A stretch of DNA of 64,000 nt from Octopus vulgaris (taxonomy: Eukaryota), in NCBI GenBank assembly GCA_951406725.2, contig OX597820.1, positions 53,506,001 to 53,570,000 on the forward strand, written 5' to 3'. Of the stretch, positions 1-64,000 are shown piece after piece (within the stretch, counting starts at the first letter, position 1; every line of letters starts with the position of its first letter). Position numbers and translations under genes: made by a program. The notes beneath the pieces were generated by a model, which made no database searches, was not told the DNA's origin, and saw nothing but the letters and a program-made list of their open reading frames with translations.

Positions 1-843
1 TGGTTCTGCAAATCGGTGCCAATCCAATGGAATTATAAGCTTTCATTTTATAATACATCATGTTTTGATAAAAACAGTAGAGCGTGATTCAGGAGGATTT
101 AACTAATATTTCTAACCGGTAAAACGACCACAGACAGATTACTTTGGTCATTTGAGTCAGTGATCCACCATTTTTACCTACCGTCCGTTATAATATGATT
201 CATGACAACAAGAAGTCTTACAACAATAGACTCAACTGCGACATAACTAGTCGAATTTTAACATTAAAATTACATTTATCAGTAAGCCCATGAGCCTTCA
301 AACTCACGGCCCACCATTTTAGCAATAGCAGCAACTCTACATCAAATAGCACCCTGCCTTTTTAAACGTGGAAGGTGCACATTGGATAATGCTTTTCAAG
401 ATATACTGTCGAAATAAATGACGGGATGACTACGGCTGGTGGCGGTGGGGGGGGGGGGGCATCTTTGTGTGAATGTTAGCTCAATCAGATATCTAGTACA
501 ATAAAAGCAATGGCACTAATAACAAAAACAACTACAACACTAAGAATAGCAACAAATATTGCAAAAGTTTTCAATTCGCAATCAGTTAGCTCATTCTACA
601 CAATATAATCTCTGTTCAATTTTAAAAACAAAATGTATTTCGGAGTTACTCTCCGTGCCTTTTTTTTTATCGTAATTATCATTAATACCAAAGATTTTTT
701 TTTTTAATTCTAGGTGAAATTTTTATTGACTGAAGAATTTTTGTCTCATAACATTAAGTGAATTTGCTTCCACTTCTCTAAAGTACTTGATTCTGAAAGC
801 AACCCTAGACAAAGTTTCCCATGTCATTATTTTAAAATGCCTA

Positions 844-1216
844 AGGCGGCGAGTTGGCACAAGCGTTAGCATGCCGGGCGAAATGCTTAGCGGTATTTCG
901 TCTGCGGTTAGGTTCTGAGTTCAAATTCCGCCGAGGTTGATTTTGCCTTTCATCATTTCGGGGTCGATAAATTAATTACCAGTTACGCTCTGGGGTCGAT
1001 ATAATCGACTTAATCCGTCTGTCTGTCCTTGTTTGTCCCCTCTGTGTTTAGTCCCTTGTGGGTAGTAAAGAAATAGGTATTTCGTCTGCCGCTACCTTCT
1101 GAGTTCAAATTCCGCCGAGGTCGACTTTGCCATTCAGTTACGCACTGGGTCGATCTAGTCGATTGGTTCCCCTCCCCTCAAAATTTCGGGCCGTGTGTCT
1201 AGAGTAGAAAAGATTA
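844..1216 (+). mobile_element. tRNA-derived SINE family A (Meta-domain-like), dimer
   Basis: GGCGGCGAGTTGGC head, GAGTTCAAATTCC B-box-like motif, and body GCCTTTCATC..TTCGGGGTCGATAAA resembling the MetaSINE central domain. The second unit starts at 1076. Confidence 0.85.
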
Positions 1217-1724
1217 TTTTTAAATGCCTCATTATTAAATATCATTTGCACAGAAAATATTTACCTTCTCAGTCAAAAGAAATTCTGATATGCACGAGGT
1301 AGCTTATATTTTGCTGAGAAGGTTTGATAAGGCCGAAATGTACCCAGTGTTTTCACTGCTCTTTATAAAATTCAAACTCATTATTCATACTCTACTAAGT
1401 TTCCATTTTTTAAAAACTTTTGATAGATTTTGGTTTAGAAGTTATTTGCATTACTACAGCATTAAAGCCAACCTATTTTTTCTCTTCCTTGCCATTGCAA
1501 TTTAGCTGATAAACTCTCTTTATATTTGCTTCATTCTTTATTTACTCCTCCAACTCACCATAAAGATTTTTGTAATCGGCTGGATTTTAAACAAATATAA
1601 ATTTTTAAAAGAAAATCACGAAACCAAAAATCTTGTTGAACGAATTACAATGTTAATTATTAGTAACGTTAAAAGGAAAGACGTCGATGTGAGTTCAGGC
1701 ATTTGCAATCCTGATACGGTGAAC

Positions 1725-1778
<54 letters not shown>

Positions 1779-1860
1779 GAGGAGGAGGAGGAGGAGTTTC
1801 CGCTTTTGTTGTTGTTGCTGATGCTGCAGCAGCTGCAGCTATTGCTGTTCTTATGCAGCA
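1725..1860. repeat. (TAG)n-(GGA)n-(TTG/CTG)n compound microsatellite
   Basis: Directly visible. Confidence 0.95.
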
Positions 1861-2141
1861 ATGAACCAGGCGTAATTTTTAACCATAGGGACGATGAGGT
1901 GAGAACCAAAAACACTTTGCCAAATAAAACAATATCTCAGCGTATGGGAATTCTAGAGACATATTCTACTTTCCTGTTTAGCCCCAGGCAAATCGTAATC
2001 AAGGAAACCTAATCATGATAACCCTGTATTTTTTTTTTTTTCAGACAGTGTATCTAATACACCCGTTCTTAAAAGGAAAGTAGACTGTAAGTAGTTAGTG
2101 AGTCACTTGCTATATCTTCCAGACCAAGCGAAAACATAACA

Positions 2142-2474
2142 CCCCCAACCATTTTTCACCTATGGACCCCTTTGATTACTATTCTATTCTGATGGACCCC
2201 ATAGCCATTCGATGTTTAAAAACTAGTTTTATAGGAACTTCTTTCAAAATCCCTAGCTTGTTTTCCACACATCAACTTGTGTAGGTTGAACCATGTAAAA
2301 TGTTAGAGGAAGAGACCTAACAGTTTCTTGCAGTAAATACCGATAGATCTAAAGTAAATTTTTTTCATGAACCCTTCAAATACTATTATAGATCCCAATT
2401 TAATATTTTGTCGTGTAGACCCCCCAGAATTTTTATATGGACCCTCAGGGGGCATATGGAGCCTGGTTGAGAAC
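2142..2474. mobile_element. hAT-like MITE remnant
   Basis: Ends CCCCAACC and GGTTGAGAAC are inverted and resemble hAT/Charlie termini; repeated subterminal TGGACCCC motifs. Confidence 0.5.
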
Positions 2475-2484
2475 AAGGTTCCAT

Positions 2485-2646
2485 ATGCTGGTGTGTTTAC
2501 GTCCCCGTAACTTAGCGGTTCGGCATAAGAGACCAATAGAATAAGTACTAGGCCGACAAAGAATAAGTCCAGGGGGTCGATTTGTTCCACTATATGCGGT
2601 GCCCCAGCATGGCCGCAGTCAAAATGACTGAAACGAATAAAAGAAT
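2485..2646 (+). mobile_element. SINE family B, 3' half
   Basis: Matches 4093-4260 of the full-length copy (ATGCTGGTGTGTTTACGTCCCCG...CCAGCATGGCCGCAGTCAAAATGACTGAAAC). Confidence 0.85.
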
Positions 2647-2800
2647 ATATATATGAAACGGTCGTGAATTCTGGTACTTGACTGAGGAAAGAAGGCCAAG
2701 AATGACCCGTATGTTTTGTTCCATATATATATATATATATATATGGAATATATATATATATATATATATATATGGAATATATATATATATATATATATAT

Positions 2801-3106
<306 letters not shown>

Positions 3107-3131
3107 ATATATATATATATATATATGGAGT

Positions 3132-3470
3132 CGTCGCAACTCATTTCTACAGCTGAGTGAACTGGAGCAACGTGAAATAAAGTGTCTTGCTCAAGAACAC
3201 AACACGCAGCCCGGTCCGGGATTGGAGCTCACAACCTCACGAGCGTAAGCTCGACGCTCTAACCACTGAGCCACGAGTTGCGACGTCACAGGTGCCAAGC
3301 TGTATCGGCCCTTGCCTTTCCCTTGGACAACATCGGTGACGTGGAGAGGGGAGGCCGGTATGCATGGGCGACTGCTGGTCTTCCATAAAACAACCTTGCC
3401 CAGACTTGTGCCTCAGAGGGTAACTCTCTAGGTGCAAACCCATGGTCAGTGTCTGACCGAAGGGGGTCAC
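3132..3470. mobile_element. SINE family D copy with an inverted 5' half
   Basis: 3132-3275 is the reverse complement of the tRNA-head half and 3275-3470 is the sense 3' half. Colinear copies exist at 51240-51545 and 59860-60143. Confidence 0.85.
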
Positions 3471-3483
3471 CATGTCACCATAT

Positions 3484-3767
3484 ATGGAATAGAAACACAA
3501 TAGAAGACAATAAAACATTCGGATAGATAGACGATACATTATGTCTATTATTGTTTGAATTGCAGAATAGTGGTTTTTCTCTAATTTAAGTATTATCTAA
3601 GAATAATCAGCCGAACTTGCGAGGATAATCTGGTTCTTGACTGAAGATAGAAAACTTCGAATGACCCGTCCTAGTTTTCTTTGTATCATCTATCTGGATG
3701 TTTTGTTGTCCCATTTTGTATCACCTAGTTGTCCGGATGCTTTGCGTTCTCGTCCCATTTTGTATTC

Positions 3768-3768
<1 letters not shown>
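3484..3768 (+). mobile_element. Penelope-like non-autonomous element (family P1), second copy
   Basis: Inverted termini (AAAACATTCGGATAGATAGACGATACA / TGTATCATCTATCTGGATGTTTT); contains CCGAAC-N24-CTGAAGA; ends in (TA)n. Confidence 0.55.
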
Positions 3769-3799
<31 letters not shown>

Positions 3800-3867
3800 C
3801 AGCATGGCCACAGCTCGTGAGCTGAAACTAGATGTTAATGAAAATGAAAAAAATTTTTTTTTTTAAA

Positions 3868-4262
3868 TAGGCGCAGGAGTGGCTGTGTGGTAAGTAGCTT
3901 GCTAACCAACCACATGGTTCCGGGTTCAGTCCCACTGCGTGGCATCTTGGGCAAGTGTCTTCTGGTATAGCCCCGGGCCGACCAATGCCTTGTGAGTGGA
4001 TTTGGTAGACGGAAACTGAAAGAAGCCTGTCGTATATATGTATATATATATATGTGTGTCTGTGTTTGTCTCCCTAGCATTGCTTGACAACCGATGCTGG
4101 TGTGTTTACGTCCCCGTCACTTAGCGGTTCGGCAAAAGAGATCGATAGAATAAGTACTGGGCTTACAAAGAATAAGTGTTGGGGTCGATTTGCTCGACTA
4201 AAGGCGGTGCTCCAGCATGGCCGCAGTCAAAATGACTGAAACAAGTAAAAGAGTAAAAGAGT
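3868..4262 (+). mobile_element. SINE family B, full length (~400 bp, internal TA/TG microsatellite)
   Basis: A-box TGGCTGTGTGG, B-box GGTTCAGTCCC, (GTAAAAGA)n tail; about 10 further full or partial copies in the window. Confidence 0.9.
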
Positions 4263-4291
4263 ATATATATATCATGTATGTACATATATGT

Positions 4292-4574
4292 GGAGGCGCA
4301 ATGGCCCAGTGGTTAGGGCGGCCGTCTCGCGGTTTCGATTCCCAGACCGGGCGTTGTGAGTGTTTATAGAGCGAAAACGCCTAAAGCTCCACGTGGCTCC
4401 GGCAGGGGGTGGTGACGATCCTTGCTTTACTCTTTCGCCACAACTTTCTCTCACTCTTTCTTCTGTTGGCCTGCTCGCTTAGCCAGCGGGGTGGCGTCAT
4501 TTAAAGGCTAAAACAATGCGAAACGCATTGTGACCAGCGATGTGTAGCAACATCGGTCACGATGATCTCGGTGA
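4292..4574 (+). mobile_element. SINE family C (GGAGGCGCAATGGCCCAGTGG head), tail type a
   Basis: tRNA-like A and B boxes (TGGCCCAGTGG, GTTTCGATTCC); near-identical to 32434-32734(-) and 39119-39411(+). Confidence 0.9.
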
Positions 4575-4939
4575 TGTACATATATATTCATTATTGCTTA
4601 CGCACACTTGATTACACACACACTTGTTCAAACATTCATACATACGTACGTGCATACAGGCAGAGAAATATGCATATATGTCTAAGTTCCGATGACAAAA
4701 AATGTCTTGTATCTTCGTTCGACATCAGTTTTCTTTCTTATCTATCTGTCAAAATTTGAAAAGTAAAAAAAACTGAATAACATGCATACAAGCATCCATG
4801 AGCATATCCATCCATCCATACATACATACATCCATACTTACGTACATACCTATATATATATATATACACTCTCATACATAAACACACACACATGTAGATA
4901 TTCGTATGCATAAATGCATACTTACATAAATATAAATAA

Positions 4940-4991
<52 letters not shown>

Positions 4992-5239
4992 GCACATACA
5001 CACACGCACATATACTTACACATACACATAAGCATAAAGTGGGTACACCGTAATAATAACACCCTGACGGCGCCTCTACTGCCTTAAACAGTCCGCCCCT
5101 AGAAAGACCCCCCCTGTGGATTTCAGGATATTACATGAATACTTCGCCAAAATATTTAGGCAAAACAATACAGAAAATTCACATCTCAAGTGACTGGATA
5201 ATGCCCTTGTCTCGTTCTCCTTGCTATGTCACGTATGCC

Positions 5240-5940
5240 TCTGTTGTTTTTGTTGCTGTTGTGTTATTGGTGGTGGTGGTGATGGTGGTGGTGATGGTGG
5301 TGGTGGTTGTTGTGATGAGGACGACGACGACGATAATGATGGTGATTATGGCGTCGTTCATAATGGTAGCGGTGAGGATGGGGGACGATGCTGTTGACGC
5401 TATCAAATGATGACACCACCGCTATGACTACGCTGAAAACAACTACGCACGATGGCGAGAACGACGACGGTGATGACCTCGATGTGGCTGCTGACATCGA
5501 TGACGACTTAGACGACGATCCCGACGGCAGCGGCGGCAATGGTATTGGTGATAGTGTTGGTAGCAGTGGTGGCGATAGTGGTGGTGGTGGTGGTGGCGTC
5601 GTCGTCGTGGCGGTGATCGTTGTCATCGTCGTGTCAGCGGCAGAAGTGTTGGTAGTTGTGGTGGTGATGGTCGTCGTCTTCATCTTCATCGTGGTGGTGG
5701 TGGCGGTGGCGGCGGCGGTGGCGGCGGTGGTGGTGGTGGTTGTGATGATGGTGGTGATGGTGGTGGTAGTAGTGGTTGTGGTGGTTGATAGTGGTGGTGG
5801 TGGTCGTCGTCGTCGTCATCTTCATCGTCGTGGCGGTGTTGTTGTTGTTGGTAGTGGCAGTGGTGGTGGTGGTGTTCGTGGTGGTGTTCGTGGTGGTGTT
5901 CGTGGTGTTGTTGTTGTTGGTGGTGGTGGTGGTGATGGTA
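5240..5940. repeat. Degenerate trinucleotide low-complexity tract (GGT/GAT/GAC/GTC)
   Basis: Directly visible; produces spurious poly-V/D/G/T/H ORFs. Confidence 0.9.
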
Positions 5941-7699
5941 ATATATTTGTTAGTCCTTTTCCTATTTGTTGTTCCTTTTTCGTGTACCCACCCTAATAAG
6001 ATCTAAATTCCTGTATGTATATGCAATATAATGTTATAGAGTCATAATATTTTCAAAACTATGGATCACTGACTACAAAATAATAATAATACATTTCCTA
6101 TTATACAGATAATGCAGAAAAACGTAGCTGTCAGGCATTCACATTTCGCAGTTTACATAACAATATTATACGGAAACATCAATTCAATACTTGAATTCTA
6201 ATTAGATTTAATGATAAGTCGGTCAATAGAAAATACTTACAAAATGATCTGATCCCGTTCTAGGCACTATCACAAGGTAATTTTTAGTTACTGGTAATTT
6301 CTTAATGTGGAGCCTCTCCATAAAAGGAATGACCGTTATATAAGGATGTACTCTAGTTTTAGTTTTGTTTCATCTCTTAATCAGAGGAAGGGAGGAAGGA
6401 ATGTTGTCTTCATGCCGGAGACTTGGTCCGGATGCTACTGGGAACAGAGTGAATTCTGCTTAACATACCCAAGGACCAAATAGCTATGATAAAAAGGGCA
6501 ACGTATTACGATTACTACCCAATTAGATTACGTCAGATTTTGAAGTAAAAATCACAATGTCCCAGAAGAAATACTGCATAATATTACTTGTGACAATGAA
6601 ATTTTATATCAGTCCAGCATGCTACACTGTAGTGAATTTAGTAAGGCCTGCTCAAAATAATTAATCTAAGTCTAAACGATGAAAGCATCACTAAAACGAG
6701 ATGGTGGCGGATCCGTTCTTTACATATTGAGGTTAAATACCGCCAAATTCCATTTTGTAGCCTTTCGTCCCTTCTAGGTCAGTAAAATGGAGACTGGGTT
6801 CTATATAATCGACTTACTACATCCTTCAATATTACTGGCTTTGTACCAAAATTTTTTTACCAATTTTTGAACAGTTTATCAATGAGCAATTATAAAAGGT
6901 TATAGTGTTTAACACCTTGCACGATATCACATTGTCTCTGATGCAGCAGCAATACAATTGGGCAATGTTTCAAGAAAATTATTACAGTAACCAACTGCTA
7001 CCTCCTGTGTGACTACCATTGGTGTATTCCATTTTAAAATCGCAATGGATAAAAACTTATAAGCTGACATTTTCTATTTATTATGTGATTCTATCATGGA
7101 AGGTTAATGAGATTATCCATGTTAAATCCAGTATTATTGCTAGTTCTAAGCCGGTTTTCTAAACCAGTTTGTAAAATGGCACTGTACACGATCGTGTTGG
7201 AATATAGCACAATTATGGTTGATCATATAAGTAAGTGAAATCTACTTCAGAATAACCCGATAAGTTTAATTATTCTTTATGGTATTATCTTGAAAAGAAA
7301 AAACAGTTCTTGCCTTTTAACATGTGTTCTATAACATAATGGATGAATAGTACTTAACTCTTGCAAGTGTATTCCTAGGAATGTATATAGTGTTTGACGA
7401 GGAATAATAGAGACATTAGAAGCAAAGTGCTCAATAAATGTTTGGTCACATATTGATTTTAAACCAGTATCTGTTAGTTGAAATTTTATGATGCCTGTAA
7501 AATTTCCGACAATCCTGGATGTTTTTCTGCAATAATCTTAGATTAATTCGTTAGACATCCTCTTACTGAATTCAATAAATGATGTATTATTAGGTTAGTA
7601 CAGCATTTTCCTGCTGCTACAACTTACTTTGGTAGGGCTCCGACAAAGCCATTTCATCAAACATCTCGATTCATGATCGTCACCTGCAGTTCATAGATA

Positions 7700-7945
7700 G
7701 AATCCATTCTTGTTCCTGTGTGGTCTATCAGGTTGTCGATAAGTGCCAGACGACGTCTCCTACTCTTTCTGATACCATGTTGAGGGACCCAGAGAACAAA
7801 TTTTGATACATCTTCTTCCTGGTAACGCATATAATGACCTGATAACCGGAGTCATCTTCTTACCCCTTTTTAGGTACTTATGGAAGGCTCATTGGTCTCA
7901 TTTGATGTTACAATTCGTACCCACGGTCATTCGTAGCATCCTTGC
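7700..7945 (-). pseudogene. Decayed RTE-clade LINE C-terminal fragment
   Basis: Minus-strand reading across frameshifts gives RMLRM...GH...EEDVSKFVLWVPQHG.R...RRRLALIDNLIDHTG, typical of the RTE ORF end. Confidence 0.55.
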
Positions 7946-8751
7946 TCCTAGGAACTGATTCAAGATCAATATCTAATATAAATACGTGGTGTGACAAAAG
8001 AGTGATGAAACTGTTAGAATATTTAGGGCGCAAAATTTGGCTAATCTGCAAAATTATTTCTCACCACCTCTCTTGGGAATATAAGAAGTATTCTGAACAG
8101 GAATCCAAAACAAAAATTAGTGCTCTTTTCTTTAAAAGACAACTCTATAAATATTTTTAAAAAGTGTTGAGGTACCCCGTAAGTAAATAAAACATCTGAT
8201 AGAATGATGAAATAATATTACTCATATGTAGTAAAAAAGTTATTAACTTCGTTACTTAGAAATAACTAGTAAATAATTAGGTTTTATCTTTTCATCAAAA
8301 CATATTTAGGGAAATACTAGATTTTATCTTTGTATTCAGACTTTTGACCAGGCAGAGCATGTGTATGAGAGTGCAAATTTAAATACATCCGTGACTGCGT
8401 AGACAAGCCAGTATATCGAAATACAAAGATAGAGAATCACACACCAATAGACACACTCTCTCAGAGACACGTATGTTCGTACATATATATATATATTTAT
8501 CTATACGCACACGCAGGGCATATTCACTTTACAACAAGATCCACTCGTACACATAACAGCTCCTTTTATTACGGCATATATGTGTATATACAAATAGCAT
8601 ACATATATAAATGGGACCAAACACACACGCACATATAAACACATACATATACAAACACGTGCGTGTTTATACATGCAATATATGCATACGTCCATATATA
8701 GATATGCGTTGTGATTCGTGTGTGTGTGTGTATGTGTGTATGTGTGTGTGT

Positions 8752-8818
<67 letters not shown>

Positions 8819-9319
8819 CTGTATACATCTGAAGGCACATGATGACCATATTTGACGGCATTTATGACACGTTGCTGGGTTTAAACAAGACTTGATATTT
8901 CTGAATCACGAGACATTTACTAGCCACTTTCCCTCTCCCCATCTTCCTTTCACCTCTCTCCTCTCCGTTTCTCACTGCATCCCTTCCCCACTCTCTCGTA
9001 CCGCCATTATATACTTGCTACATTTACTTATATCTCAGAATATATTTTAATGGCCACTTTTCAATCTCTGTGTTTTCATAGAATTTATGTTGTCATAAAT
9101 ATATTTTCTCTAATAGATAAATTTGCACTTTGCTTAGGCGTTCACCGATATCTTTGCGACTTTGCGAGTAATTCAATGGTAGGAATCTATTGTGGTCGGC
9201 CACGTTAAAAGATTCTCTGATTGGGAAAATTCTCGCTCGTAAAGTCGTCAAGAGTTTTGTTCTGGCGAAACTGAGTAAAATTAATAGACGAACACAAGGT
9301 AATAAACGGAGGGCTCTTT

Positions 9320-9498
9320 ATTTCTCTTTCTGTCCCTTCCTCTCTCTCTCACTCTCTCTCTCTCTTTCTCTCTTTCTCTCTCTCTTTCTCTCTTTCTCTC
9401 TCTCTTTCTCTCCCTCTTAATCTTTTTCTTTCTCTTTCTCTGTCTTCCTCTCCGATTTTATCTCTTCTCCTCTCATTTTACACACATATCTATCTATA

Positions 9499-9593
<95 letters not shown>

Positions 9594-9750
9594 TTATCTA
9601 TCTATCTGTCTATCTGTCTGTCTATCTAACTATTTATCTATCAATCTACCTATCTATCTATCGATCGATCTATCTATCTATATATCTATCCATCCATCCC
9701 TCCATCTATACACTCATCAATCTATCTATCTATCTATCTATCTATCTATA

Positions 9751-9783
<33 letters not shown>

Positions 9784-10140
9784 ATCTATCGAACTATATA
9801 TCTATCCATCCATCTATCTGTCTATCCATCTGTCTATCCATCTATCTATCTATATATCTATTGGTCTGTCTGTTTCTCTCTCCTGTGGTGTATTTGTCTA
9901 TTTCTCAGTGTCTCACATTCGGTATTGATTTCTTTGTCTTCTTCACTATATGTATATTTCTATGTATATCTTTCAACTTCTTTATATCTCTCTTTCTCTC
10001 TCTATATATATATATATCTTTTATTCTCATTCAATCTCTGTCTCCCCCGCACTCTTCTCTCTACTTCTCCTTTATCCCTCACCTCTTTTTCCTTTCTCGC
10101 TCTCCCCCTCTCTCTCTCTCCTTTCTCTCCCCACCACATG
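9320..10140. repeat. (TC)n / (TCTA)n pyrimidine-rich microsatellite block
   Basis: Directly visible. Confidence 0.95.
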
Positions 10141-10300
10141 CACACACATGAACATACAAGCGATTCATTTTGACTCCGTCTACATATATTTCGCCAAAAT
10201 TGTATTTGTATATCCTGGACATTTAAGGCATTATTATTGAGACAGAAACGTCACTATGCATAAGTATTATACATAAGTTTCTACGCTTATATATATATAA

Positions 10301-10358
<58 letters not shown>

Positions 10359-10364
10359 GATGGT

Positions 10365-10409
<45 letters not shown>

Positions 10410-10410
10410 T

Positions 10411-10475
<65 letters not shown>

Positions 10476-10627
10476 GAAGATATGTATAAATAGAGGTAAA
10501 CGATGCGTTTAAGTTGTTCACTTCACACTCACGCATTTCTAGGTTCGATCCCTCGGCGTTGTACACAACCTGTGATCATTCTTGAAGTCATCGCTATTGT
10601 TGTCGTCGTCGTTGTCGTTGTTTATTG

Positions 10628-10658
<31 letters not shown>

Positions 10659-11318
10659 GGTGATAATGATGATAGTGATGATGGTGATGATGATGATGAT
10701 GATAGTGATGATGGTAATGATGATGATAGTGGTGATGATTATGATTAATGTAATGATGATGATGGTGAATGCTGGTAATGGTGACGACGGTGACCATGAT
10801 GACGACTGTAAATGATGGCGATTTTAAAAATAGAATTAAATATGTAAGCAATGAAACGTACGTACGTAAATTTATCTGCAGAAATAACGGAATGGCGTTA
10901 AAAATTAAGAACAAAAAAAAAATGTTTCAAACATATAATCTCATATTGGAAGGATTAAAGTTTTAAATATTGGAGACTTGCATCCTGTAGCACTCTACAA
11001 ATTTATTAATGAACATATGTACAACTGTCTATGAATAAATAGATCAGCAGCGAAGAACTGAGCTATTTTGGTTAGTGATTGACAGCGGTATTATTTATAG
11101 ACATTTATTGTGGATATAAGTCATTCGAACTGGAAGCGCTAATCCTGCTAGGGTGACTGGCTGATTAATGTCAGACGTTCACAGTATAATTCGAGTGATG
11201 TCTTCCAACATGTTCGCCCTCTTTAATAGCTTTCTATGCATTCATAGAGATGCATTATTTGAAATTTTCCGAGTGTTCTTCCACTGCATAGCTGATTAGT
11301 TTTGTTTTAATTTCGCAG

Positions 11319-11505
11319 TTACGGGGACGTAAATACACCAGCATCGGTTCTCAAATGATGCTGGGGGGACAAACACAGACACACAAACACATTCATACAT
11401 ACATGCATACATACATACATATATATATATATTAATAAATAAAATAAAACATATGCATATATATAAACATATATGTACGTACCTACCTCTACATGTACAT
11501 ATACA

Positions 11506-11554
<49 letters not shown>

Positions 11555-11686
11555 TACGGGCTTCTTTCAGTTTCCGTCTACCAAATCCACTCACAAGGCT
11601 TGTTCGGACCGAGGCTATTGTAGAAGGCACTTGCCCAAGGTGCCACGCAGTGGGAATGAACCCGGAACCATGTGGTTGGTAAGCAT
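11319..11686 (-). mobile_element. SINE family B, truncated, with an insert in its internal microsatellite
   Basis: Reverse complement of the family B body; 11431-11510 matches 34781-34860. Confidence 0.85.
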
Positions 11687-12513
11687 GTTTTTTTTTTTAC
11701 AAACATGAAGTACGGAGATCAGAACCTAAAAAAGAAATACAGATGTTTAAGAAATCAATTGCATAAATGTACACATTAGTTTCCGTATCAAATGAGTCAG
11801 TGAGTCTGTAAGTGACTCTTGACAATGAACGAAGAGAATCGTCATGAGCATCGAAGTATTTATAGAACTTCGGTCCTTTCATGAAAGTACATAGAAGCAC
11901 TCATAGCTGCAAATACGGACATTTCGATTTCGCTTAGCATTTCTACAATTAACAATCGTTCAAATATTTTAAGAATGCATCGCAGCATTTGTTCCGAGTT
12001 CAATGAGTTCAAATCCCACTAAGGCAAACTCTAGACAACTTCCTATCGAAGATGGATAAATATGTACCATCCCAGATCGGTAGGCTGACGGAGCCGTAAG
12101 AATGTCGAACCGAATTCCTTGTGGTATTTCGTCCAGATCGCAGTGACCCGTGTTCACATCATGTCTTGGCCTATTTCGATTGTAGATTTAACATAATGCT
12201 TTGTATTGGGCAAAAACGTTTGTCTGATTAGAATGCAACAGTCTAGTAGTCTTCTGGAGCACAGTACCTTTTACTCCCCAGGTGTAACTAGGTAACGATC
12301 GTAGTTTTCTCCACTTGCAAACAACCTTAATGTTGCATTGTATCATAAAATACCATGACAAAATGTAGACCTGGTTCAAACAAAATTCGAAAATATTGTA
12401 ACAGCAAATACTTGAGGTAACTGAATTATGTTCAGTAAAACTGAATCACTATTGCATTTTTTTAAATATAAAGAGGCTGGCATTCATAACAAATCACATT
12501 CATATGACATAAA

Positions 12514-12602
<89 letters not shown>

Positions 12603-12679
12603 GTGTAACATATCGCAGGATTATAAACATATAATCATTATTTTAGCGAACTGAAAAAAAAATAGAAACAATTCATAAA

Positions 12680-12727
12680 CAACTTTAACCGATTTACGAA
12701 CTTTATACGGTTCTAATCAGAGGTGTC
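12680..12727 (-). ncRNA. Decayed minimal hammerhead motif (Penelope-like)
   Basis: Minus strand CTGATTA-GAAC-CGTATAAA-GTTC-GTAAA-TCGG-TT. Stem II is perfect; the core has G8>T and an extra T in GAAA. Confidence 0.45.
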
Positions 12728-12908
12728 TACATCATCCTGACAGTTTCCAGAAGAACGAGCAGCTAAATTATTTATATACTCACCAAATACAGCAGTTACT
12801 CAATGAAGGAGTCTCTAATTTGCATAACGAAAGTGTTTCACACACTATATATACAAGTGGCCTGTGAACCGGGATCTTAGTCCAGACACAAAGACACACG
12901 CACATATG

Positions 12909-12954
<46 letters not shown>

Positions 12955-13052
12955 ATAAGATTAGCTCGTATACGAGTGGGTATATATTTGTAAAAAATGA
13001 AGTTTGAAAATGCTGCTATATTAGACAACTTTTAATTTTTATATATACATTA

Positions 13053-13102
13053 TTTATTTAACATGTTTCGGTTCTTGAAATGACGAACCTTATCAAAAAA
13101 AA
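13053..13102 (-). ncRNA. Minimal hammerhead motif, U3-A8 variant
   Basis: Minus strand TTGATAA-GGTTC-GTCATTTCAA-GAACC-GAAA-CATG-TT-AAATAAA: perfect 5-bp stem II, palindromic stem III (ACATGT), weak U/A stem I. Confidence 0.6.
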
Positions 13103-13322
13103 TTATATATATATAATATTTATACAAATAAGGATAAGGTCGATATTTAAATACCGATCTTATCAGGTGGCCAGCATGGGATTAAAAACATTTGAAATAT
13201 ATATATATATATATGATATACATACATGTGTGTGTGTGTGTGTGCTATATATGATATCCACATTCTTTCAAAGACTCATGCTCAGCAACAATTCTCCAAG
13301 TTCGTATGAGATGTATATTTAT

Positions 13323-13369
<47 letters not shown>

Positions 13370-13532
13370 ACTATATCTCTACCTATTTATGTATCTATCT
13401 ATATACGCACACGCAGCCGCACAAACACACAAACACACACATACATATATAGATATAGATACATATATCGAGGTAGATAGATAGATAAATATAGACGTGG
13501 ATATTGATATATATATATATATATATATATAA

Positions 13533-13745
13533 CGGGAAGCTTTATGAAAATAAACAAAAGACGAAGGCAGGTGGAATATAAACAAACAATTGTATTAGTA
13601 TGGCGCTCAGGAATATAAATAAAACAAGTCTTTTACGTTTCGAGCCTACGCTCTTCAACAGTAAGAGACACAGAAAAGAAACACAGAAAGAAACAAAGAG
13701 AGAAAAAAAATGCGTGCAGAGGCTAGCGAATCAACATGGCGATCT
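13533..13745 (-). mobile_element. Penelope-like element with hammerhead-like motif (13629-13668)
   Basis: Minus strand TCTTA-CTGTTGA-A-GAGC-GTAG-GCTC-GAAA-CG-TA-AAAGA; the element abuts (TA)n. Confidence 0.6.
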
Positions 13746-13974
13746 GATTCCGGCCAGAAGTCATATATATATGTATGTATGTGTGTATGTATTTTCATAT
13801 GCATGTATATATTTCCCCGTCTTAACGATCTGTGCCCAGATTCCGTCGAGGTTGACCTTGCTTTTCATCATTTTTAGGTCGCTAAAATAAGTTCTAGTTC
13901 AACACTGGGAGAAATGTTATAGACTTTACTTTCTCCCGAAATTGCTAACCTTGTGGCAAAATTTGAATCCATTT

Positions 13975-14036
13975 TTATTACTGTTATTATTATTATCACA
14001 ATTATTATTATTATCATCATCATCATCATCATCATC

Positions 14037-14092
<56 letters not shown>

Positions 14093-14111
14093 CAGCAGCA
14101 GTAGTAGTACT

Positions 14112-14191
<80 letters not shown>

Positions 14192-14200
14192 CAGCAGCAT
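13975..14200. repeat. (TTA)n-(TCA)n-(GTA)n-(GCA)n compound microsatellite
   Basis: Directly visible. Confidence 0.95.
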
Positions 14201-14870
14201 TTCGATGTAGTGTTATATCATTGTGTGTGTAGAATTCGTTGTATTGCTCGATAAACTAAACAGCAGATTAATACATAAAGAGGAGAGAGAGAGGATCAGA
14301 AAGAAATTAAGAAAGAATGAAAGAGAGAAGGAATGAATGAGAGAAAGAAAGAGGGAGATAGAGAAAGAGAGGTGTACGGAGAGAGACAGAGGGCGCAATT
14401 ATCTCTATATCTTGGCATCGTAATTTTTCTGTACCCCGGGTTAAACAAATATATCTACTGACCACTATCATGGCAGAGAGGGGCAGGGAAGCAGAATGAA
14501 GCATTGTCATTAAAGTGTCTTCAGTTACCCATATATAAATCAATGTCTTCTCTTATGAACCAGACACCCTCACTTGCGTAACCGAATACTTCTTTGACCG
14601 TTTCCAAACTGCGTGTAAGAGTACAAATGTTATTGTTTTATTCTTAATATGTACGCAACAAACTCTATTACTCGCTTTTTTGGTTTGTTTTGTGTTCTTA
14701 AAGTTTCTTCTTCTTTCGATTTATCTATGTTGGTCGTATGTAATAGCATTTATTATCATCTAGTTATTCTGTCTATCTCAGACATTGAAGGGTATTGTTT
14801 TTCTTTCCCGTCGATGTAATAGTGTAATCTTATGTAATAAATGTCCCATCTCTCAGTAAAATACATACAT

Positions 14871-14901
<31 letters not shown>

Positions 14902-14962
14902 ATGTGTCTGTGTATGTATATACACATATATATATATATATATATATACATATTTGTTTGTC

Positions 14963-15005
<43 letters not shown>

Positions 15006-15045
15006 GTGTATATACATAAATATATATATATATAGAGAGAGAGAA

Positions 15046-15079
<34 letters not shown>

Positions 15080-15581
15080 TCAGACAGACACATATGTATG
15101 TACGTATGTATATACATATGTATGGCTAGTATGAATGTATGTACATATGTATATACACACTGACAAAAAATCGTATCAAAATATATCCCTTCGCAAGGCA
15201 ATAAACTTAACTACTTTTGCCCTTCCATAGAATTCATGACGTAATCGTATGTTATAAAATCAGTTAATCCATTTTCCTTCTCCTTCCATGCATGTAATTA
15301 TTCAATCGTTTCAAATGTTGTAAAAGTCTTACATAAGAAAATCTGTCCACTGGCTTTGCATGTGCTTGTGTTCGTAATTGTATATGTGTATATGTGTGTT
15401 TTGGCCGAGCGCGTGTATTTGAGTATGATGCTATCGTCTTTAAAGAATTTCCCTTTTATGCTCCTGTTAATTTTCTTTTTTGTTTTTTTATTATTTATTT
15501 TTGCAAAGGTACACGTATGTTTGGTGGGTAGATAAACGCGTGTGACGCAAAGAGGAAAGTAAGCATGTTGATATCTATGAA

Positions 15582-15630
<49 letters not shown>

Positions 15631-15718
15631 CTATACATACATATATATATACATATATATATAATATATGTATATATATATATATACACAGACATATATA
15701 TGTACATATATATATATT

Positions 15719-15754
<36 letters not shown>

Positions 15755-17271
15755 CATATACATACATATACATATATACATACATATACACGTATATGTA
15801 ATATATGATGAGCGTGTTTCTGTCATACAACTGACGCCATATGCCCTTGATATGCAATAAACGATATATGCTACACTCATTAAGGGCGTCTTCCGTCCAT
15901 AAGTGGTCATTATCTTGACACTGACCCCACAAGTCTACCCTGATTACATCTATCAATCTTTGGAAAAAGATTTTATACACGTCTTTTTGTGATGTTTTAG
16001 GAGAATGACTCGTTTTACAGCGGGTACGTTGCATTAGGTTTTTTTTATATCTGTCGGATGAGACAGATAAACTGTTCCCAGACGCAAGCTTTCTTAATAT
16101 TCAAACGCAGTGAAACTCTTTTCGGTCTTTTTGAACCGTTCCTTTGGTAACGAAAATCTGACCAAGGGAAATAAACAAATATTATTGTTAGTAATGCGAT
16201 AAAATTAAACAACAAATATCCTATGCTTGGCACTCTAATAGGAACACAGGAATAAACAAGGAGAGAAAACAGAAAAAATGTATAGTGGCTAGCAATCTAT
16301 CATAGCGAATGCCGGACAGAGGGGTCACACTCGAGAGCCAGGAAGAAGGGGAGATAATAAAGTGCATACATATATATATATATATATATATGCATACGTA
16401 TATACGTATTGATAATGAGACATTTCTAATAAACATGTGTGTGTGTGTGTGTGTGTGTAACTGTGTGTTTGTGTGCGTTTATTAGAAAAATATTATCAAA
16501 ATCCTAAAAAGAAAGATAAAGTATAACAGTAATACTGATCATTTGTCAAGTGATACCTATTTTAATTCCCCCGAGTGATCCAGACACTTGACATTATGAA
16601 CAACAGGATCATACTGCAACTATCTGAAATCTTTAATCTATGCCAGTCAACGCAAGAACTGGGTGGAGGACATAATAAATGAAGTTAGAAGGTGGTTGGA
16701 AGCTGTGGTAAAGAGATGAAACAGAGGGATAGAGAGACAAGAAGACGGGGTGAACATTAATCAGCTCAACTAACCTCAGCTAATCTGGGTTGGTAACTAG
16801 TTTATATTAATGCCTAAGACTTTTAAATCCCTGGCTGAAAGCGCGTATGCGTTTGTGTGTGTGCCTGTGAATACTTTCATCTTGTAAATTCATGAGGGAG
16901 TTACTTAGCCACAGGAGTATTGTGTTTCCCTTCACAAGCTGAAATTTAAAAAATTCAGAGTAAAGTATATCCCCAATAAAATTATCAGCAACAAATAAAA
17001 TCGTTTGTGTGATGTGTGTGCGTGTGTATGTATGTACGTGTGATTGTATTATGTAAATAAATTATTCTATTATTCATTTTAATATGTGTATAAAAATTTG
17101 TATTATCCATTTTATTACGTATATGAAATTTGTATTACCTATTCTGTGCAGTATTTCTTTATTTAGTTTATTATTAAATTTCCTTTTAACATCAAAGTAA
17201 ATATTGTAAATATATCAACTTGTATGATCAAACCTAGTGACATTATTTTTTTCTTTTTCTATATTTTGCAG

Positions 17272-17896
17272 AAGTTTAATGCCAAGATCTGAAGAAGGTC
17301 AACTCACCATCGAGAAAACACCGAGTTATTTTATAACGAAAGATGTTCCTAGAAGAGTGTACCAGTTCTCCAAACATCTCAAGTTGATTGTGGTAGTGAG
17401 GGACCCCGTTACTCGGGCTATATCTGACTACACACAGGTGGCGAGCAAGAAGATGGATTCGCGTAGCTTCGAGGAAATGGTGTTTGTTGATAACACCACC
17501 CGTATTGTCGACACCCAGTGGAGTCCTGTCCGTATAGGAGTCTATGCTAAACACCTGAAACATTGGCTTCAGTATTTCCCACTGGAACAAATGCATTTCG
17601 TGAGTGGTGAACGTCTTATTGAAAACCCTGCTGATGAGATGTTGAAAGTGCAACAGTTTTTGGGGCTCAGACCTGTTATAAACCACAAACATTTTTACCT
17701 GAAATCCAGGAAAGGATTTCCTTGTATCCTCAAACCTAACAGACAAAAAGGTAGCCACCCTCACTGCTTAGGTGAAACTAAAGGGCGTATTCACCCCATG
17801 ATTGATCCTTCGGTGATACGGAGGCTTAGGGATTTTTATAAGCCCTTCAATATAAAGTTTTATCGCATGGTTAATCAAGATTTTGGATGGGTATGA
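17272..17896 (+). CDS. HS3ST3: Terminal coding exon of a heparan sulfate glucosamine 3-O-sulfotransferase (HS3ST2/3/4/6-like, Hs3st-B type); the 5' exon lies outside the window
   Basis: Translation contains LTIEKTPSYF, KLIVVVRDPVTRAISDYTQ (3'-phosphate-binding motif), VSGERLI, KGFPC...HCLGETKGRIHP and a C-terminal DFGWV*. A polypyrimidine tract and TTTGCAG acceptor end at 17271, splitting an Arg codon (phase 2) just before SLMPR, the usual intron position in this subfamily. The N-terminal 5'-PSB motif (GVKKGGT-like) is absent from the ORF track. The symbol denotes the subfamily, not one-to-one orthology. Confidence 0.93.
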
Positions 17897-17983
17897 AATG
17901 TCTAAATATATGATTTATAGAGTGAAAAAAATATAAGCGAATTTTTTAAACACAAATTTACAGCTTCTTCCATACAAATAAGA

Positions 17984-17989
17984 AATAAA
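17984..17989 (+). promoter_or_regulatory. Candidate polyadenylation signal for the HS3ST gene
   Basis: AATAAA about 90 nt after the stop codon, followed by T/GT-rich sequence (~18020-18060). Chance occurrence is likely in AT-rich DNA. Confidence 0.3.
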
Positions 17990-18526
17990 GTAAATTTTTA
18001 ACAATGGCTTCTAAATTTCTCGTTTATATCTTCTGTTTGTCGTTTTCTTTGTATTTTATTGATATAAAGTGATACTGAAAAATAATATTTTTGGTCACAT
18101 TAGAATGTGTTCCGAAAATAGAGAAGAGATTCAAGCGAAAACTAGTATAGTAATAAGTATTTTAAAGATTTATGATCAAATCATATGGCTGTCAACTCGC
18201 TTCCCACTCGTATTCTGTAGTTAACAAATACTGAGTTTAATATACAGCAACAATAACAACAACAAAGCTAACATCATACCGACATTACTCGTCGCCCTCA
18301 CACATACACACACACAAAACCATTCATCTCATATTTTGTGGTCTTAACACCTCCATAAGAAACCAAATATATTCGATAGATATTGATAAGACAATAAAAG
18401 AAACACGAATATAAGCCAAAGGTAGTACACAACGTGTCATGAACCTCATTACACCATTCTCTAACAGTAGCTATTTAACAGCATCGCTGAAAAATTTCAC
18501 AAGCTTACCAAATGCCATATAAACAA

Positions 18527-18744
18527 CAAGAAGCCGCTGAAAAGTTCCTGGTTTTATGGTTAAAGAAAATACAAGAGGATCGCTAATTATGATTTTATTC
18601 AGCATATTCCCTTCCGAGATCCACACACTTATTGCAGATGTCCTTCAGTTTTCTGAGCCCTGTAAAAGAACTCGGACGGTCGGGCCGCCAACCAGACCTT
18701 TCGAGAAACCCTTAAAGCTAGGAACTTTTCAGCATCCCCGCATA
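18527..18744. mobile_element. Mariner-type MITE
   Basis: TIRs GCTGAAAAGTTCCTGGTTTTATGGTT / AACCCTTAAAGCTAGGAACTTTTCAGC; TA at the right end. Confidence 0.75.
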
Positions 18745-18779
18745 CATGAATAGAGAAACATCTTCATTATTATCAAAAC

Positions 18780-19700
18780 TAAGGCGACAAGTTGATAAAA
18801 TCGTTAGTGAATTGGGCAAAATATTTAGCGGTACATCTTCCGGCTCTTTATGTTCTTGACTTAAATTCCGCTGCGGTCGACTTCGCTTTCATCCTCTCGG
18901 GATCGATAAGAATAAGTACCTGTCGAGCTCAGGAGTTTATGTAATCGACTATTCTCTCCCCACAAATTTCTACCTTTTTGTCTATAGCAGAAAGAAGTAT
19001 TATCATAATTATAGAGATGGGGGCAACTTTGCAGAATCGTTAGCGCCCCAGATAAAATGCTTAGCACAATTTCATCTGTCTGAATTCAAACACTGCCGAG
19101 GTTTACTTCGCTTTTCATCCTTTCAGGGTTTATTAATTAAGAAGCAGTCGAGAACTTAGGTTTCTGTAATCGATTATGGCCTCACCACAAAATTTCATGC
19201 TTTTGCCTATAGGACAAAGAATTATAGTCGTAAATAGAGAAGGCGATTAGCGGACATAATTGTTGACGCGTCGCACAAAATGCTGAATGGCATTTCTTCC
19301 AGTTCTTTACGTTTGTAGTGCAAATACTGCCAAGGTTAACTTTGCCTTTTATCCTGTCACAGTCGTTGAAATAAAGTACCAGTAAAACACTGGTGTCGAT
19401 TTAATCGACTTCTCCTTTCCTTCAAGTGAGCCGGCCTTCTACCAGAATTTGAAAGAATTCTTATCACAAAATGAAGGCAGTGAGCAGCCAGAATCATTAG
19501 AGTGACAGTAAAGACTGCTTTGTTGTATTTTCCAAACCTTTGCAACCTGTGTTTGAATTCTGCAGAAGTCAATTTTACCTTCCATCGTTTCGGGACCGCT
19601 AAAATATAGGGCCACTCTAAGTTACAGGATGCATGGTACTGACTATACCACTTACTCAAAATTGCTGGCTTTGTGTCTAGATCAGAAGCTAAAAATCGTA
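18780..19700 (+). mobile_element. Head-to-tail cluster of about four old, diverged family A SINEs
   Basis: Repeated AAGGCGA...ATCGTTAG...AAATTCCGC...TTTCATCC...GATAA...GTACC units starting near 18781, 19015, 19240 and 19473. Confidence 0.7.
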
Positions 19701-20624
19701 ATGCTAGACATATAGGCAGTGAGCGCCGGGATTAATTGCATGAACTAAAAGCCAAGTATGTGGTTCGATGGCATCGACTAACCCTTAATCCCCAAACCGC
19801 TTGGCTTTTGCTTAAATGAAAAACCATTATTACAGTAGATACAGGTGGCGTCTGTAATGTCTTTTTATTTTGTTTCATTATTTTCTTTTTCACTTCCAAT
19901 AATCCATTCATCTCATTATGCAATTTTCTCTTCCATAATGTATCCATCACGCGTCATAACTTTTTTCATTCATATCTCTTTATTACTGTATCTCATTTTC
20001 TAATGTTCTTTCATACCCAATAATTTATCCACTCCATTGAATAATTTTCTTTTCGACATTTCATAGATAATCTAAATTCGTAATAGTCTTTCAAGTTTTA
20101 TAATTTATCCATTTCATTTCATAGTGTTCTTTTGCTATTTTCTCACATTTCATAATTTCTACATCTCGTTTCAAAGCTTTTACACGTAATATTTTTTATC
20201 TATTTCGTTTCATAACTTTTACATATTTCATAATTTATCACTTTCGTCCCATAATTTTCTTTTTGACATTTCATAAACTATCTATCTTATTCCAGCATGT
20301 GGCCTTTCACATTTCATTGTTTTGTTTTTCACATTTTATAATTTCCTCCATTGCTTTTCCTTCATTCCATTTCATTATTCCTTATAAGAAATTACATAAT
20401 TAGTTTCTTTTATCTTTAAATTATTCAAGTCATTAAAGTGTTGCAATGTTGAGGCACCACCTTGAAGAAATTTTGTCATACAAATCAACTCCTGCTCTTA
20501 TAATTCTGATGCTTCTATCGAAATCTTTTGTCGAGTCTCTAAGTATTAAGTTATGGGAACGTCAACAAGCGAACACTTGTTGTGAAGCGGTGGGGTGCAG
20601 GAGACAAACAGAGTCAAATGTGTG

Positions 20625-20680
<56 letters not shown>

Positions 20681-21096
20681 TTAGGCGGTCTTCCTTTCAG
20701 TTTTCGTCTACAAATTCACACACAACACATAAGGTGACCCAGAGTATAGCGAAGCGAGACTCTTAAAACACATATGCACGCTACACCTACATAATTATTC
20801 AAGCTAATTATATAATTAGTCGGAATTTCAAATTGAGTGACTAGAGTAAATCAAATGAAATTATTTAATAGTGTTTTCTCTTATTGAATCTGCTACTGTT
20901 TCACAAAGATTAAAAGCATTTGTACAAAAGTAAAGATGACCAAGTTGTCAATATTCACGCTGGAACAGTAACTAATTTATCAATTCTGGGCTAGGAAAAA
21001 CAAAATCAACTTCGACAGGGTACTATTTTGAAAGGAAAATGGAGTTATCGTCATTTAACAAGATATTTAGATCCACTATGTATCATTCACTGTGTG

Positions 21097-21104
21097 TAAT
21101 GATG

Positions 21105-21165
<61 letters not shown>

Positions 21166-21181
21166 TAACAATAACAATAAC

Positions 21182-21271
<90 letters not shown>

Positions 21272-21285
21272 AAGAAGAAGAAGAA
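21097..21285. repeat. (TAA)n-(GAA)n microsatellite
   Basis: Directly visible. Confidence 0.95.
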
Positions 21286-22182
21286 TCATTGATGTAAAAA
21301 ACATCAAACAGAAAACAAAGAGGACGCATGAATAATGTCGAAGACAAGTGGAAAGTCAAAACGCCTTCATAGAAAATACCCTGACCACCTGTCCAAGCCA
21401 TATACTGAATAAAACCTAACACACCAATGGTTACAAGGGAAATGTTTGAAAGAGGAAACAGTAGGTTGTGTTATTGCAGCGCAAGATCAGAACTTACCGA
21501 CCAGAAACAACCATGCAAACGTCCTTAAAGATGGATATGACCCCTCGTGCAGAATTTGCGGAAAATTCCCATAGACAATCGATCATGTTGTTTCTGGCTG
21601 CCCAGTTCTCGCTGAAAAGGGGTAACTTATAAGACATGACAGACTAGGACAGAACATCCACTGGTATGCTTATAAATGCTACAAAATTAAATCCCATGAT
21701 AAGTGGTACAGGCACCATCCAGAGGATGTAGTAAATGGCGAGGACGTCACCACCCTTTTGAACTTCCCAATACAAACAGACAGAAAAATTGACTCCAATC
21801 GACCAGACATTGTGGTCAAGGACAACAACAGAGAAACTTGTGTGTTAATAGATATGTTTGTACTACAAGATCAAAATGTCTCAAGAAAGGAATACGAAAA
21901 GCTTTCTCACTATAAAGATCTGCAAATTGAAATCACAAAAATGTGGAAGCTAAGTACTACGTTAATACCAGTAATAATTGGTACGTTTGGAATGATAAAG
22001 ATGGGAGCAAAGAAGTATATTAAGCAACTCCCTGGTAAATTGCAATCTCTGTGAACTACAAAAGATAACCTTGGTGGGTACAGCCCACACTACTACGGAA
22101 ATACTCTACATCTAAAATTGAATAAATGTAGTGATAATTTTAGCATGCTTAGCAAAACAAAAGTGCCCTTGTTACTCTTGTA

Positions 22183-22440
22183 GGGGCATATGACGTAGTG
22201 GTTAAGAGCGCGAGCTACTAACCCAAGATTCCGTGTTCGATTCCAGGAGTGACCTGAATAATAATATCAACAACAACAACAACAGCAACAGCAACAACGA
22301 AAAATATCTTAGGAATGAGAACCCAGGTTCGAAATTTCCCCAAGACACCTGATGAAGGCTAGAGGGTACATCAGACGAAACGTTGTGTTAACAACAAACA
22401 AGATGAGGACAGATATCCGTCAAATATAAATAATCTAAAT
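22183..22440 (+). mobile_element. tRNA-headed SINE-like element with a hammerhead-bearing tail
   Basis: A-box TGACGTAGTGG, anticodon-like loop CTACTAA, B-box GTTCGATTCC, (CAA)n linker, then HHR motifs at 22308-22344 and 22344-22389. Confidence 0.75.
22344..22389 (+). ncRNA. Minimal type I hammerhead ribozyme motif
   Basis: GACAC-CTGATGA-A-GGCTA..CAGAC-GAAA-CG-TT-GTGTT: canonical core, 5-bp stem I (one G-U), partly mutated stem II, palindromic AACGTT in place of stem III. Confidence 0.72.
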
Positions 22441-22607
22441 AAACTTAAATGTCTGTGTTGTATTACATGATGATATTTCCCTACTCCCCCTGCCACTTCC
22501 CTTCCCCAAGCTTTCAGTCATACTGTAAAATGTTTTATTCGTCACTCGCCCTAGGACACTGGGAGTGTCTCGGTAAGTTATTATAACTAACATGCAGATG
22601 AAAAGTA

Positions 22608-22683
<76 letters not shown>

Positions 22684-22768
22684 TTAATAATAATTAAAAT
22701 AATTAAAATTTTAAAAAAAATTAAATAATAATAATAATAATAATAATAACAACAACAACAACAACAAC

Positions 22769-22843
<75 letters not shown>

Positions 22844-22870
22844 TATAATAATAATAATAATTATAATAAT
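22608..22870. repeat. (TAA)n microsatellite array
   Basis: Directly visible. Confidence 0.95.
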
Positions 22871-23130
22871 ATACCAGGATCCAGCCATTGAATTACAGTA
22901 GCTATGGAAAGCTCGGTCAAAATGAGCACCTGTAGTTATTGGTGCGTTAGGAACTATTCCTAAAGATTTCAACAGATGGATAGCGGAAATAGGCTTAGGA
23001 CCTAGTTTAGTGCAGCACCAGATAACAGTATTGTCAACATAAAGCAAGAACAGCTAGGATATTTAGGAAGGTTCTGGATATACGTAAGGTTACTTGTATC
23101 TATAAGTATCCATGCTCGAAATTTGCTTTC
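22871..23130 (+). mobile_element. Second Dong/R4-like 3' fragment
   Basis: YQDPAIELQ*LWK...PVVIGALGTIPKDFNRWIAEIG...TARIFRKVL; begins directly after (TAA)n. Confidence 0.78.
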
Positions 23131-23220
23131 AGTAGTTTAAACTGTTGTAGGTATTTTCTTTGTAACCTTTTACGGTTTTTCTTTTTTCCTTCTTTCCTTT
23201 TTCTCTCTGTCTCTCTTCCC

Positions 23221-23455
23221 CTTATTTCTTTATTGCCCACAAGGGGCTAAACATAGAGAGGACAAACAAGGACAGACAGAGGGATTAAGTCGATTACATC
23301 GATGCCAGTGCGTAACTGGTAATTAATTTATCGACCCCGAAAGGACGAGAGGCAAAGTCGACCTCGGCGGAATTTGAACCCAGAACGTAAAGACAGACGA
23401 AATACTGCTAATCAATCCGCCAAGCGTGCTAACGTTTCTGCCAGCTCACCGCCTT
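23221..23455 (-). mobile_element. SINE family A monomer
   Basis: Reverse complement of the family A consensus; a further diverged copy lies at ~23620-23835. Confidence 0.88.
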
Positions 23456-26229
23456 CCCCTTCTTGTTCTATCACATGACTTTGCAAATGAAAATCTGGTG
23501 TGTTTATTCAGAGGGCCTGCCAACGTATACAGTGAATTTTCCTTGCCCAAGATGTTGGGAAGACACTCGGCAAGAAATGGAAAGACATTTGAAAGAAGAC
23601 AATGATAATAATAATAGTAATCCTTTCTAATAAATGCACAAGGCCTGAAATTTGTGGGGAGGAGACTACTCGATTACATCGACCCCAGTGTTTCACTGGT
23701 ACTTAATTTATCGACCCCGAAAGGATGAAAAGCAAAGTCGACTTCGGCTGAATTTGAACTCAGAATATAGAGACGATCAGATAAATACCCTTAAGCATTT
23801 TCTGTTTTGTGCAGTAACGAATCTGCTAACTCGCCTATTTGTGCTAGGATATAATACTAAAATTAACTGTGTCATCAAGGAACGCATCTGTATATGGTCG
23901 TTTGAACTGCTAAAAATAGCAGTTGAATTTCCCTCATATCATTTCCTGTCATTTCAAAAGTAAAGGACACGTTAGATAATGTAGTTGTCGATACACAATG
24001 CCTGTGATAGAAATAAATTGGATGGTGGTAACATTGCTTTGATCACTGGTTTGCTCGATCAGGGATAACTAAAGACTAAATGAGCCAACAACTACAACAA
24101 CAATTGATAGTGTAAGATGGATTATATAATATAATTCTAGATACACAACGCTGGAAATGAAAGATGGGATGATGGCTAGCGTATCTTTGATCATCGGTCT
24201 ACTCGATAAGACTAACTAAAGGCTAAATAAGACAGCAACAATAACAACAAAGAATCTAACATCAACTATGCAATCAACTTATAGATACAATCGACAATAT
24301 CATTTCCGAATTGTCAGTACTCAAAAGAGAAAATTTATCAACAGAATTGACCGGGAAAGGGAGTTATATCCATTAGCATTATGCCGAAACTTTCACATCA
24401 AAACTAGAAATAAATTGTATAAGCAAGTACGAAACGTGATACATGACAATAGAAGAGTTACGACACCCTTGGCCAAATGCGTCAAGACTTACAAGGAAAG
24501 GAGAAATGATTGCTCAGATAGTATAATGAATAGGAGAAAGGGAGACATTTGCTCTTTAATAGACATATTGTTCATCTTATGAGTAAAATATTATCAAGAA
24601 AGAAGTCGGAAAGCTATGAAAGTACAAGGAACCCCCGAAATGGAAATATCTGATATGTGAGATGTGACAGTAAAATTCCTATTTGCAAACTTTTACGCGA
24701 TATTGGATAATTTGGGCGTGCTGATTTCACAGATGTCTTCAGCTATGTTTCTCTTGCGTAAGAGTTTTTGACTACTGAATGGTGTGAAAACTTCATTTTC
24801 CTCAAATTAAAATCATCGTAGTGTGACTCATAGTGGAGTGTGCATTTTTTGATGATAGGTTTGAATTTTACGGCATAGATTTAAGGTTATAAAAATGTTG
24901 AATATATGGAATATGTGGTTCTGTACCTATAGGGTAAATTCTTTCCTTGATGTATATTTTTTAAGTGATGAAGAGTAGAGATAAAAGATTGAAAGAAATA
25001 AAAATTTACCTGAAGTTTATTGAACACATATCAGTAAATAAGAGAGATGCTAGAATTGAAGTTTGTTATTCAAAACTACTCTAGACAAAATTTTATACTT
25101 TTCCTGAATATGAATTCGGCAGTTTTCTTTGCAAAAACTACCAATAGTCAGTCGATATCTCTACCTTATTTTTACATACTTTCCCTCTATTCCCCAATGA
25201 CATCTTCCGGATTTTCGAGTAAGCGGTTGAGATAACAAAATCAGAATTAATATTCAAATTAATATTACAACCTGAAACTTCTGAATAATATTTTTTCCAA
25301 TCTTAGCTATTCATGCATCTGGCAAATAATTTTCACAACAGCCTTAAAGCAATTTATGTTCTGTCTTGTTTTTAGATAATTCTGAGAAATTCATCATCTA
25401 GTAATAGGAAGATAAGTATAAAGACAACTAGAAAGACACATTTTCTTCAGTTTTTGGACATTTGGAATAAGTTCATTTAGAGCAATCATCATCTTTATTA
25501 ATCAGTTTGACATACAGCATAATGAAGTCTAGGTTTATATATATGGCGTTTTTCTTCAGCTAGTTTTGAGCGTAAAATTTTCTACGATCCACAATTACGA
25601 GTCTCAGAGGCCAATTTTCCACTTTCCTTTATTCCAGTGCGGTATTATCCTTCATACATGAAGCGTAGCATTTTGTGCATTCCCTTTGTTGGCTACATAA
25701 AATGCGACGCACTTTGACGTCTCTGCCTGTTACAACCATATGTAACAATTTGAAGTTTTCATAGGCTTCTTTTAAATAAACGAATGAGCTACCCATATTT
25801 ATGAATCGCCACTGTAACGTAACATTCCTCTTTTAATAGACTTGAATGATACCATAAAATAAGCTTCATTCACTGAATCGGCATTTGAAACATGTCTTCT
25901 ATACCAAATCCAGAAATATTTCTGCAAAATCTAAACTACGTTCTTGAAGTTTTCCAGGAATATAACAAAATCTTTCTAACATTTTCCGTATAAAGAGAAT
26001 GCCAATAAAATCATATTTTCAGTCGTTTGCCCCAAAAGCCTTGCGTATTCTTTGTGTGGTTTCGAAACTTTAAGTGATTTATTTAATGCGGCTTGCTTTA
26101 ACGGCTTTGGATCTCCTCCAGTTCATAAAAAGTGACATTGTCTAAATTTTATCTTCAACCAATTACAATGATCTACATTGTCTTGTGAATCAGGGACAGG
26201 GATGCTCGGATCATTCAATATTCTTTCGT

Positions 26230-26855
26230 TCTTTCATTCTTTTACTTGTTTCCTTCATTTCACTGCGGAGCACCAAATTTAGTCGAATAAATCGACTCCG
26301 GGATTCATTCTTTGTAAGCCTAGTACTTATTCTATCGTTCTCTTTTGCCAAGCCACTAAGTTACGGGGAAGTAAACACACCAACATCGGTTGTCATGCGA
26401 TGGTGGGGAGACAAACACAGACACACAAATACATACATACATACATACATACATACATACATACGACGGTTTTCTTTCTGTTTCCGTCTACCAAATCCAC
26501 TCGCAGGGCTTTGGTCGGCCCGAGGCCATAGTAGAAGATTCTTGCCCAAGGTGCCACGCAGTGGGACTGAAGCCACAACCATGTGGTTGGTAAGCAAGCT
26601 TCTTATTTCCTTATTGCCCACAAGAGGCTAAACACAGAGAGGACAAACAAGGACAGAGAAACGGATTAAGTCGGTTATATTGACCTCTGTGCGTAACTGG
26701 TACTGAATTTATCGACCCCGAAAGGATGAAAGGCAAAGTCGACCTCGGCGGTATTTGAACTCAGAACGTAGCTGTAGACGAAATACCGCTAAGCATTTCG
26801 TCCGGCGTGCTAACGTTTCTGCCAGCTTCTTACTACACACCCACTCCTGTACCTA
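26230..26855 (-). mobile_element. SINE family B with a nested family A SINE (~26602-26828)
   Basis: The family A copy interrupts the family B head; GCTTCTTA is repeated at 26598-26605 and 26825-26832 (TSD-like). Confidence 0.85.
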
Positions 26856-28582
26856 TGTCTATTTACGGATGGAAAAATTCGATAACTGAAGGTGTTGTAA
26901 CTTTGAACATTGCATGGGTAACATTTGTGGTTGCCGATATAATTTGTAAGCTCACACTGTAACATAGAGTTCCCCAAAACTAAGCCTTTCTGTTTGTTGT
27001 GACTCCAACTCGATGTTGCAACACACTGAAATAATACTTGCGTGAACCCTATCTTTTGTTTTCATTGCATAATTTCTCTCTTGAGTAAGTATAATAAACT
27101 CTCTTAACAATTCTCAGTTATACATTTTAGAAACAAATACACCCCGCATAGAATATACAAGAGATCGTTACAAGCTCTAGAAGCCATCATGAAACCTATA
27201 AAATGAATTATATACGTGTGTGTGTGACTGTGTCGGGAAATCTTAAACAGTATAATCATAATATATATTATATTTGGTATTTAAGTTCACAAAATATACA
27301 TTAAAAAGCTTTTAGTACATTTTGTCAGTTAATGGAATACGTGTTCAAAGAAAGTATGGAAAATGGAAAATACGAATATAATGCTTCATTAATAGGTTTA
27401 AAATTGTGACTGTTTGAGCAAAACCGATGTTATTTTTTAATTCAAAACCTTATAATATAAAGAAATACGAAAATAATATATCGATGATGGTCAATGTAAT
27501 TGGTGAACTGTTTATGAAAGAGAAGACTTGAACAAAAACTTAATTACTTTAGCAAGACTTACATCATTATAAACACTCCAAATATTTCTACTGGCTACAT
27601 AACTTTTAGATTACAGCACAAATTCTACGCAATTTAGTTCCACAACTAAAAAGTATTACACAACTATTACCTTGTAATAGTATCAGAGATAGCTACTACT
27701 TGGTTACTTATGTTGTTAGAAACAATAACCAAATGTCCTTTAAATTAATACTGTGTGAAGCACATTCATTAAAGTAGTGATAACAATATGAACAAGAAGA
27801 CGAGATGGACTGTTAGAATGCCTCTGAATATATTTCACTATCACAGCATACACATCTAATATTCTATACAATTCCATATCGGTCATATAATGTAACTTTT
27901 ACAGCTATATCATAAATTTCGCCACGTGTAATACACAATCACCTCCCAATACGATAACACATTTTACGCTCCTTGTATTCTATATATCACACCCGAATAC
28001 TATAACAAAAGTTACGAAGAAACTTCTACGGCTTCGTTTGAGGCAATGCGAAATCTTACGTATGGTCAGAGGTTATGCTAGAAATAGCAAAAACATCGCC
28101 TTTCTTCATGAAACCTCCATCGCCGTAATGATCACGCAAAAGAAGATCGTCTTTTCCAAAAGGAAGTGGTGAATCGATCATTTCCAGTTCTCTTATTATT
28201 GGCTCTTACTCTTTCTACATTAAATGAAGCCATGTCGGCAAGTATTGTAAAGATAACAAAATAACACAAAAAAAATTAAATGTTTGTTTTAAACAGTCTT
28301 TCTTCTTGTGGCAGATATGGTGACGTTTCAAATGTCCTGATGTTTATAAAATCCAAACAGGAGTCTTATTTTATTCAAACAAAAATTTTGAATAATCAAA
28401 AAGTTCTTTTAGAGTTTACAATTCCTCCGTGTGCAACAGACAACCACATCAACATAAATTTATTTTCAGACTACGAGCCATTCATTCGTCAAGAAATGAT
28501 AACAAATCGCTTACTGAACGTAATAATGTACACATAAAGCTATATAGAAACGAAGGGTAAGACACAAATAAAGTTGAAACAC

Positions 28583-29353
28583 AAGCTGGCAGAATCGTTA
28601 GCACGTCGGGTGAAATGCTTAGCGGTACATCGTCTGCCGCTATGTTCTGAGTTCAAATTCCGCCGAGGTCGACTTTGCCTTTCATCCTTTCGGGGTCGAT
28701 TAAATAAGAACCAGTTACGCACTGGGGTCGATATAATCGACTTAATCCCTTTGTCTGTCCTTGTTCGTCCTCTCTGTGTTTAGCCCCTTGTGGGTAGTAA
28801 AGAAATAGGTATATCGTCTGCCGTTACGTTCTGAGTTCAAATTCCACCGAGGTCGACTTTGCCCATCATCCTTTCGGGGTCGATAATTTAAGTAACAGTT
28901 ACGCACTGGGGTCGATGCAAACGACTTAATCCGTTTGTATGTCCTCTCTGTGTTTAGCCCCTTGTGAGTAGTAAAGAAATAGAAATAGGTATTTCGTCTG
29001 CCGGTACGCTCTGAGTTCAAAAACCGCCGAGGTCGACTTTGCCTTTCATTCTTTCGGGGTCGATTAAATAAGTAACAGTTACGCACTGGGGTCGATATAA
29101 TCGACTTAATCCGTCTGTCTATCCTTGTTTGTCTCTTCAGTGTTTAACTCCTTGTGGGTAGTAAAGAAATAGGTATTTCGTCTGCCGTTACGTTTTGAGT
29201 TCAAATTCCGCCGAGGTCGACTTTGCCCTTCATCCTTTCAGGATCGATTAAAGTACCAGTTACGTACTGAGGTCGAGGTAATCGACTTAATCCTTTTGTC
29301 TGGTCTTGTTTGTCCTCTATATGTTTAGCTCCCTGTGGGCAATGAAGAAATAA
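28583..29353 (+). mobile_element. SINE family A tetramer (period 180-184 bp)
   Basis: Units start at 28624, 28808, 28988 and 29172; only the first carries the 5' head. Confidence 0.9.
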
Positions 29354-29590
29354 ATACATTGAGACTTATCATAAAATACATAAATATCTAAAGAAATAAA
29401 GAAGTAAACATAAATATAGAAATCCATCCAGCCACTGTTGAGAAGACGCTACCAATCATCCCATATCACCAAGCACCTACCGGGGGCGATATAGCGTGGC
29501 TACTGCGGTCTAGTGCATTTGCTATCATAGATGAAATGAGAAACATTTCACATTCTCTATGTAGGCTACTTTCTAGTCATGAAACCTAAT

Positions 29591-29921
29591 ATTGCAGCGT
29601 GGAAGGTGTTTATAAGCCATTTAAGAAACACACAAAAACCGTTAGATTCACTTCAACATTTAAATTTAATTTGTCAAAATATTTTCGTCGCTTTGAGACC
29701 AAGACCTGTTCACTGACAAAACTTCGTGCTGCATCTCAGTGAACAGGTCGCGGTCTCAAAGCGACGAAAATATTTTGACAAATTAAATTTAAATGTTGAA
29801 GTGAATCTAGCGGTTTTGTGTGTTTCTTAAATGGCTTATAAACACCTTCCACGCTGCAATTGTTTTCATTCCAGCACACGATCTCAGATCAAGTCACTCG
29901 CTATGCAAGTACATCTCCGTA
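29591..29921 (+). mobile_element. Palindromic Penelope-like insertion with 13-bp TSD and G3-C8 hammerhead variant
   Basis: Arms 29591-29716 and 29736-29860 are near-perfect inverted repeats; AAACCTAATATTG occurs at 29582-29594 and 29922-29934. Confidence 0.8.
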
Positions 29922-30956
29922 AAACCTAATATTGTTATCAATAATAGTCAATCACATGAGGGAATTTAATTTTTAATCTTGTTTCTTCTTCTTCAATTAG
30001 CACATCAGTCTCTGTTTCTCCTAACATGCCATTCGTTATAATTATCAGGATCTCACAGGTTCTTAGCACAAACATAAACCACATACTCTCCAGTGGTAGT
30101 AGTAAAATATTACTTTTCGTGTGTCTTACGCTTTTCATTTGGTATAATTTGTTTTCGTTTTTTTTTATGTTTTCGTCCTCATTCTACGCTCCACAAGTGA
30201 CTATCGCTCCTCCTCACTGCCCAGTTTCGTTCATCACAAGACCATGGAGTGATGACTACTGGGAGAAGCCACAAGGCGTTTTCTACTGCGTACTATGTGA
30301 CTTTACTGCCCTTTTGTGGGCAGCTGCTGTTTACTGATGTTATTGTCGCCAGTGCTTTCCGCCACAGTTTAATTTTCTTCTCTAGCTGCAGCTCCCCTGG
30401 ATATAAATTGTTCACTCTATTAAATGGAAATAAACTCACTTGGTACTATAAACACTTATTCGAAGGAGTATTGTCAATCAAACAGAAAAACTCACAAACG
30501 AAACAAAATATGAGACATACACAAGGATCACAAGATGGCGTGTTTCAGTCATTACTGGAAGTGAAAGTATGCAATAAATAAATGATTAAAACTACTGAAA
30601 AATAAATTCAATAATAATAGTAATATTTCATATCGACACAAGCAATTTTCCATTATTATTCGCCATAAAAATTGTTTTTATTGGCCACAAGAGCCCAGGA
30701 TGTTGAGGACATTCCAAAAGCGAAAAGTGAAAGTAACAATAAAAAATATACTGAGAAACATACATCAACCAGAAGGGCCAAAGCAGCAATAACAATTTAA
30801 TAAAATATTATCAAATGGAAACAATATCCATAGACGTCACTCGGAATCGAGTATGAGTTGGTAATGTGTAACATGGTTGCGCTAATTGCTCTCGGTTTTT
30901 ATGCAACAGCAAGTACGCATACGGACCTCTCATCATTTACCCCAAAAATATTGAAC

Positions 30957-31078
30957 ACTAGCAGTATAACCCGGTTTTGCCCGGAATTAAATTAGGATTA
31001 TTATGCTAATAATGTTCTTTATTTCAAACCAAACTAACATCGACGTCAAATTTGGGTGAAATCCGTTGAAATTAGTTT

Positions 31079-31168
<90 letters not shown>

Positions 31169-31568
31169 GGGTGGGGGGAAACACACACACGTACGTAGGT
31201 ACAGCTATTGCATACATGTTTTTTGTACGCATGAATGTTCGTGTGTGTGTGTGTGTGTGTGTGAGTGTGTGTGTGATGCACGTATATCAACAAAACACTT
31301 TTTTCCGCGATGGAAAAAAAAACAATAAAAGCCTTAACAAAAACTTACTCGTCGCTAGAAGGGAACTTAACTCTTGTTTGCAAACAATGATGATTTCATC
31401 GACTTGAAAATTGTTAAAAGTTTTGGTTGGAAATTTATTTTTACTGCTATATGCCGGTGCCTCTGGGGAAAATAAGTTGATGAAAATACAGCTAGTATCA
31501 TGACGAATATCCTCCTAAAATTGGAGTAATATGCGTGCTAATTTGTAGACGTGCATAAATTACATTCA

Positions 31569-31600
<32 letters not shown>

Positions 31601-31625
31601 GCCTGCATTTTCTATATACAGATAG
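30957..31625 (+). mobile_element. Helitron/HINE-like non-autonomous element with internal microsatellites
   Basis: Starts ACTAGCAGTATAACCCGGTTTTGCCCGG (short hairpin); ends (CA)n...TTTCTATATACAGAT, resembling HINE-like termini. Confidence 0.5.
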
Positions 31626-32375
31626 GACAAGTGGTGTGAGTCAGGATTGCATATACACTAAGCTTGTACTCATTTTATTTGAGTAGATTGGAGAAATCTG
31701 AAATGAAATGCCTTGCTCAAAGACATAACAGTCAGGGAAATTGAATAAACGTTTTTATGTTAGTGTGTCTAACAACCATAAACACTAGGCCATACAATAA
31801 ATAAATAGCCATAAATTGCTGGAAAAACACAAATGCCAATAATAAAAAATCCTAAAAAATAGAATGCAATCACATAGTGCTTCAAGGCAAACGAAATAAC
31901 TTCGAATATTGTTACCAGAACAAATCCTAAAACTAAATAGTTAGTGAATAGGTCCATTTACTCAAGTGCTAATTACATCAGTCTCTCTTAATTTCAACCA
32001 GAGACATAGGGACAAAAATTTCGTGAGAGCATAGATTCGATCAGTTCATGATTGGTAGTCTGAACATTGATCTTGCAGTGATGAAAACTAAAGATGTCAA
32101 CGACAGAATATGTTCATAGACTAAAATGAGTCAACTGAGAAGTTTAACCTACACGCATGTATAGATGTGAAACGTGCGTTTATAAATGCACGAATATATA
32201 TATATGTGTATCCACGCTCGAGCACCCATGATTGTGTTTTCGTTATTGTACGAGTACACGGGAATACGTGCGTCAAGACATTTATAAGTATTAATTAATG
32301 AATATGTACGTGTGGTGATTTCGCATCTCTCTTAATCTTTATCACACAGTCTTTCTCTCAGTATACATACATACA

Positions 32376-32433
<58 letters not shown>

Positions 32434-32437
<4 letters not shown>

Positions 32438-32733
32438 CGTGACCGACTAGGCTATCAGATGTTGCTACACATCGCTGGTCACAATGCGCTTCGCATTGTT
32501 TTAGCCTTCAAATGACGCCACCCCGCTGGCTAAGCGAGCAGGCCAACAGAAGAAAGAGTGAGAGAAAGTTGTGGTGAAAGAGTACAGCAGGGTTCGCCAC
32601 CACCCCCTGCTGAAGCCTCGTGGAACTTTAGGTGTTTTCGCTCAATAAACACTCACAACGCCCGATCTGGGAATCGAAATCGCGATCCTCCGACCGCGAG
32701 TCCGCTGCCCTAACCACTGGGCCATTGCGCCTC

Positions 32734-32734
<1 letters not shown>
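32434..32734 (-). mobile_element. SINE family C, tail a, full length
   Basis: Reverse complement of 4292-4574, with an intact tRNA head. Confidence 0.92.
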
Positions 32735-32822
<88 letters not shown>

Positions 32823-32851
32823 GTATATGTGTGTGTGTGTGGGTGTATACT

Positions 32852-33350
32852 GAGAAACGACCCTTCATCAGTTGTCGGCTGTATATCTACTCTACATTTC
32901 GTGGATTCAACTACACTATGATTTTTCAAAGACAGTTTTTTAGAATTTATAGATTGTCGAAGTTGAGAACAAAAACAGGTTAATGGCGACATACAAGGAA
33001 ACCGAACGAATACAAACATTGGGGGTCGTTAGAGCAGAATGGTTTGAAAATATTGAACGCTGGGAGAAATATTTTCTTTGAAAAGAGAAAAGATAGGAGA
33101 GAAAAAAGTCCAGTACTTTGAACGCCCGTGCAGGAAAATAAAGATGTTCACGTGAGGAAAGGAAAGATGGATGATGGTCACGTGTGAGCAACGAGAGAGA
33201 GAAAAAGAGAAAGAGAGGGACAGAGAAAGAAGGAGGAGGAGAAAAATAGAATTACAGATGTATGGATGAAAAATCAGTACAGAGTAGAGTTGCATTAAAA
33301 AGGTGAAGATAAACTGACTTGGTAACGGATGCATGGCATTCAATTATAAA
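32852..33350 (-). mobile_element. Penelope-like element family P2
   Basis: 32852-32935 is the inverted homologue of 33505-33591; contains CGAAA-N25-CTGATGA on the minus strand. Confidence 0.5.
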
Positions 33351-33412
33351 ATAATAAATAATATATATACATATATAGTGAGTGAAAGTTGTGGTCAAAG
33401 AGTCAGAAGAAG

Positions 33413-33472
<60 letters not shown>

Positions 33473-33473
33473 G

Positions 33474-33678
33474 TATGGGTACAGGACGTCTTCACATGTG
33501 TAAGCAACTGTGTTTGAAGACTCAAAATGTCGTTGAATGCTCGAAATGACGAATAGATAGACAGCTGACAACTGATGAAGGGTCGTTTCTCTGTGCTTAC
33601 TTCTCCTGTTTTCCATTTTTTCTCTCATTGTTTACGCATTTCACGTTGTTTACACAGTTGGTGACGTCCAGTACCCAT
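33474..33678 (+). mobile_element. Penelope-like element family P2 with inverted termini
   Basis: ATGGGTACAGGACGTC ... GACGTCCAGTACCCAT; CTGATGA at 33572-33578; flanked by (TA)n. Confidence 0.55.
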
Positions 33679-33715
33679 ATATTATTTACCACTAATATTA
33701 TTATCATTATATATA

Positions 33716-33760
<45 letters not shown>

Positions 33761-33837
33761 TTGAGGAGAATATATAGTTAGATAGATAAACTGATAAATA
33801 CATAGATGGATAGATAGACTGATAGATAGATACAAGG

Positions 33838-33951
<114 letters not shown>

Positions 33952-34649
33952 TGCATTTGCGTTACCTGTATTTTCACATATATAATTTTGTGAATTTGTT
34001 ATATACATGATGATGATTATGGTGATGGTGATGATGACGATGAGGAGGAGGAGGAAGGAGGAGGAAGGAGGAGGAGGAGGAGGAGGAGGACATGACAACA
34101 ATAATAGCAAATACAGATTATAGACAAATACCACACATTTATTCTCTTATTTCTCTAACTCATTCTATATCCCTCAGCAAACACCTCATTGCGGCTCCTT
34201 TGTAAAGTCAATAAAAGAAAATGGTTTTGAATCTCTGTCACCTGGCATATTAACACGTATATTCCGCTTAACATTACTTGAATGGCGACTTACTACAATC
34301 TCTCCTTTAGCTAAATTTTTTCCTCGTAAGTACATGTACGTGTGTGAAGTTATGTGTATTTCAAAGTGTAAATTCATAAATATTTGCATATTTGCCTGTG
34401 TCAGAGATTTTGTGTACTTTTCTATAATTGATGTACATTTATACATATTCCTTGATATACCTTATCTTCAATACATTTATAGTCATATGCATGCGTTAAG
34501 TACAAACATACATACATCGTGCACGTATAAGTACATAGCTTCATATAATCACTCAGACGAACACATGTATTTGCACATGTATACGTCCACACACACACAT
34601 ATATATGCATGTATGTGTATATATATATGTATATATATATTGTCAATCA

Positions 34650-35021
34650 TAAAAGGTTAAAATTAATTAATTATTAATTAATTTTACCAAGTAGTGTTCA
34701 GTATGTAAAAAGACCATTTATGGTATATTTAAAACATATATGTATATATATGTGTATATATATGTATATATATATAATAAATTAATAAATAAAATAAAAC
34801 ATATGCATATATACATACATATATGTACGTACCTACCTCTACATGTATATATACATGTATATATGGGTACAGGACATAAAAAAAAACGTCGAACACAATG
34901 AGAAACGAAAACACAAAACCAAGGAAATGGATATTTCTTAAACAACGAAAAAATAGAGTACAGGACATACAATACAAGGAAAATTCCCCTTCTTCAGTCG
35001 CCCTTGTTTCATCTAATCTGC

Positions 35022-35022
<1 letters not shown>
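34650..35022 (-). mobile_element. Penelope-like element family P3
   Basis: Shares ATGGGTACAGGAC with P2; minus strand CTGAAGAAGGGGAATTTTCC; truncated by (TA)n. Confidence 0.5.
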
Positions 35023-35058
<36 letters not shown>

Positions 35059-35207
35059 TATAATTTTGGCAACTGTTGTTCAGCAAATATATGCAACTCA
35101 ATAATGGAAGCAAATAAACATCGGAGAGGTACGGCTTCCATCTTCAGAGTGGAGTTACAAATATCTAACTATAAAATCTATATAAGTATATACATACTTT
35201 GTTTTTT

Positions 35208-35503
35208 TTCCCTCCTTGACCTATGCCTGACTCGTAAGGGCCAGTTTCCCAGTTTCCTTGGCACATAGGTCCCCCACCTGGACGGGACGCCGACCCGTCA
35301 CAGGTGAGCTGCTAGATGCAGGAGGAAGGAGTGAGGGAAAGTTGTGGCGAAAGAGTCAGCAGAAGTTCGCCATTACCGCCCGCCGGAGCCGCGTGGAGCT
35401 TAGGTGTATCACTCATAAACACACACATAACCCGGTCTGAGATTCGAACCCGCGATCCCTCGACTGCGAATCCGCTGCTCTAACCACTAGGCCAAGTGCC
35501 CCC
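35208..35503 (-). mobile_element. SINE family C relative with V-domain-like tail
   Basis: tRNA head TGGCCTAGTGG / GGTTCGAATC; tail GGCGTCCCGTCCAGG...GAAACTGGGAAAC. Confidence 0.8.
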
Positions 35504-35512
35504 ACACACATA

Positions 35513-35606
<94 letters not shown>

Positions 35607-35628
35607 CATACATACATACATACATACA

Positions 35629-35659
<31 letters not shown>

Positions 35660-36859
35660 GCGTGTATATATGTATGCATGCATGTAAGTATTCATGAATT
35701 TACGTATAGATCTATAGATACATATATTGCTTATGACATATTTTTGTGGAAGACATGACACCAGTAATTAGCAGCTGCCCCAAAGTATCATCAAGTTACC
35801 ACCTCCCCATGCGGCACGACATTGTCGACAAAACAACATACAATGCCATCTGGAAGAGATTGTCCTGGAATATATCGGGAGTTGTTGAATACATACATCA
35901 TCACAATTACTACTAGTAGAACATTCCCATCACAACATCTATCAGGTGAAAGCTTAACAGGCCAGATATTGCTCTTTAGGACAGAGACAAATATGTATGT
36001 ACCGCGATAGAGGTCAGCTGTTCGGCTGATCTGAATATCTCTTTGAAAATTGAAAGAGAAAGAGGATAACTATAGAGAACTACAGATGCTTTATCCAGAT
36101 TGCAAGTTTATGTTTATGCCAATAATAATTGCTGCGCTTGGTTTAGTGAGTAAATGCCTAACTGACAGTCTCGATAAACTATGATTCCCAGAATAAGAAA
36201 TCAACCAACTAACTTGCATATTACATATCCTATCTGTAAGTGGAACAGTAAATATATACAGGACTTTTCACAAATTTAATACGTGGCATTGTTTTCGTTA
36301 GCAACATTCGATAATGAGGCTTTCTTTCTTTGTGAGAAACCAGCTTCTTCAAACGGAAATTTAAGACGTAAAAACAGAAGGGAACTTCTGTTTTTACATA
36401 CATACATACATGTATATTTACATACATACATACAAGCATATTTACATACATGCATACTTACATGCATACATACATACATACATACATACATACATACATA
36501 CATGCATACATGCATGCATACATGCATGCATGCATGCATACATACATACATACATACATACATACATACATACATGCATACATACATACATACATACATA
36601 CATACATACATACATGTTCCTATATTTCGTGTTTTGCTAAGTAGCGATAGACAGTACCGGAATTGTCGACTTGATTCAAATACGACTAACTTCTCCAAAT
36701 CCTAGTAAGGCAAGACAGAGTAGATTTGCTGATATTCCTGTTCGGTCACGGTGATCACGGTGATGTATGTATGTGTATATATATATGTGTGTGTATACAT
36801 ACGTACATACATACATACATACATACATACATACATACATACATACATACATACATACA

Positions 36860-36890
<31 letters not shown>

Positions 36891-37831
36891 GTAAGTAGTT
36901 TGTTCTGGATATAATACTGCCAAGAGTTCATTTGATGTTTACTGTCCATAAGAGTGAAATATTAACCAGGAGTACACCTGGAAGAGATTTGGTCACCAAA
37001 ACATATATTGTATAGTAAATGTATCGGCGATATTGCTTGATGAAAAGATATAATAACCGCTTGAAATGAAAACCCAGCATTGACATTAATAGGTGGATGT
37101 GAAACTTGATTTTGAAGAGCGTAAATATGTATGAGAGCAAGTGCATAGCATATAACCATCTTAAACGCCTTGCATACCATATGGAACCTGAGAATCAATT
37201 CAGGAAAAGAATTCAAGGCAATACTTAAAATCAAATTTTGTTATATGTATAATGCATCTTGCAAAAAACGGATTTAATAAATAATGAGCGGCATCATGCT
37301 TCTCTTGATATCGGATGACAATATCATATCGTAGCCAAATTTGCAAGTGGCTTGTGTATCAAAGTGCTTTGAACTGCAGGTAGGTTTTGATGCTTTCTAA
37401 GCATGTCAGTCAAATGAACAAGTTGCAACAGCGAGCAGAAACGCTCAAGTTGTGGCGGAGTTTATAAGCCACTGAAGAGTAATCGAAGCAAGCATAAACG
37501 ACGAAAAGAAAGAAAAGAAAACTTCGTATTCAGAGTTGTCATTGATGTATAAAAATTGATTACACTCGGTTCAAGTCGATTTTCGTCATAAATTAGTGTG
37601 CGGATCTGTGTGCCTGTGTGAGAGTTTGCGTAAAGCAACTTTTCCTGCATCATAAGATTGTCAAATGAAGATCAATCCGAAGGAATATAAAAACATACAC
37701 ACATACATGCATACACATGCACGTTCACAAACAAAAATGCACACGCATGCGCATGCATACATACCTATATATATATACACCTATACATATATACACCTTT
37801 ACATATATACACATTTATATATATATATACA

Positions 37832-37999
37832 CCTGTGACTGTGTGGTAAGTAGCTTGCTTACCAACCACATGGTTCCGGGTTCAGTCCCATTGCGTGGCA
37901 CCTTGGCAAGTGTCTTCTACTATAGCTTCGGGCCGACCAAAGCCTGTGAGTGGATTTGGTAGACGGAAACTGAAAGAATCCCGTCGTATATATATATAA

Positions 38000-38053
<54 letters not shown>

Positions 38054-38233
38054 CCAACATCGCTTGTCAACCGATGCTGGTGTGTTTACGTCCCCGTAAC
38101 TTAGCGGTTCGGTAAAAGAGACCGATGGAATAAGTACTAGGCTTACAAAAAATAAGTCCTGGGGTCGATTTGCTCGACTAAAGGCGGTGCTCAAACATGA
38201 CCGCAGTCAATATGACTGAAACAAGTAAAAGAG
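37832..38233 (+). mobile_element. SINE family B
   Basis: Matches 3868-4262. Confidence 0.9.
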
Positions 38234-38404
38234 CATATATATATATATATATATATATGGAGGCGCAATGGCCCAGTGGTTAGGGCAGCGGACTCGCGGT
38301 CGTAGTATTTGTATAACAATACTCGTAACATTGTTGTTATCCAAATACTAAAATACTTATTCTATGTTATTCTGATATTAGAAATTCTGATATCATACAA
38401 AAGG

Positions 38405-38625
38405 TGGAGGCGCGTGGCTCAGTGGTTAGGGAGTTGGATTCATAATTATAAGGTTGTGGTTTCGATTCCTGGACCGGACGACGCATTATGTCCTTCAGCA
38501 AAACACTACATTTCACATTGCTTCACTTCGCTCAGCTGAAAAAAGTGATTAATTCTGCGAGGGACTGGCGTCCCGTCCAGGTGGAGAATATATACGCCAT
38601 GGAAACCGGGAAGCCGGCCCTAAGA
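38405..38625 (+). mobile_element. tRNA-derived SINE with D-like head/body and V-domain-like tail
   Basis: TGGCTCAGTGG, GTTTCGATTCC, GACTGGCGTCCCGTCCAGG. Confidence 0.75.
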
Positions 38626-39118
38626 CTTTATATAAATTAGGAATGAACTTTATCCTTTATGCATGCAAAAGACAGTAATCAAAATCGTCAGAAGGACTTA
38701 CAATGACCATGGAGAACTTTTCCATATCGCATCGATAAAATGGCCCAGAATACTGACAGAATTAGGAATGAATTAATGAAATTGTTCAAATTTTGAGCAT
38801 AAATATCTTGACCTGAATTTTTACCTAAATAATGAACATTCCTGATGTATGTTAAGTAGAAAAGTATTTTTGAATTTTTGGAGATACGTAAACGTGGAAC
38901 TATGTCTAACATTCCAACATATCAACACCATATTTGACATCAACAATAAATGAAATCAACAACCAAGTACTCTCAGGAATCCACTTTACAATTTATGTGT
39001 ATATATATACATAATAATGTCGACATGTGTAATTACATATGCGCGCTGGCGCACGCAGATACACATGGACATATATATATGTGTGTGTGTGTGTGTTTGT
39101 GTGTGTGTGTATGTGTGT

Positions 39119-39407
39119 GTGGTTAGGGTAGCAGACTCACGGTCGTAGTATCGCGGTTTCGATTCCCAGACCGAGCGTTGTGAGTGTTTATTGAGCGAAA
39201 ACACCTAAAAGCTCCACGAGGCTCTGGTAGAGGGGATGGCGATCCCTGCTGTACTCTTTCGCCACAACTTTCTCTCACTCTTTCTTCTGTTGGCCTGCTC
39301 GCTTAGCCAGCGGGGTGGCGTCATTTGAAGGCTAAAACAATGCGAAGCGCATTGTGACCAGCGATGTGTAGCAACATCTGATAGCATGGTCGGTCACGGT
39401 GATCACT

Positions 39408-39411
<4 letters not shown>
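39119..39411 (+). mobile_element. SINE family C, tail a
   Basis: Matches 4292-4574; extreme 5' end lost. Confidence 0.9.
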
Positions 39412-39479
<68 letters not shown>

Positions 39480-39489
39480 TATGTAAAAT

Positions 39490-40147
39490 CAAATGAGATA
39501 ATTTGGCCACATTGTTCGAATGGCGGATGAATGCACACCTAAAGAGATTTTTATGGCCGTCTTGCAGAACGGAAAAGTGATCAGTGTAAACCTAAAAAGA
39601 GGTTTAAGACTGTAAAAGGACTAACATGAAGTCACTTGGATTGGATCCGAAGGTCATAGAAACACTTGCCTGAAATCGAGCTGGATGGCGAATAAAAAGT
39701 GTGAAGTGGTGTGAAAGGTTTTAAAGAAACTCAAAAGGAATTTTAAGAAAAATGCTACGATCAACGGGAAAATGAATCCCAACCAGCTTTTTGTGTGCAC
39801 AATTTGTGACAGACCGTGACTTTCTTTTGCTGGGCTTAATCACTTGTGGACTCATGAAAAACAAACCTCAGCCAACTACTTTGTCTATTTATCTGTACAT
39901 ACCAGTCAATGCCATCCATGTATGCCATAAGATATGTCAATCTAACGGAGGCTTCAAATGACATGTTAAGATCCCCAAAGATCAGAACTTAACTGCAGTT
40001 CTGAATGGTCCAAAGCAGATATGCAATTTTTGTGCGTGTATTTCCAAAGTATTGTCTAGTTTAAAGAGCCATATCAGACGCCATGATAGATCTTAGGTAT
40101 AAGTACAAGAGGTGATCAAACTCTGCATAAGAAGTAGACAACCACCA
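39490..40147 (+). pseudogene. Decayed RTE-clade LINE 3' end with three C2H2 zinc fingers
   Basis: FGHIVRMADECTPKEIF..YGRL...KPKKRFK...LA*NRAGWR, then CTICDRP*LSFAGLNHLWTH, a degenerate second finger, and CNFCACISKVLSSLKSHIRRH (C-x2-C-x12-H-x3-H). Confidence 0.8.
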
Positions 40148-40245
40148 TGTATATATGTATGTATATATGAGTATATATGTGTGTGTGTGCGCGCACGCGT
40201 GCGTGTGTGTGTATACATACATGCATACATACCTACATACATACA

Positions 40246-40284
<39 letters not shown>

Positions 40285-40337
40285 TTATACGTATGCTTGT
40301 ATGTTTGGTATGTATGTATGTATATAGCATTAATTTC

Positions 40338-40433
<96 letters not shown>

Positions 40434-42176
40434 CGATATGCCGATGATGTTGGATGAAATTGAAGTCTTATTGCTTTAGTTCGTTTTTGCAAAAATGAAA
40501 AAGCCTCAAATATAAACCGTATGAATACGCTTCAAACTGGAAAACCTATATTGATAGATATCTAAAATTATGGTGTTTCTGTAATTTAACATATTTACCG
40601 CTCATATTATCTGTTATTTTGAAGTTATATAGCTTGCTAAACTATATGAGAAATGAGCAAACAATAGCTTCTCTCTCTTTCTGTCTGTCTGTCTGTCTCT
40701 CTCTTTCTCTCTTTGTCTTCCTTCTCCTCCTCGCCTATTCCCCTCATCCTTCTCTTCTTTTTTCTCTCTTCTTAGGTCACGCCTCGAGACGTCGCCTTAG
40801 TGGACATCAATGCTACTCTGAAAATTCACGATTTCTGAAGGAAGATCACAGCTGTGGTTTCCAGTGATAGCTGATAGTTTGCTCTACTAGTCTCCTACTT
40901 TCTCGAGCTTAGTCGTGAGACACTCGGCGTATTTAAGCCTTATACACGTGCACTAATTCTTGTAATGTCAGTGGGATTCTGTGTCACGTGTCAGGGGGTG
41001 GGGTGCAACCCTCCAGCGGGTTCTGTGTGACTTAAAGCAAGGATTACATTCTGCTACGTCACTGGGGCACTTGTCAGGTGCGAATATTTATCATCAGCGC
41101 AGACTTGTATGTAATGCTAAGCGGTGGCTTAAAAACTCCTCAAAATTCCTTTACTCCCGAACGAAAGCCTTCTCACGGGATATATATGTATGTATATGAA
41201 TATGTATATACGCAATAGATATACATATAAGAGGTATTCAGCTGCTTAACTTACAATGAAAAAGAATTATATTCTCTATGGTAAATCATAAATATATATG
41301 GTTTGGAGATGATTATAGACTTATTTGAAACATACTTGCTTCCTGTTATTATGCAAACCTTCAGTAAATGAAAGCGGATTAATATCATTATTTGATCGAA
41401 AGAAAGACTAGACGAGGATAACAATAGTTGTAAATTCGATGGTTAATCCGTCGTCTGAATGAAACTATTAAGTTCCATGTTGTTTAAAGTTATCTAATTA
41501 TATATACTACATGTCTCACTATCTCTCTTCTCGTTTCCCCTCTCTCTCTCTCTCTCTCTCATTCTGTCTCTCTCTTTTCTTTCAGATTTGGTGAGTTTGA
41601 TTTTCTAATTATTCAGCGGTGGTGGTCAGAATATGGCATCAGCTGCTGGTAGCAGTATTCCATTGCAAAAACAATATTAATCTATCCAGTTACGATTACA
41701 GCAAATCCGTGTATCAAACCACTTTCACGTAACCACGACATCGAAGTAAGTACGTGTAATAAAGAGTGGCCTCACATTTATATACTTTACTGCCTAAAAG
41801 ACAAAATAAATCGCATGTTTAATCAAAAGATATCATTTTGTATTATATACACCGAGCTTCACATGCCATTGTCACATCTATAGGGTTAAACATATTAGTA
41901 GTAAAATATTTATCTAGTATATAGCTGTTTGGTTACATTTAACAATATGGCTTTTAGATATATATTGACAAATGGTAAGATAACTTATCTGTTGTTAAAT
42001 TTTCCTTTTGAATGTGACAGAAGAAATAAGTCTGTATCAATTTGAAAATCGTTCGTGTTCTGGTCAAATACTTTTATATTTGTTTACGAGAAAACATTTG
42101 CTTTTAGAATCACTAATCTTTGTTTCGGTACGTAGAAGCAAGTGAATCTATCAATTCATTTCCCTATGTATATCTC

Positions 42177-42316
<140 letters not shown>

Positions 42317-42744
42317 ATTGGGTGTTATATCTGAATGTATATTTGTTGCTTTAGCTATACATTTGCAAAACATATTTTAAAGAAGGCAATATGTGTTTAT
42401 TTGTTATAACTTACAGTATGAGTGTGCACACGGGGACACACAAACACACATACAAACACAAGCTCGCACACAAATACATACACATACAAATACACAGACA
42501 CACACATGCACGTACAACTATATATATATATATATATATGTATTGTCATACATAGGCATATGTAGACAAGAGTGTGTGTGTGTTTGTGTATGTGAATGTG
42601 TGAGAGTGTTTTTTTGTGTGAGTGCATTGGTTTGTGTGAGTGTATACTGAGAAACGAAGACACAGTATTTTGAGGCATTCCAGGAAACGTAAGTCGACAA
42701 ACATTGAAATAGTTTAGAAAATGTCTGGAACTTTTATGTTTGCA

Positions 42745-42818
<74 letters not shown>

Positions 42819-42867
42819 ATGATATTAGGAAGTATATCCAAACTTATACTAATTTAATTTAAATATT

Positions 42868-42899
<32 letters not shown>

Positions 42900-43223
42900 T
42901 ATATATGTATATATGTATGTATTCATTTACTTATTTCAGTTATTTGTCTAAGGCCATGCTGGAGCACCGCCTTATACAATTTTATTCGAAGAAATCGACC
43001 TTAGGACTTATATTTTTGTATGATGTGTCATAGAAGCATGGTGTGTGGTAGATGCAAAGCGACATTTAGATATCCACTATTCCAGCATAGTAAGCCTGGT
43101 ACTAGTAAGCCTAGTACGTAATCTATGGGTATCTTTTGTTGAACTGATAAGTTAACACACCAACATCAGCTGTCAATTGATGACAGGAGGAAAACACAGA
43201 AACAAAGACATCACATACATCAA

Positions 43224-43412
<189 letters not shown>

Positions 43413-43448
43413 GGAGGTTTGAAAATGCAATTTTAAAAGGCGTTTATT

Positions 43449-43492
43449 CACTTAACCGGTTTCACTTTTTTAGAAAAAGCTTGTGAAAAGTA
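43449..43492 (-). ncRNA. Decayed minimal hammerhead motif (U3-A8 type, G5>C)
   Basis: Minus strand TACTT-TTCACAA-GCTTTTT-CTA-AAAAAGT-GAAA-CCGG-TT-AAGTG; the host element shares GTTTGAAAATGC with the ~13000 element and abuts a long (TA)n. Confidence 0.5.
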
Positions 43493-43894
43493 AAATGTAA
43501 AAGCATTGTTCCGTTAAGTACTGGTTGTCACAAAATATTACAATACATATATACATTCTTTGTTAATAATAAGAAAAATGTTAAAACACTTTAAAAGGAA
43601 AAATCTTGAGAAGATATTAATAAGTTCATTGAAAATATTAGGATTTCATTAAAAATCATGTTTGTTTGGAAGTATCTATATATATATACACAGAAAATTA
43701 TAAGTTCAAAAAGGTCATATGTTGGTGGTATATATATATATACATACAACCGGCTTCTTTCAGTTTCCGTCTACTGAATCCACTCTTTGGTCGGCTCGAG
43801 GCTATAGTAAGACTGAACCCGAAACCATGCGGCTGACGGGTGGGGGGGGGGCAGCTTCTTACCAAAAGCCATGCCTGGGCCTACATATATATAT

Positions 43895-44309
43895 ACTCTT
43901 TACTCTTTTACTCTTTTACTTGTTTCAGTCATTTGACTGCGGCCATGCTGGAGCACCGCCTTTAGTCGATCAAATCGACCCCGGAACTTGTTCTTTGTAA
44001 GCCCGGTACTTATTCTATCGGTCTCTTTTGCCGAACCGCTAAGTGGCGGGGACGTAGACACACCAGCATCGGTTGTCAAGCAATGCTAGGGGGACAAACA
44101 CAGACACACAAACACACACACATATACATATATATACATATATACGACAAGCTTCTTTCAGTTTCCATCTACCAAATCCACTCCCAAGGCATTGGTCGGC
44201 CCGGGGCTATAGCAGAAGACATTTGCCCAAGATGCCACGCAGTGGGACTGAACCCGCAACCATGTGGTTGGTTAGCAAGCTACTTACCACACAGCCACTC
44301 CTGCGCCTA
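43895..44309 (-). mobile_element. SINE family B, full length
   Basis: Near-identical reverse complement of 3868-4262. Confidence 0.92.
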
Positions 44310-44600
44310 TATATATATAGGTTACGCGCGCGCGTATGCGTGTGTGTGTGTGTATGTCTATATAAATATAACCGCAAATAAATACGGAGATATTGAGGCA
44401 TGCGTAGTTGTCTGGTAAGATGTGTGCTTCGAGACGACATCGATCGGGGTTCCCACTGCGTGGCATTTTATATAAGCACTTTCTACTGTAGCCCCAGGCC
44501 GCCTCAAGCCTTACAGATGGACGTCGCCGAAGGAAATTGAAAAACATCCCGACATGTGTGTGTGTTTGTGTGTGTGTGTGATTTATCAGGGAGACGGATG

Positions 44601-44793
44601 ATGGAAGTTATGAGAAACTTTATTGATCAGTTCAATCGTTTAGACCCGGCTAGCATCGATCCCTCGTGGCTAGGATACTGTACAATTGTTTAACTATATT
44701 TAGCCTGGTTATACAGTATCCTACCCGCGAGAGATCAATGCTTGAAGAGTCGAAACGATTTTAGCGACCAATAACGATTCTCGTATCTTCCAT
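44601..44793. repeat. Ungapped imperfect inverted repeat (85-nt arms, 23-nt loop)
   Basis: By-eye alignment of 44601-44685 to the reverse complement of 44709-44793 gives 66/85 matches and no indels. Confidence 0.85.
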
Positions 44794-44895
44794 ATTCTGT
44801 GTTCACGTTAATTACATACTCAACCAACATTAAACCAGTGAACATGCTTTACCGGCAAACTACCAGGTGTATATCATACGATGTATTAAATACTG

Positions 44896-44947
<52 letters not shown>

Positions 44948-44977
44948 AACATACACACCCATACATACATATATATA

Positions 44978-45212
44978 GTGGTTAGGGCAGCGGACTCGTG
45001 GTCGGAGGATCGCGGGTGCGATTCCCAGACCGGGCGTTGTGTGTGTTTATTGCTTAAAAGCTCCACGAGGCTCCGGCAAGGGATGGTGGGGACACCTGTT
45101 GTACTCTTTCGTCACAACTTTATCCCTTATTGAGTAACACTGCGATGGACTGGCGTCCCGTCCAGCTAGTAAACCGGGCCCATGAGCCTGGCTTGGCTTG
45201 AAAGGGGGCGAC
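44978..45212 (+). mobile_element. SINE family C, V-domain-like tail c
   Basis: Family C body followed by GAGTAACACTGCGATGGACTGGCGTCCCGTCCAGC; same type as 57951-58240. Confidence 0.85.
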
Positions 45213-46649
45213 GATTATCGTTTATAGATGCACACTACATTTTATTCAGAAAATACCAACTTCATTGAAATAGATTCTGCGGAAGCTCTATTTACAAAGT
45301 ATTTACATAAAAATCACTAGAATTTATTCCATCTCTTTCCAATGTGAAATTCACAACATGCGATGGCTGATTTTGAACACAGTTGCTATACCAACGAAAC
45401 TAAATATAGTTAAACATAAAACTAATTACAAAAATATGAACAATACATTATGTATGCGATATATAATTGTACAGGAAGTAAAACGTCATGTATCAAACTT
45501 GTATCAGAAATAATCTCAGAATTTTTTTTCTTCGTACAACATACTTCTCGCAAACCTTTTGACGCCATTATCAGACATCTAAAAGAACAATGGAGATTTA
45601 ACTAGCAATTAAGGTTCATACAAGAATTTTTAATGGTTTATGAAAGAAGCTCAAATATTTCTTATGTTATCTCTTGTATCTACTCAGCTGTGGGAGTAGC
45701 AGCAATAAGTGGTTATTATATGTTGTTCCATATACGCAGAGAATGAAGGAGAAAGAGAGAGAAAGAGAGTGTATATGTGTGCGTGTGTGTGTGTGTGTAT
45801 GTATAGGGAGAGAAAGAGACAGAGAGAAAGTGAGAGAGAAAGAGAGAACCATATACAAATATATACACATACATAAATAAACATATACATACACAAACAC
45901 ACATATATGTATATATGTGTATACATATATATGCATATATATATATGTTTATCTATGTATATATGTGTGTGTGTGTATGTGTGCGTGTGTATTTGCATGT
46001 ATGTATATATATATAACCGTTAACGAATGCCTGATGTATATATATATATACATTCTTATACATATATAGGTATACATAAATATACATTTGCACACACACA
46101 TATCCACGTATAGCTGTTAACGTATGCCTGAAGCATATGTATATGTACATATGTGCATATATATATATGTGTATGTGTGAGTGTGTGTGGAGATGTATGT
46201 GTTTGCGTGTGTGTGTCTGTATGTGTGTGTGTTTCTATGTGTATGCGTTTCTCTGTGTATGCGCACGCGCGCGTGTGTTTGTGTGTCCTTATGAGAAAGT
46301 GAGAGAGATGCGGGCGAAGTGTAATCACAGTTGCTAGGTACCTCAATTTATCTAAGAATGAGAGCAGGCAAGATTTATTGTAGGAATTGAACGCATCATT
46401 GTCTCCCAGTGACCAGAGGTTTCATCCCAAGCTGGGATTCTTCCAACTTATGAATGACTGAATAACGGATTTTTGCATTTCACATGTGGTAGCTTCGCTC
46501 TGTAATACAGTAGGAATGGATCTTTTTTTTTTTGAGATGGCAGGTTCTTCTTTTTTATGATGTGCTAAGAATTTATTAATGCTCATTGTGTATATTGTGT
46601 TTGCATGAGTGCCTATGTTATTTTTTGTAAATGTAGATTATTTTAAATC

Positions 46650-47058
46650 ATAGGAGTGGGTGTGTGATAAGTAGCTTGCTTACGTACCACATGGTTCCAG
46701 GTTCAGTCCAACTGTGTGGAACCTTGGGCAAGTATCTTTTACTATAGCCTCGGGCTGACCAAACTTTGTGAGTGGATTTGGTAGACGGAAACTGAAAGAA
46801 GCCCGTCATATATATCTATGTGTGTATATGTCTGCGTGTCTGTGCCCCCCCCCCCCCAACATCGCTTGACAACCGATATTGGTGTGTTTACGTCACCGTA
46901 ACTTAGCGGTTCGGTAAAAGAGACAAATAGAATAAGTACTAGGCTTACAAAGAATAAGTCACGGGGTCGATTTGCTCGACTAAAGGCGGTGCTCCAGCAT
47001 GGCCACAGTCACATGAGTGAAACAAGTAAAAGAGTAAAGGAGTAAAGGAGTAAAGAGT
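46650..47058 (+). mobile_element. SINE family B
   Basis: Matches family B, including the (GTAAAGGA)n tail. Confidence 0.88.
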
Positions 47059-47113
47059 ATAAAGGACATAATCTACCACAATTAAGTTTTGTGTTGAGAA
47101 ACATAGCCAAGTA

Positions 47114-47162
47114 GACAGGAAACGTTTCGGCACAGCAGGTTTGGCGGCGCCTATTAGCCGTC
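47114..47162 (-). ncRNA. Decayed minimal hammerhead motif
   Basis: Minus strand GACGG-CTAATA-GGCGC-13nt-GTGCC-GAAA-CGTT-TC-CTGTC: stems I and II pair fully (with G-U), but the CUGAUGA box is mutated. Confidence 0.55.
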
Positions 47163-47345
47163 GCTTATTCGATGCTGACGACTTATTTGATATCAGGTGT
47201 TTTAATCCTTGTCTTGTTCTCTTCCCTTCCTTCTCTCTCTCGCTTTCTCTTTCTCTCTCCCTCTCTTTCTCTGTGTTTCTGTGTGTGCGGTTGTGTATGT
47301 GTATGTTCACGTATGTGAAATTATTCTAATATTTCTTTTTATGTT

Positions 47346-47748
47346 AGGCGGCGAGCTACCAGAAACGTTAGCACGCCGGGCGAAATGCGTAGCTGTATTT
47401 CGTCTGTCACTACGTTCTGAGTTCAAATTCCGCCGAGGTCGACTCTGCCTTTCATCCTTTCGGGGTCGATTAAATAAATACCTGTTACGCACTGGGGTCG
47501 ATATGATCGACTTGATCCGTTTGTCTGTCCTTGTTTGTCCTCTCTGTGTTTAGCCCCTTGTGGGTAGTAAAGAAATAGGTATATCGTCTGTCTTTACGTT
47601 CCCAGTTCAAATTCTGCCGAGGTCGACTTTGCCTTTCATCCTTTCGGGGTCGATAAATTAAGTACCAGTTGCGTACTGAAGTCGATCTAATCGACTGGCT
47701 CCCTCCCCAAACATTTCGGGCTTTGTGCCTAGAGTAGGAAAGAATAAT
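47346..47748 (+). mobile_element. SINE family A dimer
   Basis: Second unit starts at 47578; same architecture as 844-1216. Confidence 0.9.
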
Positions 47749-48673
47749 TCTTTTTATGCGTATGAACAGAGAGAACGTACATATATTAGTCAGGTTTAAT
47801 TAATAAATTTACTGCTTCTCTTTCCGCCACCACCATCCCGCACTTTCTCTGTTTGTATGTACATATTTCTGTTTACGTGTATGTATCTGTATATGCCTTC
47901 AGTACTAAAACATACCGTCGGCAAAACAGATTCATTGCCCAGTCAACCGCGCCAAATAAATAGCGCCCCAAAAGCCGCGCCCCGTTATGTCATCCCTTAG
48001 CCAAATTACGTATGAAAAGTTAATTTGGCTTCGAATAAGAATGTGAGAGAGAAAAAAATTCCTTTATGGAAGATTTAATAAAAAGTGTAACTAAAAAGAA
48101 AACAGCTGGTAGCGATTCAATAGTTGTTTCAAGGTAAATCATATATCTTTGCCTGTTGTGTAGCAATGTAGTAGATTGATCAGTGAAGGTGTATTTTTTT
48201 TTTTTTTGTTCTTTTACCTCCCAATTTTTGCTCATTGAAATAGCAATTAACTTGTGCCGATAGAATGATGAATTTTGTGCTAACAATGAAGCTAGAATAG
48301 TGGATTTCTAAATGTCGTTTTGCATCTACCACATATCATACTTCTATCACACATTATACAAAAGAAACCTTATGAAAATATTCAATATAAAGAACCACAC
48401 ATCATTCACACAACGAAACTACACGACCAAAAAGCTTCCCTGAACTATTACATGACTCTCGAAACTACAACACATCGAAGTATATTTCTCGTTCTTGGAA
48501 AACTGTAGTTATATATATAACAGCATATGCGTGTTTCTTTGTGTGTTTGTGTTTGTGTATGTGTGTTTCTGTGTTCGCGTGTGTGTCTGTGTTCGAGTGT
48601 GTGGTTTATGTCTATACACATATATACTCATGTACATATGTATTTGTATGTATATACGTCGTCTCTGCTTACC

Positions 48674-48752
<79 letters not shown>

Positions 48753-49559
48753 CATCATCATCATCATCATCGTCATATAGTTATACATAGACAAATTATA
48801 TTGTTATATATTTTCGAATTATATCAACTAAAGAATTATACGCCTTCATTTGTACGCACAAGTACATAATAAGCACAAGAGACTACTCACATACAGTTAC
48901 ATAAATAGACTCATACACACACATATACACACACACACAGAGTCAAATACGAGTCATATATGTGTATATATATTCCACAGCTAACACTACACATGACAGC
49001 CAATCAATCTACGCGCTACCATTTACATTCCCACACCGTCATTATCTTTGAAAATGTCGATTTCCAGTCAAGACTGAAAGTTTGTTTCTGTTTTCTATTT
49101 AACAATTCCCACTCCAGTAATCACTTTAGCTCAGCACTAAAGATTTGAAGCCGCAAATGTTAAGTTTCTCACATCGCTTCAAATGGTATTTCTAATTCAT
49201 ATTGCGTCCGAGACGACTTGACAATACGTCCCACCAGTGAGATATTATAATACCAGTTATACACTTCAATATTCTCCACAAGCAGTAGTTTGTTAAATAT
49301 ATGCATTATGTAGAGATTGTTTTTTGTTTGCTTTTGTATTTGTTTCCGTTTCTGTCTGTCCATTAACTACGATGGCAACATTCAGTGACAATATTAACGC
49401 TTTTGCAACCTAGCTGTCTAAATTATATTACTGCCTATGGAACCTGATAGAAATTCGTTTGCAATCAGACGCACACATCCATGCACAGGCACACACACAC
49501 ATACACAAACACATATTTATGCATTTGGCTGTCTCTTGGCAACGGCGGAAGCATTTACT

Positions 49560-49910
49560 GATTGTACATCCCAGTCCATGACATAAAGTTCCAGTCTCAG
49601 AGTAGATTTATAAGTATTTGGTTGGAGAAGGGAGATGGAACTGCGAGTATACCTACTTTTTCACTTCTAGTAGCAATGACGCCTGTGGCTCTGCCCCGTG
49701 TCCTGAAAACCGCTGCAAATGTCAGACCTCCAAGATGACTAGCGCCCTGCGATATTCTCGACTTCGGCGAAATTTATGGTACTTCTCTTTAAAAAGAGTC
49801 ATCAGTTGATCTTTGAACCACCTTTATGGACTTCCAGCCTGGTGTTAGCCATGGTATACCTGGCTAAAGAAGATATTTATTCCTGATGAAGGCATGTTGC
49901 CTTCTGATGT
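49560..49910 (-). pseudogene. Highly decayed RTE-like LINE 3' fragment
   Basis: Minus strand across frameshifts: IFFSQVYHG...RWFKDQL...INFAEVENIA..R*SSWR. Confidence 0.45.
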
Positions 49911-50702
49911 TCAAAAGTTTTCCGTCAAGGGAAAATGTAATTGTGGGTCCTGGTCCTCTCGCGTTTACCATTTGTATGTGAAACTGTGTGATCAGACAAA
50001 TGAGTAAGTTTAAAACGGTACAACAATCAGCACATTGCATCACCTAACTAATGATTTTACGTGAAAGTACTCAAATTTCTGCCTTTCGATAACAACGAGA
50101 GTAGATATTCATACTTAGAAGTGGCGGAGTTTGAAGAGGCAACCAAATTTCATGAGAATACTGCACAGTCCACAGTTTCAAGTGCCTTTGACAGATTCAA
50201 AACTACATTGATCGCATACTAAACCTCTGCTGTTGGTACTCTTGGGTGATATCTTCTAGTTTTTTAGCAGTCTTATGTAGATTTGTTTACTTGAAATATT
50301 AGGAGCCAGAAAAAGTTATATTTTGTATGATCAATAGATTTTCCTTTAGGCGCATTTTCCTGCTATGCATAAGATATAACGCTACTTGCGTGATGTCATC
50401 TTTCTGGTATACATAATTTCTTTTCTTGTCGTTATGTAAATCGTTAATTTTTGCAATTTATTCCATCTATATCAAAATTTATCATTAAATTACTTCTCTC
50501 AAGTATAATTGTGATAATATTTCAATATAAAATTATCTGCGGTTGAGCAAGTACATCGCAGAGACGAAGTATTACTAGACTCATATATAAAAATATGTGC
50601 TTTTGTGTGTGTGTGTATGTATGTATGTGTGTATGTATATATATATATATATATACATGTATGTATATCTATGTGTGTTTATATATACTTAACTTAACTT
50701 AA

Positions 50703-50750
<48 letters not shown>

Positions 50751-50806
50751 TATGTATAGTTCCTTTATGTATCTGGTTTGCAAGATTATTTATGTCTACT
50801 TTAATA

Positions 50807-51190
50807 GCCTTCACGTTCCCCAGACTTGGCTAGCCTGGATTTTTTTTTTTTATGGGGATACCTGAAAAAGATGGTTTACGTCAACAAACCGGAGACCTTG
50901 GTGCAACTGAAGGAGAACATCAGTAGAGAAATCAGAGAAATGGGATCTAAAACTCTTGAAGGTGTTATGGTGCAAGTTTTAAAAAGAGTATGGGCGTGCG
51001 AAGCCGAAAATAGCTGCCATATAAGCGATTTTATTTTTCATATGTGATGTAGTGATGTTGCAAAATCTGACTTGTACGTGTTAATTTCTATTATGTCCTT
51101 TATATTGTATCAAAATTTCATGCATATATTTATAAAGTTAAGGAAAGTTATTAAAAATTGAAATCCATCAGTTACTTTTGGGATACCCTG
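50807..51190 (+). mobile_element. Tc1/mariner-superfamily transposon 3' fragment
   Basis: PSRSPDLASLDFFFLWGYLKKMVYVNKPETLVQLKENI (SPDL..DFFLWGYLK motif); right TIR-like end ACTTTTGGGATACCCTG followed by a TA-rich run. Confidence 0.85.
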
Positions 51191-51239
51191 AATATATATA
51201 TATATACAGAGAGAGGGAGAGAGGGGGGATAACGTGTAA

Positions 51240-51545
51240 AGACCACTTCGGTCACGAATGACTATGGGATTGCACGTAGAAAGCTGCCCTGCGAGGCACA
51301 AGTCCGGGCAAGGTCGTTTATGGAAGACCAGCAGTCGCCAATGCATATCAGCCTCCTCACCGCTGCACACCAACAATGTCATCCATAGGAAAGGCAAAGG
51401 CCGATACAGCTTGGCTGCCAGTGACGTCATAACCGAATTTTAGAGCTGACTCACCTAGAGCAACATGAAATAAAGTTTATTGCTGAAGAACACAACACAC
51501 AACTTTACAATAGTAAGTTCGACGCTCTAACCATGCGCCATGCGG
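51240..51545 (-). mobile_element. SINE family D, diverged
   Basis: Colinear with 59860-60143. Confidence 0.8.
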
Positions 51546-52447
51546 CTTCGATACTTTTACATATATATATACATATACACGTGTTTGTGTGTGTTGGTAT
51601 GAGAGAGTGCATGCATGTGTAAATACATATATACTGAACCGGTGAATTACCAGAATTGTTAGAAGGTCGGACAGAATACTTCCTGCTTTGAGTTTTGCAA
51701 AAGTTTGGGGCAGATTTCCGGTTTTATGTTATCATTTTGCTAACTGCTTCCCTCGGATGCTCTGTAACATATGATGGATACAGCTTTCTGTACTGATTAA
51801 GCGATGAAAATACTATACATATATACAACTATACAGAGTTATATTTGCACAGTTATTTCCCTTACAAAACAGATCTCCTCTCGTCGGCATGACATTTTAC
51901 AGGAGTGACTTTACTTAATAAATTACTTCTGTACACTGTAAATCATCTTCTCGTACGAAAGGCCCCTGTTTGATAAGAACGGTTTATTCATCGATTTATA
52001 TTGACTAACAGTAGCAACGCCTCGTTTTATACGCTGCAAATTAGAGAGCTCTTAGTTGACCATAGGTTGGAAGTATGTGTTTCTATTAGATAGAGTGAAA
52101 TGAAGGGTAGTCAAACAAGGGTATTGTGTACGAATCAGAGAAACAAACATTAAGCTTTCAATAAGGAATAACTTAACAAATTGCGCTATTGTGAAAGTTC
52201 GTCACTGAAAACACAGACACACGCATGCACACACACACAAACACACGTACACAGTCACAGACACACACGCACGCACGCACATACGAAAACACAGACAAAC
52301 ACACTAAGGCGTGGGTTTCAATACGTGTGCCAGAGTCCGTGTCTGAGTACATTATTTGTTTCCTATGTAAATATGTATAATCTACTCATATATACGGTGC
52401 CATACAATCACGTATATAGCCATGTATATGCACACACACAAACATAT

Positions 52448-52502
<55 letters not shown>

Positions 52503-52508
52503 CATACA

Positions 52509-52560
<52 letters not shown>

Positions 52561-52660
52561 CATACAGACATATATATACATACATATATATATACATACA
52601 TACATACATATATACATACATATATATAAATACATACATATATATATACATACATATATA

Positions 52661-53710
52661 TCCTTAAATCCTTAAAAAAATTTTAGCCCGAAGGCACCAC
52701 CGCTGAGTAAGCTACACTAATATGTGAATCCACCTCTGATACGTGGCACTTGATCAACAAGGGAGTTCGATGCTGCTGCCCGCATCTGCGTCTCCTGTCG
52801 TGAGGTAGGTTCATCTAGAACTCCCGACAAGAAGAGATCCAGTTTAGGTTTAAAGAAACCCACATCCACACCATGTAAGTCTCTTAAGCATTTAGGGAGG
52901 ATGTTAAAGAGCCGCCCCGTTCTACGGTTGGGGTAACTTTGAATGCCAAAGTTTGGGACAAGACCCTCCAGGATTTTCCAGATGTATATCACCGCATATC
53001 TCTCCCGCCTCCGCTCTAGGGAGAAGAGGTTTAATACTTTCAGTCTTTCCCAGTAGTTGATATTTTGCATTGAGACGATATTCTTTGTGTAGCTTCTCTG
53101 AATTGCTTTGAGTTCTGCTGTTAGTTTTATATTGTGTGGTGACCATAGTTGGGAGCAGTAGTCCAAGCGGCTGAGGACGAATGTTTTCCAGAGGACCATC
53201 AGTGTCTCCTTCTCTCTTGTTCTGAAAGTTCGGAGAATCCATCCAGCTAGCCGTCTGCATTTTATCACCAGATTAGTAATATGCACTTGGAAAGATGCAT
53301 CATTGCTCATGTCAATGCCTAGGTCACGCACTGATTTTGACTCAGGGATTGCAATTCTTCTTGGGCCAGTGTATCCAGTCTGCACGTCGTTTACCTTTGT
53401 GTGCCGGTAGCGCAGGGCCTGGAACTTACCTGCATTAAACTGAATGTTGTTGTTCTCCGCCCACCTGTATATTTTATCCAACTCCTGTTGCAGATGCGCA
53501 ATATTTTCAGGGTTTTGTATTGTGTGGGAGATTTTTGTGTCATCTGCATAGCTAGCAAGGGTGGCCATCGTAGCAACTGAAGGCATGTCTGAAAGGGCCA
53601 CTATGAACAGCAGTGGCCCCAAGACAGTGCCCTGTGGAACACCGCTTGTTATTTGTGTTTCCTTGGAGGTGGCTCCATTGCTCACAACTGCCTGTCTTCT
53701 GTCTTTTAGG
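52661..53710 (-). mobile_element. 5'-truncated CR1/L2-group LINE with reverse transcriptase fragment
   Basis: About 330 uninterrupted codons: [47 protein letters not shown]; short 3' UTR ending in (TTTAAGGA)2; embedded in TA/CATA repeats. Confidence 0.92.
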
Positions 53711-53886
53711 ACATACATACATATATATATATATATATACATACACATATATATATATACATACATATATATATATATATACATACATATATATATATAT
53801 ACACATACATACATATATATATACATACATACATATATATATATACATACATACATATATATATACATATATATACATATATTTGT

Positions 53887-53945
<59 letters not shown>

Positions 53946-54276
53946 TGTGAGTGCGTTTGTATGACTATATATATATATATATATATATACATACACACAC
54001 ACATATATATATGACAGTGTATGTATGTATGTAAGTTTGTGTGTATGTATATCGGGGTACCCCTCTGTTTACACACCACTCATTTTACACAATCGTACTT
54101 TAGTATGACTTTGGTTTTGTTCGAATTATTTTCATTTTTCATTATTATTTGCCGTCTTCAGGAACACTACTGCATTGTTTCCGTTTTATATTTTCCTTCT
54201 CTTTTCGTTTTACGTATATGTATGTTTGTATATACATACATGTATATATCTAAATATTTCTGTGTGTGGATGCATG

Positions 54277-54371
<95 letters not shown>

Positions 54372-54797
54372 GTATGTCTCATGTGTATGTATATATGTAT
54401 GTGTGAGTATGTAAGTATACGCGTGCGTGTATATGAGTGTGTAAATATATGTATATGTGTTTGACTATGTGCCTGTGTGCGCACAACGGTCGTCTGTATA
54501 TGTCCGTTTTGCATATTTTCCGCTACAAAAACATGTGTAAAGAAAGCAGAGTTTAAATTCCGGAACGGCAGCTTCCCACATTCAGCTCTTTGCTCTGTTG
54601 AAAAGAAAAAAAAACATACACACGTCATTAGTAGGTTCCCTCTCCACACCCTGTTTTTCTCTACCAGTCCACTGATCTATACATTCGACCAAAAAGGCTA
54701 TAAAATGAAACTAAGGCTCAGAAAAGTAGTCCCTATTTATTCGAATAAAGATATGTCTGCACACACGCACGAACGCAAGCAAACGCACGCACATACA

Positions 54798-55179
54798 TGG
54801 AAGCACTCCGTCGGTTACGACGACGAGGTTTCCGGTTGATCCGATCAACGGAACAGCCTGCTCGTGAAATTAACGTGTAAGTGGCTGAGCACTCCACAGA
54901 CACGTGTACCCTTAACGTAGTTCTAGGGGATATTCAGCGTGACACAGAGAGTGACAAGGCCGGCCCTTTGAAATAGATGTACAACAGAAACAGGAAGTAA
55001 GAGTGAGAGAAAGTTGTGGTGAAAGAGTACAGCAGGGATCACCACCATCCCCTGCCGGAGCCTCGTGGAGCTTTAGGTGTTTTCGCTCAATAAACACTCA
55101 CAACGCCCGGTCTGGGAATCGAAACCGCGATCCCACGACCGCGAGTCCGCTGCCCTAACCACTGGGCCATTGCACCTCC
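54798..55179 (-). mobile_element. SINE family C, tail type b
   Basis: Same head and body as tail-a copies, diverging after CTTTCTCTCACTCTT. Confidence 0.88.
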
Positions 55180-55445
55180 ACACGCACATACATACACATA
55201 TGATGTACATACATCGTATCAAACCTAAATATACATAAATCGTAACTGAGATTTACAGTTGCCTTATTTTAAACGTTTGAACAATTACTAAGCACAAAGT
55301 ATCGATTCAAGAACCTTCATCAACTAATAAACTATATACAACTAGAAAAGAAAGTAATATTTCAAACGCAGCATAGCCGTGAAAACAGTAGAAAGATTGG
55401 GTATTATTATGCTTATAAGATAGAGAAAAAAAAGTATTATCAACA

Positions 55446-55517
55446 GACAGCTACGCGACTCGAACCAGCAACTCTTGGATGCTGACCGAGTGCGCTACCA
55501 TTAAGCTGAACAGCCCA
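55446..55517 (-). pseudogene. tRNA-Ala(AGC)-like pseudogene or SINE head
   Basis: Minus strand GGGCTGTTCAGCTTAATGGTAGCGCACTCGG-TCAGCAT-CCAAGAGTTGCTGGTTCGAGTC; A/B boxes present, stems imperfect. Confidence 0.45.
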
Positions 55518-55621
55518 CTAAGCAATAGTCTCCCTCAAATTAAGCGCTACATACACTTTTGGAATGCAAAAATACCCTAAGCGACGAATGTATATCGCAT
55601 TATGCTGACAAGAAAATAATA

Positions 55622-55904
55622 TGGCATTCTTTCGATTATAACTCGACAAAATCAAGATATTTCACTTTGGGTATTTCCGTGGAAGCAAATGACAGTTCGA
55701 TTCTGTTTTCTGCTTGGAAATTTGTGGATTTTACATGCACACATGAAACAGCTAAGAACAAATATGCAAGGCTTTTTTTCTTTTTTCTTCAAGTTTAAAA
55801 TGACATATTTCTGGCAAAATTTCGTTATATCTATGCTCCACAACCCACGGAAATACCCAAAGTGGAATGTTTTGATTTTGCCGAGTTATATCGAAGGAAT
55901 GCCA
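55622..55904. mobile_element. MITE with ~60-bp terminal inverted repeats
   Basis: 55622-55682 (TGGCATTCTTTCGA...GTATTTCCGTGG) is inverted at 55845-55904 (CCACGGAAATAC...GAAGGAATGCCA). Confidence 0.8.
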
Positions 55905-57034
55905 ATAGTATTTCAAACGCAGTATAGCCTTGAAAACAGCAGAAAGCTTACATTCTGTTTTATATATTTAATGCATAAATGTTCGCTGAGATTATGTGAC
56001 CTTCTTAACTGGAGTCGGTTGCAATTCCTGGCAGAAATCTTTTACATCATGCCACGAAGCGAAGAGGATCACAACAAAGTAAGTATTTGTCCGCTATAAT
56101 ATTTTATACCGCTCGTGAAGGGTACGTTAAACAGCGACAACACAAACAATAACATGCCTATTCATTCACAATACGTTCTAGCATATTCAAATGAGAATAT
56201 CTGATCGATGTTATTTTCCGCCTTCGGAGAACACCACCTGTCTTTAGGCAATTTCTATTCATAACAAAAGCGATGTAAAGGGTGTAAAGGGGACTTTGAG
56301 ACGTCGCAGTGTTTCAACTTTATTTTGTTTCCTCAGTGAAAGCTAAATTGGACCGATGAATTCAACAAGAGTTCACAGTCATGTTCATAGAAATCAGCAA
56401 ACAAAATATTTACTGATGTGTACTGGTACCTGCCAAACCGATAATTCATAAACTGCACGCATGCACGAATGCAAATTATAGCGTATCTCTTCATTCTGCA
56501 TCCGTTCTGGTAGTTTCGGATGTGAATATCTAACCGTTGTTGTTTTTCGACATGAGAGACTAAACTCTCTTTAGACGTGGTGTGTTTATAATATTCACGA
56601 TTCATTGATGTAAGGGGACTTTACCCCGAACCGATAAATTTAACAATAACACGACTCTTCTTGAAGGCAATCAGCGAACAAATTATTTGTTGATGCGTGC
56701 CACTGTAGAGTCTAAATCTTACGCCGATCCTAATCATTTAATAACGCTTCATTGCTACTTGTACAAAATTTTTACACTTCGACAGATGTTTGTTTTCTCT
56801 CATCGCATGACTCCTGACTTTTAAATTGCCACAATTGCATTTTTCAGAAAGTCACATGTTTAAAATATATTTTCATAAGCACTGGGATGGCTGTGTGATA
56901 AGAAGTTTGCATCCCAAATACATAGTTCCGGGTTTAGTTCCACTGTATGGTGCATTCACCAAATCTCTTATACTTTATCCTCCAGTTCTCCAAAAGGGTA
57001 GGTTTGGAATTCGGAAACTGAAAGAGCGTGACGT

Positions 57035-57095
<61 letters not shown>

Positions 57096-57110
57096 TACAC
57101 ACATATATAC

Positions 57111-57190
<80 letters not shown>

Positions 57191-57237
57191 ATATGTATAT
57201 ATATATGTATATATGTATATATATATATGTATATATG

Positions 57238-57292
<55 letters not shown>

Positions 57293-57499
57293 ATGTCTGT
57301 GGTCGGTACGGTACCCCACTGTTTGCACACCACTCATTTTACACAGTTCTACTTTAGTATGACTTTGTTTTGTTCGTTGGAGTTATTTTCATTTTTCATT
57401 ATTATTTAACGTCTACAGGAACACTACCTTATTGTTTCCGTTTTATATATATGTAAATATAGATGTGTGTATGTGTGTGTGTGTATGAGTGTGTGTGTA

Positions 57500-57540
<41 letters not shown>

Positions 57541-57950
57541 AAGAAGGCGTGTGTATTTTGCGAGAGTGACAACATGTCTACGTATATATGTGTGTGAGAG
57601 TATACGCGTGCGTGCATATGAGAGTAGATTTGGAAAACGGAAACTTGAAAGGCCCGTCATATATGTGTGTCTGTCTGTCTGTCTGTGTCTCTGTGTTTGT
57701 CCCTTACCACCACTTGACAAACGGTGTTGGTGTGTTTAAGTCCTCTAACTTAACGGTTCGCCAAAAGACATAGAATAATTACAAGGCCTTACAAAATATA
57801 AGTACTGATGTTGATTTGTTCGACTAAAATTCTCCAAGGTAGTGCCCCAGCATGGCCGGAGTCTGATGACTGAAACAAGTGAGAGATAGCAGATAAAAAT
57901 ACATATATTGCTGTTACATTAATATTTTGATGCTTCCCTATCATTATAAT

Positions 57951-58240
57951 GGAGGCGCAATGGCTCAGTGCAGCGGACTTGCGGTCGGAGGATCGCAATT
58001 TCGATTCCCAGACCGGTCGTTGTGTGTGTTTATTGAGCGAAAACACCTAAAAGCTCCACGAGGCTTCGTCAGGGACTGGTGGCGACCCCTGTTGTACTCT
58101 TTCGTCACAAGTTTCTCTCACTCTCACTTCCTGTTTCTTGAGTAACGCTGCGATGGACTGGCGTCCCGTCCAGCTGGGGGGTACACATACGCCACAGAAA
58201 CCGGGAAACCGGGCCCACCCAGGCTTGAAAAGGGCGACGT
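57951..58240 (+). mobile_element. SINE family C, V-domain-like tail c
   Basis: Family C head and body plus GCGATGGACTGGCGTCCCGTCCAG tail. Confidence 0.85.
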
Positions 58241-58736
58241 TTATCGTTTTATCACTATAATAAATTCACTCTCCAGCAACGATCTCTCGCAAAAATATAA
58301 TCTTGTTATCGAATATTTTATTTGCTCATTATAAATTCGCCATATTCTGTCATCTCAGCTTGGTTTTTCCTATCACTGCGTCTACGCAGCTCTTCATACA
58401 CATGCGTGTGAACGTGTGTGTGTATTATATTGACTATTCAACGACGTCACCAAGCTACGCCGTGATTTCTAAGCATGCTGGTTGTCTTTCAGCATCGGTT
58501 TACAATTGCTGAGATGTGAACACGCTCTTGTAATACCTTCCTCTCTCACTCACATTCTCAAACCAATTGCACTCCATGACAGTATTTATTTTTCATCTTT
58601 TACTTTTTAAATCCATATTTTTATCATATCCTCACTTTTTATCTTCAATAACATTTCTTGTCTTTGTATACTTTACTGGATTTATAATCGTTTCAATAAC
58701 TTTAGATTTTACAGATAGATAGATAGATAGATAGAC

Positions 58737-58823
<87 letters not shown>

Positions 58824-59764
58824 CAAGCAGGTAGGTAGGTAGGTAGGTACGCATGCATGCATCTTATACGCAAATCCAATTAACACAGCGAAAGCGATAC
58901 TTGACCAAATTTATTGAAATATATTTAAGCAAACAGTAAACTTAAGAGACCTGACATACATGTGTCTTCCAGTATTCTTATGTGATAGATCGTCAAGTAC
59001 ACTCGTAGAATCTTCAAATGAGACAGTTTTCTAAGTGAATGTGAACTAAATAATAATTCCTATATATTTTAAAGGAGGCATTACAAAATTAATAAATGAC
59101 TTACTATTAAAGATATAGATTTTTACTTTCCGTAGACCTAAAATTCGATGCCTGAAATGGGGAGAGAACCCAGTAGACAAAATCAGTGCGAAGAGTGCTT
59201 ACGCAGAGGTGTTTGCGGCTTTATGGAAATATACTTGTATATTTGATGAAAAAATTAACGCATAGCTGTGTAGTTAAAAGTTTGCTTCCCAGTTACATAG
59301 TTTCGGGTTCAGTCCTACAGCGTGCCACCATGGGCAAGTTTTTTCGACTATAGTTCAAAGCCAATCAAAACTTTATTTCTTGATTTTGTGAATAGAAACT
59401 GAAAGAAGCTCATTATATATGTGGATGTGTATATGTGCATTCGCGTATGTGTGTGTGTGTGTGTGTGTGTGTGTCTTCCTGTCTGCGTCTGTTCCATTCC
59501 ACCGCTTGACAATTGATGTTCGTTTATTTACGTGTCCCGTAACCCAGCGGATCAGCAAAAGAAATCGATCGAATAAACACCAGGCTTTAAAAACTAAGCA
59601 CTGAATTCGATGTGTTGTTCTGACGAAAATTCTTTGAGGTAATGCTCCAGTATGACGGAAGTCCAAGGACTGAAAAAATATAAAAGATAAAAGATACCAG
59701 ATCTCATGAGAGATTATCTTAGCCTTGTGACAGAAAACAATTTCTATTATGGAAGAAAGCGAAG

Positions 59765-59852
59765 TACAGTAATGCCTCGATTCACGAGGTAATTTGTTCC
59801 CGGAAACCGCTCGTAAAACGAAAACTCGTAAAGCAAAGCAATAATTTCTCAT
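59765..59852 (+). mobile_element. Tigger/pogo-like left end fragment
   Basis: TA-CAGTAATGCCTCGATTCACGAG resembles pogo/Tigger TIRs; interrupted by a SINE. Confidence 0.5.
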
Positions 59853-59859
59853 AGTTGCT

Positions 59860-60143
59860 GAGACCCTCTTCAGTCATGACTGACCATGGGATTGCACCTA
59901 GAAAGTTACCCTCCCAGGCACAAGTCCGCGCAAGGTTGTTTTTTATGGAAGACCAGCAGTCGCCCATGCATACCGGCCTCCCCTCTCCACGCCAACGATG
60001 TCATCCAAGGGAAAAAGGCAAAGGCCGATACAGCTTGGCACCTGTGATGTCGCAACTCATTTCTACAGCTGAGTGAACTGGAGCAACGTGAAGTAAAGTG
60101 TCTTGCTCAAGAACACAACACGCAGCCCGGTCCGGGATTTGAA
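59860..60143 (-). mobile_element. SINE family D, 5'-truncated and colinear
   Basis: Contains both halves seen at 3132-3470 in normal order. Confidence 0.88.
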
Positions 60144-60304
60144 ATCTTTGTTAACCATTGTATTTGTTTGCTTTTTACACGTTTAACCTCACTGTCCGTC
60201 GTCTGTCTATCGTCATCTATGTTTTGTGCTTGGCCCTGGGGGCCAACAAAGAAAGTATTATTATTGTTGTTGTCGTTGTTGTTGTTGTTATCATTGTTAA
60301 TATT

Positions 60305-60486
60305 AAGGCTGCGAGCTGGCAAAATCGTTAGTACACTGGACGAAATGCTGAGCATTATTTCGCCCGCTGCTATGTTCTGAGTTCAGATTCCGGCGAGATA
60401 GACTTTGCTTTTCATCCTTTCTGGGTTGATAAATTAAGTATTAGTCAAGTACTTAAATTCCAGGGCTTGTGCCTACAGTTGAAAGG

Positions 60487-60545
<59 letters not shown>

Positions 60546-61000
60546 AGGGGGCGAGCTGGCAGAATCGTTAGCACGCCGGGCGAGATGCTTAGCAGTATTT
60601 CGTCTGCCGCTACGTTCGAAGCTTAAAATCCCACCGTGGTCCACTTTGCCTTTCATCCTTTCGGGGGTCAATAAATTAGGTACCATTTGAATTCTGGTGT
60701 CGATATGATTGTCTCATCCCCTCCCTCAAAATGGCTACCCTTGTGTCAAACTTTGAAACCATTATTATTAGTACTGTTGTTGTTGCTGTTGTTGTTGTCG
60801 TTGTTCTTGTTCTTGTTCTTGATTTTTGTTGTTGTTAGTTCTAAATATAATTCCTGTGGACATCAAGTTTACCGTTCATCTACCAGGTATCGATAAAATT
60901 AAGTGCTAGTCAAGCACTGGTTCGATATAATTGACCGGTATCACCCTCTACACCCAAATATTTCTGACCTTGTACCTACCTAAAAAAATCAGTACTATCA
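60305..61000 (+). mobile_element. Cluster of three diverged family A SINEs separated by (TTA)n/(TTG)n
   Basis: Heads at ~60305 and ~60545, with a third remnant at ~60835. Confidence 0.75.
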
Positions 61001-61300
61001 TTTATCAGCAGCATTGTCAGCATTAGATTTATTACAAATATTGCGTGTGCATATGCATATGTTACCACGTATGCGTGTTAGTGTATGTATGTGTGCCTCT
61101 GTGTTAGTAGCGTAGTGGATGTTTTTGGACAGTTTGAATTACCAGCATAGGTTATGGATATGTGATGGCGGAGAGAGGTCTAGGCAGAATTTGGAGAAAC
61201 GTGTGAACGATAGGCGACTGGTTTAACTGATGCAAGCCACAGATATTCACTACATCAATCTCATCGATTGACATTTTGAGGGAAAATGAAAATATATAAT

Positions 61301-61345
<45 letters not shown>

Positions 61346-63394
61346 AAATGAAACTTTCTGATCCTTCAGAACCAAATAGTGAGAAAAAAAAATTGACATT
61401 GCGAGAAACGTTGTACGAAAAAAATATATTTCAAGGAGAGAGAAAGTACAAATAATTGGTGTACTGGGGTGGTGAGGGATCGAAACCGTATGTGAAGAGA
61501 TGACTTCTTCATTCTGTTCAATGAGTCAACAGCACTAGAAGCTGAGGAAGCTGAGCTACTCCACTTAGAATGGTCGGACCACTCAAGTTTGCTACTTCAG
61601 TTCTATTTTAATCAATATCTGCTGACGGCCTTACACACAAAATAAAAATAGAAGGCAACATAGAAATCTTGTCTGATTCTATGAGTTGTCGTTGTTGAGG
61701 CTGTCGTTTTTGCTTTTATACGTTTTGCTTTCGCGCAAATCTAGAGTAGTATGACAATGATGATGATGATCATCATTATCATCATCATGACAACGACGTC
61801 GATAACGATGAGGTGGAGGAGGTGGCTGGGGATGAAAATGATTAAATGATTACAATTGTGATGTTCATTATAATGACAATAAGGATAAGGATATTAATAC
61901 TTAATAGTACTTGTCATAATACGATCAATTTTATGTATTTAAAATGGCGACTGTGCTAATGGCAGTCGATTTCTCTTCGTTTTTTTTTGTGTGGGTTGAT
62001 TCGAGGTAGAGTCTAGCGAATCCGGCTCGGTGATAGTATTAAATCGTTTGTGGAGATAGTAAGGTATCGCGAGCTTGATTCATCGATGATATATCCTTTC
62101 ATCACTTGTATCCGTTTTGGCTCTTCATCGACTGTTATAGGATATAGTGGAATTGAGAGACAATAACCCTGTAATGTTCTCGGGCAGCACAGAAAACACG
62201 ATAGTCGATACCACTCTGAAGGAATGAGAACTGGTAACTCGAGCACGTATAATCTGAAGACTTAAGATGCTATGGCTGCCAATGCACAAGTATGTACTGA
62301 AGTTGCGACTATTTGCACAATATTTAATAGTGTGGTTGCACATTTTAGGAACATTTTATCTACACTTCCTTGCGTTTATACAGCTGCAGTATTGACTGAA
62401 GAATACAATAAAACTGAACGTTTGCTATGCAGACTTTTGACATATATTCACAATCACCTACCAATAAGGCCTGTAGAATGTCCACAGAAGCCTAGTGGGT
62501 AGCATGTGCGACAATGTATAGACATTTGTAACCAATGATACGCAGCTAGAAACTAAGGTTACGTAGCATCTGCTGGAGTTTCTAAACGTTGATTAGGTGC
62601 GGTCACCTTTCGCTAAACATTTTTATCTTGAGCTGTTTAAGTATAGATTAAGCTTAAGCATCCGAAATTTGCAATTTTGCCAGGCGTTTTAACTTTTCTA
62701 CCAGTCGTATAATGTGGTTAGTAAAATCTCAAGCTTTCTGTTATATAGAAGGTTAATTGCTAGCGTAAGTGGTGGTGTTTTGAGCACAGAAAAATACCAA
62801 TTATGGCAGTCACTGAATGGCTTTGTCACTTTGAGATAAACCCGACGGCAGTTGTATCAGCTCTTGTGTTCAAAACTGAGTGGTCGAACATTGATGATTT
62901 GTAAATTTTTGTCAGACTTTATTATCAGATGCATGATAGGTCGGAATGTCACATGTGTCCTCTCTTTGGAATAGAACTACCGGAATTTTCGTAGATATCT
63001 ATGTCAAAAGAGGTAATGGGATAGACAAGACAGAGGACTGAAGACAGAAATATTCCTTTCTGGCAAAGACCTCATCGAGCTTCTTCCCAAAGTACATGAA
63101 TATATGCATGGAAGTAGAGAAAGAAATGCCACCCACCATTCGACTTACAAAAATGTAGCTAAGTCTGGAGACGATGATCTGGTTGGATATGACTGCTTCG
63201 TGTATAGGGCTCTTGTCGGAGGTTGTAAGTGGGATGATGTACTTATACTACTTTATGCTACTGAGTAATCATGGCAATCTGGGGTATTTGAAGGGTTTTC
63301 TGATTAACGCCTGGATGTAGTTTGATGGTCATATATTTTTTCCTCTTAATTCAGCAATTAGTATAGACTATTGTCTATACTAATTAGTCTACTG

Positions 63395-64000
63395 TTGTCT
63401 ATACTAATGAATGCAAGGAGAACGTTTGCCGAGTATTTGATAAATAGAGATGAAGACCTGCTGCAATATGCTACAAAAGATATGGGCGTAAATTCAGATG
63501 AAATGATGGGCAAGGAAGAGTTTAACCAAGAGCTGAGAAGAAAAATGACGACCTTCTTGAAATGAGAATTCATGGACAGTTTGAAAGGAATACACAGGAC
63601 GTTAAGGTTAATACAACATCGTGAGCATAACCTGAGCTAAGTGATTTAAAGTGTTCCACTGAAAGCCTGATCCAACGGTGAGAAAATCAAGAATATTGAG
63701 ATTAATGGATATAAATATCTGGAGATTTTAGAACAAGACAAAATGAAGGAAAGCTTAGGCGAGAATATCTCAGAAGAACCAGATTAATTATGAGAAGTAG
63801 ACTTATGAAAAAAACAGGGTAATGAACACATGGGCTGTTTCCTTAATGCGATATGATGCATGTTCTGTTAGGTGGACAAAGAACAAGCTTGAAGAAATGG
63901 ACACGAAAACTAGAAAAGTGATGAAAATTTACAAGGAACTAAGCCCCAAAAGAGATACTGACAAGCTGTATGTGCTTAGAAAGAGGTGTGGAAGAGGTCT
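63395..64000 (+). pseudogene. Decayed Dong/R4-like RT-region fragments, continuing beyond the window
   Basis: IHGQFER...SDLKCSTESLI at 63560-63675, then GYKYL...EYLRRTRLIMRSRL...NTWAVSLMRY...EMDTKTRKVM...PKRDTDKLYVLRKRCGRG. Confidence 0.78.

What the first reader, a model, noticed from the sequence alone, without database searches (positions are those of the whole stretch)
29582..29934. TSD-flanked 270-bp palindrome containing a G3-C8 swapped hammerhead on both strands
Seen: ~125-nt near-perfect arms with a 19-nt spacer, a ~60-nt 3' extension, and a 13-bp direct repeat whose last 4 nt (ATTG) overlap the left arm. Combining the arms gives TTTGTCA-GTGAACA-G-GTCGC-GGTCTCAAA-GCGAC-GAAA-ATAT-TT-TGACAAA. 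That is a 7-bp stem I, 5-bp stem II, palindromic stem III and a core with C3>G and G8>C, a compensatory swap. The left arm (minus, 29670-29720) keeps stem I and the right arm (plus, 29736-29782) keeps stem II. Inference: a young insertion made by inverted second-strand priming, carrying a rare natural HHR variant. It could also form a cruciform or a long dsRNA/ADAR substrate.
Basis: partly seen in the sequence, partly recalled or inferred. Interest (0 to 1): 0.85.

Follow-up and report, generated by a model that had tools for sequence, protein, structure and literature searches.

The report
Palindromic Penelope stub with swapped hammerhead
This 330-base palindrome is one of thousands of short insertions of a Penelope-like retrotransposon, likely made when both cut DNA strands each copied the start of the element's RNA, and the family carries a hammerhead-ribozyme motif with a core base pair reversed (G3-C8), whose cleavage is untested.

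Summary
The anatomy is real. The element belongs to a high-copy family (6,616 exact G3-C8 core arms genome-wide). I found its parent: a Penelope-like element (PLE) with 1.1-kb pseudo-LTRs and a roughly 1,065-codon RT + GIY-YIG frame that starts at the ATG inside the right arm (29835). The 62-nt extension is the PLE 'tail', the first codons of that frame. Arm ends cluster at two fixed sites (unit positions 145-154 and 209), also in long ORF-bearing inverted insertions and at homologous codons in a sister family. Inner ends pile up at a likely transcription start (TATA-like at -30, extra G), never at the predicted cleavage site. Best reading: both nicked target strands prime on the 5' end of uncut PLE RNA at two sites, and the two cDNAs join head to head. 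G3-C8 is the family norm, including full-length copies; the sister family has C3-G8. I found no natural G3-C8 hammerhead in the papers searched, but a key paper was unavailable. This copy is damaged on both arms and, as a hairpin, is predicted not to fold as a ribozyme. Inverted repeats, tails and hammerheads are known PLE features: a new variant of a known kind.

The parts
29582..29594 (+). Left copy of the target-site duplication; last 4 nt overlap the left arm (microhomology)
29591..29737 (-). Left, tail-less arm: unit positions 147 to 1 of the PLE 5' end, sense on the minus strand; reaches the inferred transcription start plus an extra G
29670..29720 (-). Minimal type I hammerhead motif, G3-C8 core, 7-bp stem I, stem II damaged by two substitutions
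29736..29737 (.). Head-to-head junction of the arms, 2-nt overlap
   Evidence: gap -2
29736..29922 (+). Right, tailed arm: unit positions 22 to 209
29736..29782 (+). Hammerhead motif: G3 29739, C8 29744, extra G after A9, stem II 29747-29751/29761-29765, GAAA 29766-29769, palindromic AATATT, predicted site after 29775; 5' strand of stem I cut to 3 nt by the junction
29835..29921 (+). First 29 codons of the parent PLE open reading frame
29861..29922 (+). PLE 'tail': the stretch between the two inferred priming sites
29922..29934 (+). Right copy of the target-site duplication; first nt overlaps the tail end

Best explanation
This is a short inverted insertion of a Penelope-like retrotransposon, likely made when the element's RT-endonuclease nicked both strands of an AT-rich target and each strand primed reverse transcription on the uncut 5' end of the element's RNA at one of two internal sites, after which the two cDNAs would be joined head to head. 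SHOWN: the unit is the end of the pLTR plus the first 29 codons of an RT + GIY-YIG frame; outer ends sit at two fixed positions; duplications vary; G3-C8 is the family state. INFERRED: the RNA starts at unit position 2 (TATA-like box at -30; extra G from copying the cap); cDNA 1 starts at the tail end (209) and cDNA 2 at 145-154, helped by 1-5 nt of target microhomology; both run off at or near the RNA 5' end, only 150-210 nt away; their ends join with small losses; gap filling makes the duplication. The hammerhead is likely a low-activity, dimer- or protein-dependent ribozyme of the parent pLTR in which the 3-8 pair was reversed; the inserted copies come from RNA it had not cut. This copy lacks the upstream TATA region, is damaged on both arms and is likely a dead end.
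For: Parent: L052 and L182 share sequence past the tail in an open frame; 34 candidates carry it; four share >=1.5 kb; L220-L222 show pLTR-ORF-pLTR+tail, pLTR 1,118 nt at 98% in L220. Protein: YVDD, GIY-YIG above Pfam cut-off (E 1.6e-5), BLAST to another PLE RT E 8e-9, 163 homologs, some named RT-domain proteins. Ends: 95 of 98 copies end at 200-209; 68 of 80 second arms end at 145-154, 2 at 208-209, 10 elsewhere. Long ORF-bearing inverted insertions L255 and L266 use the same pair of ends. A sister family (55% identity over 815 aa) has two ends about 56 nt apart at homologous codons. Inner ends <=30 in 149 of 178 arms (89 of 118 without the full-length-query set), none at 60-64. TATAWAW at -30 in 12 of 13 pLTR ends; G before the AG in 61 of the first 100 of 1,422 listed, A in 8, genomic TT in 25, other T in 6 (my tally). 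In 46 copies not selected for centre type the tail-less arm reaches further 5' in 19, the tailed arm in 14, equal in 13; L273 and L279 carry the extra G in both arms 1 nt apart. Duplications of 8-15 nt in 25 of 41 non-microsatellite copies; 45 of 104 flanks are (TA)n. PAc protein cleaves and extends both strands from two internal RNA sites that bound the tail, and does not need hammerhead cleavage (PMC11167929).
Against: No biochemistry or start-site mapping for this family. 804 exact copies keep the upstream sequence, so the 5' pile-up is not universal, and that sequence also reads as a branch point plus splice acceptor; TATA-like words are common in this TA-rich DNA. The D. virilis Penelope promoter is reported as internal and TATA-less (PMC2377424). 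PAc showed no strand difference in start site, whereas here one-tail copies dominate (67 of 98 tail + second site; 2 two-tailed). Arms share private variants (25 of 110 non-CpG substitutions; shuffles mean 1.65, max 7 of 5,000): two cDNAs explain this only if both use one source RNA or later arm conversion occurs; fold-back explains it directly. 18 of 98 copies are solo and 16 of 41 lack a clear duplication. No fully intact ORF of this family was seen. 400 arms have G3 without C8. Samples were best-scoring hits, not random.
Confidence: 0.68

Rival explanations
1. PLE insertion whose inverted arm comes from fold-back: one cDNA snaps back at its 3' end, primes DNA-templated synthesis, and the product is cut or joined near position 150.
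For: Explains shared private variants and subfamily concordance between arms (stem II loop 44 of 47, shuffle mean 29.5); a TGCA mini-palindrome at unit 5-8 lies in many junctions; some copies have very short left arms.
Against: Predicts that the tailed arm always reaches furthest 5'; seen in only 14 of 46, and the reverse holds in this copy. Copies with both arms complete and 1 nt between leave no loop. Tail-less 3' ends at 147-153 occur on sense ends of solo and long copies (L152, L154, L266, L267). Later centre deletions could blur the first test.
Confidence: 0.14
2. Same two-primer mechanism, but the 5' pile-up marks a splice junction or an RT stop in the 3' pLTR of a long transcript, not a capped start.
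For: CTAAC, a pyrimidine tract and AG precede the unit; PLEs have 5' introns; 209 exact CTGAG-preceded copies.
Against: The base before the extra G varies (T 33, A 25, G 3 of 61; C excluded by the pattern) and nothing further upstream is shared among 30 CTGAG loci; no matching GAG-GT donor in four pLTR regions checked.
Confidence: 0.12
3. A non-autonomous palindromic master (SINE- or retrozyme-like hairpin RNA) is copied whole.
For: Near-constant overall length among top hits; short copies far outnumber ORF copies.
Against: Centres differ from copy to copy; the same ends occur in kilobase ORF-bearing inversions; no tandem monomer array at this locus.
Confidence: 0.04
4. MITE or foldback DNA transposon.
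For: Long inverted repeats, high copy number.
Against: One-sided tail, duplications of 8-15 nt with no fixed target, variable left ends, identity with a pLTR and ORF start.
Confidence: 0.01
5. On the ribozyme alone (independent of the above): the G3-C8 motif is an inactive or nearly inactive relic.
For: Reversed pair gives only partial rescue in PAc; U at 17; stem I probability about 0.2 in a monomer; no inserted end at the cleavage site; minimal PLE hammerheads cleave weakly.
Against: A double change that keeps the pair; stems and core kept while the stem II loop differs between subfamilies; palindromic stem III; predicted dimer with both stems I and II.
Confidence: 0.35

Closest known systems
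Penelope-like elements with C-terminal GIY-YIG (Penelope/Poseidon, Neptune, Nematis, Hydra), as described in PMC8557442
   Same: pLTRs, inverted 5'-truncated copy, one-sided tail, variable duplication, (TA)n bias, hammerhead in the pLTR, RT + GIY-YIG with linker and CCHH-type cysteines.
   Different: Tail about 60 nt rather than 30-40; most copies reduced to a 330-nt palindrome; G3-C8 core. [quoted passage not shown]
PAc (Poseidon of Anolis carolinensis), PMC11167929
   Same: Two internal RT start sites within the ORF start bounding the tail; both strands extended; uncut RNA as template; C3G/G8C partly active as an engineered mutant.
   Different: There G3-C8 is engineered; the ORF starts inside the hammerhead (here 92 nt after G3); the part I read offers no account of inverted copies.
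Minimal PLE hammerheads (PMC4209133)
   Same: Type I, extra base between 9 and 10.1, G10.1-C11.1, palindromic 15-16 region, U3-A8 variants, opposite-strand pairs 100-700 bp apart already noted in Schistosoma.
   Different: G3-C8 not mentioned in the parts read; longer stem I, shorter stem II.
LINE-1 twin priming (recalled, not from a call)
   Same: Second target strand primes on the RNA, giving an inversion with microhomology.
   Different: Twin priming inverts the upstream part of the RNA; here both primers copy the same stretch from fixed sites.
Non-LTR retrozymes (10.64898/2026.07.22.740005)
   Same: Short PLE-derived, hammerhead-bearing repeats.
   Different: Retrozymes are head-to-tail tandem units; this is head-to-head, dispersed, with a tail and a found parent.

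Membership tests
Penelope-like element | RT with C-terminal GIY-YIG in one ORF | tested here: met
   GIY-YIG above cut-off; RT by YVDD, BLAST E 8e-9 and named homologs; Pfam RVT_1 did not match
Penelope-like element | Pseudo-LTRs from partial tandem copies | tested here: met
   L220: 1,118-nt direct repeats at 98%
Penelope-like element | Inverted 5'-truncated copy and one-sided tail | tested here: met
Penelope-like element | Variable duplication, AT/(TA)n targets | tested here: met
   25 of 41 and 45 of 104
Penelope-like element | RT groups with named PLE clades in a tree | not testable with these tools
Minimal type I hammerhead | Core with Watson-Crick 3-8 pair, GAAA, UH, stems I and II | tested here: met
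   family and full-length copies; not met by either arm of the window copy
Minimal type I hammerhead | Canonical C3-G8 | tested here: not met
   G3-C8 6,616 exact arms; C3-G8 8
Minimal type I hammerhead | Palindromic stem III allowing a dimer | tested here: met
   AATATT; cofold keeps stems I and II; prediction only
Minimal type I hammerhead | Self-cleavage after position 17 | not testable with these tools
   needs an assay; no inserted end at the site
MITE / TIR DNA transposon | Terminal inverted repeats at both ends, fixed-length duplication | tested here: not met
Non-LTR retrozyme | Head-to-tail tandem hammerhead monomers | tested here: not met
   rare tandem arrays exist (L202, L203)

The most novel reading that the evidence does not exclude
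PLE inverted repeats are the direct record of double target-primed reverse transcription: each target strand primes its own cDNA at a different fixed site in the first 30 codons of the ORF, and mis-engagement of these sites at the capped 5' end of the mRNA floods the genome with thousands of 330-nt palindromes; in this family they carry a working natural hammerhead with a reversed G3-C8 catalytic pair, not found in the papers searched, while a young sister family with intact ORFs offers a ready test system.
Probability: 0.4. Interest if true: 0.72.

Novelty: new variant of a known kind. Interest (0 to 1): 0.52.

Why it matters
How PLEs make their second strand and their inverted-repeat-plus-tail structure is stated as open in PMC8557442 and PMC11167929. 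Here thousands of natural insertions fix both priming sites and the template's 5' end to the base, which gives exact predictions for an in vitro test, and a sister family has intact, near-identical ORFs. A natural G3-C8 hammerhead would show that the 3-8 pair can be reversed in evolution; descriptors fixed on CUGANGA, and Rfam here, miss it. The family also seeds the genome with thousands of long hairpins that repeat pipelines could file as MITEs.

Tried and rejected
Rfam: no hammerhead. GIY-YIG search for the parent found several other PLE families (one with two ORFs and a U3-A8 hammerhead); none had this pLTR. L089 looked like a parent but is a copy inside another repeat; L137 is a tail-only copy near an SLX1-like exon. 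Fifteen long-frame hits of the tail peptide were mostly microsatellite read-through, though L182 among them gave the extension. Splice donor for a short first exon: not found. Sequencing runs: no RNA holder listed; four runs of guessed type from two organisms cover the unit deeply and list no change at positions 3 or 8, but say nothing on expression, start, cleavage or editing. Metagenome scan: two weak, uninformative hits. PDB sequence search: nothing. Earlier findings: none. L292 has arms with different subfamily loops but shared outer variants; one ambiguous case. No empty allele could be tested in a single assembly. No structure or complex prediction was run.

Full report
OBSERVATION. The hammerhead motif is as described, and chance is excluded: 1 of 20,000 shuffles of a natural unit met a relaxed descriptor, 0 of 20,000 the strict one. 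Neither arm of this copy is complete: the minus arm has two changes in stem II, the plus arm lost most of stem I at the junction. The whole element folds as one hairpin (-209 kcal/mol); in a comparable copy (L010) hammerhead stems I and II have probability 0.0 in the palindromic transcript, against about 0.2 and 0.94 in the sense arm alone.

FAMILY. The genome is 2.8 Gb; it is likely an octopus, since the best named protein relative is from Octopus vulgaris (54%). First-look candidates: 4,715 for the element, 12,277 for the tail peptide; these are not copy numbers. An exact 18-mer with G3-C8 occurs 6,616 times (control 0); 400 arms have G3 with another base at 8; 42 differ at both, 8 of them C3-G8. 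In 55 aligned copies G3 stands in 88 of 95 arms, C8 in 89 of 96, C3 in none. I number the sense unit on natural copy L057 (1-209).

ARCHITECTURE. Of 98 distinct copies from four searches (7 duplicate loci dropped), 67 have a tailed arm and an inverted arm ending at 145-155, 9 a tailed arm and a shorter arm, 2 tails on both arms, 2 other palindromes and 18 are solo. In the three sets not selected for the full palindrome the first class is 37 of 68, so arm length does vary. Inner ends lie at or below 30 in 149 of 178 arms and never at the predicted cleavage site. Direct repeats of 8-15 nt flank 25 of 41 non-microsatellite copies, and 20 of the 25 overlap the left arm by 1-5 nt; 45 of 104 palindromes sit in (TA)n. 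This excludes a TIR transposon.

PARENT. Two copies ran on past the tail with the same open-frame sequence. Only 34 places carry it; four continue for at least 1.5 kb. [quoted passage not shown] All copies I examined have stops, frameshifts or a truncated start; L255 has a 1,025-codon open stretch. About 21 of 140 scored protein hits belong to this family at 74% or more, against thousands of short copies. Full-length pLTRs carry the intact G3-C8 motif; the stem II loop differs between subfamilies while stems and core are kept. Long inverted insertions L255 (arms 1,778 nt, 96%) and L266 (1,471 nt, 99%) end at 147-150 on one side and 209 on the other. The palindrome is the short extreme of this architecture.

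SISTER FAMILY. A second PLE (1,312-codon frames open in 5 of 5 copies fetched; 55% identity over 815 aa) has a hammerhead motif with C3-G8 and A9 changed to C, 135 nt before its ATG, and two 3' ends about 56 nt apart at homologous codons. Its core occurs 3,553 times. In the first 30 loci, 3' ends cluster near 493-496 and 543-552, and 7 have 5' ends 28-38 nt after a TATA-like box, including three short palindromes; many others run further upstream. So the 3-8 pair is reversed between relatives, and the two-site pattern replicates, the 5' pile-up only in part.

MECHANISM. PAc protein nicks and extends both strands of AT-rich DNA from two internal RNA sites in the ORF start that bound the tail, and uses uncut RNA (PMC11167929; main text read). 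Applied here (inference): one strand primes at 209, the other near 150, both cDNAs run to the RNA 5' end and join. The 5' end is inferred to be a capped start: TATAWAW at -30 in 12 of 13 pLTR ends and a G not in the genomic context before the AG in 61 of the first 100 listed. Against fold-back: the tail-less arm reaches further 5' as often as the tailed one (19, 14, 13 equal of 46), and two copies have both arms complete, 1 nt apart. Against my reading: arms share private variants far above chance (25 of 110; shuffles mean 1.65), which needs one source RNA or later conversion; 804 copies keep the upstream sequence, which also looks like a splice acceptor and could itself supply short templates; one-tail copies dominate although PAc showed no strand bias.

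KNOWN AND NEW. Inverted copies, tails and (TA)n bias are described for PLEs (PMC8557442, passages). Minimal dimer-type hammerheads, U3-A8 and opposite-strand pairs are described (PMC4209133, parts 1-2 of 4; PMC3088659, passages and section 8; PMC6765202, passages). G3-C8 appears only as an engineered variant in what I saw (PMC3884650, passages). Searches gave no natural G3-C8 report, and 63 and 74 no account of these palindromes; passages of an octopus repeat annotation mention no hammerhead or palindrome (PMC13282606). Lunse et al. 2017 on small PLE hammerhead variants was not held and I read no supplements; either may list the variant or the family. The retrozyme preprint was read in part 1 of 5, PMC2377424 in passages.

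VERDICT. PLE origin about 0.97; two-primer, 5'-end mechanism about 0.68; ribozyme activity of G3-C8 about 0.6-0.65, untested. New variant of a known kind; interest 0.52.

Noticed in passing
window 17228-17896 +: Sulfotransferase exon (Pfam Sulfotransfer_1, E 2e-28); whether the element lies in this gene's unit is unknown.
   Followed up: partly
window 28624-29359: Four tandem copies of a roughly 181-nt repeat just upstream of the element.
   Followed up: no
window 52717-53964 -: Fragment of a LINE-type RT frame; label from my reading of the translation.
   Followed up: no
L256-L260: Young sister PLE with open 1,312-codon frames and a hammerhead motif with A9 changed to C.
   Followed up: partly
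L091-L094: Two-ORF PLE family with many open 781-codon RT-GIY-YIG frames; related loci show a U3-A8 hammerhead. One genome thus holds C3-G8, U3-A8 and G3-C8 cores.
   Followed up: partly
L203, L202: Tandem array of at least seven tail-less antisense arms separated by (TA)n, next to chimeric unit/ORF pieces.
   Followed up: no
L137 1340-1398: Tail-only 59-nt copy in (TA)n, 2.8 kb upstream of an SLX1-like GIY-YIG exon (gene label is mine).
   Followed up: no
L096-L124: Another abundant repeat (1,088 candidates) with a fixed end followed by (TA)n, unidentified.
   Followed up: no
L292: Palindrome whose arms carry different subfamily stem II loops but share private outer variants.
   Followed up: partly
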